From IMG/VR virus record IMGVR_UViG_3300033109_000034: DNA of 42,273 bases; one strand, given 5' to 3'. The stretch's first letter is position 1; every line of letters begins with the position of its first letter. This document shows, one piece after another, positions 1 through 42,273 of the stretch. Origin of the DNA: a virus. A program made the position numbers and the translations under genes. A model generated the notes under the pieces. The model saw nothing but the letters and a program-made list of their open reading frames with translations, did not search any database and was not told the DNA's origin.

Positions 1-239
1 CCGATCTTTTCGGCACCAATGACGCCATTGTGTTTCAGCGCCGTACCGGCGCGCTGCATGTGCTCGACTACAAGCACGGCGCCGGGGTCAAGGTGTTCGC
101 GGAGCGAAACCCACAACTCATGTACTACGGGCTTGGCGCGCTGCTTGAATTTGGCAGCGCCGTGAAATCCGTGACGTTGCACGTCGTGCAACCTCGCTGC
201 GGCAACGGCGCTCCGGAATCATGGACGTGCACACCAGCA
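1..239. repeat. Terminal overlap: exact copy of 42035..42273 (contig closes into a circle; unique length 42034 bp)
   Basis: Read base by base. Both copies run ccgatcttttcggcacc...gacgtgcacaccagca without mismatch, and the repeat lies inside one continuous reading frame. Confidence 0.95.
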
Positions 240-845
240 GAGTTGCTTGAATTTGCCAAGGTGCTTGAGGCGGGTGCCGCAGCTACGCGTCAGCCAAATG
301 CACCCCTTGTCGCGGGAAGCCACTGCCAGTTTTGCCCAGCGTCAGCGACATGCCCGCAACTATATGCAGAGGCCCAGCGCACGGCCTCTGCGGAGTTTGC
401 AGATACCGGCGAAGCGCCAAACCCGATAGCCATGAGTGCGGAGGAGCTGGGCCGACGACTAGCGCAAGCCGAAATTCTCAAGACCTGGATTGCCGCTGTC
501 GAAAGGTTTGCAATGGCTGAAGCTATGGCCGGGCGACTGCCACTCGGTCGAAAGCTCGTGGCGACAAGCCCGCGCCGCGCGTGGGCGGACGGCACGCTAG
601 CTATGCGCCAAGCGCTGAGGCACTTCGACGGGTTGAGTGAATCAGCGGTTTTCGAAACCAAGCCTATCTCGCCCGCCCAGTTTGAAAAGCTGATCGGTAA
701 AAAGCTGGCTGGCGAATTCATGCAGCCGTTTTTGGCCGAACCGAAACAGGGCTTCGCGCTTGTTGCGGCATCTGATAAGCGCGCGGCTGTTACACCCCCA
801 GCAGATGCAGAGTTCGAAAATCTTGAGGAGTCAGACAATGGATGA
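1..845 (+). CDS. PD-(D/E)XK Cas4-like nuclease, DUF2800 family, C-terminal part (5' part is 41698..42273; gene spans the contig junction)
   Basis: Frame is continuous with 41698..42273 through the 239-bp overlap, giving 393 aa in total. Motifs seen: LDYKHGAGVKV, NPQLMYYGLGAL and a C-terminal cysteine cluster CQFCPASATCP. Stop TGA at 843-845. Confidence 0.8.
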   Translation, partial: DLFGTNDAIVFQRRTGALHVLDYKHGAGVKVFAERNPQLMYYGLGALLEFGSAVKSVTLHVVQPRCGNGAPESWTCTPAELLEFAKVLEAGAAATRQPNAPLVAGSHCQFCPASATCPQLYAEAQRTASAEFADTGEAPNPIAMSAEELGRRLAQAEILKTWIAAVERFAMAEAMAGRLPLGRKLVATSPRRAWADGTLAMRQALRHFDGLSESAVFETKPISPAQFEKLIGKKLAGEFMQPFLAEPKQGFALVAASDKRAAVTPPADAEFENLEESDNG

Positions 846-1068
846 GTACACGTACAACGTCGCGGCCGCCGCGGTCTACTGCGGCATCGCGAAAGGCACG
901 ATTTACAAATACCGAGCCAAGAAGCGTTTTCCGGCCGGCATGAAGATCGGCCGCGGATTGCTGTTCAGCCAGAACGAGCTGGACACGTGGAAGTCCACGC
1001 ATGTTGCTGTTCGTCGTGGCCGCCCGCGCAAGCGGCCCGCTGGCGAACAGGCGTCTATGAGCATCTAA
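838..1068 (+). CDS. Small AlpA/excisionase-type (MerR-like) HTH DNA-binding protein
   Basis: ATG at 838 overlaps the upstream stop, with GAGGAG 8 nt upstream. Sequence YNVAAAAVYCGIAKGTIYKYRAKKRFPAGMKIGRGLLFSQNELDTW resembles the HTH_17/AlpA pattern, and the C-terminal tail is basic. Confidence 0.7.
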   Translation: MDEYTYNVAAAAVYCGIAKGTIYKYRAKKRFPAGMKIGRGLLFSQNELDTWKSTHVAVRRGRPRKRPAGEQASMSI

Positions 1069-1098
1069 GCGACAACCCCAAAACAGGCATCAAATCAA

Positions 1099-1740
1099 AT
1101 GGACCAAAATGCACTCAAGGCTATGCTGGCGCGGTTTCCATGTCAGCGCATCGAAGCAACAGGCAACATCAGGACGTGCCCAGTGCGGCTTTCGTTTCCT
1201 AACATTTTCCGGCCCGGTAAGGCGATGGAGGAAGGCAAAGAGCCAAAGTACGGCGTGACGTTGCTTTTTCCACGCGGCGCCGACGTTTCGCTCTTGCGTC
1301 GCGAAGCCGAAGCAGCAGCCGCCGAGAAATTCGGAGCGGACTGGAAGTCACGGCGGTTGACGTTCCCGTTTCGCGACCAGAGTGAAAAGCAGTTTGCCGG
1401 GTTTGAAGCCGGTTGCTTGTTTCTCAACGCCACTTCGACGCGTCGCCCCGGCGTTGTCGATCGTGCAGGCGCCCAGCTGACGGACCCTGACACACTCTAT
1501 CCGGGCGTGTGGGCGCTCGTGACGCTGCGGCCGTTCGCGTACGACAGCAAGTTGAAGAAAGGCGTGGCTTTCGGTTTGCAGAACGTCCAGAAATTCGCGG
1601 AAGGCGAGCGGCTTTCCGGCGGATCATCGGACCCGACAAAAGATTTCGGCCCGATCGACGGATTGGACGACATCGACGTGCTGCTTGGGCAGCCTGATAG
1701 CGGCGTCTCGAATGGAGGTGGTGCCTACGACTTCGGCTGA
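1099..1740 (+). CDS. DUF2815-family protein (phage ssDNA-binding-like)
   Basis: VRLSFPNIFRP...KEPKYGVTLLFPRG is the characteristic N-terminal DUF2815 pattern. It sits in the conserved position between the DUF2800 gene and the polymerase. Confidence 0.7.
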   Translation: MDQNALKAMLARFPCQRIEATGNIRTCPVRLSFPNIFRPGKAMEEGKEPKYGVTLLFPRGADVSLLRREAEAAAAEKFGADWKSRRLTFPFRDQSEKQFAGFEAGCLFLNATSTRRPGVVDRAGAQLTDPDTLYPGVWALVTLRPFAYDSKLKKGVAFGLQNVQKFAEGERLSGGSSDPTKDFGPIDGLDDIDVLLGQPDSGVSNGGGAYDFG

Positions 1741-1754
1741 GCCGCGCCGACAAA

Positions 1755-3905
1755 TTGACCGACCTAACAAAGGTGCTGCCCGTGCATATAGCCCACCACG
1801 ACGCGGAGACGTACTCGACGTGTGATCTCCGCGTTTCAGGCGCATATGTGTACGGGCAGCACCCGTCTACAGATATGCACTGCTTGAGTTATGAGTTGCC
1901 GGGATGGGGCGCGCCTTTGTGCTGGCGACCGTCCGACCCCGACCCGCGAGAGCTACTCGACTACGTCGCGAAGGGCGGGGAAATCGGCGCTTGGAATAGC
2001 CAATTCGAGGAGCATGCAGTCTGGCGCGGTATTATCGCCCGTACAAAACCCCACTGGCCGCAGCCGCGCACGGAACAGTTTCACGACATCATGGCGTGGG
2101 CATACGCGGCATCGCTGCCGGGTGCGCTGAAAGACGCGGCGAAAGCATTAGGCTTGCCCGAGCGGAAAGACGAAACCGGCAACCGCGTGATGAAGCAGCT
2201 AGCGCGGCCCCGCACATTAAATGACGATGGGTCTCCGGTGTGGTGGACGCCGGAAGACTCGCCGGAGAAATTCGAACGCCTTTATAGCTACTGCATTCAA
2301 GATGTGATTGTTGAGCGCGAAGCCGCTAAGCGGCTGCGCCCACTTTCGTCCGCCGAACGCCAGCTGTGGTTGCTTGATCAGAAAATCAATCAGCGCGGTG
2401 TGCTGCTCGATTCGGCCGCGGTGCGCGGAGCGGCAGCGCTTGTGAAGGTGGAGGCCCAGCGCCTCAACACGCGCATGGCCACTATCACCGGAGCCGCCGC
2501 GACGAACGTCGGCGGCATCCTGAAATGGCTGCGGCAATACGTGCCTGATCAAGAGAGCCTGACAAAAGCGGATATCGCGGACCTACTTGCGCGGCCAGAT
2601 TTGCCGGATGTTGTGCGCGAAGTGCTGCAGCTCCGGGCCGCTGCCGGCAAGGCAAGCACAGCTAAAATATCCAAAATGATGAGCTGCGCCGGCAAAGACG
2701 GTCGCGTCCGCGGCATGTTCAATTTTCATCGCGCGACAACCGGGCGCTGGGCTGGGTCGTTGATACAACTGCACAACATGCCGCGCCCGAAGTTTTCGGC
2801 GAAGGAAGCGGCCGAGTGCATTGAGCTATTCGGGCAGCCGAATGGCGCGGATTGCATAGACGTAGGTTATGCAAAGCCAATGGACGCGCTGTCGTGGTGC
2901 CTCCGTGGCATGCTGATCCCGGCGCCGGGGCATCGTTTTATTGGTGGTGACTTTGCCAATATCGAAGGCCGGGTGCTCGCATGGCTAGCCGGCGAAACAT
3001 GGAAGCTCGACGCGTTCCGGGATTATGATCTCAAAGTCGGCCCTGATCTCTATAAACTGGCCTATTCTCGCGCCTTCGACATTCCGCCGGAGGAAATTGG
3101 CAAAGACGATGACCGCCGGCAAATTGGCAAAGTGATGGAGCTTGCATTTGGCTATCAAGGCGGGGTTGGGTCATTCCGCAGTATGGCAAAAAACTATAAC
3201 GCCGACCTTGCCACCATTGCCGATGTCGTCGAGCGGACTGCGGACCCGCGCGCATGGGCACGCGCTGAGAAAAAGCGGCTATGGCTACAGATCGAACACG
3301 GCATGCACGCCGATCTGCCGCCCAAGATTTACACTGGGCTTCGCGTGCTTGTGGACGCATGGCGAGAAGCGCACCCGAACATCACGGCATTCTGGCGTGA
3401 TATGGAGGAGTGCGCGTTATCGGCCGTGAAGCATAAAGGTCAGGTTTTCAAAACAGCGACGGGGCTGATTTCGTTCGTGCGTGGCGAACACTTTTTATAT
3501 CTGCGACTTCCGAGCGGACGCGTTATGAGCTATGCTAGGCCCTCCGTTGAGACCGTCATAAACAAATTTACAGGCGAGCCGCAGCAAGTGGTACAGTTTT
3601 GGGCAGCCGGTAAAGACAAAGACGGCGGAAAAAATGAATTCGCCCCTGTGCAGAGCTATGGGGGCTTGATCTCTGAAAATGCGACACAAGCCGCGGCTCG
3701 TGACGTACTTGCGGAAGCTATGATGCGCCTTGAAGCCGCAAAATATCCTGTTGTTCTGCACGTGCACGATGAGGCGCGGTGCGAGGTGCCCGCCGGGTTC
3801 GGCAGTGTGGCAGAGTGCGCCGAGATCATGGGGGCGTCGCCAGTGTGGGCCGGCGGATTGCCAATCGCCGTTGAGTGCAACGAATTGATGAGATATCACA
3901 AATGA
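1755..3905 (+). CDS. Family A DNA polymerase with 3'-5' exonuclease domain (no 5'-3' exonuclease domain)
   Basis: Exo motifs HHDAETYS, WNSQFEEHAVW and YCIQDVIVE. Pol motif A GGDFANIEGRVLAWLAG, motif B RRQIGKVMELAFGYQGG, motif C VVLHVHDE. The start is TTG in the ORF track. Confidence 0.9.
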   Translation: MTDLTKVLPVHIAHHDAETYSTCDLRVSGAYVYGQHPSTDMHCLSYELPGWGAPLCWRPSDPDPRELLDYVAKGGEIGAWNSQFEEHAVWRGIIARTKPHWPQPRTEQFHDIMAWAYAASLPGALKDAAKALGLPERKDETGNRVMKQLARPRTLNDDGSPVWWTPEDSPEKFERLYSYCIQDVIVEREAAKRLRPLSSAERQLWLLDQKINQRGVLLDSAAVRGAAALVKVEAQRLNTRMATITGAAATNVGGILKWLRQYVPDQESLTKADIADLLARPDLPDVVREVLQLRAAAGKASTAKISKMMSCAGKDGRVRGMFNFHRATTGRWAGSLIQLHNMPRPKFSAKEAAECIELFGQPNGADCIDVGYAKPMDALSWCLRGMLIPAPGHRFIGGDFANIEGRVLAWLAGETWKLDAFRDYDLKVGPDLYKLAYSRAFDIPPEEIGKDDDRRQIGKVMELAFGYQGGVGSFRSMAKNYNADLATIADVVERTADPRAWARAEKKRLWLQIEHGMHADLPPKIYTGLRVLVDAWREAHPNITAFWRDMEECALSAVKHKGQVFKTATGLISFVRGEHFLYLRLPSGRVMSYARPSVETVINKFTGEPQQVVQFWAAGKDKDGGKNEFAPVQSYGGLISENATQAAARDVLAEAMMRLEAAKYPVVLHVHDEARCEVPAGFGSVAECAEIMGASPVWAGGLPIAVECNELMRYHK

Positions 3906-4273
3906 GCCTGTGCCCTCACTGCGGTTCCCCGATTTACGAAATCGGCGTTGAATTCATCTTCGCGGATAACATCGTCCGCGCTGGCGAGACGACGTGCAGG
4001 TTGCGTCCGACGCAGATGCAAATCTTAGAGCACCTTATCGACGCATATCCGCGGGCGCTCGCCACTGATGCGTTGCACGCCGCGATATTCGAAGACCGCA
4101 CCGAGGAAACAATGCCGGCTGCGAACACGCTGGCTGCGTATGTTTTCGATTTGCGCAAGAGGCTCCGCGAATCGTCGATGCCTATCGAAATTCTGAGTGT
4201 GACCACTACAGGCCAATCCGGGATTATGGTTGTTCCGACGACAAAGCACGAGTTTATCCAAAAAGTCGCCTAA
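3902..4273 (+). CDS. Stand-alone OmpR/PhoB-type winged-helix (Trans_reg_C-like) DNA-binding protein with N-terminal CxxC
   Basis: ATGA overlap with the polymerase stop. LRPTQMQILEHLIDAYPRALATDALHAAIF...ANTLAAYVFDLRKRL matches the effector-domain pattern LTxxExxLLxxL...NxxxVxIxxLRKKL. Confidence 0.6.
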   Translation: MSLCPHCGSPIYEIGVEFIFADNIVRAGETTCRLRPTQMQILEHLIDAYPRALATDALHAAIFEDRTEETMPAANTLAAYVFDLRKRLRESSMPIEILSVTTTGQSGIMVVPTTKHEFIQKVA

Positions 4274-4290
4274 CACCAATCGAGGGTGCT

Positions 4291-6285
4291 ATGAGCCGTC
4301 GTGATGTCGCGCTGTCGCTAGCCTCCAAAGGGTTGCGCATTTTCCCGCTGCGCCCTGGCTCAAAAAAGCCTTACGCAGGGGAAGGTGTGTCGGTCGCCAC
4401 GATCGACACCGATCGGATTAGCCGTTGGTTCGCCGAGCGGCCTGACATGAATTTTGGCGTGAGCACGGACGGATTAGCCGTGCTCGACATCGACGCTAAA
4501 AATGGTGTCAACGGCTTCGCGCAAGCGAAGCTGCTCGGGTTGCCTCCGACAATGACGGTTGTTTCTGGCAACGGTGGCGAGCACAGGTATTTCGTCGGAG
4601 CCGGATGGGGGCAAGCGCCGATCGCGCCTGGGCTCGACGTGCGCGCGACGGGCGGTTATGTCGTCGGCCCCGGCTGCAACGTCGCCGGCAATCTGTACGT
4701 GCTGGTCAACGACGCGGACCCTGTACCCGTACCCGAAACGTTGAAGGCATATTTGCATCCGCCCGGCTATCAAGCCGAACGCGACAAGCAGGTATTCAGA
4801 GGGGAGCTTGATACGGATATCGCCGTGCGCCGCGGCGTGGATTATTGCCGCGAGCATGCGCCAGCCGAGCAAGGCTCGCGAAATGTCAGCGCGTATGTTG
4901 TGGCCTGCACGCTTAAAGATTTTGGACTGTCGGAGCACACAATCGCGGAGCTGATGCTAGAGCATTGGAACAACCGCAATGTTCCGCCACTTCCAGATAG
5001 CGACATCGAGAAGTTGGCCGGCAACGCCTGGGTTCACGGAAAACGCATGCCCGGCTGTGCCTCGACGGCTGCCGATCTGCCACCTATTGCGGACTCGGAG
5101 CTGCCCGACACTGACCCAATATTTATGGAAGACGTTGATTTCAACATCGAGCTAGAGGACACTGAGCCGGAGTCTTGGCTTGTGCAAGACGTGCTAGAGC
5201 GTGGGCATTTGACGGGCCTTGTGGCTGAGCCCGGCATCGGCAAATCGCTATTCGCGCTTGGGCTCGCAGTCGGTTGCGCCCGCGGCGATCTAACCGCGTT
5301 CGGGTTTGATTTTATTGGTGCACCAACCAGTGTCGCTATTGTCCAGTTGGAGGACGACACACGCACGCAACGGCAACGTATGCTGGCGATCTGCCGGCAT
5401 CACGGATGGGACCACCGAAAGTTGCAGGGCCGGGTGAAATGGTTTTCGGCACGGGACGCTGGCTTTAAGATTCTCGGCGTTAACGCACAGCGCCGGTTGC
5501 AGCTCACAACGCAATTCGAGAAATTCCGGCAGTACGTCACTGCGCAAAACGTCGGGCTCGTCATATTTGACCCGCTTGTCGAGATGCATGATGGTGACGA
5601 AAACTCAAACGGGGATATGGCAAAAGTCATGTCCGCGGTTCGCGGCCTTGCCCGAGGTACGGATTCCGCAGTGCTTGTTGTACACCATAGCCGCAAGCCC
5701 CCGATCGACGGTAGCGGAGGTGGTGCCGGCAATATGTTCACAGCCCGCGGCGCTGGCGCGCTGGTCGCCGGCTTCCGGTCATCGTTTACGTTGACGCGGC
5801 CCAGCGCCGACGATTGCGCGCTGTACGGTATCAGCGAGTCGCTAGCTGATTGGCTCATCCGATTTGACCGCGCGAAAGGCAACTACAGCGAGCCAGGCCG
5901 GCACACCAAATTTTTCAAGCGAGTGTCAGTCAACGCGGGCAACAGCCGTGTGCGGGCTGACGGTTATGTCATCCCGGCATCGCGCGTGCCAGCGTTTGAG
6001 TTGTGGGACGCCGAAGGGGCGATGCACGCGACGCGAGACGCATACCACCGCACGCTGAGCACTGCAGCTCTCAACGCTGGCGATAACGGACTATCTCTTG
6101 CCGACGCGGTGTTGGCGTTGACTCTCGACCCATATTTTGACGCGCAAGGCGCACCCGCGCTTAAAGCACAGATCGAGACGATTTTTGAGCGGCCCGTTAC
6201 GCTAGACGGCGTGACGCTAGCGCTCGAAACTCGCAAGCAGCGCAAAGTGCTAGTTGCCTACGCGCCGAAGCATGAAGTGGTATAA
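4291..6285 (+). CDS. Bifunctional primase-polymerase (PrimPol) / PriCT-like / AAA_25 RepA-type helicase
   Basis: PrimPol N-terminus: LRIFPLRPGSKKPY, LAVLDIDAKNG, GGEHRYF, DVRATGGYVVGPG. Walker A is GLVAEPGIGKS, Walker B is LVIFDPLVEMHDGDEN, followed by AVLVVHHSRK. SD GAGGGTG lies before the ATG. Confidence 0.85.
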   Translation: MSRRDVALSLASKGLRIFPLRPGSKKPYAGEGVSVATIDTDRISRWFAERPDMNFGVSTDGLAVLDIDAKNGVNGFAQAKLLGLPPTMTVVSGNGGEHRYFVGAGWGQAPIAPGLDVRATGGYVVGPGCNVAGNLYVLVNDADPVPVPETLKAYLHPPGYQAERDKQVFRGELDTDIAVRRGVDYCREHAPAEQGSRNVSAYVVACTLKDFGLSEHTIAELMLEHWNNRNVPPLPDSDIEKLAGNAWVHGKRMPGCASTAADLPPIADSELPDTDPIFMEDVDFNIELEDTEPESWLVQDVLERGHLTGLVAEPGIGKSLFALGLAVGCARGDLTAFGFDFIGAPTSVAIVQLEDDTRTQRQRMLAICRHHGWDHRKLQGRVKWFSARDAGFKILGVNAQRRLQLTTQFEKFRQYVTAQNVGLVIFDPLVEMHDGDENSNGDMAKVMSAVRGLARGTDSAVLVVHHSRKPPIDGSGGGAGNMFTARGAGALVAGFRSSFTLTRPSADDCALYGISESLADWLIRFDRAKGNYSEPGRHTKFFKRVSVNAGNSRVRADGYVIPASRVPAFELWDAEGAMHATRDAYHRTLSTAALNAGDNGLSLADAVLALTLDPYFDAQGAPALKAQIETIFERPVTLDGVTLALETRKQRKVLVAYAPKHEVV

Positions 6286-6292
6286 AGAAAAA

Positions 6293-6316
6293 GCCCGACC
6301 TTTTTAGGGGTCGGGC
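6293..6316. terminator. GC hairpin (gcccgacc / ggtcgggc); canonical intrinsic terminator only for leftward transcription
   Basis: 8-bp perfect stem with an 8-nt loop. On the minus strand it is followed by TTTTTCTTTAT. On the plus strand the T-run is in the loop and no U-tract follows. Confidence 0.45.
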
Positions 6317-6403
6317 CAGTCATCGAGGGGAGGAAACGCCCAAAGTGGGACGCTGCACATTGGCACATACAGGCTCATTGGTCAACAGGGCATTGAGTAA
6401 AAA

Positions 6404-6432
6404 TTGACTTTGAATTAAAACGGGGATAGTGT
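6404..6432 (+). promoter_or_regulatory. Candidate sigma70-type promoter TTGACT-N17-TAGTGT ahead of the lysozyme-family gene
   Basis: Hexamers and 17-nt spacer read directly. It lies in an AT-rich gap right after the hairpin at 6293-6316. Confidence 0.3.
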
Positions 6433-7328
6433 CGGCACGCATCAACTGTTTGAGCGCACAAATGCCAGCATTTGCCCACGTATCCGACGAATACGCCCGT
6501 CTTTGGGACTCGATTGAAATCGTCGAGTCTAAGGCTCGCGACGTTGACGCCATGGCGAAACGGATCGCCGCCGGCAAAGCGCGATATCAGGTTGTCGAAT
6601 CCGCCACTGGCGTTCCTTGGTATGTCGTCGGGCTGATCCATGGCCGCGAGTCTACATGCAATTTCGACACGCACCTGCACAACGGCGACCCGCTGACCCA
6701 ACGAACGTATCACGTGCCCGCTGGCCGGCCGAAAACCGGTACGCCGCCGTTCGACTGGGCTTATTCCGCCGAAGACGCGCTTCGGCTCGATGGACTCGCG
6801 TCGATTAAGCGATGGACGCTTGAGCGCATCGCCTATGAGTTAGAGAAATTCAACGGTTGGGGATACCGCGGCCGGTGCCCGTCGCCCTACCTGTGGTCGG
6901 GTACGCAGCACTATAAGGGCGGCAAATACGTGGCCGATCGCGTATTTGACAAACACGAGTGGGACAAGCAGAGCGGCACGATGGCAGTGCTCAAGCGGTT
7001 GACCGAAATCGACGGCACCATCGCACCAGCTCGCGAGTCCGATATGTCGATGGAAAGCCCAAAAGCGAATACATCGCTCAGCGGCTCGCGGACACTGCTT
7101 GGGTTGCTCTATATCAAGATCGGCGCATTTATCGCGTTCCTGTTCGACTTCGCCGCTGGCATCCCGGATATCGTCACGCAGGCCGAAGCGAACCAATCAC
7201 TTATCGAACGCGGAGCCGCGCTTTTGAGTGTCAACGTCAAGTGGGCCGGGCTGGCGTGCGTCATACTCGGCGTCGTGCTGGCGCTTTATGCCCGAATTGA
7301 CGCGCATGCAAACGGAAAGGTTGGTTGA
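6429..7328 (+). CDS. Lysozyme-family protein (COG5526-like muramidase) with two C-terminal transmembrane segments
   Basis: GVPWYVVGLIHGRES...HNGDPL...VPAGRP...EKFNGWGYRGRCPSPYLW matches the lysozyme-family pattern as I recall it. The C-terminus has LLGLLYIKIGAFIAFLFDFAAGI and WAGLACVILGVVLALYA. The start is uncertain: GTG 6429 or ATG 6462. Confidence 0.6.
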   Translation: MSARINCLSAQMPAFAHVSDEYARLWDSIEIVESKARDVDAMAKRIAAGKARYQVVESATGVPWYVVGLIHGRESTCNFDTHLHNGDPLTQRTYHVPAGRPKTGTPPFDWAYSAEDALRLDGLASIKRWTLERIAYELEKFNGWGYRGRCPSPYLWSGTQHYKGGKYVADRVFDKHEWDKQSGTMAVLKRLTEIDGTIAPARESDMSMESPKANTSLSGSRTLLGLLYIKIGAFIAFLFDFAAGIPDIVTQAEANQSLIERGAALLSVNVKWAGLACVILGVVLALYARIDAHANGKVG

Positions 7329-7329
7329 G

Positions 7330-7836
7330 ATGTTCTACTGGATCGGCGTCGCCGTTGTTGCGGCTATCGCTCTCGATTTCTGCATTGTGGCGTGGCGCAA
7401 CCTTGCCGCGCTCAGACTCGCGGCCGGCGCCGCAGTGCCTTCGCAGGCTGCGGGGTTTTTGCCTGTTGTCGGGTTCGGCGCGATGGGCGTTGCGCTTGAA
7501 CTCGCGAAGGTGTTTCTCGGTGTCGGCCGCACCGTTGCCGCAGATGCCGGCGGCATCGTCGCCGCGCTTATCGGCATTATTCCGGGTGTTCTGGAAAGCC
7601 TCAAAAATCCGCTGATTGCTGCACTCGTTTTCGGCCTTGTTGGTCTCGCGGCCGGCGGCAGAATGGCCGACGTGAGGCACGCTGACAAAATCGCGAGTGC
7701 CATCCGCGGAGCTAACACACGTGCTGACGTTGCTATCAAAGCCGCAGTCGAAAGGGCGAACGCGCGTGCCGATGAAGCCATTGCAAAGATCAGAGCAGAC
7801 GCGGCGCGCAAGCCGACAAAGACCAGCAAGCGCTGA
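7330..7836 (+). CDS. Multi-pass membrane protein (holin-like candidate)
   Basis: ATG lies 2 nt after the upstream stop. About 4 hydrophobic helices (WIGVAVVAAIALDFCIV, FLPVVGFGAMGVALELAKVFLGV, GIVAALIGIIPGVL, LIAALVFGLVGLAAGG) precede a charged C-terminal tail. Confidence 0.55.
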   Translation: MFYWIGVAVVAAIALDFCIVAWRNLAALRLAAGAAVPSQAAGFLPVVGFGAMGVALELAKVFLGVGRTVAADAGGIVAALIGIIPGVLESLKNPLIAALVFGLVGLAAGGRMADVRHADKIASAIRGANTRADVAIKAAVERANARADEAIAKIRADAARKPTKTSKR

Positions 7837-7852
7837 GGGGAGTGCGCAGTCG

Positions 7853-8260
7853 ATGGCCGATGAGTCAACAAACGTCTCGCGTGCTCTGCATGACCATGAC
7901 CGGCGGCTATCCGCTATCGACAGAGAGTTGGCATCGCTGACGACAAGCGTGCGCGAGCTAGCCGAAGTCAGCAAAGCGCAGTCAGAGAGCAGCGGCAAGA
8001 TTGAGAGGCAATTGACCGATCTCGCGGCCACTATCCGCACCACGCCGAAAACAGATATGGGCCGGCTAATCAGCCTTGCCGCGTCCGCGGGTGCGGTGGT
8101 CGCGATGCTTGTTGCCGGCATCACGTACATTGTAACGGGTTCTCAGCAGCCGCTGATCGGGCGCATACAGGCTGACCAGCAATTGCTGACGTACCGGCTA
8201 GAGCAAGTGGAACGTCGGCTGAGTGCGCCCGGCATGTCGCGGTCTTACAATGGCATTTAA
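7853..8260 (+). CDS. Coiled-coil protein with one internal transmembrane segment
   Basis: ATG 7853 follows GGGGAG. Heptad-like LSAIDRELASLTTSVRELAEVSKAQ is followed by the TM segment LISLAASAGAVVAMLVAGITYIV. Confidence 0.5.
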   Translation: MADESTNVSRALHDHDRRLSAIDRELASLTTSVRELAEVSKAQSESSGKIERQLTDLAATIRTTPKTDMGRLISLAASAGAVVAMLVAGITYIVTGSQQPLIGRIQADQQLLTYRLEQVERRLSAPGMSRSYNGI

Positions 8261-9290
8261 CGCGACGGCGCTCCTAGAGGAGCATGGCAGTATCAGTGCG
8301 GCAGCTCGTGCCGCTGGTATGCCCCGCAACACTTTCCGTGGCCGGCTGCGCAAAGAGCTGGTCGCAGCGCCGAACACGATCGAGCTACCAATCGCAGAGA
8401 TCAGAGCGCAATGCCGGCGCCGATTCGAAATGGCCGCAGCATCACGTGCCGCCGATGCGTGGCGCCCTATTGCGATTTCAGACGACAAGCCGGTAGGAAT
8501 CTTGTGGTTCGGCGACCCGCACCTTGACGATGACTCGTGCAACTGGCCGCTGCTAGAGCGCCACGTCGAGCTTTGCAATACCGTGCCCGGACTCTATGGC
8601 GCCAACATCGGCGACACGACTAACAACTGGGTCGGCCGACTCATGCGGCTCTACGCCGATCAAGACACGAGTCGTCACACCGCGCGCCGCCTTGCGAAAT
8701 GGTTCCTGGCCGAGTCTGGTGTGAATTGGATTGTGTGGCTGCTCGGAAATCATGACGCCTGGGAAAGTGGCGGGGACATTTTGCAGCTTATGAACCGCAA
8801 CGGCGTACTAATGCGCGAATGGGAAGCTCAGATAAAGTTCGTGTTTCCAGGCGGGCAGGAGATCAAGTGTCATGCTGCGCACGATTTTCCGGGAACTTCG
8901 CAGTGGAATATCGGCCATGGTCCAAGCAAAGCTGCACGAATGGCCTCCGACGGTGATTTGTTTGTGTGCGGGCACAAACATGACTGGACAATCCAGCAAT
9001 TCGAAATTGCTGGCAGGCACAAGGTGCCGACAATCATTCGAGTCCGCGGTTACAAATACCACGATATGCACGCGATCGTGAACGGCTATCAGTCGGCGCA
9101 GAGCGGCGCGGCAATCCTCACGATCCTCAATCCGCGCGCCAGTGATCCGGCGGGGCGCATCCTTGCGTTTAGCGACATCGAGGCCGGCGCCGCGGTGCTC
9201 TCGGCCCTACGTGCGGCGCCAGCTAAGTCTGCCGCGAAAAATCGTCATAGAAACCGCAGAAAAGCTAATTCACGCCGCGCGCCGGCATAA
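8250..9290 (+). CDS. Calcineurin-like metallophosphoesterase with N-terminal HTH-like segment
   Basis: Motifs occur in the canonical order: WFGDPHLDD, GANIGDTTNNW, LLGNHDAWE, HAAHDF, VCGHKHDW. The N-terminus GSISAAARAAGMPRNTFRGRL looks like an HTH. A GTG at 8223 is an alternative start. Confidence 0.8.
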   Translation: MAFNATALLEEHGSISAAARAAGMPRNTFRGRLRKELVAAPNTIELPIAEIRAQCRRRFEMAAASRAADAWRPIAISDDKPVGILWFGDPHLDDDSCNWPLLERHVELCNTVPGLYGANIGDTTNNWVGRLMRLYADQDTSRHTARRLAKWFLAESGVNWIVWLLGNHDAWESGGDILQLMNRNGVLMREWEAQIKFVFPGGQEIKCHAAHDFPGTSQWNIGHGPSKAARMASDGDLFVCGHKHDWTIQQFEIAGRHKVPTIIRVRGYKYHDMHAIVNGYQSAQSGAAILTILNPRASDPAGRILAFSDIEAGAAVLSALRAAPAKSAAKNRHRNRRKANSRRAPA

Positions 9291-9522
9291 TTACCGACCA
9301 ATGCCCAGCGAGCTTAGCATAAGCGATTCTAAGCTCGCCGCTCCCGAACACGGCTATATACCTCACGTCGCTATCTAGCTTAGAGAAAAGCTGCACGGCG
9401 CGGGCCAAATCAACAAACTCATTCGGGTCGGTTTCTACGATGCCGCTCCTCAGCGCGAAGTTATAGCTGACTGCTCTAACCCGGCAATTCAGCTCTGCGT
9501 TAGCTCGATACTCGTCAGACAT
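9265..9522 (-). CDS. Hypothetical protein translationally coupled to the integrase 3' end
   Basis: The ATG overlaps the int stop by 8 nt (aaaggcgATGtcTGA). The region is visibly lower in GC. I recognised no motif. Confidence 0.4.
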   Translation of the reverse strand: MSDEYRANAELNCRVRAVSYNFALRSGIVETDPNEFVDLARAVQLFSKLDSDVRYIAVFGSGELRIAYAKLAGHWSVIMPARGVN

Positions 9523-10684
9523 CGCCTTTGGCCTCGCTCAAGATTCGCTCCGCAGCTCGCTCGGCGACGGTCTCTCGTGCGCCCTGCAGCATCCAACTAT
9601 AGCCGCGTGTCGTTGCCGTTGTTGTGTGCCCAAATAGGTCGCCGATCTGATCTAGCGTCAACCCGGCGCTGAGTGCGTAGCTGGCGAAGGTGCGCCGCGC
9701 GTCTCGCATTTGCAGGTCGTGGCATCCGGTAGCCGCACGAATGCGAGCCCATGCCCAGCGCAAATCAATTTTGCCGAACAGCCGGTCATCAGCGCGGCCC
9801 TGAGGCATTGCCGATATCGTGGCGAGGATGCCCGCGGGGAGCGGCACGATTTTGTCGCCGATGTATCTGCTGGTCTTGTGCGCCCGGAATACCAAGCGGG
9901 CGCCGTCGAAGTCGCCCCACGTCGCGCCTAACACCTCGCCGGGGCGGAGCCCGGTGACGAACAGGCACATCAGAGCCGCGGCATGGCCGGGATAATCCGC
10001 GGCTAGTGCGTCGATTTCCGCTAGGACGCGCCGCAGCTCGTCAGGCTCGGCTTTGCGTCGGCGCTTCGGCAGTTGAAATTTTATGGTACCCTTAACCGGG
10101 TTGCCGTCTGCATGCGAGCGCCAGCCGTAGTCTGTCATCGCCAGATTGAGCATCTTTGACAACAGCGCGCGGGTGTGGTTCGCGGCACCCGGCGCCGTGC
10201 CTCTGCCGCCGACGAACCGCCTCGCTCGCACGTCATCAAGAAACCGCTCGACGGCGGGCTTGTCGAGATCAGCCACGCGGGCGGACCCGAGCCCCGGCTT
10301 GACGTGCGCTATAACTAGCTTCCGGTCCTCCTCAACGGATTGCGGCGCTTTATGCCGGGGCGCCCACTCAGCTAGATATCGGTCGCACAGCTCGGCCATA
10401 GTCGGCGCGGCCCGCTGTTCGGCCCAGCCCTGGCTTGGGTCTTCGCCGCGTGCAATCCGCTCTTTGAGATCACGCGCGACTTCGCGCGCCCGCGCCAAGC
10501 TCATCTCGGGGTATGTGCCGAGCTTCGGGCGCCGCTCGATGCCGGCACGCGTGCGATACCATAAAAACCAAGAGCGGCCCGCCGGCCGAATTCTGAGTTG
10601 CAGGCCCAACACTTCATGGTCGCGGATGACCGCGGGGCCGGGTGTGTCGCGAGCCGTAGCATGCGTGAGCTTGACTGCGGTCAT
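9515..10684 (-). CDS. int: Tyrosine integrase, P4-type (DUF4102 arm-binding N-terminus)
   Basis: N-terminus LGLQLRIRPAGRSWFLWYR...RRPKLGTYPEMSLARAREVA. Catalytic region LFVTGLRPGEV, HDLQMRDARRTFASYA, GHTTTATTRGYSW (R...HxxR...Y). Confidence 0.92.
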   Translation of the reverse strand: MTAVKLTHATARDTPGPAVIRDHEVLGLQLRIRPAGRSWFLWYRTRAGIERRPKLGTYPEMSLARAREVARDLKERIARGEDPSQGWAEQRAAPTMAELCDRYLAEWAPRHKAPQSVEEDRKLVIAHVKPGLGSARVADLDKPAVERFLDDVRARRFVGGRGTAPGAANHTRALLSKMLNLAMTDYGWRSHADGNPVKGTIKFQLPKRRRKAEPDELRRVLAEIDALAADYPGHAAALMCLFVTGLRPGEVLGATWGDFDGARLVFRAHKTSRYIGDKIVPLPAGILATISAMPQGRADDRLFGKIDLRWAWARIRAATGCHDLQMRDARRTFASYALSAGLTLDQIGDLFGHTTTATTRGYSWMLQGARETVAERAAERILSEAKGDV

Positions 10685-10733
10685 GGCCGGCGCCTTGAGC
10701 TAAATTCGGGTTGCTGTTGCGCCCAAGTCAATT

Positions 10734-10754
10734 GCTGGGTCGCACCTGGGTCGC
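10734..10754 (+). repeat. Arm-type repeat copy 1 (gctgggtcgcacctgggtcgc)
   Basis: Exact 21-mer. Internally it is two TGGGTCGC units 10 bp apart. Confidence 0.85.
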
Positions 10755-10763
10755 GGGTTAGGC

Positions 10764-10784
10764 GCTGGGTCGCACCTGGGTCGC
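10764..10784 (+). repeat. Arm-type repeat copy 2
   Basis: Exact copy, 30 bp downstream of copy 1, in the same orientation. Confidence 0.85.
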
Positions 10785-10878
10785 TCAATTTTTGGTAGGC
10801 TTTAACTCAACTCGGGAACAAATTTACTATTAAAAACATGTAAAGTCTAGTCGCCCGGCTACCAGCAAATACCATATG

Positions 10879-10923
10879 TCACAGATTTTGAGTCTGCCGC
10901 GTCTACCGTTCCGCCACAGGGGC
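10879..10923 (-). other. 5' half of tRNA-Leu(CAA) (positions 1 to about 45), candidate attP core
   Basis: The minus strand reads GCCCCTG TG GCGG AACGGTAGA CGC G GCAGA CTCAAAA TCTGT GA. This gives acceptor 5' strand, D-arm and anticodon stem-loop with anticodon CAA. No T-arm (GGTTCGA) and no acceptor 3' strand (CAGGGGC) follows. Confidence 0.7.
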
Positions 10924-10976
10924 AAGCTGTTGATTTCGCTAGTGTTTTGATCCATTATCTTATTACGCTAAACGGG

Positions 10977-10997
10977 GCTGGGTCGCACCTGGGTCGC
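10977..10997 (+). repeat. Arm-type repeat copy 3
   Basis: Exact copy on the far side of the tRNA fragment, in the same orientation. Confidence 0.85.
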
Positions 10998-11183
10998 AAA
11001 ACAGGGTAGACCCTATGCCGTTTTGACGGGCTGTGCAACTGGGCCGGCCGTTCCTACGACCCGAGCACCCCTCAACCAGCGTTCCCTCCGGTCCAGCCTG
11101 TCAATTCAGGTCGCGCGTAGCACTGCTGCCAGTGGCGGGGGTGGATTTCTAGACTCGCGGTCAATTTGCGGGCATTTCGTTGT

Positions 11184-11486
11184 CTAGTTTCCCGACGCGA
11201 CATCGAGCGCTAGGCGCCCCTTGTCGGTGATGGAAATAGTGAGGCTCCGGCGCGGGTGCCCATACCGGCCGACAGCGTTCTTAACGCGCGGCAGCGGCTC
11301 TCGGGCTACAACCACCAAACCGGCAGCTTCGAGCTTTGCTAGCGTCAGGCCGGTCGCCACGTTCCATTCGAGTTTCGTCTTGCGCGTGCCGTCCATAGAC
11401 GGCGGGAGAATTACCTCCGTTGCCGTCTTCGGGCCGGACTCCCGCAGCGTGTGCAGGACGGAGAATTGCGCGTCGCTGATCTTCAT
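11184..11486 (-). CDS. Small winged-helix (MarR-like) DNA-binding protein
   Basis: MKISDAQFSVLHTLRESGPKTATEV...LTLAKLEAAGLVVV...ITDKGRLAL fits a wHTH pattern. ATG at 11486 lies 11 nt after the upstream stop. Confidence 0.5.
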   Translation of the reverse strand: MKISDAQFSVLHTLRESGPKTATEVILPPSMDGTRKTKLEWNVATGLTLAKLEAAGLVVVAREPLPRVKNAVGRYGHPRRSLTISITDKGRLALDVASGN

Positions 11487-11497
11487 AGCGCCCGGCC

Positions 11498-11722
11498 CTA
11501 TTGCTGAATGCGCCAACCGGCGCCGTTGCGGAGCATCGCCTCGCACTTGGCGACAAGCTGAGCGGGCGTCGTGTCGTCGCCCATCTCGATCGACAAATAG
11601 CGGTTGCCGAGCTGCGCCCAGGCATGCGCCGGGAAGTGCTCGAAGCTGCCGCCGTGGTGGACCATGCGATGTTCCGCGTCGCGGAAGCCGCTCTTCATCT
11701 TCTCTCGTCCTGCGATGTGCAT
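11498..11722 (-). CDS. Hypothetical small protein
   Basis: ORF with an alternative ATG at 11698 preceded by GAGAGAAG. I recognised no motif. Confidence 0.45.
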   Translation of the reverse strand: MHIAGREKMKSGFRDAEHRMVHHGGSFEHFPAHAWAQLGNRYLSIEMGDDTTPAQLVAKCEAMLRNGAGWRIQQ

Positions 11723-11800
11723 GATGGTGGCTCTCTGTTGAAATCTCAGATACGCACGACTTCGAGTTGATGTCGGTCCATCGTTCCGGCCCTTTCGTTG

Positions 11801-12271
11801 CTATCGCGCTGAGCGCATCAATTCGCGGTATGTCGGGTACTTCTCTGATCTAGGGTCCGCCGGGTTCCAACAAGTGATGTCTCCGGCCTTCTCGCGCGAA
11901 CCGTTGACGAACGCAGCGTTGTCGGGAAGGCGATCGCGGTAGCGCGTCGGTATCTCCCCACCGCTCCAAAGATTGTGCGTCGTGAACCGCCGCCCGTCAG
12001 CCAGTTCGATGTCAAAGCGCCTCCCCGCCATACCTAGGAACACGGTACGGCCGCTGCGGCGCTGTTCGTCTGTCGGCTCTGCGCCTACGCTGTACGTCCA
12101 GCCGTTAATGACAAGGCGGTCCGGGTTGGTGGTTGCAAGGCGGATTTCCCAAAAGGCACACGAGAAGCACTCTCCCGTCTCCTTCATGCGCTTGCCTTCG
12201 GCGCCCATGTACTCCGTGTGAAAGCCGACTTCACCGCAGCCGGGACACGGCGTCTCTGACTTATGCGACAT
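11801..12271 (-). CDS. Hypothetical protein with N-terminal CxxC...CxxC zinc-ribbon
   Basis: CPGCGEVG...CFSCAFW. An SD-like AGAGAAAGG lies upstream. Confidence 0.55.
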   Translation of the reverse strand: MSHKSETPCPGCGEVGFHTEYMGAEGKRMKETGECFSCAFWEIRLATTNPDRLVINGWTYSVGAEPTDEQRRSGRTVFLGMAGRRFDIELADGRRFTTHNLWSGGEIPTRYRDRLPDNAAFVNGSREKAGDITCWNPADPRSEKYPTYRELMRSAR

Positions 12272-12306
12272 GACGGGCCTTTCTCTGTAGAGCTGGGGAG
12301 GGGCCG

Positions 12307-12435
12307 TTAGGCCGCCGCCTTTTTGATCGTCTTGGGCTTCACCTTAATCAGCTTCGTCCCGTACTGGATGCCGTTACGGCGGTTGACCACTTCGGTCAGG
12401 TAGTACGGGCCTTGCGTCTCAACCTTCGTCGTCAT
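12307..12435 (-). CDS. 42-aa micro-ORF (MTTKVETQGPYYLTEVVNRRNGIQYGTKLIKVKPKTIKKAAA)
   Basis: My own translation; it is below the ORF-track cutoff. GGGAGA lies 6 nt upstream of the ATG. It is the first gene of the leftward cluster, divergent from the recombinase. Confidence 0.4.
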   Translation of the reverse strand: MTTKVETQGPYYLTEVVNRRNGIQYGTKLIKVKPKTIKKAAA

Positions 12436-12570
12436 GGCCGTGTCTCCCGTCTGATGTTCGTAACCTAGACGATGCTATTGACGTTGTCAACTAAGTCGTG
12501 TAACAAATTGTGCATGAGCCGATCGCCAAAGCATCCGCAACGTGCCCCTGAACAGCGCCCCGCCGGGCGA

Positions 12571-13164
12571 ATGGTCGGTTACGCGCGCGTATCGACCGAC
12601 GATCAAGACCTCGCGATGCAGCTCGCCAAGCTCCGTGAGGTCGGCGTGCATCCCGACAACACCCACATGGACACGCTCTCGGCTCGCGCCAAGCGGCGCC
12701 CCGGCCTAGATCGCGCCTGGAAGGATTGCGTTGCCGGTGACACGCTTGTCGTGTGGCGGCTCGACCGGCTGGCGCGCTCGACGCTTGATCTGCTCACCAA
12801 GGTCAAGGACTTGGAAGCTCGCGGCGTGAAGCTGCGCTCGCTCACCGAAGCAATTGAGACGGACACAATCGTCGGTCAGCTCTTGCTCGCCGTGCTCGGT
12901 GCCGTGGCGCAGTTTGAGCGCGACCTGATTGCGGAACGCACGCGCACCGGAATGGCTGTGGCCAGGGAGAACGGCGTGCAGTTCGGGGCGCCTCGCCGCG
13001 TCATCGTGAGCGAGGCGGCTGACCTGTTTCGAAAAGGGTGGACGGTGGCGCAAGTCGCTGAGCACTTCGGCTGCTCATCGCGGCAGGCGGTGTACAAGTA
13101 CTTCGATGCGAAGACGGTACAAGCGTTGCGAGACGAGTGCCGCTCGAAGCGGCGTAGAACATGA
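12571..13164 (+). CDS. Small serine recombinase (resolvase/invertase family) with C-terminal HTH
   Basis: MVGYARVSTDDQDLAMQ (catalytic Ser), LVVWRLDRLARS, LGAVAQFERDLIAERT, C-terminal HTH GWTVAQVAEHFGCSSRQAVYKYF. In-frame upstream ATGs at 12472 and 12514 are possible. However, a TTGACG-N17-TAACAA promoter-like element at 12478-12506 argues for the later start. Confidence 0.85.
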   Translation: MVGYARVSTDDQDLAMQLAKLREVGVHPDNTHMDTLSARAKRRPGLDRAWKDCVAGDTLVVWRLDRLARSTLDLLTKVKDLEARGVKLRSLTEAIETDTIVGQLLLAVLGAVAQFERDLIAERTRTGMAVARENGVQFGAPRRVIVSEAADLFRKGWTVAQVAEHFGCSSRQAVYKYFDAKTVQALRDECRSKRRRT

Positions 13165-13175
13165 GGAGCACTGAA

Positions 13176-13772
13176 ATGACGAAGAGAAAGCCGATACTCT
13201 GCATGGACTTCGACGGCGTGATCCACAGCTATACGAGCGGGTGGAAGGGCGCAGATGTGATCCCTGATCCGCCTGTCGAGGGAGCGCTCGCGTTCTTGTT
13301 GGGGGCGCTCAATCACTTCGATGTCGTTGTCTTCAGCAGCCGGTCCAATCAGCCCGGCGGCATCGCTGCTATGACGGCGTGGCTGAAGCATCATGCCGAC
13401 GGCATTTGGTACGAGAGCCCGGCGGGGCCAGGGCTGGAGGATGTCCGCTTCACTACTGAGAAGCCAGCGGCGATGATCTCGATCGATGATCGCGCGCTGA
13501 CGTTTGACGGAACGTGGCCGAGCATCGACGACCTGTTGTCGTTCCAGCCGTGGAACAAGCGCCTTGCCGGTGCCACGGGCGACTTCCCGCAAGGCCGGCT
13601 CAATGAAGACGACCAGGGAGGGTTGCGCATGGCTATCGCCGCCGATCCGCGTAACGGTGTGGTGCGCGTCGAGTTCGGGAAGCCCGTTGCGTGGCTTGGT
13701 CTGGACAAGAACACAGCGCTCGCGCTGGCGGAGTCGATCCGACAGAACGCCGAGCGGCTATCGATCAACTGA
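13176..13772 (+). CDS. HAD-superfamily phosphatase (5'-nucleotidase / polynucleotide phosphatase-like)
   Basis: Motif I is CMDFDGVIH, motif II VVVFSSRS, motif III EKPAA, motif IV SIDDR. AGGAG lies 8 nt before ATG 13176, and ATG 13161 is an alternative start. Confidence 0.7.
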   Translation: MTKRKPILCMDFDGVIHSYTSGWKGADVIPDPPVEGALAFLLGALNHFDVVVFSSRSNQPGGIAAMTAWLKHHADGIWYESPAGPGLEDVRFTTEKPAAMISIDDRALTFDGTWPSIDDLLSFQPWNKRLAGATGDFPQGRLNEDDQGGLRMAIAADPRNGVVRVEFGKPVAWLGLDKNTALALAESIRQNAERLSIN

Positions 13773-13792
13773 TTCAACAGTGGGAGCATGCT

Positions 13793-14011
13793 GTGAGCGA
13801 GATCACTGTGACGGTGAGCGGACCTGTAGGTTGCGGCAAGAGCGCTATTGCTGGCGAGATTGAGATCGCGCTGAAGGCGATTGGCGTGCCGGTCCGGTAT
13901 GCCGACGAGCGCGAGGCGCTGAGCGAGAAGCGTATGACAGGTGCGGACTGGACCGGCTACCTCGAAATGTACCGTCCGAGTGTCGTGCTCGTCGAAACCA
14001 TTCAGCAATAG
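13793..14011 (+). CDS. 73-aa protein with a P-loop motif (GPVGCGKS)
   Basis: GTG start lies 6 nt after GGGAG. A Walker-A-like motif sits at residues 10-17. The protein is too short for a complete NTPase fold. Confidence 0.45.
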   Translation: MSEITVTVSGPVGCGKSAIAGEIEIALKAIGVPVRYADEREALSEKRMTGADWTGYLEMYRPSVVLVETIQQ

Positions 14012-14021
14012 GAGGCCGCCG

Positions 14022-14354
14022 ATGCCGATCCGCATCCAACGCAAGCGCAGCAAGGGGTGGAGGATGCCGGATGGCGCCATTGCTGTGACGCGCGGAACGA
14101 TCTGGGGCAACCCGTTCTCGGTGCGCCCGGACATCAAGCCGGGGACGCGCGTTGGCGGTGCACACGGATACATCGCGGTTCCGACTGCCGCCGATGCCGT
14201 GGCCTGCTTCCGCGAGATGATGGCGTCGCAAGGAGAAACGGCGGATGCGTTGCGGTCGCGACTGCCGGAGTTGCGTGGGCATGACCTTGCCTGCTGGTGC
14301 AAGCCGGGTGATCCATGTCACGCCGACGTGCTGATCGAATTGGCTAACAACTAA
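14022..14354 (+). CDS. DUF4326-family protein
   Basis: AGGAGG lies upstream. GTIWGNPF...LACWCKPGDPCHADVLIELAN matches the DUF4326 signature as I recall it. Confidence 0.65.
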   Translation: MPIRIQRKRSKGWRMPDGAIAVTRGTIWGNPFSVRPDIKPGTRVGGAHGYIAVPTAADAVACFREMMASQGETADALRSRLPELRGHDLACWCKPGDPCHADVLIELANN

Positions 14355-14365
14355 GGGAGCGTACG

Positions 14366-14590
14366 ATGTGGAGCGATGCGCCGGACTGCCATCAGCAGTG
14401 TGCCACGGAGATGTGCTGCCGCCCCGCGTCGTCGCGGCTAGAGGTCGGCGGCATCGGGTCGTACTACTGCGAGTCGTGCCGGGAGATCATCGAACGCGGG
14501 CGACGCTACGGCGAGACCAGGACAGCGATTGTCGAAACCGTGCCGAGCGGCGGCGTTCTGCATCGGATGTTCGTAGGCGAGCAAGAATAA
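14366..14590 (+). CDS. Hypothetical Cys-rich small protein
   Basis: GGGAG lies upstream of the ATG. CHQQC...CC...CESC suggests a zinc-binding module. Confidence 0.45.
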   Translation: MWSDAPDCHQQCATEMCCRPASSRLEVGGIGSYYCESCREIIERGRRYGETRTAIVETVPSGGVLHRMFVGEQE

Positions 14591-14595
14591 GGAGC

Positions 14596-14787
14596 ATGCC
14601 GGTGGACGACATTGAGACGGAGCTTGCCGCAGTGCTCCGTGATGAGCGCATGCGGCAGTATCGAGATCAGGACAGAGCTAAGTGGCCGGGTGGCGCCTAC
14701 GACTACGAGGAGCATCAGGGGCCATGGCTCGAGGCACGTGCATCTCTGAAGCTCCTTCGCGAGCGCGGCGTGCTAGTCGATAAATAA
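14596..14787 (+). CDS. Hypothetical small acidic protein
   Basis: AAGGAG lies directly upstream of ATG 14596, which is in frame with the tail of track ORF 14368..14787. Confidence 0.45.
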   Translation: MPVDDIETELAAVLRDERMRQYRDQDRAKWPGGAYDYEEHQGPWLEARASLKLLRERGVLVDK

Positions 14788-14801
14788 AGGAGGGTCCGGC
14801 G

Positions 14802-15005
14802 ATGCCCGGCGACGTTGTTGCAAACAGATCAGCCATGTGCGCACCTTATTGTGATGTTTCTACTGCCGACATTATGTGCAGTGACCCGATACGTCAATAC
14901 TTAGTGCGGGCTCGCTGCAACAATCTGTGCCGTCAATTCGTCAATTCTTGCCACCTGTTCGGCGATTTGGGCAATAAGCGCCGCGTGCTGCGGCAGACAT
15001 CATAA
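14802..15005 (+). CDS. Hypothetical Cys-rich small protein
   Basis: Strong SD AAGGAGGG lies 7 nt upstream. The composition is odd and the GC is lower. Confidence 0.4.
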   Translation: MPGDVVANRSAMCAPYCDVSTADIMCSDPIRQYLVRARCNNLCRQFVNSCHLFGDLGNKRRVLRQTS

Positions 15006-15016
15006 GGAGAGCCAGG

Positions 15017-15295
15017 ATGGACCGCAGAATGGACATCTACGATAGCGATACCGGCGAGAGCCTGGTAGCTGACGTGGTGCAGGACATCGCCTCATTCGAT
15101 GAGCCGATTGAGCTGCGATACTGCACCGCGCAGCGTGGGCGGATCGTGCAGGTTCGTCGCGGGGCGGATGGCTCCGTGCGCATCCATTACTTCTACGACG
15201 AGCCATCCGGGCGTCAGATGATCCGCGACGACGAGAGACGCAACGGCGTGTCGCTCGAAACGATTTTGGCGAACGCGCCGGGTGGACAGCAATAG
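15017..15295 (+). CDS. Hypothetical protein
   Basis: AAGGAGAG lies upstream of the ATG. It is the last gene of the rightward accessory operon. Confidence 0.5.
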   Translation: MDRRMDIYDSDTGESLVADVVQDIASFDEPIELRYCTAQRGRIVQVRRGADGSVRIHYFYDEPSGRQMIRDDERRNGVSLETILANAPGGQQ

Positions 15296-15349
15296 GAGCA
15301 CTTACGGCCACCGCGCGGCAACGATATGAAGGCCCTCTTTATTGATCAT

Positions 15350-15814
15350 TTAAGTATTCCATGTAATAGAGGGAAGTTCGGCAAGCAGGGTTTGAATACT
15401 CGGTTGGGCCCTAGCGCCGGATAATACGGCAGCCTGCTGAGTAAATACGTACTGCCACACTTGATCACGCCATGTGATAAAATTTGCAGCATCGTTTTTC
15501 CAAGCTGTGACAGCACTTTGCGCATAGGTGCACAATCTGTCAGCGCCATCGTATTGTCGAGCCGCAGCAACGGCATCGAGATGTTTCTGTATCGCCGCCG
15601 CATAGTCCTCTAACGTAGGCGCCGGTAGCACTAATCCATAGGGCCGCAGCACGTCCGTCAACTCGGCCTCACTGGCGATGCGTGTCACGCGATCGGCCGG
15701 CCATGATGTGACATAGTCCCCCATGGCACTAGACCAGGCTCTAGTGCTGTCGTCGCCAATAACCCAATACCACATGTAAGGGTCGTAACTTGACTCATTA
15801 TACATATTCAGCAT
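15350..15814 (-). CDS. Putative tail fibre assembly/chaperone protein
   Basis: Sits immediately downstream of the fibre gene and overlaps it (ATG at 15814 or 15805, fibre stop at 15798-15800). Trp-rich ends YMWYWVIGDD and WRDQVWQY. The assignment rests mainly on position. Confidence 0.45.
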   Translation of the reverse strand: MLNMYNESSYDPYMWYWVIGDDSTRAWSSAMGDYVTSWPADRVTRIASEAELTDVLRPYGLVLPAPTLEDYAAAIQKHLDAVAAARQYDGADRLCTYAQSAVTAWKNDAANFITWRDQVWQYVFTQQAAVLSGARAQPSIQTLLAELPSITWNT

Positions 15815-16934
15815 CCGCAGTTGTTGTGCCAGCGACACTGCCGGGGAAATACGACGCACCGCCGCCGTTTGTATCAATCGATCCGTTTCCGGTTACCGAA
15901 TAGCGTTTCCCCGTAGCGCTTCCGGTTGTCGACAAGCCGTGTACAACTAATTGGCCGCCGCGCGCTACATAGGCGCACGATGTCGCCCACGCCGGGGTAC
16001 CCGTAAGTGTCAGAGACATCGAAGATAGGTTGATGATGGATAGCGCAGATGGCTGAAAAACCGTGTTACAGTTGCCAGATATCTCCATAGTGAAGGAGCT
16101 ACCGAAGATTTTTCCACCTGTTCCCGTAATCATGCACGCACCGTTACCAACCCCGCCAAAGCAGATATTACCATTGATATATACAATAGCCCCATGAGCC
16201 GCCTTTATTCCGTCGCCGCTCGATGATGTTATTTTAAATCCGCGTAGACTAATCCCCTGCCCGCCGGAATATCCAGATGTGTTACCGACGATAAGGGCCG
16301 ACCCCGTGGTCGAGATGTGGCAGTTCGCCGGGGTTGTCGTGTTGCCTGTCAATTGTACCGTTGACGCGCCAACCCAAGGCTTATTGATCGCCACAACATC
16401 TGTATATGTGCCGTCAGCGACCACAATCTCGACGGCGTATCCACGCATGTCGATGCCGGAGCAAACATCGACGGCCTTCTGTATTGTCAGAAATGCGCCG
16501 CCCGCCGTGTTGGCCAATCCGGTGTTGCTATCGCTACCGTCAGTCCGGACGTAATACGTCCTCGCCGCTGTCAGGACTTCACGCAGCGTGCCTCCGGAAA
16601 GTGTCGTGCTCGTTCCGGCCGTTGCCGCCACCGTGCCAGTGCCGATTTTTACCGCATTGCCCTGGGGTTTGTATCGATAGCCATCCGCGGACACAATGCA
16701 CGTAACGCCACCATCGTCTGCCGTTGTCGTGTCGGAGGCGTCGTACTTGTACATGGTCGGCGCATAATTCGTGCCGAGCAAGACAAGGACATATGCAGCC
16801 TGTTGCGTCGTCAGGCCCTGCAAACCTGACAACGTCATAATCGTGGGCACATAGTCACGCAAGCCGTTGCGGATATCGGCTTTCGCGACCGCAACCCCGT
16901 CCGTCCATGCTGTCGACCAAAACGGATAAACCAT
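15798..16934 (-). CDS. Tail fibre / tailspike with right-handed beta-helix (pectate-lyase-like) domain
   Basis: TYYVRTDGSDSNTGL...AFLTIQKAVD is followed by repetitive G/T/S/N-rich coils (GNTSGYSGGQGISLRGFKITSSSGDGIK...). It is the last large gene of the tail module. Confidence 0.65.
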   Translation of the reverse strand: MVYPFWSTAWTDGVAVAKADIRNGLRDYVPTIMTLSGLQGLTTQQAAYVLVLLGTNYAPTMYKYDASDTTTADDGGVTCIVSADGYRYKPQGNAVKIGTGTVAATAGTSTTLSGGTLREVLTAARTYYVRTDGSDSNTGLANTAGGAFLTIQKAVDVCSGIDMRGYAVEIVVADGTYTDVVAINKPWVGASTVQLTGNTTTPANCHISTTGSALIVGNTSGYSGGQGISLRGFKITSSSGDGIKAAHGAIVYINGNICFGGVGNGACMITGTGGKIFGSSFTMEISGNCNTVFQPSALSIINLSSMSLTLTGTPAWATSCAYVARGGQLVVHGLSTTGSATGKRYSVTGNGSIDTNGGGASYFPGSVAGTTTADAEYV

Positions 16935-16944
16935 GTGTCGTTCC

Positions 16945-18435
16945 TCAGATTAGATACGATGTCGGGTCAGCGTGCACGTCGGCAAAGTATTTTCTCGCGG
17001 TCACTATACATCCGATGCCCGAAAGGTCAACTTGGTACACTCTCCAGGAGCCGGCAAGAAACGGCATCGAGTCGGAGTCGATCGCAAAGAAATCGCCAAC
17101 GTCCAGATATAGGCAATGGTCCCTGAGTCGAATAGTCAACGGCAACTCGGTTCGGGACGCCACCAAACGCCTGTAGGCCAAAATCTGTGCGCTGAAACCG
17201 TTAGGCGTGAATGGTAAATCAACCGCGGTTTCCCGCGCAACCGAGTCGCCAAAATACGTTGCCCGGTCAATAACCGGAGTTACCAACTTTCGCCCGGAAT
17301 CGCTTGCATCGTAGTACGTGGCTTTTATAGCGCTAAATACGCCTGCTGCAGGTGCCTCGTGCGAGAAATCCTCCACACCCAATATATCGTCATCGGTTAT
17401 CGTCGTGACTACGTCGCCGCCCTCAAACGCTTTCACGCGGTACAGCCCATCAGAATAGGATATCGCGCCGTTGAACGTAGTGAGCATTTGCGCCAGCTGC
17501 TGGGCGAGCGGCACGTCTGATTGTACGACGCCCGCTAGCGTAAACCGCTTGAACGCTGATCCGCCGAACGTGATTTCATAATCACAAGCGTCGGCGGCTT
17601 CGGCTACGGATTCCCAATCTATATAGGATTGATCCACACCGACACCCCACGCGTTGACCATCGCATGGGCGACGCATAGCGCTGGATTATCGCTATAAAT
17701 CCAGGTGCTGGAATCCGTGGCGCTGCACGTTGCGTCCCGAGGGTCGTGCACCTTCATCCCGCGAATCAGGTACGCGGGATCAGCGCCGGTCCCATACACG
17801 TAATTATGCTGTGCTGCGTCTGATCCCCAATCCAGCATAACGACACCGCGCGCAATGCCTTGCTGCCGGAAGCTCGACGCCGTGGCGGTAAACACAGAAT
17901 ATAGCAACGCGCTACGCGTTTGCGCCGCCGACCCTATCGAATCTAGCTCGGCGCTCACCATGTCATAGTAACGAGTGCCGATCACAGCGTCGCCACTTCC
18001 ATCAAGCGTAACCGGCTCCTCACCTAAATAGAGCGCGTCAATTCCCCCGATTTCTCCATCACTTAGCGCCGAGACTATGCACAAATACGGGTTGACCGCG
18101 TCCTGGAATAACACCGCGCCACCGACTCGGAGCCGGCCATATGCAAAGCGCCGCGGCGGGGTAGGCTGCCGCAGCGCAAACGGCCTCGCAAGGTTGATGT
18201 TAGCAGCCGCGTTTCCGGTGCGCGTCTGGTCAGCGTAATTAGACTGCTCCAGTGTCGGCGTGCTGCTCGGTGTTATCGTACCGCTGACGCGCTGTTGTGT
18301 GAGATAGCTATACCCCGCGGCTACCGCTGTCGCGGCGACCGAAACAAACGCCGCGCCGATGCTCACCGCGCCAACCGCAACACCTAGCGCGCCGGTTGCT
18401 ACGGCGAGCGCTATTGGGATTAAAACGGGCGGCAT
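16945..18435 (-). CDS. Host-specificity / central tail protein (Phage-tail_3, GTA g15-like N-terminal part)
   Basis: Gly/Ala-rich hydrophobic N-terminus IALAVATGALGVAVGAVSIGAAFV, as in GTA-type host specificity proteins. Position after hub and peptidase-like genes supports the call. Confidence 0.6.
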   Translation of the reverse strand: MPPVLIPIALAVATGALGVAVGAVSIGAAFVSVAATAVAAGYSYLTQQRVSGTITPSSTPTLEQSNYADQTRTGNAAANINLARPFALRQPTPPRRFAYGRLRVGGAVLFQDAVNPYLCIVSALSDGEIGGIDALYLGEEPVTLDGSGDAVIGTRYYDMVSAELDSIGSAAQTRSALLYSVFTATASSFRQQGIARGVVMLDWGSDAAQHNYVYGTGADPAYLIRGMKVHDPRDATCSATDSSTWIYSDNPALCVAHAMVNAWGVGVDQSYIDWESVAEAADACDYEITFGGSAFKRFTLAGVVQSDVPLAQQLAQMLTTFNGAISYSDGLYRVKAFEGGDVVTTITDDDILGVEDFSHEAPAAGVFSAIKATYYDASDSGRKLVTPVIDRATYFGDSVARETAVDLPFTPNGFSAQILAYRRLVASRTELPLTIRLRDHCLYLDVGDFFAIDSDSMPFLAGSWRVYQVDLSGIGCIVTARKYFADVHADPTSYLI

Positions 18436-18813
18436 CTATGCGCACTCCATTTGACAGATGACATCAGGTTGCCGCAAAACAATAATCCCGGTCGGCCACA
18501 TGCGCACCAGCCAGCGGCCCCTGTACTTGAGCGCCAGCGCCTCTTTGTCACCTAGACGCACAACACCCCACCCATCCGGCGCATCGGTCTCAGCGATGCC
18601 ATACGCCCCGGCAAATCGCCTTGCCGTATGCTCTTGCCGATCCGCGAGCACTTGCCTCTTGCGCAGCGCTGCCGGCTGAGCTTGCCATGCGCGAAAAGCG
18701 GCTTCGAATTTCGGGCAGCCAGAAATAGCCGCGGCGACTGCGGATAGGCAATTGCAGCTCGCATGATCCCACGGGCGCAACGAATGCATCACAAAGGCTT
18801 GCGTGTCGATCAT
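18436..18813 (-). CDS. Hypothetical tail-module protein at the position of the GTA NlpC/P60-like peptidase
   Basis: ATGA overlap with the upstream gene. A Cys-containing HASCNCLS motif is present. The assignment is by position only. Confidence 0.4.
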   Translation of the reverse strand: MIDTQAFVMHSLRPWDHASCNCLSAVAAAISGCPKFEAAFRAWQAQPAALRKRQVLADRQEHTARRFAGAYGIAETDAPDGWGVVRLGDKEALALKYRGRWLVRMWPTGIIVLRQPDVICQMECA

Positions 18814-20123
18814 GTCCACAGCCTCAAATACGAATCCGGCTCGCCGCTAACGACAACCTTGGCGCCTGTGTCCTCAGTTACGAGCGCACCCGTACTCGAC
18901 CGGACCAGCTTTTTAAATGTCGAACCGCCCCTGTAAACATACAAATAAGGGTTTGCGCCACCACCAAAACAACACCCGTAGCTAGTGCCGTCCTCTACAT
19001 AAAATGCGCCATCGCTACGCATGATCCTACTCAGCGTAACGCTTGAGCCGCCGCTAACCCACGTCGCGCCGGATGGGTCTCTCCTCGCATAGTGTGTCCC
19101 TGACGCGGGGAAATAAAGCCCGCTATAATTCTCGCCCGATGGCAAGTTGGAGGAGTCAACAGGCACATCGATTCCGAAATACGTAGCGAATTTTGCCCGA
19201 TCCGCACTAGGTGTTCCGGCGCTAGCTATCGTGCCAATTTTCCGCAGCCTATCGCCGGCTGATCCGGTGTGCGCCCGCGTGATATAGTTGCCGTCTGCGC
19301 TAATAGCCTCATCACTGCCGTTGAGCTGCACTGACACGCCGTTGCACAGCATAGCTTGCCCAAGCGACTGATATGTCACCTGATTTGATGTCAGCACGCT
19401 GTCATAGTACCCATTTGACGAGTCGGCACCTAGCAACTCGCCGGACCCTCCGACCTGGAAAACAGGCCCGTAGGTCGCATGACCGTACAGGTTGCCGTCT
19501 GCGTCAGCGATATGCCGATACAGCGACATGTTCGCACGGTAGTAAAGCAGATCGGCAACCGATCCAGGTGTGGCTTGCCACCCCGCAATAACCGCGTTTT
19601 CAAGGCGCGACACCAGATCGCAACCCGTGTCGCCGGGGTACAGCCGCGCTTGATCAACACCCGTGTAGTATGCCCGCGGAACAACCGACCAATCAGCGTG
19701 AGGTGCCCGGATATTCGCCGCTAGCTGCACTGTGTCGCCGGAGAACCGCGTCGTGAGGTAGTCGCCGAGTCCAGAAAACAGCAACTTGTATCCAAGCACA
19801 ATTCCGGTATCGACCGAAATCCACACCGCATATAGAAGCGCCGTTTGCCCGCGAATGGATGGTTCAACGCCGCGGAAATCGGAAAGGGGCACGCCGTTTA
19901 GCTTGACCGAAACCGCGTGGTTCTGGATGTCGGCCGAATTTGAGACGCCGCCGATTTCCATGAGGCTGGCCACGCCTAAGTAAGTGTCGCCGTTGAATAC
20001 GAAATCGCCCACGCCATCCCACGCCAGCACTGTGCCGCTGGTGTGCGTCATTTTGAAGAAATGATGCCGGGCGCACGTCCCTGCACGCACCGCGGCGACA
20101 AGCTCGGTAGGTGCTGCCGGCAT
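18810..20123 (-). CDS. Tail hub/baseplate protein (DUF2163 / BR0599-like)
   Basis: N-terminal pattern HHFFKMTHTSGTVLAWDGVGDFVFNGDTYLGV...VSNSADIQNHAVSVKLNGV is typical of this hub family. TAATG overlap with the upstream gene. Confidence 0.6.
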   Translation of the reverse strand: MPAAPTELVAAVRAGTCARHHFFKMTHTSGTVLAWDGVGDFVFNGDTYLGVASLMEIGGVSNSADIQNHAVSVKLNGVPLSDFRGVEPSIRGQTALLYAVWISVDTGIVLGYKLLFSGLGDYLTTRFSGDTVQLAANIRAPHADWSVVPRAYYTGVDQARLYPGDTGCDLVSRLENAVIAGWQATPGSVADLLYYRANMSLYRHIADADGNLYGHATYGPVFQVGGSGELLGADSSNGYYDSVLTSNQVTYQSLGQAMLCNGVSVQLNGSDEAISADGNYITRAHTGSAGDRLRKIGTIASAGTPSADRAKFATYFGIDVPVDSSNLPSGENYSGLYFPASGTHYARRDPSGATWVSGGSSVTLSRIMRSDGAFYVEDGTSYGCCFGGGANPYLYVYRGGSTFKKLVRSSTGALVTEDTGAKVVVSGEPDSYLRLWT

Positions 20124-20752
20124 TAGTACGACTCCTCTAGCGTCACGTCGATTGCCTGACACCGGCCACCCAGCACAAGAGGCACTGCAGGCGTTGCACC
20201 ACTTAAACGGAATTCCCCGTACACACCGTCGAACCTAACCGCTGCGCCGGCTGCGACTGCAGCGCGGAGGCGCGGGCGAAATTCCAGCGTGACGTTTCCC
20301 GAGCCCGCGTCGGTAACAGACACAACCCGCACGAGCTGCCCGCCAATGCTTAAACAGCCGCCGACTGTGTAATCTGTTGTCGCACCGGCCACAACAATCG
20401 TACTGCCACCAAAAGCGACCGCCGATACTGCCGCGGTGTCGGTCGAGTCAATAAACCCGGTGCCGTCCGTGAACTCGGTAGAGTCAGTGTACGCCGTCGT
20501 AACCGATGCCGCAGCCTTTGCTTTCGGGGCCGCGAGCAAAAACGGCTTCCGGCCACGGAGACTGTGCAGCCACGCGCGAAACGCAAATGCATCCGTCGCG
20601 GTCATTGGCGCGACGCTGAGCTTAGCGAGCCACCGTGCGCCAGCTCCGGCTTCGTATTGGAGAAACCCGGCCGATGGAGTAACGCCGCGGCTGTGCGCCA
20701 CGACTTGCAGCACTTTTTGCTGTATTTTTGCGATGGATGGCCACGCAGTCAT
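20123..20752 (-). CDS. Distal tail protein-like, paralogue B
   Basis: Its position follows the tape measure gene. The C-terminus PRLRAAVAAGAAVRFDGVYGEFRLSG aligns by eye with the upstream gene. Confidence 0.5.
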   Translation of the reverse strand: MTAWPSIAKIQQKVLQVVAHSRGVTPSAGFLQYEAGAGARWLAKLSVAPMTATDAFAFRAWLHSLRGRKPFLLAAPKAKAAASVTTAYTDSTEFTDGTGFIDSTDTAAVSAVAFGGSTIVVAGATTDYTVGGCLSIGGQLVRVVSVTDAGSGNVTLEFRPRLRAAVAAGAAVRFDGVYGEFRLSGATPAVPLVLGGRCQAIDVTLEESY

Positions 20753-21342
20753 ATAGCCTCCACTGCCGCTAGCGATATAACGCCGCGGTCAAGCCTCAGC
20801 GCGACGCCGCCTGATTCATCCGATGCCAGCTTAAATCGACCATAAACGCTCGATCCAACAACTACCGCAGCCGAAGTTGTGAAGGCGTGCCGTACCCGAG
20901 GCGCTACCTTTAGCGCTGTTGTGGCGCTTGTCGCAGCCTCTAGCACCTCAAACATCTGATAGGTGGTCTCGATATCCCCGACACCGATCAGCGCGCCGGC
21001 CGGAATCGTTCCCGTTACCGTGACCGGGATTTCTCCCGAGCCCCGCGTTGTTGTGGCACTTATGGCTATCGTAGCCGAACATTCGGCGCCCCACACTCGC
21101 GGAGTCATCGGCATCTTGAATGCCGTGACACGCCCGTCAAGCGCCTCCACCCATGCCTGCAACGCACTGACATACGCCGCCGCAATCGGCGCAAATGCGG
21201 CCTCCAAAAAGAGCACCTCGCGAAACCCGTAAGGCACTGGGTTCCGCAAATTGATCTCGCTTTTCTGCTCATCGGTGGCGTTGCGCACGACGAGCCGAGC
21301 ATCCACCGGCTTTAAGTACGATGGAAGTTGCGTGAGTGCCAT
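20749..21342 (-). CDS. Distal tail protein-like, paralogue A
   Basis: Sits immediately after the tape measure gene. The C-terminus PRVRHAFTTSAAVVVGSSVYGRFKLAS parallels 20123..20752. Confidence 0.5.
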   Translation of the reverse strand: MALTQLPSYLKPVDARLVVRNATDEQKSEINLRNPVPYGFREVLFLEAAFAPIAAAYVSALQAWVEALDGRVTAFKMPMTPRVWGAECSATIAISATTTRGSGEIPVTVTGTIPAGALIGVGDIETTYQMFEVLEAATSATTALKVAPRVRHAFTTSAAVVVGSSVYGRFKLASDESGGVALRLDRGVISLAAVEAI

Positions 21343-21345
21343 CGA

Positions 21346-23103
21346 TCAACCCCGCGTCGGAAAGCGGCGGCGCGCGTCCATAACCGCGGCGACAGGCGGA
21401 GGTCGGCGCCGCTCCATCTCAGCGAGGACGGCAGCGATGCGCTGCTCGACGCCCGTATCGGCGCCGCGTGCGTCGATATTGTAGACGACTGAGCCACCGC
21501 CGGCCGATGAGCCGCCGCTATTAGCAATCACGGTTCCGGCGGTTTGCGGGACGAACACCTCCGGCCCTTTCTCGCCCACGACGTAAGCAGTATTCCCGAG
21601 AACCGGGCCACCCGCGGCGCGGCCATCGTTCGGTGCAAACAGGCTCGCGAGCCAACTTCCGCGCATACCTTTAGACGCGTAGTCCATGAGCGGTTTGAGA
21701 ATCAGCGCCTGATTGATCGCAAGAGCCAGGTTTTTTAGCAGGCTGCCGAAATACTTATCCATGCTCTGCATGTTTCCGTCGAAAGCATCACGAAGCGGAT
21801 CGGTCAACCCAGCTTCGATCGCTGAAAACACCCCGCCCATGTTCTGTTTGATTTTCTCGTTTTCCTCATCGATGTGTTTCTTGATCTTCAAAGACGCCAA
21901 CGCATTTGCGTCGCTCCGCGCCTCTGCATATTCTTCGGCTGTAATCTTATGCTGCGCATACATGCGCCGCACTTCCTCGATTTCTTGCGCCGTTTCGTCG
22001 CGGATTAGATCGAGTGCATAGGCGGAATCGCCGGCCAATAGCTGGCGCTTCATAGCCGATAATTTGTCGGCAGCGTCGAATTGAATTTCGGTGGTCCAAT
22101 CCGGCATCTTAACGCCAAACTTCAGTGCGTCGCCATTCATGGCGCCTGACTTCTGTAGCGCTTCGGCGGCTTTCGCAAAACCGCCTACGAAATCGACTTT
22201 CGCAAATGCCGTTGTTTCCTCTACTGCTTTTTTGACTGAGTCGGCATAGCTACTCATTGCCTCTGACGCGCTCTTGACCGTGGCAATGCTTTTCCCGGTC
22301 TTTGCGTCCACAATGTCGGTATTGCTTGCGAAAGACCTATATAGCTCGACGATGCCGACGACAACCTGCTTGAACTTGGTATCAAGAACGGTCGTGAATT
22401 CGTTATATTTCCGCGTGGCCTCCGCAGCCGCACGAATGGCGTTTTCGTCGAGAATCACACCAAGGTTTTTCGCTTCATCAGCGGCGGCACGAATTCCAGC
22501 CGCACCGCTGCGAAACGCATACGCCAAATCTTCGCCACCACCGCCAAACGCTTTATTTGCGAGCGTCGTGCGTTCCGCCGCGCTTTGCAGTCGATTCATC
22601 GCGCTAATGACAACATCGAATGCCGCGCTTTGGTCTTTCGTCCCGCGAATCTGAGCCTCCACTGTAGGAAGCGCCGTTCGCAAAAACTCATAAAAGCCGC
22701 CTGTTCGCGTCTTCAATTCCGATATGTTGTTCGCGAATTGCTTTGCGGCATCGCTAAACTTGTCATGCGCAATACCAGCCTGCGAAGCCGCGAACGCCAA
22801 TTCCTGGAATTTCTGCGTTGATAGCCCGGCCAATTCAGCTTGCCGCGCCAACGCACCAGCTGAGCTAACGGCCTCTAGTGTTTTTCCGATGCTGATATAG
22901 GCGGCAATCGCCGCGCCGGCTTTTCGTAGCGCTCCGTCAATATCATTCCCAGCCGTTTTGAACTTCGACGAAGCGCGATCAAGTGCGCGTCCACTCGATT
23001 TATCGAAGTCGTCAACACTCTTTTCGGCTTCGCGCATCGCTTGCCGCATTTGAAGCGTGTCCGCTTCCAACTTAATGAGCAGCTTCTCTAGTTCGCCGGC
23101 CAC
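21346..23103 (-). CDS. Tail tape measure protein
   Basis: 585 aa, Ala/Lys/Glu-rich helical sequence. GTG start lies 6 nt after GGAGG. Position is after the G/GT chaperone pair. Confidence 0.8.
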   Translation of the reverse strand: MAGELEKLLIKLEADTLQMRQAMREAEKSVDDFDKSSGRALDRASSKFKTAGNDIDGALRKAGAAIAAYISIGKTLEAVSSAGALARQAELAGLSTQKFQELAFAASQAGIAHDKFSDAAKQFANNISELKTRTGGFYEFLRTALPTVEAQIRGTKDQSAAFDVVISAMNRLQSAAERTTLANKAFGGGGEDLAYAFRSGAAGIRAAADEAKNLGVILDENAIRAAAEATRKYNEFTTVLDTKFKQVVVGIVELYRSFASNTDIVDAKTGKSIATVKSASEAMSSYADSVKKAVEETTAFAKVDFVGGFAKAAEALQKSGAMNGDALKFGVKMPDWTTEIQFDAADKLSAMKRQLLAGDSAYALDLIRDETAQEIEEVRRMYAQHKITAEEYAEARSDANALASLKIKKHIDEENEKIKQNMGGVFSAIEAGLTDPLRDAFDGNMQSMDKYFGSLLKNLALAINQALILKPLMDYASKGMRGSWLASLFAPNDGRAAGGPVLGNTAYVVGEKGPEVFVPQTAGTVIANSGGSSAGGGSVVYNIDARGADTGVEQRIAAVLAEMERRRPPPVAAVMDARRRFPTRG

Positions 23104-23254
23104 GTTTAGCCTCCGCTGCTCTTAGTAGTGTCTCGAATTCACCGCGGCTCATTGGCTCGTCTTTTTGAACCGAATTCGCCGCTAACCAGCCGTCCCACGC
23201 CCAATAAAATTCAGGCACGGTGCACGCATACACGTCCCGTGGCTTCCACCCCAT
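23072..23254 (-). CDS. Tail assembly chaperone T-segment (GTA g11 / rcc01693-like); probably made mainly as the -1 frameshift extension of 23302..23661
   Basis: MGWKPRDVYACTVPEFYWAWDGW motif. The same frame is open without stops from the slippery site at 23338 down to 23072. Confidence 0.6.
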   Translation of the reverse strand: MGWKPRDVYACTVPEFYWAWDGWLAANSVQKDEPMSRGEFETLLRAAEAKRGRRTREAAH

Positions 23255-23301
23255 TACTGCGCCCGCGCCGACATACGCCGCGACGGGAAACCGATCTGCG
23301 C

Positions 23302-23661
23302 CTACGCCGCTAGCATTGCCGGCGACGGCGCTTCGACTTTTCCCGCGCGTGTCTTTCCGGCCGGCGCACTAAATAGCGCAGTGACGATTGAGGACGCGGC
23401 CTTGTGGATTCCGACAATGCCATCTGATTCCAGCATCGCAAGCATGTCGGCGTCCTCATAGTGCTCGCCATTGGACCGCAGTGCCACACGTAACACTGCC
23501 AAGCTATCTCGCAACTTAACCATGCCGCCAGATAGCTGCCGCACAAGAGCCAGCACGCCGATTCCGGTCTCATCCTCAATCTCAAGTGCAAGCCCGATTT
23601 TAACGGGGAGCGTCTTGCTTACGCCCCCAATTTTGAGCTTCACCGTGCCGCGGTTAGTCAT
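23302..23661 (-). CDS. Tail assembly chaperone G (GTA g10-like)
   Basis: GGAGGA SD. VKLKIGGVSKTLPVKIGLALEIEDETG pattern. Position is between the major tail and tape measure genes. Confidence 0.7.
   Translation of the reverse strand: MTNRGTVKLKIGGVSKTLPVKIGLALEIEDETGIGVLALVRQLSGGMVKLRDSLAVLRVALRSNGEHYEDADMLAMLESDGIVGIHKAASSIVTALFSAPAGKTRAGKVEAPSPAMLAA
23338..23344 (-). promoter_or_regulatory. -1 programmed frameshift slippery heptamer G GGA AAA
   Basis: The minus strand reads gcG GGA AAA gtc in the G frame, 12 codons before the G stop. The -1 frame joins the T ORF. Confidence 0.6.
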
Positions 23662-23670
23662 GATCCTCCA

Positions 23671-24093
23671 TCACGTATCAACCGTCCAAGTCACCTCTCC
23701 GGCGCTCTCGATAGTTACGCTGACAGTAACCGCGTCATTGTACCCGCCGGTAAAAGTCAGCTCCGTGATGCGTCCGGACATCACGAAATCGCCGAAATCA
23801 GGAATGTCAAACTTCCAATCGCGGTGCGAACCCGCGAAGAACGCTTCGCGGACTTCCTCCGAGGCCGTGTTGTCCTTAAACACGCCATCCCCAGAAATGG
23901 ACGCCGATTTGATGCCGGTTGCGTCCAACAGCTCGCGCCATTGATTGGTGCTATCGACGTTCGTGATATCGACAGACTCGGAGTTGAACTTGATTGCGCG
24001 GGTGCGCAAGCCGAGCACAGGCTCATAGGCCGGTGTCCCCGCGTTGTTCTTGATCGAAACAATGATTGCTTTGCCTGCGATTTCACCGGACAT
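23671..24093 (-). CDS. Major tail protein (TP901-1 / GTA g9-like)
   Basis: 140 aa in the canonical position. The Thr/Ser/Gly-rich beta-type sequence ends in ...VTVSVTIESAGEVTW. Confidence 0.7.
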   Translation of the reverse strand: MSGEIAGKAIIVSIKNNAGTPAYEPVLGLRTRAIKFNSESVDITNVDSTNQWRELLDATGIKSASISGDGVFKDNTASEEVREAFFAGSHRDWKFDIPDFGDFVMSGRITELTFTGGYNDAVTVSVTIESAGEVTWTVDT

Positions 24094-24114
24094 CTGTTGA
24101 CCTTTCCGTTTTCG

Positions 24115-24501
24115 TTAAGCGCCAGTCGAGGCAAAAGCGCGATATCGGGAAATACCGTGCCATGTCTCGTTGTTCTCGTCAAGAATTACAGTCTCATATT
24201 CCGCCTGAATGGCAGTCAGCTGCCAGCCGTCTTGCGTTGTGCTCGTGAGGTGTAATTGATCTCTGAGCGCCTGTTGATGTGTTTTCGCCTCGTGCGGCCC
24301 TTCGGCCGAAGACCAAAAATGAACGTACATCAACAGCGTGAAGCGGTCGTAATTATCCTCTTGCACCTCACTGTTGCCGATTTGGATATATGGGCAGCTC
24401 TTATCTGGCTCGGGATGCGCGACAACATCGACGGCCGGCAATGCGGTGCCTAGCGCAGCATATATGATCTTTTGCAGGGCGATGTCGGGAGAATTTGCCA
24501 C
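24115..24501 (-). CDS. Tail completion protein (DUF3168 / HK97 gp11-like)
   Basis: GTG 24501 lies 1 nt after the upstream stop with AAGGG upstream. LQKIIYAALGTALPAVDV...PYIQIG pattern. Confidence 0.6.
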   Translation of the reverse strand: MANSPDIALQKIIYAALGTALPAVDVVAHPEPDKSCPYIQIGNSEVQEDNYDRFTLLMYVHFWSSAEGPHEAKTHQQALRDQLHLTSTTQDGWQLTAIQAEYETVILDENNETWHGISRYRAFASTGA

Positions 24502-24502
24502 G

Positions 24503-24904
24503 TTACAGGCCCTTAATGACGTCGCGAACAGCGACCTCAATGCGTGTCAGGATGCCGCCGAGCTTTTGCCGGTAGGCCGGGCGGATAAACGGTGTTGCGG
24601 CGTGATGCTTTGTGCCGAATTCCGCCCACAAGGCTTTGAACCCGCCCCGGCGCCACTTCATCTTAAACCCGACCTGATTTCCGGAATAGCCCGCCGAGAC
24701 GCCAAGCCCGTCGCTGCTCACTTTATATATCGCAGCCTCTGCCATTTCGCCTGTCTGTTTCGGAGCGCCAGCGTCCATCGCGGCAACAAGCTCTCTGCCG
24801 GCGCGGTCCATCTCGATCCGGATTGGCATGCGCAATGACGGCTCTAGCCGGCGCAGCTGTTTACGCAGCCTCGATCCCCCCGACCGTCTGGCGCGCATCT
24901 TCAT
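24503..24904 (-). CDS. HK97 gp10-family tail component
   Basis: ELVAAMDAGAPKQTGEMAEAAIYKV...FGTKHHAATPFIRPA is typical of the family. ATGA coupling on its upstream side. Confidence 0.7.
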   Translation of the reverse strand: MKMRARRSGGSRLRKQLRRLEPSLRMPIRIEMDRAGRELVAAMDAGAPKQTGEMAEAAIYKVSSDGLGVSAGYSGNQVGFKMKWRRGGFKALWAEFGTKHHAATPFIRPAYRQKLGGILTRIEVAVRDVIKGL

Positions 24905-25242
24905 TGGATAGCGCCTTTCTCTGCGATAATCTCGGTATAGCTCGCCCGCGGGCCAGCTTGGCGGATTCCGCGAATGTTGAAATTGACACTGCCGCCAGTT
25001 GTCCAGGTAATCATATCATCGGTCGTTAGATCACTCGGCTTACTAGAGCTGTATACGGTGATGATATACGACGTTGACCCAAACAGTCGGCCTGCTTGTT
25101 CACCTTCACGCGCGGCCACTGGCTGGACGCTCGCCCACACAGTGCTAATCGTTGACGTGCTGGTGTCATAGCCTCCGTCGGAGCGCTTTGTCCGTGTAAC
25201 GCGCTTAAACGCGACGCGCTCGCGCATGCCCCCGCTACTCAT
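24901..25242 (-). CDS. Head-tail adaptor / head closure protein
   Basis: MRERVAFKR...DGGYD...WASVQPVAAREGEQAG...YIITV pattern. ATGA overlaps on both sides. Confidence 0.7.
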   Translation of the reverse strand: MSSGGMRERVAFKRVTRTKRSDGGYDTSTSTISTVWASVQPVAAREGEQAGRLFGSTSYIITVYSSSKPSDLTTDDMITWTTGGSVNFNIRGIRQAGPRASYTEIIAEKGAIQ

Positions 25243-25850
25243 GGCACGGCCTCACGCCACAAATACGGGCCAAGCAGCGCGCGAGCTGCCGCTTGCGCCG
25301 CCGTGGTCATGCCGCCGAAATTAGATTGCACCGGTTGGATTGAGCCCCCGGTGTCGTCACCGCGAGCGGCGTACATCTCGCCGAGCAACAGCAACGCCGC
25401 CTGTTTAACCGCCGGAGGTACCGTGGCATATCCCGCCGTGAACGCGACGGTGATAGCATCGGGCCGCTGGTAGGTGCTTGGCCACATCTGCGTGGCATTT
25501 AATTCGAGGTAAGCGGCGCCGCCGACTGGCTTTATCAGTGTGTAGACGCTGCTCGATAGCGTTTGCGACGCGTTGTCCAAATCGTAGTAGGTGACGCTGT
25601 CGAGTGAAATTAGCGGCGGGAGTGGGACGACCAGCCGATATGCTGGAAACTCGCCGAGCTTCAACACCCATTCTTGCTCGACAATAGCGCGCCTGAGATA
25701 CCCGCTCGGCCCATCTAGTGCGTTATCCACCGCCGCGACAAGCGCTCCTAGATACGTGTCCTCGTCAGTGTGCGAGATGCGCAAATGCGACTTTGCTTCC
25801 GCCGTACTAATCAGCGTCGCCGCTGGTGCCGTGCCGACTTCAAGCCACAT
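25239..25850 (-). CDS. gp6-like head-tail connector protein
   Basis: ISTAEAKSHLRISHTDEDTYLGALVAAVDNALD is the classic gp6-like N-terminal motif. Confidence 0.7.
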   Translation of the reverse strand: MWLEVGTAPAATLISTAEAKSHLRISHTDEDTYLGALVAAVDNALDGPSGYLRRAIVEQEWVLKLGEFPAYRLVVPLPPLISLDSVTYYDLDNASQTLSSSVYTLIKPVGGAAYLELNATQMWPSTYQRPDAITVAFTAGYATVPPAVKQAALLLLGEMYAARGDDTGGSIQPVQSNFGGMTTAAQAAARALLGPYLWREAVP

Positions 25851-25887
25851 TTGCGCACCTCAGTTTCTGTGCTTCACCAGGTCGCTA

Positions 25888-26322
25888 TTACACAACCGGG
25901 GAAATGTTCGACGCCGTGCGGTGCGCGACCGCTGAAATCGGCGTTCCGGTGTCGTGCGTTCCGGAAAAATTGGCGAGGAGCTTGAGATACCGCTTGCCGC
26001 CAACATAACCGTAGCTGTAGACGGCCGCCGCAGCGTGCGCGGCAGTCAGGCTCTTAATGATGCCATCCGTGATGCTGGTCACGCCGAGCATATCTGCGTC
26101 AGCCACCGCAGTATACGTCGAGTCGTCGTCGCTGTGCGTCAGCGTGAACTCGACTTTGTTGGTGGAGTCGAAGGTGATGCCGCCGATTCCGACCGCAATC
26201 GAGATTTCGCAAGCCCGATAGCCGCGAAGGTCGACCGCAGCCGGTGTGTTGTCAGCCGCAAGCGTCGCCGCGCCGATCAGCGCCGTAGGCGATGCCTCGT
26301 TATGCCGGTCAATCATCTGCAT
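25888..26322 (-). CDS. Hypothetical head-module protein (between capsid and connector genes)
   Basis: Good ORF in a conserved position. I recognised no motif. Confidence 0.5.
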   Translation of the reverse strand: MQMIDRHNEASPTALIGAATLAADNTPAAVDLRGYRACEISIAVGIGGITFDSTNKVEFTLTHSDDDSTYTAVADADMLGVTSITDGIIKSLTAAHAAAAVYSYGYVGGKRYLKLLANFSGTHDTGTPISAVAHRTASNISPVV

Positions 26323-26359
26323 GGTGTCAATCCTCTATGCTGTGCTGTTTGCTGTTAGC

Positions 26360-27697
26360 TTACGACGCAGCGATCTTGAGCAGCTTGATAGCCGCGAAAT
26401 CCTGCACACCACCGCCGACGCGCTTGGTCGTGTAGAACAGCACGTAGGGCTTGCTCGTGTACGGGTCGCGCAGCACGCGGATTCCGACGCGATCGACAAT
26501 CACATATCCGCGACGGAAATCACCGAATGCGACGGGATACGCGCCCGCGCCGATATCGGCCATGTTGTCGTCAGTGACAACGGGATAGCCGAGCAGCATG
26601 CTGGGCTGCCCGACCTGATTTGCGGGCTGCCAGATGTAGTTGTCGTTGGCATCTTTGACCTTGCGATATGCCGCCGTGGTCAGGTCGTTCATCACGAAGC
26701 TGGCCGCAGCGCGATAGCCTGATTTCAGGCTGTGAATGAGGCTGATCGTACTGTCATATGCCTTGTTGGACGAGTCGTTGAGCGCAGCCGCGACGCCGCT
26801 CGCCGTGTAGCCGATTTTGCCCCAGGTGTAGGACGCATTGGCAACATTGGTGTAGCTGGTGATGCCACGCGGTTTGCTCACGCCGTCGCCGCTGATGAAC
26901 GCCGAGCCCTCTTGCTCTGAGAACACGATAGCGATTTCGCCGCCAAGCCAGCTTTCGACATCAATCGCCGCGTCGTCGAGCAGCGTTTGCGTGGCTGCCG
27001 GCTGTGCGTAGATTTCGAAAGTCGGGAACGCCAGCTCGCTGAGCTGCGGCGTGCTCGTGTTGGCGCGCGAGCCCGTCTCAGTCACCCACCCCGACGTTGC
27101 ACCGCCGAGATTCATGGGCTTTTTGTAGACTGGGCTGGAAATCGAAATCACCTCTGCCAGGCTGCGCATGGCAGAGACGGTCCCGAGGACGCGGGACATG
27201 GCGCCGACAACCGGGTCAGACACCAAGAACCCGCCGTCCGGATCGGAAAACGTGGTCATGGCCGCGCTGGGCGCGCGCTTGGCGCGGAATGCGTCGTCAC
27301 TGACGCGGCCCCCCATCCATCCGCGGAATGCAGCGCGATATTCGCGGTCCTCCGCGGACTCGCCGCCGTTTCCGCTGCCCCCGCCCAGCATAGCCGAAGC
27401 GGCAAGCTGCTGAGACATAGCGCGGACGCTGCGGTCGAGTTCCGAAATCTCGTTGTTGATGCGGTCGACCTTATCCGTGGTGACAACATCGTCACGGCCC
27501 TTGGCCAGCGCAGCCAACCGCGCGTCGTTCTCGGCCTTGAACGCCTCGAAAGCGCGATTCAGGCCGTCAATCGCGGAGCTGACATCGCGTTGCGTCGTGT
27601 CGGCCGTGTCCGCCGTAGGCTGGGGGCCAGCGTTCGGGCCGCGAAGCTTCGGCACCGCAAGCTTTACAAGCTTGCGACCAGGGGTCATGTCGGTCAT
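26360..27697 (-). CDS. Major capsid protein, HK97 fold, with N-terminal coiled-coil delta-like domain
   Basis: 445 aa following the prohead protease gene. The coiled-coil N-terminus FEAFKAENDARLAALAKG...INNEISELDRSV is followed by a typical capsid body. Confidence 0.85.
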   Translation of the reverse strand: MTDMTPGRKLVKLAVPKLRGPNAGPQPTADTADTTQRDVSSAIDGLNRAFEAFKAENDARLAALAKGRDDVVTTDKVDRINNEISELDRSVRAMSQQLAASAMLGGGSGNGGESAEDREYRAAFRGWMGGRVSDDAFRAKRAPSAAMTTFSDPDGGFLVSDPVVGAMSRVLGTVSAMRSLAEVISISSPVYKKPMNLGGATSGWVTETGSRANTSTPQLSELAFPTFEIYAQPAATQTLLDDAAIDVESWLGGEIAIVFSEQEGSAFISGDGVSKPRGITSYTNVANASYTWGKIGYTASGVAAALNDSSNKAYDSTISLIHSLKSGYRAAASFVMNDLTTAAYRKVKDANDNYIWQPANQVGQPSMLLGYPVVTDDNMADIGAGAYPVAFGDFRRGYVIVDRVGIRVLRDPYTSKPYVLFYTTKRVGGGVQDFAAIKLLKIAAS

Positions 27698-27707
27698 GTG
27701 GTTTGTC

Positions 27708-28547
27708 CTAACTCTGTAGGGTGGCGGTCAACCGCGCGAGTGCGGCCACCAGATCAGCATTCCCCGCGGTGCTCGGCTGCGCCTTGGTGCTGGGCTTAGC
27801 CTTTGCTGCGGTTCTCGCTGCCCGAGTCAGTACGCCCGGAACCTGTGAGTAGGATGATAGATCGTGAGCCAGATTCTTCGCATCGGCAACGTCGCCAACT
27901 TCATCAGCGAAACCAAGGCGCGTTGCGTCCTCCGCGTCGAGCCACGTTTCAGAGTCCATCATTTCGACGATGTCGGCCACGTCCTGCCCCGTGCGCGCCG
28001 CATACGTCTTGGCCAATCGTGTGTCGATCTGCCCAAGCAACTTCGCTTGTGACGTCATCTCAGCTTTATCGCCAACCGCGACGTTCCAAGCGTTGTGGAT
28101 CATCAAAAATCCGTTGTCGGCAATCTCGATCGTATCGCCGGCCATCGCGAGCAGCGACGCCGCCGATGCAGCAAGGCCGGTCACACGGACATGCACCTCC
28201 GCCGGGTGCTGGCGCAGATCATCAAACATAGCAAACGCGTCGAACACCGACCCGCCAGGGGAGTTGATGTTGAGCTGAATTTTCGGCGCTGTAATCGTTT
28301 TCAGCAGCGCCTTGAACGTCTGCGCGTTGAGTTCCCAACCGCCGATAACATCATAGACATCAATAACAGCGGTGCTGTTGTCCTCAAACGCAAACGCCTC
28401 GAATCGCGCCCATTCCGGACGCTTGAAGCTCTGCGCCTCACTGCGCATTCCGGGCGCACGAACAGTCTCCGCGATGCGCTGGTCCAGCAGCGACGGACGC
28501 CCGGCTTTAGCCTGGGGCTTTGCCCTCTTAGCGCGACGGGATGCCAT
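27708..28547 (-). CDS. Prohead protease, ClpP/S14 family
   Basis: LNINSPGGSVFDAFAMFDDLRQH and GLAASAASLLAMAGD are ClpP signatures. I place the start at ATG 28547, although the track ORF extends to 28637. Confidence 0.85.
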   Translation of the reverse strand: MASRRAKRAKPQAKAGRPSLLDQRIAETVRAPGMRSEAQSFKRPEWARFEAFAFEDNSTAVIDVYDVIGGWELNAQTFKALLKTITAPKIQLNINSPGGSVFDAFAMFDDLRQHPAEVHVRVTGLAASAASLLAMAGDTIEIADNGFLMIHNAWNVAVGDKAEMTSQAKLLGQIDTRLAKTYAARTGQDVADIVEMMDSETWLDAEDATRLGFADEVGDVADAKNLAHDLSSYSQVPGVLTRAARTAAKAKPSTKAQPSTAGNADLVAALARLTATLQS

Positions 28548-29835
28548 GTGCCAAAGCCTTCTGCTTGATTGCGTCCATATTGGGCAGCACCGGAGCCGAC
28601 CCGGAACTCGCGGCGCGGAACGAATCCCCTTCGCCATCGTCCCGCGGGTTCATGCGTTCCATGCGGCGCCACTCATTCGGCGAAATGACGCCGTTGCGCG
28701 CCTGGATTTCGCGGCCTTGCTGCCGTGTGAGGAAGTCGGCGCGCGTCAATTCGTCAGTTTCGAATTTATAGCTGTATTGATCCTGTGCCTGTTCGCTCAG
28801 CAAATCACGGTCGCAAGCCTGGCTGATATTCGTCAGCCAAGGCAACAATGTGTAGGTCACAAAGCCGATGCCTTGCTGCTCGATGCCGCTTCCCCAGCTC
28901 GTTCCACGGTCAATATCGCCGATCATATGCGGCGGAATACCAAAAAACATGGCGATTTCGTTGCGTTGGAACTTGCGGGTTTCTAGAAATTGAGCCTCCT
29001 CAGAGGTCATTCCGACCTTTTCCCAGGTCATGCCCTCCTCTAGAAGCATGGTTTTATGCGCGTTATCAGCACCAGAATAGGCGGCGTCAAACGTCTCTTT
29101 GAGCCTTTTTGCAGCATCGCCAGACAACAATTGAGGGTGTTTCAGCACGCCAGCGGCTTGCGCGGCGTTGGTAAACAGCTTCGCGCCATGCTTTTCCGTC
29201 TGCATGGCGAGGCCGATAGCCTCCGCAGCGGCAGCAACGGGCGACAAACCTATAAACCGGTCAGTTGACAACGCACGAAAATGCATGATGTCGCTCTGCC
29301 GCAGCGGAGTAACAACACCATCTTTGTTGCGGTACTCATAAACGACTTGCATCGTTGTTTCGTCGAATTTCGGCGTAACCCGATCCGGGTGCAGTGGAAT
29401 CAGCTGCTGATTGCGGCTGCCTACCATGAATTTCTGCACATATGCGTTGCCGCGCAACGCCAGCGTGCCTACCAGGAACCGCTTAAACTCGAATGGCGTT
29501 TGCAGAAAATTCGGCCGCTTATTCATAAGCCGGTCAAGGGGATGCCCGACCGCGATGCGACTGGTCAAGCCACCGTCTTCATAAAGGCGAAGCGGCAGCA
29601 TAGCGACGGAATCGGCGAGTACGCGCACACACGCATAAACCGCAGAGACGCGCATCGCCGATTCCGCGCTAACATACGCGCCACTTGACGTGCTAGGCCC
29701 GCGGCGCAGAATCTCTGCGATCTGTTCCGGTGTCGTAGCGCGGCGCAGCTCGCCCGTCGAAGCACGCGGGCGACGCGGCTTTTTAGAAGACGAGGATTCC
29801 GCGCGTTTCGTAGACACTCGGGCCAATCGATTCAA
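28528..29835 (-). CDS. Portal protein, HK97 family
   Basis: AMRVSAVYACVRVLADSVAMLPL, FIGLSPV and FGIPPHMIGD patterns. The start is uncertain: TTG 29835 or GTG 29817. Confidence 0.85.
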   Translation of the reverse strand: MNRLARVSTKRAESSSSKKPRRPRASTGELRRATTPEQIAEILRRGPSTSSGAYVSAESAMRVSAVYACVRVLADSVAMLPLRLYEDGGLTSRIAVGHPLDRLMNKRPNFLQTPFEFKRFLVGTLALRGNAYVQKFMVGSRNQQLIPLHPDRVTPKFDETTMQVVYEYRNKDGVVTPLRQSDIMHFRALSTDRFIGLSPVAAAAEAIGLAMQTEKHGAKLFTNAAQAAGVLKHPQLLSGDAAKRLKETFDAAYSGADNAHKTMLLEEGMTWEKVGMTSEEAQFLETRKFQRNEIAMFFGIPPHMIGDIDRGTSWGSGIEQQGIGFVTYTLLPWLTNISQACDRDLLSEQAQDQYSYKFETDELTRADFLTRQQGREIQARNGVISPNEWRRMERMNPRDDGEGDSFRAASSGSAPVLPNMDAIKQKALAHGIPSR

Positions 29836-31516
29836 TCTCCGCCGGCTTATTTAACCCTGAAACTGCCATTGCCATCGCGACGGCGCCGTCAATTCGTCTG
29901 TTTTGCTGTCGCTTGTCGAATTTACGGTTGCCAGCCGGATCGCGCGTCAACCTAACATTTGCAATGCAGTAGGTCAACAATGGATTTCCACCATGTTGCA
30001 ACTGATGCGTTAATACCAAATCTTCTAACGAATCAATTGCCGGGCTCATATCCTTGTACCCTTGGCCATGCTCGATCAAAAGCAGGTCGAGCTTCTGGTT
30101 TTTCTCCGGTGCTTTCACAGCCGCGGATACGCCAGCAGCTTCAAGCGCGCGTGCGAATTCGTGGATTCGCCAGCGGTCGAAATGTAGCTGCTTTACCTTA
30201 TATCGGCCGAGAATAACCTTGATGTGCTCTGCGATCTGCGAATAGTCAATTACCCTACCTCCGAGAACGGTCAAATAACCTTTATCGCGCCAGACCACAT
30301 ACTGCGCCGCGTCTAGAATAGACCGCTCCGCTAGGTTTTCGGCGTGTGTCCAGTGCCACGCGCGCACGGCGACACGCCCATCGGCAAGACGAAACAGCAG
30401 CACAAGTGCGGTCAAGTCACGCCGCCCGGAAAGGTCCAGCCCGCCGACCGCTTCGACGCCGGCCAACTCCTCATCGGTCACTTCGTGGTCACATGCGCGC
30501 CAGTCCGTGGAATTCACGAATGCTTGCGCGCCGTCCACGCGCTGATTGAGCTGCAAGTTTCTAAATGCGGCCTCGTTTGACGGGCTGCGCTTAGCCTTCT
30601 CGGCTTGGCTGCGCATATCCGCCAGCACTTTAAAATCACCAAGCGCCGGATTTGCCAATACCCAATTGCGCTCGTCCCACGGGTCCGCTTCGTCTGGTAC
30701 CCGAAACACCCGGCCGAAAAACGTCGGGTCATCGAGTAAGCCGCGCTCTTGTTCGATCGCGTCGTCGCACAGCTCTGACATGACGCTCTGCGGATCGCTA
30801 GACTGCGTCGAGATCACGAGCAAAAGCGCATTAGCCTGTGCGCCGAAAGATGTCGCAAGCACGTCGTACAGTTCGCGCGTTTTCGCTTGCGCCAACTCGT
30901 CATAAATCACGAAATGCGGGTTTGCACCGTGCTGCGTATGCGCATCGGCTGATAGCGCTTGATAGAAACTGCCAAGGTGGTAACAGACAATTCGTTTTGT
31001 CGCATCCATGCACGCGCAAAGCTGGCTTAGCTCCGGGTCAAGACGCACCATCTGTGCGGCCATCTTATAAACCATGGCCGCTTGGTCTCGCGTCGTCGCC
31101 GCGGAGTAGACTTCTCCATTCATTTGGCTGAGCGGGCCGACCAAAGCGCACAAAAGCAGCGCCGCGGCGAGCGCCGACTTGCCGTTTTTGCGTGCGACAG
31201 ACCACAAAGCACGCCTAACTTTGCGGTTTCCGTGCTCATCAACCGAGTCGAAAGTGTCCCGAATGAGCTGCTTTTGCCACTCACGGAGGCGCAGCGGCGT
31301 GCCTTTTCCGACACCAGATGGCACCAAAAGGTGCTCGCAAAACGTGATAATGCGCTCTGAAATAGGGCCTTCAGCTACCGTTTGCCCAATAGGCCCGCGA
31401 ATTTCGACGCTGGCGCCTCTCTTTGAGCTTTTGGATTTGGTAGCCGCGCTCTTACGCCAGGGCTTAGCCCCAGCTTGTCGGCGCATCGGTGGATTTGCTC
31501 CGCTGCGGTTTTCCAT
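29783..31516 (-). CDS. terL: Terminase large subunit (Terminase_1 family)
   Basis: 577 aa. ARKNGKSALAAALLL is Walker-A-like and HFVIYDELAQ is Walker B. Position is between terS and portal. ATG 31486 is an alternative start. Confidence 0.88.
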   Translation of the reverse strand: MENRSGANPPMRRQAGAKPWRKSAATKSKSSKRGASVEIRGPIGQTVAEGPISERIITFCEHLLVPSGVGKGTPLRLREWQKQLIRDTFDSVDEHGNRKVRRALWSVARKNGKSALAAALLLCALVGPLSQMNGEVYSAATTRDQAAMVYKMAAQMVRLDPELSQLCACMDATKRIVCYHLGSFYQALSADAHTQHGANPHFVIYDELAQAKTRELYDVLATSFGAQANALLLVISTQSSDPQSVMSELCDDAIEQERGLLDDPTFFGRVFRVPDEADPWDERNWVLANPALGDFKVLADMRSQAEKAKRSPSNEAAFRNLQLNQRVDGAQAFVNSTDWRACDHEVTDEELAGVEAVGGLDLSGRRDLTALVLLFRLADGRVAVRAWHWTHAENLAERSILDAAQYVVWRDKGYLTVLGGRVIDYSQIAEHIKVILGRYKVKQLHFDRWRIHEFARALEAAGVSAAVKAPEKNQKLDLLLIEHGQGYKDMSPAIDSLEDLVLTHQLQHGGNPLLTYCIANVRLTRDPAGNRKFDKRQQNRRIDGAVAMAMAVSGLNKPAEIESIGPSVYETRGILVF

Positions 31517-31890
31517 GTGTCAATTGCCGGGTTTTTCCTGTGCCGCTCTCGGATCATGCCCGAGCCGTCTTCGTTGAATTTCTCTACACGCTCAGTAACC
31601 ACAACGCCGTGGTTATCAATTTCCGCCTGACTCTTGACGAGCATCGACCAGGCGAGCGCGTATGTGCTCATGACCGCTGTGTCGGCTGCCGAATACAATT
31701 CCGGCGGCATACACGCTACCAGCCGGTCCCACTCAAGCGATGCCAGCTCGTCCATTGATACCGCGGCGGGTTTGACCGGCGGCATGTTCGGCGTGATATC
31801 GGCATCGTCCGGCATGATCGCCAGCCGGCCGGGGTTGCCTTCGAGCAACCGCAGCGTTTTCGGCTTAGGCTTTGGTCCGCGCCTACCCAT
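31375..31890 (-). CDS. terS: Terminase small subunit, P27 family
   Basis: MGRRGPKPKPKTLRLLEGNPGR... and the C-terminal KLGLSPGVRARL are the P27-family hallmarks. Confidence 0.85.
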   Translation of the reverse strand: MGRRGPKPKPKTLRLLEGNPGRLAIMPDDADITPNMPPVKPAAVSMDELASLEWDRLVACMPPELYSAADTAVMSTYALAWSMLVKSQAEIDNHGVVVTERVEKFNEDGSGMIRERHRKNPAIDTWKTAAEQIHRCADKLGLSPGVRARLPNPKAQREAPASKFAGLLGKR

Positions 31891-31982
31891 TACGGGATCA
31901 GCCAGTTGAGAATCGCAGTGATGGCACTATGAACAAATATGCCGACAAAGCCGCAGAGCAGCCCGATCAGAAAATATTCCAT
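31890..31982 (-). CDS. 30-aa hydrophobic micro-ORF (MEYFLIGLLCGFVGIFVHSAITAILNWLIP) coupled to terS
   Basis: My own translation. Its TAA overlaps the terS ATG (TAATG). AAGG lies 7 nt upstream. It contains a single predicted TM helix. Confidence 0.35.
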   Translation of the reverse strand: MEYFLIGLLCGFVGIFVHSAITAILNWLIP

Positions 31983-32114
31983 TGTCACGCCTTGTTTGTT
32001 TCACCTAGCGCAATGTACTTGCGCGCGATATTTAGTCAATAGATCGTTGATCGTTAATAATTCCAACAATTACTTGCAGTTGCATATACTGGCGAAACTA
32101 TCGCAATTGAAAAT

Positions 32115-32139
32115 GCGTGCCCGCCCGCCGGTCCCCGAG
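32115..32139. other. Candidate cos cleavage region (GC block gcgtgcccgcccgccggtccccgag inside AT-rich spacer)
   Basis: It is the only GC-dense block in the AT-rich non-coding stretch 31983-32205 between HNH and terS. The tandem gatcgtt gatcgtt at about 32042 may be a terS-binding repeat. Confidence 0.3.
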
Positions 32140-32205
32140 TAAGTGCATGAAAAGATTTGGTTTTTGAGTGTCGCGCTAAAAACTACTGTAGATGTCGTAT
32201 AGTAT

Positions 32206-32505
32206 TCACCACGTATTATTCAGAGGGTACCCATCGGCATCGCAAGTATTACTATGGTTATACTTGCTCTGATCTTGGCTTTGCTTGGTGCTGTTGTGGT
32301 GATGCTGGCACAATGACTGCCAGTTGCTTTGATCCCAAAACAACGTAGCATCGCCCTTATGTGGTTTTACATGGTCAACTACTGTAGCGGGCGTGACCCG
32401 ACCTGCGGCAACACACATGACGCACAGCGGGTGCCGTGCCAGATAGTCAGCCCGTGCCCCCTGCCATTTGCGGTTGTAAAATGGATGCCGCCGCTTGCCG
32501 GTCAT
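32206..32505 (-). CDS. HNH endonuclease (terminase-associated, HK97 gp74-like)
   Basis: HPLCVMCVAAGRVTPATVVDHVKPHKGD...FWDQSNWQSLCQHHHNSK-type motif. It lies next to terS/terL. Confidence 0.9.
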   Translation of the reverse strand: MTGKRRHPFYNRKWQGARADYLARHPLCVMCVAAGRVTPATVVDHVKPHKGDATLFWDQSNWQSLCQHHHNSTKQSQDQSKYNHSNTCDADGYPLNNTW

Positions 32506-32621
32506 ATGCCGGGCAGCATTAGTTGTATCTCAAATGGGATAATCTTGTCGGGGACCGCACCGCAAACAAGCTCGCGTGCGACCTCCTCTCCGCGTGAGTT
32601 GATATAAATACGATACCACAT
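32502..32621 (-). CDS. 39-aa micro-ORF coupled (ATGA) to the HNH gene
   Basis: My own translation: MWYRIYINSRGEEVARELVCGAVPDKIIPFEIQLMLPGI. The SD is weak. Confidence 0.25.
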   Translation of the reverse strand: MWYRIYINSRGEEVARELVCGAVPDKIIPFEIQLMLPGI

Positions 32622-32644
32622 GCAACCATCGACTAGTGCGTATG

Positions 32645-32953
32645 TCATTTGACCACCTGTTTGCAGCTGAGAATATCAACCTCGCCGCAATCATACCCCT
32701 CGCGAATGCGATCATACAAGCGCGCTATTTTTGCCTCACACGCTTTTTCTGAGGAAACGTGAAACGTTGGAACCCGGAACGGGCCGCGCATCACGAACAT
32801 TGGCGTAACAACCGATGGCTTCCGACAATTATAGCACCTATATATTCCAGATAGCCTGTCGCTGGTCGCACCCGACCATGCATCAATCAGGCGTTCCGAT
32901 CGCGCGTTACAGTGCGCGCAATGAACGTATGAATCGGCAAAGCGAACAAGCAT
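32645..32953 (-). CDS. Hypothetical zinc-ribbon protein
   Basis: ATG 32953 follows GGGGGAA. CAHCNARS...CYNCRK gives two CxxC pairs. Confidence 0.5.
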   Translation of the reverse strand: MLVRFADSYVHCAHCNARSERLIDAWSGATSDRLSGIYRCYNCRKPSVVTPMFVMRGPFRVPTFHVSSEKACEAKIARLYDRIREGYDCGEVDILSCKQVVK

Positions 32954-33118
32954 GTTTCCCCCGTTCTGTTCTGGCGTTCCGACCAACAAAACGCCGCAGA
33001 ACAGCCTGTTCCGCTTCGATGTTCTTGTCAATGTTCTGTTGACTAAAAAACGCGTTCCGTTCATGGTCATTAGCCATACCGGAACGGTAGCGTTCCGAAA
33101 CAAAAAGGGGTGATCGGT

Positions 33119-34045
33119 ATGACTGCAAAAATAGCTGTGTTTCTGTTTGTCCTAATAGCCGGAGCGAGCAACACCATTTTCGCGTGGGGCTTATCCCCGG
33201 ACCCTGTTGGCCGTTGTTTTTGGGTCGCAATCGCTGTGGCTTCCGCGCTCTACACAACCCAAGCGCTTTCGGTATTGGCTAGGCAACTAACCGCTCGTGC
33301 ATGGTGGCGTGCTGCCGCTGCGGTTGTGCTTGCATGTGCAACACTTGGCTATGATGTGCTCGCGGCTTACGGGCTTTCTGCGGCGGAGCAGTCTCGACTA
33401 TCATTTACAACCGATCGCGACAGCTCACGGCTTTCGGCAGCGCGCCGCGACCTTGTGACCGCTGAGCGCGCGCTTGCTGCTCGATCCGATGTGCCGCCTA
33501 CCATAGAGGCTAAAGGCCGGCTAGCCGCATGCCGGCGCGACTGCGCAGCCCACAAGGCCGTATTGGCCGCGGCGGAGGGGAGAGACGCACTAAGGGCCGA
33601 CGTGGACCACCTACGCGCCGCGCTCGCTCAAATGAGCGCGCCGGCTGCTGGCGATATGCGATCAGCACTTATCGGGCCGGAGCTGGCTGCGTGGCTGCCG
33701 GTTCTGATTGTGACGCTGGGAAGCTTGCTCGGCGGATTCTCAGCCGGCGCGGCGCCTAAGCCTGACGCTGTAGCTGCTCCCGAAACACCTGAGCCTGCCC
33801 CCGTAGCCGCTCCCGAACAGATAACGCCAGATGCGCACCCGCTTGTACCCAAGCTCCGGCGAGTCGCCGAAAATCCGCCCGATGGGATACACATCGCTGA
33901 AGGTTGGATTGTCGGCTCTCAGCGCAAATTGGCGACCGCAATAGGTACGGCGCCTAGCCGGCTCAATGCTCAACTTCGCGACGCTGCTGAGTCTGGCGCT
34001 ATTGAGCTACGGACGGACGGGGGCACTGCAGTTCGCCTTAATTGA
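33119..34045 (+). CDS. Membrane protein: 3 N-terminal TM helices, coiled coil, 4th TM, Pro/Ala linker, C-terminal HTH-like domain
   Basis: ATG 33119 lies 9 nt after AAGGGG. TM segments IAVFLFVLIAGASNTIFAW, FWVAIAVASALYTTQAL, AAAVVLACATLGYDVLAAYGL and LAAWLPVLIVTLGSLLGGF. The C-terminus GSQRKLATAIGTAPSRLNAQLRDAAESGAIEL resembles an HTH. Confidence 0.6.
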   Translation: MTAKIAVFLFVLIAGASNTIFAWGLSPDPVGRCFWVAIAVASALYTTQALSVLARQLTARAWWRAAAAVVLACATLGYDVLAAYGLSAAEQSRLSFTTDRDSSRLSAARRDLVTAERALAARSDVPPTIEAKGRLAACRRDCAAHKAVLAAAEGRDALRADVDHLRAALAQMSAPAAGDMRSALIGPELAAWLPVLIVTLGSLLGGFSAGAAPKPDAVAAPETPEPAPVAAPEQITPDAHPLVPKLRRVAENPPDGIHIAEGWIVGSQRKLATAIGTAPSRLNAQLRDAAESGAIELRTDGGTAVRLN

Positions 34046-34067
34046 CTGGTGCGCGTCCTCCGGCGAA

Positions 34068-34247
34068 TCAGCAATAGCGATACTCAATCACGCGCGTTGT
34101 GAATGGCGCAATGGTTGGTTTGAGCCGGATAACCGGAGGCTCGCGCGGCTCAATGAGTGTGAGTGCAGCTAAGGTCACACCAAAGCTTGCGAGTACAACA
34201 AAACTCAACGCCGCGGCTGAAATCAGGATGCGGTTGAACACGGTCAT
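34068..34247 (-). CDS. 59-aa single-pass membrane protein
   Basis: ATG 34247 follows AGGGGA and overlaps the upstream stop (ATGA). TM segment ILISAAALSFVVLASFGVTLAAL. Confidence 0.45.
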   Translation of the reverse strand: MTVFNRILISAAALSFVVLASFGVTLAALTLIEPREPPVIRLKPTIAPFTTRVIEYRYC

Positions 34248-34402
34248 TCCCCTGAGAAAAATGCGCCAGCGGTGAAGGCCGCGCCGGCGAGGGCCAAGGC
34301 AAAGGCAAACAGCCACACGACTCCGACCGTTTGCGGGATGAACGCCGTCGCGGCCATGGCAGCCGCGCCAGCAAGGAAACCTGCTGTGTAGGACTTAGGC
34401 AT
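34244..34402 (-). CDS. 52-aa two-TM membrane protein
   Basis: My own translation: MPKSYTAGFLAGAAAMAATAFIPQTVGVVWLFAFALALAGAAFTAGAFFSGE. It is coupled to the next ORF. Confidence 0.4.
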   Translation of the reverse strand: MPKSYTAGFLAGAAAMAATAFIPQTVGVVWLFAFALALAGAAFTAGAFFSGE

Positions 34403-34416
34403 GCGAAGTTCGGGGC

Positions 34417-34992
34417 TTAAAGCCCCGCCTCCATCGCTTCATCAAGCTCGACGCGCTTGAGTACTAGTGCTCTGCGCCGGGTTTGCTGGCGCAGTTCCGC
34501 TAGATTGCGCTCTCGTGCCGATTTGCATACGACGTTAACTCCGCGCTCACGTTCGGCCTTAAACCGCGTGACCGTCTGGTTAAGCACCGCAACATCGTCA
34601 CCTAGACCCGCATCCGGCGGAAGTTCGAAAGGCGCCTCGCTTGACTCTCGAATGTTGACGCCAACCGGAGCGCCAGCCGCAACTGATCTGAGGTAGTGCG
34701 TTTCTTCCTTCTTTACCCAAACGAGATTGCTCGCGCGGCAATCAAGCTTGTTACCGTTGAGCGCTTCGACAAAGACATGCTCGGGCGACGGCCTCGAACA
34801 CCTTATTTCCGCAACGACGCGGTGAAGCGCGACCGATGTTAACTTCCCGTCCGGGCCGACGAACTTTGTGCGGGCAACTAGCCGCCCGTAATTGACCGTT
34901 AACGTCCACTCCAGGGTGAGTAGATGTGCGTCGCAATCATCTACAAAAACGCACGCGACTACAGCGCCGCCGGTCTTCCGGTGCTTGGTCAT
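34417..34992 (-). CDS. HNH_3/AP2-like DNA-binding protein (degenerate HNH)
   Basis: VALHRVVAEI...VEALNGNKLDCRASNLVWVKKEE parallels LHRLIA...VDHIDGNKLNNRxxNLRWV, but the His of DH is replaced. Confidence 0.55.
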   Translation of the reverse strand: MTKHRKTGGAVVACVFVDDCDAHLLTLEWTLTVNYGRLVARTKFVGPDGKLTSVALHRVVAEIRCSRPSPEHVFVEALNGNKLDCRASNLVWVKKEETHYLRSVAAGAPVGVNIRESSEAPFELPPDAGLGDDVAVLNQTVTRFKAERERGVNVVCKSARERNLAELRQQTRRRALVLKRVELDEAMEAGL

Positions 34993-35056
34993 TTTCCACC
35001 TATGATTTGATTATCTGGACTCTGAACGCATATGCGTCGCGAAGCGGGCTCTTGAA

Positions 35057-35136
35057 GCGCGGTAGTGATGAGACCCGACGCCCCCGTCAGCGGGGCTGAG
35101 GAAGCGATCTAATCACTACCATGCAGCGCGTTTTTT
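35057..35136 (+). ncRNA. Structured element ending in a T6 run (candidate small RNA or orphan intrinsic terminator)
   Basis: GCGC+GGTAGTGAT (35057-35069) pairs with ATCACTACC (35112-35120) and GCGC (35126-35129). An inner hairpin CCCCG tcag CGGGG sits at 35082-35095. TTTTTT follows at 35131-35136. The element lies in a divergent intergenic region. Confidence 0.35.
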
Positions 35137-35192
35137 GTCAAGACCCCGCGGAGCGATTTTTCGAGTTTGGCTCAGAAACGAATTGTTAACCG

Positions 35193-35450
35193 ATGGCATT
35201 TAAGGTCAACGACATCACCAGTCGAGATCAAGGATGCGTTGACATGGACCACGAAATACACACACGATTGCAGCAGGCCGGTATTGAAGTTTGGCAGACT
35301 ACACGCGACGCGTGGTGCTGGGCGATCAACTATGACCCTCAGAATCACGAACCGGCCCTTTGGCGGATCGAGCGCGGATATCCGTCTTTCGAGGCCGCCG
35401 CACTCGATGCTGCCGAACAGCTCGGCCTTGATTACACGGTCAACGGATAA
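35193..35450 (+). CDS. Hypothetical small protein
   Basis: ORF. Internal ATG 35244 has the better SD (AAGGA 9 nt upstream). Confidence 0.5.
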   Translation: MAFKVNDITSRDQGCVDMDHEIHTRLQQAGIEVWQTTRDAWCWAINYDPQNHEPALWRIERGYPSFEAAALDAAEQLGLDYTVNG

Positions 35451-35464
35451 AGAGGAGCACTCAA

Positions 35465-36076
35465 ATGGACCTGCAAAAAGTAATTACCGATCACGCTACC
35501 TGGCTTTCGGGTGGCACGAACGGTTCGCGCGCCAACCTCCGCGACGCCAACCTCCGCGACGCCAACCTCTGCGACGCCAACCTCCGCGACGCCAACCTCT
35601 GCGACGCCAACCTCCGCTACGCCAACCTCCGCTACGCCAACCTCAGCGGCGCCAACCTCCGCTACGCCAACCTCCGCTACGCCAACCTCAGCGGCGCCAA
35701 CCTCAGCGGCGCCAACCTCAGCGGCGCCAACCTCAGCGTCGCCAACCTCAGCGGCGCTGACCTCAGCGGCGCCGACCTCAGCGGCGCCGGCCTCAGCGAC
35801 GCCGACCTCAGCGGCGCCGACCTCCGCTACGCCAACCTCCGCGACGCCAACCTCAGCGGCGCCGACATCTATAGCGCACGCGGGATATTATCGTTTGGCC
35901 CGGTAGGTTCGGCGCGGCGCATAGGATATGCAGTAGCGCACCCGCACGGCCCAGCGATCCAATTGGGGTGTTTTTGGGGCAGCTTGCCTGCTGCACTCGC
36001 CGCCATCGAGGCTAAATACGGTGCTGAGTCCGCCTATGGGCGCTTAGTGTCCGCCGCATGTGCTGCTTTGGAGTAA
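35465..36076 (+). CDS. Pentapeptide-repeat protein (23 consecutive A(N/D)LxX units) with a roughly 65-aa C-terminal domain
   Basis: ANLRD ANLRD ANLCD ... ADLSG ADLRY ANLRD ANLSG, read directly from the translation. SD AGAGGAG lies upstream. Confidence 0.9.
   Translation: MDLQKVITDHATWLSGGTNGSRANLRDANLRDANLCDANLRDANLCDANLRYANLRYANLSGANLRYANLRYANLSGANLSGANLSGANLSVANLSGADLSGADLSGAGLSDADLSGADLRYANLRDANLSGADIYSARGILSFGPVGSARRIGYAVAHPHGPAIQLGCFWGSLPAALAAIEAKYGAESAYGRLVSAACAALE
35531..35875 (+). repeat. 23 tandem 15-bp units (consensus gccaacctc(c/a)gcg(a/g)c) underlying the pentapeptide repeats
   Basis: Units differ at only 1-4 positions. A 45-bp higher-order unit (RY-RY-SG) occurs twice. Confidence 0.9.
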
Positions 36077-36082
36077 CCGGCC

Positions 36083-36334
36083 ATGGGCACACCACGCCAC
36101 GTCCAGCTATCGCGGGATGATCGCATAATCCTCGATAGGCTAGGGCAGAATAAGCCCGCGTTTCCGTTGCCGTACTTTGACGAGCAAGAGGCCGAAGACC
36201 GGCGAGCCGCCCTTGCGCGGCTCCGGCGCCTGGGGCTCGTGGGGCAGTACACGACAAAGTCGCCGGGCGGTAGCCGGCCGGTGCTGACGCCTAGGGGCCG
36301 GCAAGCGTTGTTGGGCGAGGCAATACTATGGTGA
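36083..36334 (+). CDS. Hypothetical small protein (possible winged helix)
   Basis: GGAG lies 9 nt upstream. LARLRRLGLVGQY...LTPRGRQAL fits a wHTH pattern. Confidence 0.5.
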   Translation: MGTPRHVQLSRDDRIILDRLGQNKPAFPLPYFDEQEAEDRRAALARLRRLGLVGQYTTKSPGGSRPVLTPRGRQALLGEAILW

Positions 36335-36588
36335 CATTTGAGCCTGATGAGGTGCAGCGCGCGCTATCCGAGATGGAGCGTGAGAGCATCTATTACCTAG
36401 CCGCGGCGCAGAGCTTAGCGCTCGGGCGGATTGATAAAGCGGAATATCTGACGCGCCGCTGGGCATTCCGCCGTGCGCGGGCCACCTACGCCCGCACACA
36501 TGGTATTTCCGCGCCACCCCACCCCGATGGCGGGGTTGTGATCCCGTTTACTCGGCGGGGCCAATCTCCCGCCGGAGATGGGCGATAA
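36328..36588 (+). CDS. Hypothetical small protein
   Basis: The ATG overlaps the upstream stop. I recognised no motif. Confidence 0.45.
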   Translation: MVTFEPDEVQRALSEMERESIYYLAAAQSLALGRIDKAEYLTRRWAFRRARATYARTHGISAPPHPDGGVVIPFTRRGQSPAGDGR

Positions 36589-36865
36589 GCCGATCGCGGA
36601 CGGCGGGGCTGATCTCACCAAATCGGCCTATTGCCTTCGCGAGCACTGCCCAACTAAATCCGCACAGGCCGTCGCGCTCCATCCGGATAACGTCGGCCAT
36701 CTTGTACCGGATAGCGCCATTTGAAAGCTTTACGAATGGCAGCCCTTCGCCCCGTGCCCGCAAATTCGCCAGCGTCTGCGTTGACTGGCGCAGTCGGTTG
36801 GCGACTTCCTCGGGGGTCATATACAAGTCATAAGCGTCAGCTTCACTTTTTTCGAGGATTGGCAT
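36548..36865 (-). CDS. Excisionase/MerR-type HTH protein downstream of the repressor
   Basis: GGAG SD. MTPEEVANRLRQSTQTLANLRARGEGLPFVKLSNGAIRYKMADV matches the HTH_17 pattern. Confidence 0.6.
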   Translation of the reverse strand: MPILEKSEADAYDLYMTPEEVANRLRQSTQTLANLRARGEGLPFVKLSNGAIRYKMADVIRMERDGLCGFSWAVLAKAIGRFGEISPAVRDRLIAHLRREIGPAE

Positions 36866-36877
36866 TGTCGGTCTCCG

Positions 36878-37615
36878 TCAGAAGATAACTGCAAGAACAG
36901 GCATAGCCCGAAAAACTTCGCGAAGGTGCATAGGTTCGCCCCCGCCCATAGGCTGTAGCGTCAGCGGCAACATCCTGTTAGGCCCCCGGACCAGCGTGCC
37001 AATAAGCGGCACCACTTGGTCAGCAGCCTCCACTATGCACAGCCGGCCGATTGCATCCGGCGGCACGTAGCTGCCCGGCCCGTCGGCCTCCGCATAGAGG
37101 ATCATCGCGCCATCGTAAGCGGCCAGCGGGCCGGTCTTGGTCTCACACACAATCGCTGATGTGGCCGCGTGCGGGACGTGCACGGCGATCGAACTCCCGG
37201 AGCGCGCGGATATGCTGGTTATCTGCCCTGAGTCGCGGAGCGAGCCGCGAATTGTAACTGTATGCGCGGCCACGTCATACCCGAGCCGGCGCAACACAGT
37301 TGCAATATCAACGCGGAGGATTGATGCGATCTCCACCGCGTCGTCGAGCTTCACGCGGTGAACACCGGTCAGTATGTGCGTGATCGTGCTTGAGTCCTTA
37401 TGTAACAGCCGCGCAAGCTCGCCCTGAGACAAATTCCTCCGCTTTAGTGCCTGTACAAACCATGCGCGGTCGACGGTTAGCGGTGCGAGCCGTGGCCGCC
37501 CTCGCTGGGCTTGCATGTCCGTGGTCTCCACTTTGGGCTTTCGCGCCGCGGTACGCCCTACCAGGACCGCGGCAACTCGGGATTTCACCGATTCTGCTAC
37601 TCGCGTTCGTGCCAT
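36878..37615 (-). CDS. CI-like repressor: XRE-family HTH plus uncharacterised C-terminal domain
   Basis: FVQALKRRNLSQGELARLLHKDSSTITHILTGVHRVKLDDAVEIASILRVD is an XRE-type HTH. The gene is divergent from the early operon. I place the start at ATG 37615, although the track ORF extends to 37717 through AT-rich DNA. Confidence 0.7.
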   Translation of the reverse strand: MARTRVAESVKSRVAAVLVGRTAARKPKVETTDMQAQRGRPRLAPLTVDRAWFVQALKRRNLSQGELARLLHKDSSTITHILTGVHRVKLDDAVEIASILRVDIATVLRRLGYDVAAHTVTIRGSLRDSGQITSISARSGSSIAVHVPHAATSAIVCETKTGPLAAYDGAMILYAEADGPGSYVPPDAIGRLCIVEAADQVVPLIGTLVRGPNRMLPLTLQPMGGGEPMHLREVFRAMPVLAVIF

Positions 37616-37668
37616 TTTGATACAGGCTCCACGTTGAGATGATTTCGATTTAAATTCCACAAAATGGA
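37612..37668. promoter_or_regulatory. Candidate operator: inverted repeat CCATTTTG (37612-19) / CAAAATGG (37660-67) and local palindrome TCCAcaaaaTGGA (37656-68)
   Basis: Read directly. It lies in the AT-rich divergent region between the repressor and the early operon, and its left arm overlaps the repressor start codon. Confidence 0.3.
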
Positions 37669-37803
37669 TAAAATAGCAAGGCGCCGCGGCTCGCATTTGT
37701 ACGATTTTTGTCATCACCGCGTTGCGGCTAATAGCGGCTCATGGTAAACAGTTAGTTGCGCCAGCGCGCTAGCTCGCTGGCCTAAGAGACGAGGGGACAA
37801 ATC

Positions 37804-38037
37804 ATGCTTAGACAATTGATCGACACACGTATTCGGCTCAGCGTGCACATGTCACCACGATTTGCGGTGCTCCGCGACTTCGCCGATATCGGGCTGCTCG
37901 TGCTGCTCATCGGCCCGGTATGGTGCTCGCTGGCGTATCCGCCCGGACTGCCGGGTGCCGTGCGTCAGCTCATGTCATCGAGCGTCGCTGCGGTGTGCGT
38001 GCTCGCGCCCTATGTGCTTGCAGTTACATGTACCTAG
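37804..38037 (+). CDS. Small hydrophobic protein, first gene of the rightward early operon
   Basis: GAGGGGA SD lies 6 nt upstream. Two hydrophobic stretches are present and no HTH. Confidence 0.45.
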   Translation: MLRQLIDTRIRLSVHMSPRFAVLRDFADIGLLVLLIGPVWCSLAYPPGLPGAVRQLMSSSVAAVCVLAPYVLAVTCT

Positions 38038-38531
38038 TCGGCATTGATCCGGGGTTATCAGGCGCTATTGCTGTGCTGTTGCAGCGCGCCGGCCACGCAT
38101 CTCAATTAACCGTGATCGACATGCCGACGCTAGACATCACCGTTGCCGGCAAGCGCCGTCGCCGCCTTGATCTCGCGGCGCTAGCCGGCGCGCTATCCGG
38201 GGTTGCAGTCGGGGCGCCTGATGTCGTGCTAATCGAGGATGTCAGCGGCCGACCCCCCGGACTCAAGGGCTCACAGTCTGGTGCGTTCATGCAGGGATTC
38301 AACGCAGCCGCGCCCGTTGCGATCTGTGCCGCACTCGGTTTGCCTTACAACTTGGTGGTGCCGGCAGTGTGGAAAAAGGCTATGGGCACGCCAGCAGACA
38401 AAGACGGCGCCCGGCTCGCCGCAAGCCGGTTGTTTCCAGAATTCGCCCATCTTTGGGCTCGCTCCAAAGACGATGGCCGCGCGGAAGCTGCGTTGCTCGC
38501 TGCTTTCGCGGCGCGGAGGGTACAGTCATGA
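38028..38531 (+). CDS. RuvC-like Holliday junction resolvase
   Basis: MYLVGIDPGLSGAIAV (Asp 1), VVLIEDV (Glu), SKDDGRAEAALLA (Asp). This is the RuvC-fold catalytic pattern. Confidence 0.8.
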   Translation: MYLVGIDPGLSGAIAVLLQRAGHASQLTVIDMPTLDITVAGKRRRRLDLAALAGALSGVAVGAPDVVLIEDVSGRPPGLKGSQSGAFMQGFNAAAPVAICAALGLPYNLVVPAVWKKAMGTPADKDGARLAASRLFPEFAHLWARSKDDGRAEAALLAAFAARRVQS

Positions 38532-38722
38532 CATCGCGTGAAAGAACCGCGAGGGACATTGTCCGGCTTGTGCGCAGCGCAACGGCTCGGGCTGTTGATG
38601 CGTATTGCCGTGGCGATGAGGCTGCGTGCGACGCGGATATCGCCATAGTCTGCGCCGCATTCAGAGACGCTAAGCGCGGCGGATATTTGGGCTCGATAAT
38701 ACAGCAGGTGCGCCGTGGCTGA
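38528..38722 (+). CDS. Hypothetical small protein
   Basis: ATGA overlap with the resolvase stop. Confidence 0.45.
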   Translation: MTSRERTARDIVRLVRSATARAVDAYCRGDEAACDADIAIVCAAFRDAKRGGYLGSIIQQVRRG

Positions 38723-38882
38723 CCTGACAGAGGCAATCGAGCACGCGCGTCGCATGCGTGAGACGCTGTTACTGCAAGAGCTGCTGTGGTCGCAGCGCGT
38801 AGCCGCAGAGCTGGCAGAATTGCGCGGCGAAGTACACGCCGCGGAGGCGCGGCTCGAAATGCTGCTGGCTCGGCATGCCTAG
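38715..38882 (+). CDS. 55-aa helical micro-ORF
   Basis: My own translation from GTG 38715 (VADLTEAIEHARRMRETLLLQELLWSQRVAAELAELRGEVHAAEARLEMLLARHA). It overlaps both neighbours by 8 nt. Confidence 0.35.
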   Translation: MADLTEAIEHARRMRETLLLQELLWSQRVAAELAELRGEVHAAEARLEMLLARHA

Positions 38883-41181
38883 ACTATATCCGTTTCAGCA
38901 GATTGGCGCAGCCCATCTTGCGGGCGATCGATGTCGTTTGTTGGCGGATGAGATGGGGCTCGGCAAGGCCCAACCGTTATGCGCTGGCGTACTAACACCG
39001 GCTGGTTGGCGTAAGATAGGCGATCTGACTGTAGGCGCGCATATTATCGGACGCGATGGCCGAACGCACTCGGTGCTAGGCGTTTATGACCGCGGTAAGC
39101 GCGACATATACTCGGTGCACTTTTCCGATGGCACCGAGGTGGAGTGCTGCGCCGAGCACATTTGGTCGGTTCAAGACTCTAACAGACGGATGCGGGGTAA
39201 AGGCTGGTCTACAATAACAACCGGCGAAATGCTTCGGCGGGGTGTGCGGTATAGAAACGGCACCTCGAAATGGCGCATTCCGCTGATGAGTCCCGCCGAA
39301 CTTGCTCACGTACATGTCCCTATCCCGCACTATCTGATGGGGGTTCTCATTGGTGACGGCGCACTGACGAACGGCGTGCTGCAGTTTTCTGTGCCGCCGA
39401 GTAAACAGGCCATTCACGATAAAATAGGCGATCTGATTGGCTTTGACCGTCTCGGAAAGCCCCGTGGCCACGGAACTTCTATACAAGTTGCCGTGCGCGG
39501 AACGCGGCACAAATACAACGACATGCTCCGCGCGGTTGCTGATATGAGGCTAAACGTTCGCAGCAAAGAGCGCTTCATCCCGGAACCGTACAAGCTCGGG
39601 TCGGCCGCTAACCGGCTTGAACTTCTCCGTGGTCTAATGGACACGGACGGAAGCGCCGTTGATGGCCGCACGACATTCCACACGTGCTCGCTCCGGCTCT
39701 GCAACGACGTTGCGGAATTGGTGCGCTCGCTCGGAGGGGTTGCGATTATTCGCAAGTACGATCGCGCCCACGAAAGCAAACCGCCGGAATGGCAAGTCAA
39801 TGTCCGCATGTACGAATGCCCATTCAGCCTACCGGCCAAAGCGCAGCAGTGGCGGTCGCCTGCACGCGTACATGGAAAATACATCACTGCAATCTATTGG
39901 GCCGGGTACACCGAGACGCGATGCATATCCGTGAGTGCCGCAGACCATCTATACATAACTGACGGGTATAACTGCACTCATAACACCCGCCAAGCCATAT
40001 CCGCGACGGAGGCCACGCCTAGCACCCGCGTTAATGTCATATGCCCGGCCATCCTCTGCGCCGAGTGGGCCGACGAATGGGCTCGCTGCGGCGACGTACC
40101 TCGGAGTGTATCGGTGCTCGGCGCCAAAAAACAGCCAACTCCGGAAACGGCTGATGTGGTTATTGCATCATACGACCGAGCATCGCGCCCGGAAGTCGCA
40201 GGTATGCTCGCGGCACGACGCAACGCCATCGTGATTGCGGATGAGGCGCACAACCTCAAAACAATCGGTACACGCCGTGCAACCACCATACTCGGCGAAA
40301 AGGGCGACGGCTCATCCGGGCTCGTACATCGCGCTTCGGCGATCTATTTTTTAACAGGAACACCCGCGCCCAATCATGTCGGGGAACTATACCCAATGCT
40401 AGCGACTGGCCAGCGGTACAGTGGTGACTACTACTCTTTTTTGGGCGATTTCTGCGTGACGCGCGAGACGCCTTATGGCCCGAGGGTTGTTGGCTATCGT
40501 AACGCCGCGGGTCTTCGCGCGCTGCTCGACGGATGGATGCTTCGCCGCACGAACGCGGTTGAGCTGCCGCCGACCGACTGGGGCGAAATCGTCGTTGCAC
40601 CAGAAGATTGCTCAAGCGCTCACGTGCCCGGCACAGCTGGCGCCCAGCTGAAACGCGCGATTGAGCTTGGCGATCTGAGCGCAATCGACTCGCCGCACCT
40701 AGCTACACTGCGCAGAGTCACCGGGCTGGCGAAGGCTAAGCCCGTTGCGCGGCTAGCTGCGGAACTGCTGACCAGCGAGCCCAGCGCTAAAATCGTGCTA
40801 TTCGGCATCCATCGCGCCGTGATCGATATCATTGTCGCCGAGCTGCGTGATTTTGGCGTGATCGCGCTGACGGGCGGCACACCTGACGCCGCGCGAAAAC
40901 GGCTTAAGGACCAATTTCAAAAAGCCCCGGAAATCCGCGTCGCAGTGTGTCAGATGCGTGCGGCTGGTACTGGGTTGACGCTCACAGCTGCAAACCACCT
41001 ATGGATTGTCGAACCGAGCTGGGTTCCGGCAGACAATGACCAGGCGGCAAAAAGGATCGTGCGCATCGGGCAGCACCGGAGCACAAGCGTCAAAATGGTC
41101 ACTCTCGACACGAGCATAGACCGCGCGGTCAACAGCGTGTTGAGAAAAAAGCGCCAACTCATTGATGAGATATTGAGTTAA
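38875..41181 (+). CDS. SNF2-family helicase precursor containing an intein
   Basis: LYPFQQIGAAHL, LADEMGLGK | intein | TRQAIS, VIADEAHNLK, LTGTPAPN, QMRAAGTGLTLTAANHLWIVEPSWVPADNDQAAKRIVRIGQ. Confidence 0.9.
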   Translation: MPRLYPFQQIGAAHLAGDRCRLLADEMGLGKAQPLCAGVLTPAGWRKIGDLTVGAHIIGRDGRTHSVLGVYDRGKRDIYSVHFSDGTEVECCAEHIWSVQDSNRRMRGKGWSTITTGEMLRRGVRYRNGTSKWRIPLMSPAELAHVHVPIPHYLMGVLIGDGALTNGVLQFSVPPSKQAIHDKIGDLIGFDRLGKPRGHGTSIQVAVRGTRHKYNDMLRAVADMRLNVRSKERFIPEPYKLGSAANRLELLRGLMDTDGSAVDGRTTFHTCSLRLCNDVAELVRSLGGVAIIRKYDRAHESKPPEWQVNVRMYECPFSLPAKAQQWRSPARVHGKYITAIYWAGYTETRCISVSAADHLYITDGYNCTHNTRQAISATEATPSTRVNVICPAILCAEWADEWARCGDVPRSVSVLGAKKQPTPETADVVIASYDRASRPEVAGMLAARRNAIVIADEAHNLKTIGTRRATTILGEKGDGSSGLVHRASAIYFLTGTPAPNHVGELYPMLATGQRYSGDYYSFLGDFCVTRETPYGPRVVGYRNAAGLRALLDGWMLRRTNAVELPPTDWGEIVVAPEDCSSAHVPGTAGAQLKRAIELGDLSAIDSPHLATLRRVTGLAKAKPVARLAAELLTSEPSAKIVLFGIHRAVIDIIVAELRDFGVIALTGGTPDAARKRLKDQFQKAPEIRVAVCQMRAAGTGLTLTAANHLWIVEPSWVPADNDQAAKRIVRIGQHRSTSVKMVTLDTSIDRAVNSVLRKKRQLIDEILS
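38968..39984 (+). mobile_element. Intein (339 aa) with LAGLIDADG homing endonuclease and the class 3 (Trp-Cys-Thr) signature
   Basis: It starts AQPLCAGVLTPAGWRKIGDL, and block B is ECCAEHIW. The LAGLIDADG motifs are YLMGVLIGDGAL and LLRGLMDTDGSA. Block F is TRCISVSAADHLYITDGY. It ends CTHN followed by Thr. Confidence 0.8.
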
Positions 41182-41193
41182 TGTAGAAACTGA

Positions 41194-41240
41194 GCTAGTC
41201 TGCCCTCACACCAACAAACAGTCATCAATGAGGGACTAGC
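41194..41240 (+). promoter_or_regulatory. Hairpin whose 3' arm contains the Shine-Dalgarno (GAGGGA) of the next gene
   Basis: GCTAGT(ctg)CCCTCA, then a 20-nt loop, then TGAGGGACTAGC. The ATG at 41245 lies 4 nt after the stem. Confidence 0.3.
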
Positions 41241-41244
41241 AACT

Positions 41245-41694
41245 ATGTCGATCCAACTGTCGCTCACTATCGATCTGCCGGCGCACGATGTCGCCGCAGA
41301 ATTTATGATCAAGCTCTCGGAGGCGTTTGCGCTGCTCAAGGGGTTGGCGATGCCGGCGCCCAAGGAAGCGCCAGCACCGCGTGCCGTCGAGTCTGTTTCT
41401 ACTCCGGTTATCGAACCGGAGGCGCCGAAGCCTGTTGAGCCGCGCAAGACCCGCGCACCGAAGGCCAAGGCCGAAGACGCGCCTCCGCCCCCAGCCAAGA
41501 CCGCGGAATCCCCGTCACGCGAAACGCTGATTGACGAATTGCGCGCGATGGGCAACGGGCTGATGAACAAGATGGGCGCCGATGTCGTACGGGCCGAACT
41601 CGCTCGCTTTGGCGCCGCGCGCTATCCGGAGCTGAGCGACGACAACGCCGCGAAGCTGCACGCCACGTTCAAGACTCTCATGGCCGCTGCGTGA
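41245..41694 (+). CDS. Hypothetical protein with central Pro/Ala/Lys-rich linker
   Basis: ORF with an SD, positioned between the SNF2 and DUF2800 genes. I recognised no motif. Confidence 0.55.
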   Translation: MSIQLSLTIDLPAHDVAAEFMIKLSEAFALLKGLAMPAPKEAPAPRAVESVSTPVIEPEAPKPVEPRKTRAPKAKAEDAPPPPAKTAESPSRETLIDELRAMGNGLMNKMGADVVRAELARFGAARYPELSDDNAAKLHATFKTLMAAA

Positions 41695-41697
41695 TCT

Positions 41698-42273
41698 ATG
41701 GCCGACACAAAAGTTCATTCGAAGCTTGGTGCATCCAGCGCCAAGCGCTGGCTAGCCTGCCCCGGCAGTGTCGCGCTTTGCGCGGGCATCCCTAGCAAGG
41801 ACTCCAAATATTCGCGAGAGGGCTCTTGTGCCCACGCGATCGCAGAGGATTGCTTGCGCCGCGGTCAACACGCCGCGACGTGGGCCGGCAAAACACACCC
41901 TGAATTCCCTGATATCAAACTGACTCATGAGTTATTGCGGCATGTGCAAACGTACTGCACACACGTCCGCATGCTCAACGGTGCCGATTGTGAAACGCGC
42001 ATCGAGTCTGGTTTTTGGTTGGCGGATATCGACGCCGATCTTTTCGGCACCAATGACGCCATTGTGTTTCAGCGCCGTACCGGCGCGCTGCATGTGCTCG
42101 ACTACAAGCACGGCGCCGGGGTCAAGGTGTTCGCGGAGCGAAACCCACAACTCATGTACTACGGGCTTGGCGCGCTGCTTGAATTTGGCAGCGCCGTGAA
42201 ATCCGTGACGTTGCACGTCGTGCAACCTCGCTGCGGCAACGGCGCTCCGGAATCATGGACGTGCACACCAGCA
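41698..42273 (+). CDS. DUF2800 Cas4-like nuclease, N-terminal part (continues at 1..845)
   Basis: My own translation from ATG 41698: MADTKVHSKLGASSAKRWLACPGSVALCAG...SREGSCAHAIAED...LFGTNDAIVFQ. The frame is open to the window end. It is not in the ORF track because no stop is reached. Confidence 0.8.
   Translation, partial: MADTKVHSKLGASSAKRWLACPGSVALCAGIPSKDSKYSREGSCAHAIAEDCLRRGQHAATWAGKTHPEFPDIKLTHELLRHVQTYCTHVRMLNGADCETRIESGFWLADIDADLFGTNDAIVFQRRTGALHVLDYKHGAGVKVFAERNPQLMYYGLGALLEFGSAVKSVTLHVVQPRCGNGAPESWTCTPA
42035..42273. repeat. Terminal overlap, second copy (identical to 1..239)
   Basis: See 1..239. Confidence 0.95.

What the first reader, a model, noticed from the sequence alone, without database searches (positions are those of the whole stretch)
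10734..10997. attP carries the 5' half of tRNA-Leu(CAA), bracketed by three identical 21-bp arm repeats
The minus strand of 10879-10923 reads as positions 1 to about 45 of a Leu tRNA. It shows the acceptor 5' strand GCCCCTG, the D-arm, and the anticodon stem-loop GCAGA-CTCAAAA-TCTGT with anticodon CAA. The sequence then loses all tRNA character: there is no T-arm and no CAGGGGC acceptor 3' strand.

The fragment sits between exact copies of gctgggtcgcacctgggtcgc. Two copies lie on the int side, 30 bp apart, and one lies on the far side. That is the geometry expected of arm-type integrase sites around a core.

Elements that integrate into tRNA genes normally carry the 3' portion, so the gene is rebuilt behind its own promoter. 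A 5'-half identity block means the rebuilt tRNA would be transcribed from phage-supplied upstream DNA. A GATAAT box lies about 30 nt upstream of the fragment on the minus strand. The host promoter would be left driving a truncated copy. That is unusual for a P4-type integrase.
Basis: partly seen in the sequence, partly recalled or inferred. Interest (0 to 1): 0.65.

Follow-up and report, generated by a model that had tools for sequence, protein, structure and literature searches.

The report
Phage attP carrying tRNA-Leu 5' half
This is the attachment site of an uncultured temperate phage that targets a host leucine tRNA gene in the rare "backwards" way, carrying the front half of the gene rather than the back half; this layout is documented but uncommon, and a close relative here uses the same tRNA the usual way round.

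Summary
Three exact 21-mers (10734, 10764, 10977) flank a block on the minus strand, 10923->10881. That block is identical to positions 1-43 of tRNA-Leu(CAA) genes found whole on 50 metagenome contigs. Identity starts at tRNA +1 and stops at the last base of the anticodon stem. No complete tRNA exists in the window.

The site lies 49 bp upstream of a P4-type tyrosine integrase (9515-10684, minus strand). Two relatives (integrase 83% and 59% identical) carry the same 5' half. A third (L080, about 52%) carries the anticodon stem-loop to CCA of tRNA-Leu(CAA) on the opposite strand, with colinear integrase-side arms. So this clade has the palindromic CAGA-N7-TCTG core flipped relative to its arms.

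Integration should leave the host promoter plus a 5' stub facing int. It should rebuild the gene at the far junction, behind phage DNA. No lysogen junction was found, so this step is inferred.

The GATAAT promoter idea is weak. No -35 element or promoter call was found, and relatives read GATAAA.

The layout is rare but known: 159 of 3919 Islander islands, and archaeal pTN3. It is a new member of a known rare kind, of moderate interest.

The parts
9515..10684 (-). Tyrosine integrase, 389 aa, P4-type with an N-terminal arm-binding domain
   Evidence: Pfam Arm-DNA-bind_3 scores 55.1 bits (cutoff 27) and Phage_integrase 33.5 bits (cutoff 27.1). R247, K270, R330, H353 and Y362 are invariant in a 16-member alignment.
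10734..10754 (+). Integrase-side arm repeat 1 (GGGTCGC x2, 11 bp apart)
   Evidence: Exact 21-mer. Colinear with the arm pairs of relatives L057, L078, L080 and L073.
10764..10784 (+). Integrase-side arm repeat 2
   Evidence: Exact 21-mer, 30 bp start-to-start from repeat 1. The same paired spacing is seen in relatives.
10785..10880 (-). 96-bp A+T-rich spacer between core and integrase-side arms (P' arm); no terminator
   Evidence: Colinear, and about the same length, in relatives with either the flipped or the conventional layout. No intrinsic terminator is called. The RNA fold is no better than shuffles, z = 0.12.
10881..10923 (-). Identity block equal to host tRNA-Leu(CAA) positions 1-43 (acceptor 5' strand, D-arm, complete anticodon stem-loop)
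   Evidence: Identical to 50 environmental tRNA-Leu(CAA) genes through position 43. In run X1 it forms a separate 43-nt unitig covering exactly 10881-10923, at depth 71.9 against 21-24 for the phage.
10881..10897 (-). Presumed core: anticodon stem GCAGA/TCTGT around the loop CTCAAAA (10892->10886), the likely 7-bp overlap
   Evidence: This is the only stretch shared by the window block (positions 1-43), the L059 block (which ends at about position 40) and the L080 block (about position 28 to CCA). The CAGA-N7-TCTG form is kept in all five aligned relatives.
10923..10935 (-). IHF-consensus site AATCAACAGCTTG abutting tRNA +1
   Evidence: The only exact WATCAANNNNTTR match in the whole window; 0.63 expected window-wide.
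10954..10959 (-).
   Evidence: Present. No promoter is called, and relatives in runs X2, X3 and X4 carry A>T at 10954, giving GATAAA.
10977..10997 (+). Far-side arm repeat (P arm)
   Evidence: Exact 21-mer. Relatives L003, L005, L078, L080 and L059 each have a cognate repeat on the far side of their tRNA block.
11184..11546 (-). Last ORF of a leftward gene set that points into the far-side arm and tRNA block; a candidate source of read-through transcription for the rebuilt tRNA
   Evidence: ORF list. No Pfam or PHROG match. In L059 the equivalent co-oriented genes begin with an HTH_3 repressor-like gene.

Best explanation
Window 10734-10997 is the attP of an uncultured temperate phage of about 42 kb. 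Its P4-type tyrosine integrase (9515-10684, minus strand) recombines at the anticodon stem-loop of a host tRNA-Leu(CAA) gene.

Int monomers would bind the palindromic stem (CAGA/TCTG) through their core-binding and catalytic domains. They would exchange strands across the 7-nt anticodon loop. Their N-terminal domains would bind the GGGTCGC pairs on both arms, with an IHF-type bend next to the core.

In this clade the core is inverted relative to the arms, compared with the family norm. The stretch of gene the phage must carry on the far side of the core is therefore the 5' part (tRNA positions 1-43), not the 3' part.

After integration, the junction next to int would hold the host promoter and a dead 5' stub, both pointing into int. 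The far junction would hold a rebuilt, sequence-identical tRNA-Leu(CAA) preceded by phage DNA.

Shown: the anatomy, the exact identity to host tRNA genes, conservation in relatives, and the family's polarity in one real lysogen. Inferred: the crossover position, integration itself, and how the rebuilt gene is transcribed. Read-through from the co-oriented upstream phage genes looks more likely than the GATAAT box.
For: - **Repeats and integrase:** three exact arm repeats lie next to an integrase with Arm-DNA-bind_3 and Phage_integrase domains.
- **Match to real tRNA genes:** 43-nt identity to positions 1-43 of tRNA-Leu(CAA) on 50 metagenome contigs. It ends at the last base of the anticodon stem, and no upstream sequence is shared.
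- **Assembly graph in run X1:** a 43-nt unitig covers exactly 10881-10923 at about 3 times phage depth. The flanking phage contigs stop 30 nt (k-1) into the block from each side.
- **Relatives with the same layout:** L057 (Int 83% identical) and L059 (59%) carry the same 5' part on int's strand, between cognate repeats and inside phage DNA. Their D-loops differ as natural tRNA variants do.
- **Same target, usual layout:** L080 (Int P0005, about 52%) carries tRNA-Leu(CAA) from about position 28 to CCA on the opposite strand. Its loop reads TTTTGAG where the window reads CTCAAAA, and the P' arms are colinear.
- **Other conventional relatives:** L078 and L073 (tRNA-Arg ACG) and L005 (tRNA-Lys CTT) carry 3' parts in the same far-side position.
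- **A real lysogen:** L074 sits in a 750-kb contig. The displaced host fragment lies next to int, so the rebuilt gene must be at the far end.
- **Phylogeny:** a neighbour-joining tree groups the 5'-half integrases as one clade next to L080.
- **IHF site:** the only IHF consensus match in the window lies in the P arm.
- **No compensating tRNA:** the window has no tRNA gene of its own.
Against: - No attL or attR junction of this phage or of its 5'-half relatives was found. The arm 21-mer is absent from 185,579 species genomes, and all 50 metagenome hits to the tRNA block are unoccupied attB-type genes.
- Logan contigs (k = 31) cannot bridge a 43-bp repeat, so they cannot show a junction.
- The host taxon is unknown.
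- No recognisable promoter precedes the 5' half in the window or in L059, so expression of the rebuilt gene is unexplained.
- The exact 21-mer also occurs once inside a small-terminase-like ORF on two contigs with no int in the DNA held. It is therefore not exclusive to att sites.
Confidence: 0.8

Rival explanations
1. First reader's version of the transcription step. The site works as described, and the rebuilt tRNA-Leu is driven by a dedicated phage promoter whose -10 element is the GATAAT box at 10959->10954.
For: GATAAT (5 of 6 consensus matches) lies 31-36 nt upstream of tRNA +1. Host genes place their TATGAT/TATAGT boxes at a similar distance.
Against: The promoter scan calls nothing in 10600-11250. 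The -35 position falls in the arm repeat (CCCAGC or GCGACC). Relatives about 93% identical in runs X2, X3 and X4 carry A>T at 10954, which removes the key final T (GATAAA), although 10854-10953 shows no listed change. L059 has no comparable box or promoter call.
Confidence: 0.15
2. The half-tRNA is a passive scar: host DNA picked up by a past imprecise excision, or a decayed phage tRNA gene. The real crossover site would lie elsewhere between the arms.
For: No lysogen junction was seen. Aberrant excision can transfer flanking host DNA into a phage.
Against: The block begins exactly at tRNA +1 and ends exactly at the end of the anticodon stem. It is error-free relative to the host genes. Integrases down to 59% identity keep it at the same place, while the surrounding DNA has diverged beyond recognition. 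In the five-way alignment the CAGA-N7-TCTG element occupies the position of the core used by conventional relatives. In run X1 no other part of 10300-11400 shows the raised depth expected of a host-shared sequence.
Confidence: 0.06
3. tRNA-dependent lysogeny in the sense of Guerrero-Bustamante and Hatfull. Integration would destroy the host tRNA without rebuilding it, and the phage would compensate with its own tRNA gene.
For: Both mechanisms use a tyrosine integrase with an attB inside a tRNA gene (PMC10865867).
Against: That system has a common core of only about 10 bp and a phage-borne tRNA of the same isotype. Here the shared block is 43 bp and reaches the gene's 5' end, and the phage carries no tRNA gene.
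Confidence: 0.02

Closest known systems
Genomic islands and prophages with a 5' tDNA fragment (Islander database, Hudson et al. 2015, PMC4383910; rare bacterial cases attributed to Williams 2002)
   Same: A tyrosine integrase targets a tRNA gene. The element carries the 5' portion, so the displaced fragment is a 5' piece upstream of the rebuilt gene. The attP is centred on the anticodon.
   Different: Those are integrated elements mapped in genomes, 159 of 3919 (about 4%). This one is a free phage attP from a metagenome with no junction observed. Here the flipped and conventional layouts on the same tRNA-Leu(CAA) core are seen side by side in sister lineages.
pTN3-like integrases of Thermococcales (Cossu et al. 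2017, PMC5495485; review PMC8371274)
   Same: attB is the 5' half of a tRNA-Leu gene. That system has a 41-bp shared stretch and a minimal site of Leu positions 2-44; here the block is positions 1-43. The full gene is rebuilt but separated from its own promoter.
   Different: pTN3 is archaeal and uses an SSV-type 'suicidal' integrase whose attP lies inside the int ORF and splits it. The rebuilt tRNA is said to be expressed from the int promoter. Here a bacterial P4-type Int has a separate attP with arm repeats starting 49 bp upstream of an intact int (the tRNA block itself lies 196 bp upstream). The rebuilt gene ends up at the end of the prophage far from int.
Conventional anticodon-loop attP sites of this same integrase family (L080 tRNA-Leu CAA, L078 and L073 tRNA-Arg ACG, L005 tRNA-Lys CTT, lysogen L074), and P4-type tRNA integration in general
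   Same: The same integrase family and the same (G/A)CGAC-type paired arm units. The same core-to-arm spacing, the same CAGA-N7-TCTG core, and the gene piece on the far side of the core from int.
   Different: They carry the 3' part on the strand opposite int, and L005 also supplies a terminator. The host promoter therefore keeps driving the rebuilt gene, and nothing from the host reads into int.
tRNA-dependent lysogeny in actinobacteriophages (PMC10865867)
   Same: A tyrosine integrase with an attB overlapping a host tRNA gene, departing from the standard rule that the 3' half is rebuilt.
   Different: That system has a short core of about 10 bp, does not rebuild the gene, and compensates with a phage tRNA. 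None of these applies here.

Membership tests
Tyrosine recombinase, P4-type integrase (N-terminal Arm-DNA-bind_3 domain) | C-terminal catalytic domain matches Phage_integrase above the curated cutoff | tested here: met
   33.5 bits against a cutoff of 27.1, residues 213-362
Tyrosine recombinase, P4-type integrase (N-terminal Arm-DNA-bind_3 domain) | N-terminal arm-type DNA-binding domain | tested here: met
   PF13356 scores 55.1 bits against a cutoff of 27, residues 19-86
Tyrosine recombinase, P4-type integrase (N-terminal Arm-DNA-bind_3 domain) | Catalytic residues R...K...HxxR...H...Y | tested here: met
   R247, K270, R330, H353 and Y362 are invariant in 16 homologues. The first His of the HxxR box is Arg (RDARRTFAS), and R or L across the family, which I read as a tolerated variation.
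Tyrosine recombinase, P4-type integrase (N-terminal Arm-DNA-bind_3 domain) | Catalyses attP x attB recombination | not testable with these tools
   Requires an in vivo or in vitro recombination assay
tRNA-gene attP, anticodon-centred class (Williams 2002; Islander class A) | attP shares with a host tRNA gene a block that includes the anticodon stem-loop | tested here: met
   10881-10923 is identical to positions 1-43 of tRNA-Leu(CAA) on 50 contigs
tRNA-gene attP, anticodon-centred class (Williams 2002; Islander class A) | The block runs from the crossover region to one end of the gene, so integration rebuilds an intact gene | tested here: met
   The block reaches tRNA +1 exactly and is error-free
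tRNA-gene attP, anticodon-centred class (Williams 2002; Islander class A) | The block is the 3' part of the gene (majority form, 3760 of 3919 islands) | tested here: not met
   It is the 5' part. The site therefore belongs to the minority with a 5' tDNA fragment, 159 of 3919 (PMC4383910).
tRNA-gene attP, anticodon-centred class (Williams 2002; Islander class A) | Repeated arm-type sites on both sides of the core that match the integrase | tested here: met
   Three GGGTCGC pairs. The unit changes with the integrase: GCTACCT in L059, GCGACAT in L073, ACGACCT in L076, ACGACT in L074.
tRNA-gene attP, anticodon-centred class (Williams 2002; Islander class A) | attL and attR seen in a lysogen, with a displaced fragment and a rebuilt gene | tested here: inconclusive
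   None was found for this phage or its 5'-half relatives. A distant family member, L074, does show the displaced fragment next to int.
tRNA-dependent lysogeny (PMC10865867) | Short common core of about 10 bp that does not rebuild the tRNA | tested here: not met
   The block is 43 bp and reaches the 5' end of the gene
tRNA-dependent lysogeny (PMC10865867) | [quoted passage not shown] | tested here: not met
   ARAGORN finds 0 tRNA genes in the window
pTN3-like / SSV-type 'suicidal' integrases | attP lies inside the int ORF, so integration splits int | tested here: not met
   The block at 10881-10923 lies 196 bp upstream of the int start codon at 10684
pTN3-like / SSV-type 'suicidal' integrases | attB is the 5' half of a tRNA gene, and the rebuilt gene is cut off from its own promoter | tested here: met
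   Positions 1-43 here, against Leu positions 2-44 for pTN3. This is a functional resemblance only, not membership.

The most novel reading that the evidence does not exclude
The flip would rewire transcription at both junctions. At the int-side junction, a strong constitutive host tRNA promoter would read through a terminator-less 5' stub and P' arm straight into int. At the far junction, the cell's tRNA-Leu(CAA) would depend on prophage transcription, namely read-through from the co-oriented gene set, which in L059 begins with a repressor-like gene. Expression of a host tRNA for a rare codon and of the phage integrase would then be coupled to the lysogenic state. The flip itself could have arisen from one wrong-way integration at the palindromic anticodon stem, followed by imprecise excision.
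Probability: 0.2. Interest if true: 0.6.

Novelty: new member of a known kind. Interest (0 to 1): 0.4.

Why it matters
Most tools and rules of thumb for mapping prophages assume that the element carries the 3' end of its target tRNA. The 5' layout is a documented minority of about 4% and is poorly characterised in bacteria.

This window, together with its relative L080, gives a clean natural pair. They share one integrase family, one target (the tRNA-Leu(CAA) anticodon loop) and colinear arms, but have opposite core orientation. That makes two questions directly testable:
- What sets integration orientation?
- How is a rebuilt tRNA expressed once cut off from its own promoter?

In practical terms, attB-prediction and host-assignment pipelines should also look for 5' tRNA blocks.

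Tried and rejected
- **Arm 21-mer in 185,579 species genomes:** no match, so no lysogen was found that way.
- **Exact 44-mer of the half-tRNA in the same genomes:** no match. In hindsight the pattern was one base too long, because the host differs at position 44.
- **Phage-side junction 23-mer in IMG/VR:** none.
- **A 24-mer of the tRNA in IMG/VR:** 11 full tRNA genes, 10 of them in multi-tRNA clusters on large phage contigs and one at a contig end; none informative.
- **The search for related loci with an integrase alignment on IMG/VR:** nothing confirmed.
- **GenBank phages:** no match by megablast. In the distant search only the tRNA half matches, hitting phage tRNA-Leu genes.
- **Host tRNA against plasmids:** at most about 80% identity, so uninformative about the host.
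- **Rfam on seven related loci at E <= 1:** nothing, because partial tRNAs score too low in a 59-kb search. Their tRNA pieces were read directly instead.
- **Logan contigs:** they cannot show attL or attR, because the 43-bp block exceeds k = 31. A 'joint' 10500->10882 in run X1 rests on 26 G+C-rich letters inside int and was judged a chance match.
- **Promoter and terminator scans, and an RNA fold of the stub plus P' arm:** these gave no promoter, no terminator and no structure.
- **Williams 2002:** not held in the paper library. Its content is cited only through PMC8371274 and PMC4383910.

Full report
**What is there.** The window is a metagenomic phage genome of about 42 kb. The same integrase is on JGI contig Ga0439197_1232182 and on a Logan contig of SRR32497121. 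The window carries a 239-bp terminal direct repeat. Its DNA polymerase is at best 38% identical to cultured phages, chiefly Ralstonia podophages.

A 389-aa integrase on the minus strand (9515-10684) has Pfam Arm-DNA-bind_3 and Phage_integrase domains. It keeps R247, K270, R330, H353 and Y362.

Upstream of its start codon, the 21-mer GCTGGGTCGCACCTGGGTCGC occurs exactly three times, at 10734, 10764 and 10977. It occurs nowhere else, even with 3 mismatches; 0.01 copies are expected by chance. Each copy is two GGGTCGC units 11 bp apart, and 6 of the window's 10 such heptamers lie here.

**The tRNA piece.** The minus strand 10923->10880 reads as the 5' part of tRNA-Leu(CAA). ARAGORN finds no tRNA in the window. 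Rfam gives a sub-threshold tRNA hit of 17.3 bits against 29, in which only the first 43 or so positions align well.

The first 42 nt occur exactly on 50 metagenome contigs, always inside an apparently complete tRNA-Leu(CAA) gene; most contigs with enough upstream sequence also show a TTGACC-N17-TATGAT-type promoter. ARAGORN confirmed an 86-nt gene on the three contigs tested. Hosts continue CTGTT where the phage has CTGTG. The shared block is therefore 43 nt, 10881-10923. It begins at tRNA +1 and ends at the last base of the anticodon stem, and nothing upstream of +1 is shared.

The assembly graph of the sample holding the phage shows the same boundary independently. A 43-nt unitig covers exactly 10881-10923 at depth 71.9, against 21-24 for the phage. 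The two phage contigs stop 30 nt (k-1) into the block from either side.

**Evidence that it is the att core.** Three lines of comparison support this.

- *The 5' half is conserved in relatives.* L057 (integrase 83% identical) has the same half-tRNA followed by TGACATA..., then two GGGTCGC pairs, then int. L059 (59%) has GCCCCTGTGGCGGAACCGGTAGACGCGGCAGACTCAAAATC inside phage DNA. It lies on int's strand, between repeats of a different unit (GCTACCT). Its identity stops just after the anticodon loop.
- *The repeat unit changes with the integrase.* It is GCGACAT in L073, ACGACCT in L076 and ACGACT in L074, as expected of arm-type Int sites.
- *Relatives use the same architecture conventionally.* L078 and L073 carry tRNA-Arg(ACG) from the anticodon stem-loop to CCA, and L005 does the same for tRNA-Lys(CTT). 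L003 and L072 also carry 3' tRNA pieces (T-arm, and in L003 the CCA end) whose isotype was not identified. All are on the strand opposite int and on the far side of the core.

L074 is a true lysogen in a 750-kb contig. It shows host sbcCD-like genes, then a tRNA-Arg 3' remnant, then the arms, then int. In this family the junction next to int therefore keeps the displaced host piece, and the rebuilt gene is at the far end.

**The flip.** L080 (integrase P0005, about 52% identical) has the same GCGACCC arm units and targets the same tRNA-Leu(CAA) stem-loop. It carries the stretch from about position 28 to CCA on the opposite strand.

A five-way alignment shows colinear P' arms, equal core-to-arm spacing and a constant CAGA-N7-TCTG core. 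The loop reads CTCAAAA in the window and L057, and TTTTGAG in L080. A neighbour-joining tree groups the 5'-half integrases (P0001-P0004) as one clade beside L080 and L078.

The simplest reading is a single inversion of the palindromic core relative to the arms. After it, the far-side arm has to supply the 5' part of the gene instead of the 3' part. The stretch common to the window, L059 and L080 blocks is the anticodon stem-loop (10881-10897). This is where I place the crossover, by analogy with anticodon-centred att sites (PMC4383910, PMC8371274).

The only exact IHF consensus match in the whole window, AATCAACAGCTTG at 10923-10935, lies between the core and the far-side arm.

**Predicted consequence (inferred).** The int-side junction would read: host promoter, tRNA positions 1 to about 35, P' spacer, arms, int. 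No terminator or stable structure lies between the stub and int.

The far junction would read: phage genes, far-side arm, rebuilt full tRNA-Leu(CAA), host terminator. The phage has no tRNA gene to compensate, so rebuilding the gene is the point of the 43-bp block.

How the rebuilt gene is transcribed remains open. It reads GATAAA in relatives about 93% identical from three other samples, although 10854-10953 shows no listed change in them. L059 has no promoter call either.

In both phages the half-tRNA lies directly downstream of co-oriented genes: 11184-12271 in the window, and a set headed by an HTH_3 repressor-like gene in L059. Read-through is therefore my preferred guess, but it is untested.

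**What is missing.** I found no attL or attR for this phage or its 5'-half relatives. Logan contigs cannot resolve such junctions. The host taxon is unknown.

The exact 21-mer also occurs once inside a small-terminase-like ORF on two IMG/VR contigs with no int in the DNA held. I cannot explain this.

**Comparison with what is known.** Islander counts 3760 islands with a 3' tDNA fragment and 159 with a 5' fragment, out of 3919 (PMC4383910). [quoted passage not shown] It adds that the 5'-half usage of archaeal pTN3-like integrases is 'seldomly encountered in bacteria' (PMC8371274).

pTN3 shares 41 bp with a tRNA-Leu gene (minimal site Leu positions 2-44) and rebuilds the gene away from its promoter (PMC5495485). 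But its attP lies inside int, which is not the case here. tRNA-dependent lysogeny (PMC10865867) fails on both of its defining features.

**Verdict.** The promoter detail is not supported. The site is a new member of a rare but documented kind. Its added value is the side-by-side pair of flipped and conventional layouts on one tRNA target.

Noticed in passing
window 1-239 and 42035-42273: An exact 239-bp terminal direct repeat. It is either a true direct terminal repeat or the overlap left by assembling a circular genome. Either way it indicates a complete phage genome.
   Followed up: partly
window 12472-13164 (+): A small serine recombinase or DNA invertase (Pfam Resolvase E = 1e-40; phrog_125), 1.5 kb from attP and divergent from the leftward genes that point at attP. 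Its target and role are unknown.
   Followed up: no
L006 10088-10108 and L004 4651-4671 (IMG/VR contigs): The exact arm 21-mer occurs once in the 3' part of a small-terminase-like ORF (Sf6_terminase domain). No integrase or tRNA piece is present in the DNA held. This is unexplained and shows the 21-mer is not exclusive to att sites.
   Followed up: partly
window 9515-10684 (-), residue 327: The first His of the HxxR catalytic box is Arg (RDARRTFAS). Across the family this position is R or L, while the other catalytic residues are invariant.
   Followed up: partly
window 10317-11044: Runs X3 and X4 hold a contig about 93% identical across the int N-terminus and attP. It becomes unlike the window before 10317 and after 11044. 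The arm-binding part of int and attP therefore seem to travel together as a mosaic module.
   Followed up: no
L003 7046-7066: In this relative, the int-side arm repeat lies inside the first codons of the integrase ORF, so attP overlaps the start of int.
   Followed up: no
window 10690-10733 and L057 185-229: A conserved stretch, GGGCGCAAC(A/G)GCAAC(C/T)CGA(A/G)TTTA(G/A)CTCAA, lies between the arms and the next gene. It may be a regulatory site for int expression. No promoter is called there.
   Followed up: no

Follow-up and report, generated by a model that had tools for sequence, protein, structure and literature searches.

What are 339 extra codons doing between the lysine and the threonine of the ATP-binding loop of a phage helicase, and how might the helicase be made whole again? 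The gene lies in the window, i.e., the whole stretch of viral DNA analyzed here (42,273 nucleotides; IMG/VR record IMGVR_UViG_3300033109_000034). The source genome is a tailed phage of ∼42 kb, and the 239-bp terminal direct repeat in the window indicates that it is complete. The window encodes a terminase, portal, major head protein, tape measure, DNA polymerase A, primase and resolvase, in agreement with the phage host that an initial annotation, made from the sequence alone, had given the helicase, and the helicase gene is located in the replication module. The insert is, with high probability, a class 3 intein of the bifunctional type, in which a LAGLIDADG endonuclease is nested in a HINT domain, and it occupies the GLGK|T site of an SNF2-family helicase.

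Position of the insert in the helicase gene

The 768-aa open reading frame matches the Pfam families SNF2-rel_dom (PF00176, 9e-11) and Helicase_C (PF00271, 3.1e-10), both of which pass their curated cut-offs, and the initial assignment of this frame as an SNF2 helicase is thereby confirmed. It contains an N-terminal ATPase domain with motifs I, II and III as well as the helicase C domain, and nearly all of its 627 homologues have both SNF2 and helicase C domains. Some SNF2 homologues have non-intein insertions elsewhere, P0040 being one example. The gene is arranged as follows:

38875..41181, + strand: precursor ORF, 768 aa, phage SNF2-family helicase with an intein inside Walker A (motif I); the stop codon is counted in the end coordinate
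38875..38967, + strand: N-extein, 31 aa, C-terminal ...LADEMGLGK, Lys31 being intein position −1 (homologue alignment and codons)
38968..39984, + strand: intein, 339 aa, Ala1 ... Thr337-His338-Asn339 (exact gap relative to ten intein-free homologues)
39985..41181, + strand: C-extein, 398 aa plus stop, starting at Thr371, the +1 nucleophile and the Thr of GLGKT (DEAH, LTGTPAPN, helicase C domain)

Both junctions are fixed by aligning the extein to intein-free SNF2 homologues, a comparison that the initial annotation had proposed. In ten such homologues, 39–80% identical in the alignment, GLGK(T/S) is uninterrupted and the insert appears as a clean gap of exactly 339 residues between Lys31 and Thr371; the possibility that intein-free homologues retain the segment from AQPL to THN, which the initial annotation would have taken as refuting an intein, is contradicted by this gap. 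The stretch GLGKTRQAI is contiguous in intein-free homologues with up to 79% identity, and once the 339-aa insert is removed GLGKT is restored, giving a spliced helicase of 768 − 339 = 429 aa. The start Met of the ORF coincides with the start of the intein-free homologues P0002–P0004. Read directly, the bases at the junctions are AAG for Lys31 (38965–38967), GCC for intein residue 1, an Ala (38968–38970), ACT-CAT-AAC for Thr-His-Asn (39976–39984) and ACC for Thr+1, i.e., Thr371 (39985–39987); all the coordinates given in the initial annotation are correct.

Fold and class 3 signature

The AlphaFold model of the intein has a pLDDT of 95 and a pTM of 0.93. In Foldseek searches the whole model matches PI-SceI (TMq 0.73), the splicing domain matches the class 3 inteins MchDnaB1 and Msm DnaBi1 (TMt 0.83–0.85), and the middle domain matches both I-DmoI and the endonuclease domain of PI-SceI. 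The β strands of the model lie in residues 7–104 (the N-terminal half) and 304–338 (the C-terminal part), so named in the following list:

38968..39282, + strand, boundary approximate: HINT splicing domain, N-terminal half, ∼residues 1–105, with block A (AQPLCAGVLTPAGW) and block B (ECCAEHIW) (alignment to 6bs8, model strands)
39157..39165, + strand: block B His64-Ile65-Trp66 (B:10 to B:12), Trp66 being the W of the WCT triplet (aligned to H-Q-W of 6bs8)
39283..39867, + strand, boundaries approximate: LAGLIDADG homing endonuclease domain, ∼residues 106–300 (Pfam LAGLIDADG_3, Foldseek)
39331..39366, + strand: LAGLIDADG motif 1, YLMGVLIGDGAL, residues 122–133, with the acidic Asp130 (Gly125 and Gly131 invariant, Asp130 in 43/50 relatives)
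39622..39657, + strand: LAGLIDADG motif 2, LLRGLMDTDGSA, residues 219–230, with the acidic Asp227 (L220, G222, L223, D225, D227 and G228 invariant in 50/50)
39868..39984, + strand: splicing domain, C-terminal part, ∼residues 301–339, with block F (TRCISVSAADHLY) and block G (GYNCTHN) (aligned to RCVEV...HLY...PTHN of 6bs8)
39922..39924, + strand: Cys319, block F position 4 (F:4), the predicted class 3 nucleophile (TGC, bases read directly)
39976..39984, + strand: Thr337-His338-Asn339, block G positions 5–7, Thr337 being the T of WCT and Asn339 the cyclizing residue (bases and family conservation)

The insert has the marks of an intein, namely the HINT fold, blocks A, B, F and G, a C-terminal His-Asn and a nucleophilic +1 residue (THN|T), and each of the peptides quoted in the initial annotation (LTPAGWRKIGDLTVG, AEHIW, YLMGVLIGDGAL, LLRGLMDTDGSA, TRCISV and CTHN) is present in the translation. 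By sequence, its best matches among solved structures are the class 3 DnaB inteins 6bs8, 6rix and 6riy (1.6e-10 to 2.6e-8), which rank above the class 1 gp41-1 intein. The insert is in register with the solved class 3 inteins from residue 8, with blocks B, F and G superposed: residues 8–74 of Msm DnaBi1 (6bs8) align to the N-terminal half of the splicing domain, and Cys319 in TRCISV aligns to the Cys of RCVEV in the same structure. Alignment to class 3 inteins had been suggested as a check, and its outcome favors the class 3 reading.

All of the residues that define class 3 (PMC2807308, the class-defining paper, and PMC3196547) are present: Ala1, where there is no Cys, Ser or Thr, Trp at B:12, Cys at F:4, Thr at G:5 and Thr at +1. 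Homologues of the intein reach E = 1.7e-92, and the WCT triplet is found in all of its close relatives. Tabulating 50 full-length relatives (this copy and 49 others), we find that the three columns identified in the initial annotation, Trp of AEHIW, Cys of TRCISV and Thr of CTHN, are near-invariant within the family of the intein itself. Specifically, Trp66 is kept in 47 of the 50, Cys319 in 49 (and in every sequence of alignment A2) and Thr337 in all 50; His64 (B:10) is likewise invariant (50/50), and His338 and Asn339 are each kept in 49/50. Residue 1 is Ala in 39/50 and Cys in none, and the +1 residue is Thr or Ser in 47/50. Block B position 7 is more variable, being S, C, D, G or N across the family and Cys in this copy; in Msm DnaBi1 it is the Asp of the DxxH motif (PMC6195587), whereas in MP-Be DnaB it is a Ser that is dispensable for N-terminal cleavage (PMC2807308).

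A Cys does occur four residues into the insert (residue 5, TGC, 38980–38982), and a few inteins with the WCT triplet begin with Ser or Cys (PMC2807308), which raises the alternative of a class 1 intein that starts at this Cys, splices after an N-S acyl shift and yields the product GLGKAQPL-TRQ. However, such a product has no Ser or Thr after the P-loop Lys, and all of the intein-free homologues read GLGK(T/S) without AQPL-like extra residues. The AQPL motif instead belongs to block A throughout the family, where it always directly follows the P-loop Lys, residue 8 is aligned with residue 8 of the solved class 3 inteins, which are thus in register from residue 1, and Cys5 is found in 0 of the 49 other relatives, in which Asp (the commonest), Thr and Gly dominate this position. 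On the strength of the junction alignment, the family conservation and the register with solved structures we reject the class 1 start as very improbable; the N-junction falls after Lys31, and the preference of the initial annotation for Ala1 is upheld.

The prediction of two LAGLIDADG motifs and an endonuclease also stands. The Pfam family LAGLIDADG_3 (PF14528) matches at 8.4e-6 to 2.5e-5, above its curated cut-off, and both motifs are complete with their acidic residues, giving the two helices and the αββαββα pseudo-dimer fold of a two-motif monomeric LAGLIDADG enzyme, as in the matches to I-DmoI. PI-SceI (the VMA1 intein), PI-PfuI and TliVMA share this two-domain overall fold (TMq 0.63–0.73), but they are class 1 inteins with a Cys1 nucleophile, an Asp-type F:4 and no WCT triplet, and their identity to this intein is 10–17%.

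These folds and the intein-specific motifs also bear on the reading that the insert is a lineage-specific domain, retained in the mature helicase. An insertion by itself would fit that reading, and P0040 and similar SNF2 homologues do have insertions of a non-intein kind. However, elements related to this one are also found in unrelated ATPases (PhoH, terminase, DnaB and AAA_24 proteins), and a Walker A motif split between Lys and Thr is incompatible with ATP binding unless the insert is removed. We give a retained domain a probability close to nil, and return to the class 3 intein.

The closest parallels for its splicing domain, both in sequence and in fold, are the class 3 DnaB inteins of phages and prophages. 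MP-Be DnaB (mycobacteriophage Bethlehem), Msm DnaBi1 (6bs8) and MchDnaB1 (6rix) have Ala1 and the WCT triplet at B:12, F:4 and G:5 in common with it, and such inteins also share His at B:10, the C-terminal THN, Thr or Ser at +1, insertion right after the P-loop Lys and the phage setting. They differ in that their host protein is DnaB rather than SNF2, in that little identity is seen beyond blocks A and B, and at B:7 (Cys here, Asp in Msm DnaBi1 and Ser in MP-Be). Moreover, the solved DnaB inteins have no endonuclease; mini-inteins account for every solved structure of the class, and the present element brings to it a full-length member with an endonuclease.

Predicted splicing and homing

From its sequence, this copy would be expected to splice through a block F branched intermediate; the individual steps are modeled on experiments with the class 3 inteins MP-Be DnaB, Dra Snf2 and Msm DnaBi1. 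In the 768-aa precursor the P-loop is broken and ATP should not be hydrolyzed. Because residue 1 is Ala there is no N-terminal nucleophile, and Cys319 (F:4) would instead attack the Lys31-Ala1 bond, assisted by His64 (B:10), Trp66 (B:12) and Thr337 (G:5), to give a branched intermediate with a block F thioester. [quoted passage not shown] The freed endonuclease may cut intein-free alleles in co-infecting relatives at the junction GGCAAG|AC(C/G)CGCCAAGCC, and repair of the cut would copy the intein into the recipient allele, leading to a patchy distribution. Snf2 of Deinococcus radiodurans, another protein of the SNF2 family, is likewise described as carrying a class 3 intein, in which Brace et al. 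reportedly detected the block F branched intermediate in 2010.

An element can look like class 3 and yet not splice, as documented for Arth_1007 (PMC3196547). Were the present copy such a decayed intein or pseudo-intein, splicing poorly or not at all, the helicase would be non-functional or its function supplied in trans; a variant of the same reading has the endonuclease alone dead, at a late stage of the homing cycle. This copy has two cysteines, Cys5 beside the N-junction and Cys336 (G:4) just before the WCT Thr, that are each unique in the 50-member table, and it has come to resemble the host gene in G+C content, which suggests long residence, when endonucleases tend to decay. However, Arth_1007 lacks the Cys at F:4 (PMC3196547) that this copy has, and the reading frame here is intact across 768 codons, with H64, W66, C319, T337, H338, N339, T+1 and both LAGLIDADG acidic residues kept. 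The intein model is confidently folded, the phage genome is otherwise complete and has the helicase gene in its replication module, and comparison with intein-free homologues shows a well-conserved extein. We regard decay as quite unlikely, and an active class 3 intein as the better reading.

The same cysteines, together with Cys60 and Cys61 (B:6 and B:7) and Cys319, make the active site of this copy unusually rich in cysteine and allow a further, improbable idea by analogy with Msm DnaBi1, where the disulfide pair Cys48-Cys118 acts as a redox trap of the precursor (PMC6195587): a reversible disulfide to Cys319 might keep the precursor inactive under oxidizing conditions, so that maturation of the helicase would be redox-gated. 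If this were so, phage DNA metabolism would be tied to redox conditions in the host.

Distribution and probable mobility of the intein family

The element can be assigned with confidence, and it is an ordinary representative of an intein family already known. The initial annotation had called class 3 inteins uncommon, which is overstated: the family comprises 4,107 representative clusters at E≤1e-30, is present in 829 deposited phage genomes and is typical of phage P-loop ATPases. SNF2 helicases are among the class 3 hosts already described, and the P-loop is where the majority of class 3 inteins are inserted (PMC2807308). About one third of the best relatives occupy the GLGK|T position in SNF2 helicases, as this copy does. 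The same-site inteins named below have the common architecture ...PGLGK|(M/G/A/Q/D)xP...THN|T(I/P)QA... and are the closest found, at 43–53% identity to this intein; residue 1 is Met, Gly, Asp, Gln or Ala, and the exteins are only 26–36% identical to the present one. They include DOMOVOI_04070 of Brevundimonas phage vB_BpoS-Domovoi and UIS25248.1 of Erythrobacter phage vB_EliS-L02, and the metagenomic P0204, P0205, P0207, P0212, P0220, P0232 and P0126, all with a LAGLIDADG endonuclease and at the same K|T site of motif I. The deposited same-site inteins are unannotated, their proteins being labeled only 'helicase' or 'RNA polymerase-associated protein'. Within the window this copy is the only one: a family HMM run over all six frames found no second intein or free-standing relative.

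The relationships of intein and extein point in different directions. The closest inteins, P0204 and P0205 (51–53% identity), occupy the same site in SNF2 genes whose exteins are only 29–36% identical to this one, whereas the closest exteins, P0002–P0004 (77–79% identity), have no intein. This distribution implies that the intein is horizontally mobile. Composition was uninformative as evidence of recent arrival: the G+C content of the intein (0.567) is close to that of the extein (0.594), and there is thus no compositional sign of it. Searches for nearer relatives gave little: blastn in distant mode of the ORF against deposited phages returned no match, and the spliced extein, searched against genome contigs for prophage relatives, gave just two distant matches (26–31% identity). 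Blastn of the extein against L001 with megablast defaults also found no match, but when 78 bases around the site were aligned by hand, the nucleotides of the empty site in L001, an intein-free allele with the site at about positions 620–650, proved close to the reconstructed intein-free site of the window, GATGAGATGGGGCTCGGCAAG|ACCCGCCAAGCCATATCC. Taken together, the discordance of intein and extein similarity and the nearly identical empty site of related phages provide a natural donor/recipient pair for intein homing between phages.

Known intein mechanisms are unchanged by this finding, and its main value is in annotation. For this protein the public gene call, P0001 (631 aa), takes a Met within the intein as its start, so that the N-extein is missing, as is half of the splicing domain; recognizing the intein yields the true helicase of 429 aa.

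Boundaries of the insert in the helicase gene

The helicase locus holds a single long ORF (38875-41181, + strand, 768 aa), in which Pfam detects SNF2-rel_dom (9e-11), Helicase_C (3.1e-10) and LAGLIDADG_3 (2.5e-5), all three exceeding the curated cut-offs. Searching with the hypothetical spliced protein of 429 aa, we recovered 627 homologues, nearly all of which measure 400-460 aa and contain only SNF2 and Helicase_C domains; the closest are the database proteins P0002, P0003 and P0004 (77-79% identity). When the window ORF is aligned with 10 homologues, D(E/D)MG(L/I)GK(T/S) is uninterrupted in 10/10, and the ORF is set apart by a single clean gap that measures exactly 339 residues. With ...THN at the end of the insert and Lys followed by Thr required by the homologues, the insert can only lie between Lys31 and Thr371, which makes Ala the first residue of the intein. 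The gap thus bears out the initial annotation, which had placed an intein between GLGK and T, and all of its coordinates proved correct on direct reading of the bases.

Codons at and near the junctions, read directly from the bases
38965-38967, AAG, Lys31
38968-38970, GCC, Ala, intein residue 1
38980-38982, TGC, Cys, intein residue 5
39976-39984, ACT-CAT-AAC, Thr-His-Asn
39985-39987, ACC, Thr371 (+1)

The public JGI call for this locus, P0001, is a 631-aa 'hypothetical protein' (window 39286-41181) that starts at ORF Met138, within the intein, and omits the N-terminal half of the splicing domain as well as the N-extein. In practical terms, the analysis fixes this truncated gene call and supplies a class 3 intein that is full-length and whose endonuclease appears intact.

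Class and fold of the intein

Class 3 inteins lack Cys, Ser or Thr at position 1, have Trp at B:12, Cys at F:4 and Thr at G:5, and are usually followed by Ser or Thr at +1 (PMC2807308; PMC3196547). The class 3 signature proposed initially holds in full: this intein has Ala1, His64 (B:10), Trp66 (B:12), Cys319 (F:4), Thr337-His338-Asn339 (G:5-7) and Thr+1, and the defining Trp, Cys and Thr are conserved almost throughout an alignment of this intein with 49 relatives of full length, drawn from the first intein search.

Residues at splicing positions in the family alignment (n = 50)
-1, Lys here: Lys 39/50, Arg 5/50
1, Ala here: Ala 39/50, Cys 0/50
B:10, His64: 50/50
B:12, Trp66: 47/50
F:4, Cys319: 49/50
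G:5, Thr337: 50/50
G:6, His338: 49/50
G:7, Asn339: 49/50
+1, Thr371: Thr or Ser 47/50

The best match by sequence among solved structures is Mycobacterium smegmatis DnaB intein 1 (6bs8, 1.6e-10), followed by MchDnaB1 (6rix and 6riy, about 2e-8), and the class 1 gp41-1 intein ranks below these class 3 inteins. Insert and solved inteins align in register from residue 8 of each, with AQHQW of the solved inteins superposed on AEHIW of the insert, VRCVEV...EHLY on TRCISV...DHLY, and PTHN on CTHN. The Cys at 38980-38982 had also been put forward as an alternative, class 1 start. We reject this start because no other member of the 50-sequence alignment has Cys at position 5, where Asp is commonest, and because it disagrees with both the junction in the homologues and the register of the class 3 structures.

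An AlphaFold model of the intein, built with 38 relatives as input, is of high confidence (mean pLDDT 95, pTM 0.93). Foldseek matches the whole model to PI-SceI (TMq 0.73) and to the TliVMA and PI-PfuI inteins (TMq 0.63-0.67), the splicing domain to class 3 MchDnaB1 and Msm DnaBi1 (TMt 0.83-0.85), and the middle domain to the monomeric LAGLIDADG enzyme I-DmoI, which has two motifs (TMt about 0.6). Together with the sequence matches, the modelled fold is that of a bifunctional intein, with a LAGLIDADG endonuclease nested within the HINT domain. Both LAGLIDADG motifs are complete in the family alignment, with the acidic residues Asp130 and Asp227 kept, and with the Pfam and I-DmoI matches this upholds the endonuclease of the initial annotation.

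Distribution and mobility of the family

The initial description of the class 3 signature as rare fails for the family of this intein. Exhaustive HMMER over 1.84 billion representative proteins returned 16,465 at E≤0.001, of which 11,750 pass E≤1e-10 and 4,107 pass E≤1e-30. A tblastn search found the family in 829 deposited phage records, at full length in 678; Mycobacterium phages (299) and Salmonella phages (178) are among them, and none reaches 60% identity to this intein. The host proteins are many unrelated P-loop NTPases (AAA_24, PhoH, large terminase, DnaB, DnaA-like, SNF2), with the intein almost always directly after the P-loop Lys; SNF2-type exteins occur in 52 of the 148 best representatives. 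Of the 158 complete copies in these 148, 130 have Lys at position -1, 152 end in THN and 157 are followed by Thr or Ser at +1. The paper defining the class already listed SNF2 among its hosts and placed most class 3 inteins in the ATPase P-loop (PMC2807308). The same site and arrangement, with the intein unannotated, are found in Brevundimonas phage Domovoi (ADQPGLGK/MASV...VTHN/TIQAIG) and Erythrobacter phage vB_EliS-L02 (GDPPGLGK/GHPL...VTHN/TIQAIG; slashes mark junctions). The intein is a divergent new member of a known family, no more than 53% identical to anything in the databases searched, and would not surprise a specialist.

Many of the top representative matches are polypeptides of 1,200-2,200 aa with two to four family inteins each (the database proteins P0202, P0203, P0206, P0208 and others). 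Some copies in such proteins start with Pro after Gly, e.g. GFLPG/PQPL, suggesting that other proteins hold additional insertion sites. Two more distant SNF2 homologues, P0080 and P0091 (37-38% identical), carry a different intein in motif II (LILDE/CF...VVGN/CHYLKN) with a precomputed Pfam Intein_splicing match (PF14890), in which inspection by eye found no LAGLIDADG motif; the sites at which inteins enter SNF2 phage helicases thus number at least two.

The closest inteins, in P0205 and P0204, are 51-53% identical to this one, whereas their exteins are only 29-36% identical to this extein; the closest exteins, those of P0002-P0004 (77-79%), have no intein. Horizontal homing predicts a discordance of this kind. 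P0002 belongs to a phage replication module (SNF2, PD-(D/E)XK nuclease, Enc34-type single-strand DNA-binding protein, DNA polymerase A, primase-polymerase) that is syntenic with the window. The empty site in a related phage sequence, L001, differs from the reconstructed site of the window at no more than a few synonymous positions: 6/33 bases upstream differ, and the first 15 downstream bases are nearly identical. The G+C of intein (0.567) and extein (0.594) are close, so composition is uninformative on arrival time.

Predicted splicing pathway and genome context

The position, fold and full set of catalytic residues of the intein are established here; for the pathway we draw on experiments on other class 3 inteins. 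By this analogy the precursor would be inactive, because its Walker A motif is split. Cys319 would attack the Lys31-Ala1 peptide bond to give the block F thioester branch, the N-extein would move onto Thr+1, cyclization of Asn339 would release the intein, and an O-to-N shift would restore GLGKT in a helicase of 429 aa. Empty alleles are the predicted target for cleavage by the LAGLIDADG domain. The active site for splicing is rich in cysteines, with Cys60 and Cys61 (window 39145-39150), Cys5 (38980-38982) and Cys336 (39973-39975). In the family alignment, 37/50 relatives have Cys at B:6 (Cys60 here) and 13/50 at B:7 (Cys61 here); Cys5 and Cys336 (G:4) are each found in this intein alone. A redox link between these extra cysteines and the nucleophile Cys319 is possible, and a redox trap, the sole less ordinary reading remaining, is speculative.

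The window is a tailed-phage genome in which a six-frame scan with a family HMM finds this intein only.

Phage genes in the window
start of window, Gp2.5-like single-strand DNA-binding protein, DNA polymerase A, primase/helicase
16945-18435, tail fibre
21346-23103, tape measure protein
26360-27697, major head protein
28528-29835, portal protein
29783-31516, large terminase
37920-38531, + strand, RuvC-like Holliday junction resolvase (phrog_1770, 2e-27)

The resolvase gene immediately precedes the SNF2 gene, so that recombination functions adjoin the putative homing site. No close DNA-level relative was found among deposited phages, and no close relative in representative bacterial genomes. The two window ends (1-239 and 42035-42273) form a perfect 239-bp direct repeat, which implies that the genome is complete at 42,034 bp and either circularly closed or terminally redundant; the replication module spans the window-end junction. 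Some 31 tandem copies of a 15-nt unit (35454-35918) lie within ORF 35465-36076 (+), which encodes a 203-aa pentapeptide-repeat protein, (A/D)NL(R/S)(D/G/Y)..., with a non-repetitive C-terminal tail, and this may be a DNA-mimic-type phage protein.
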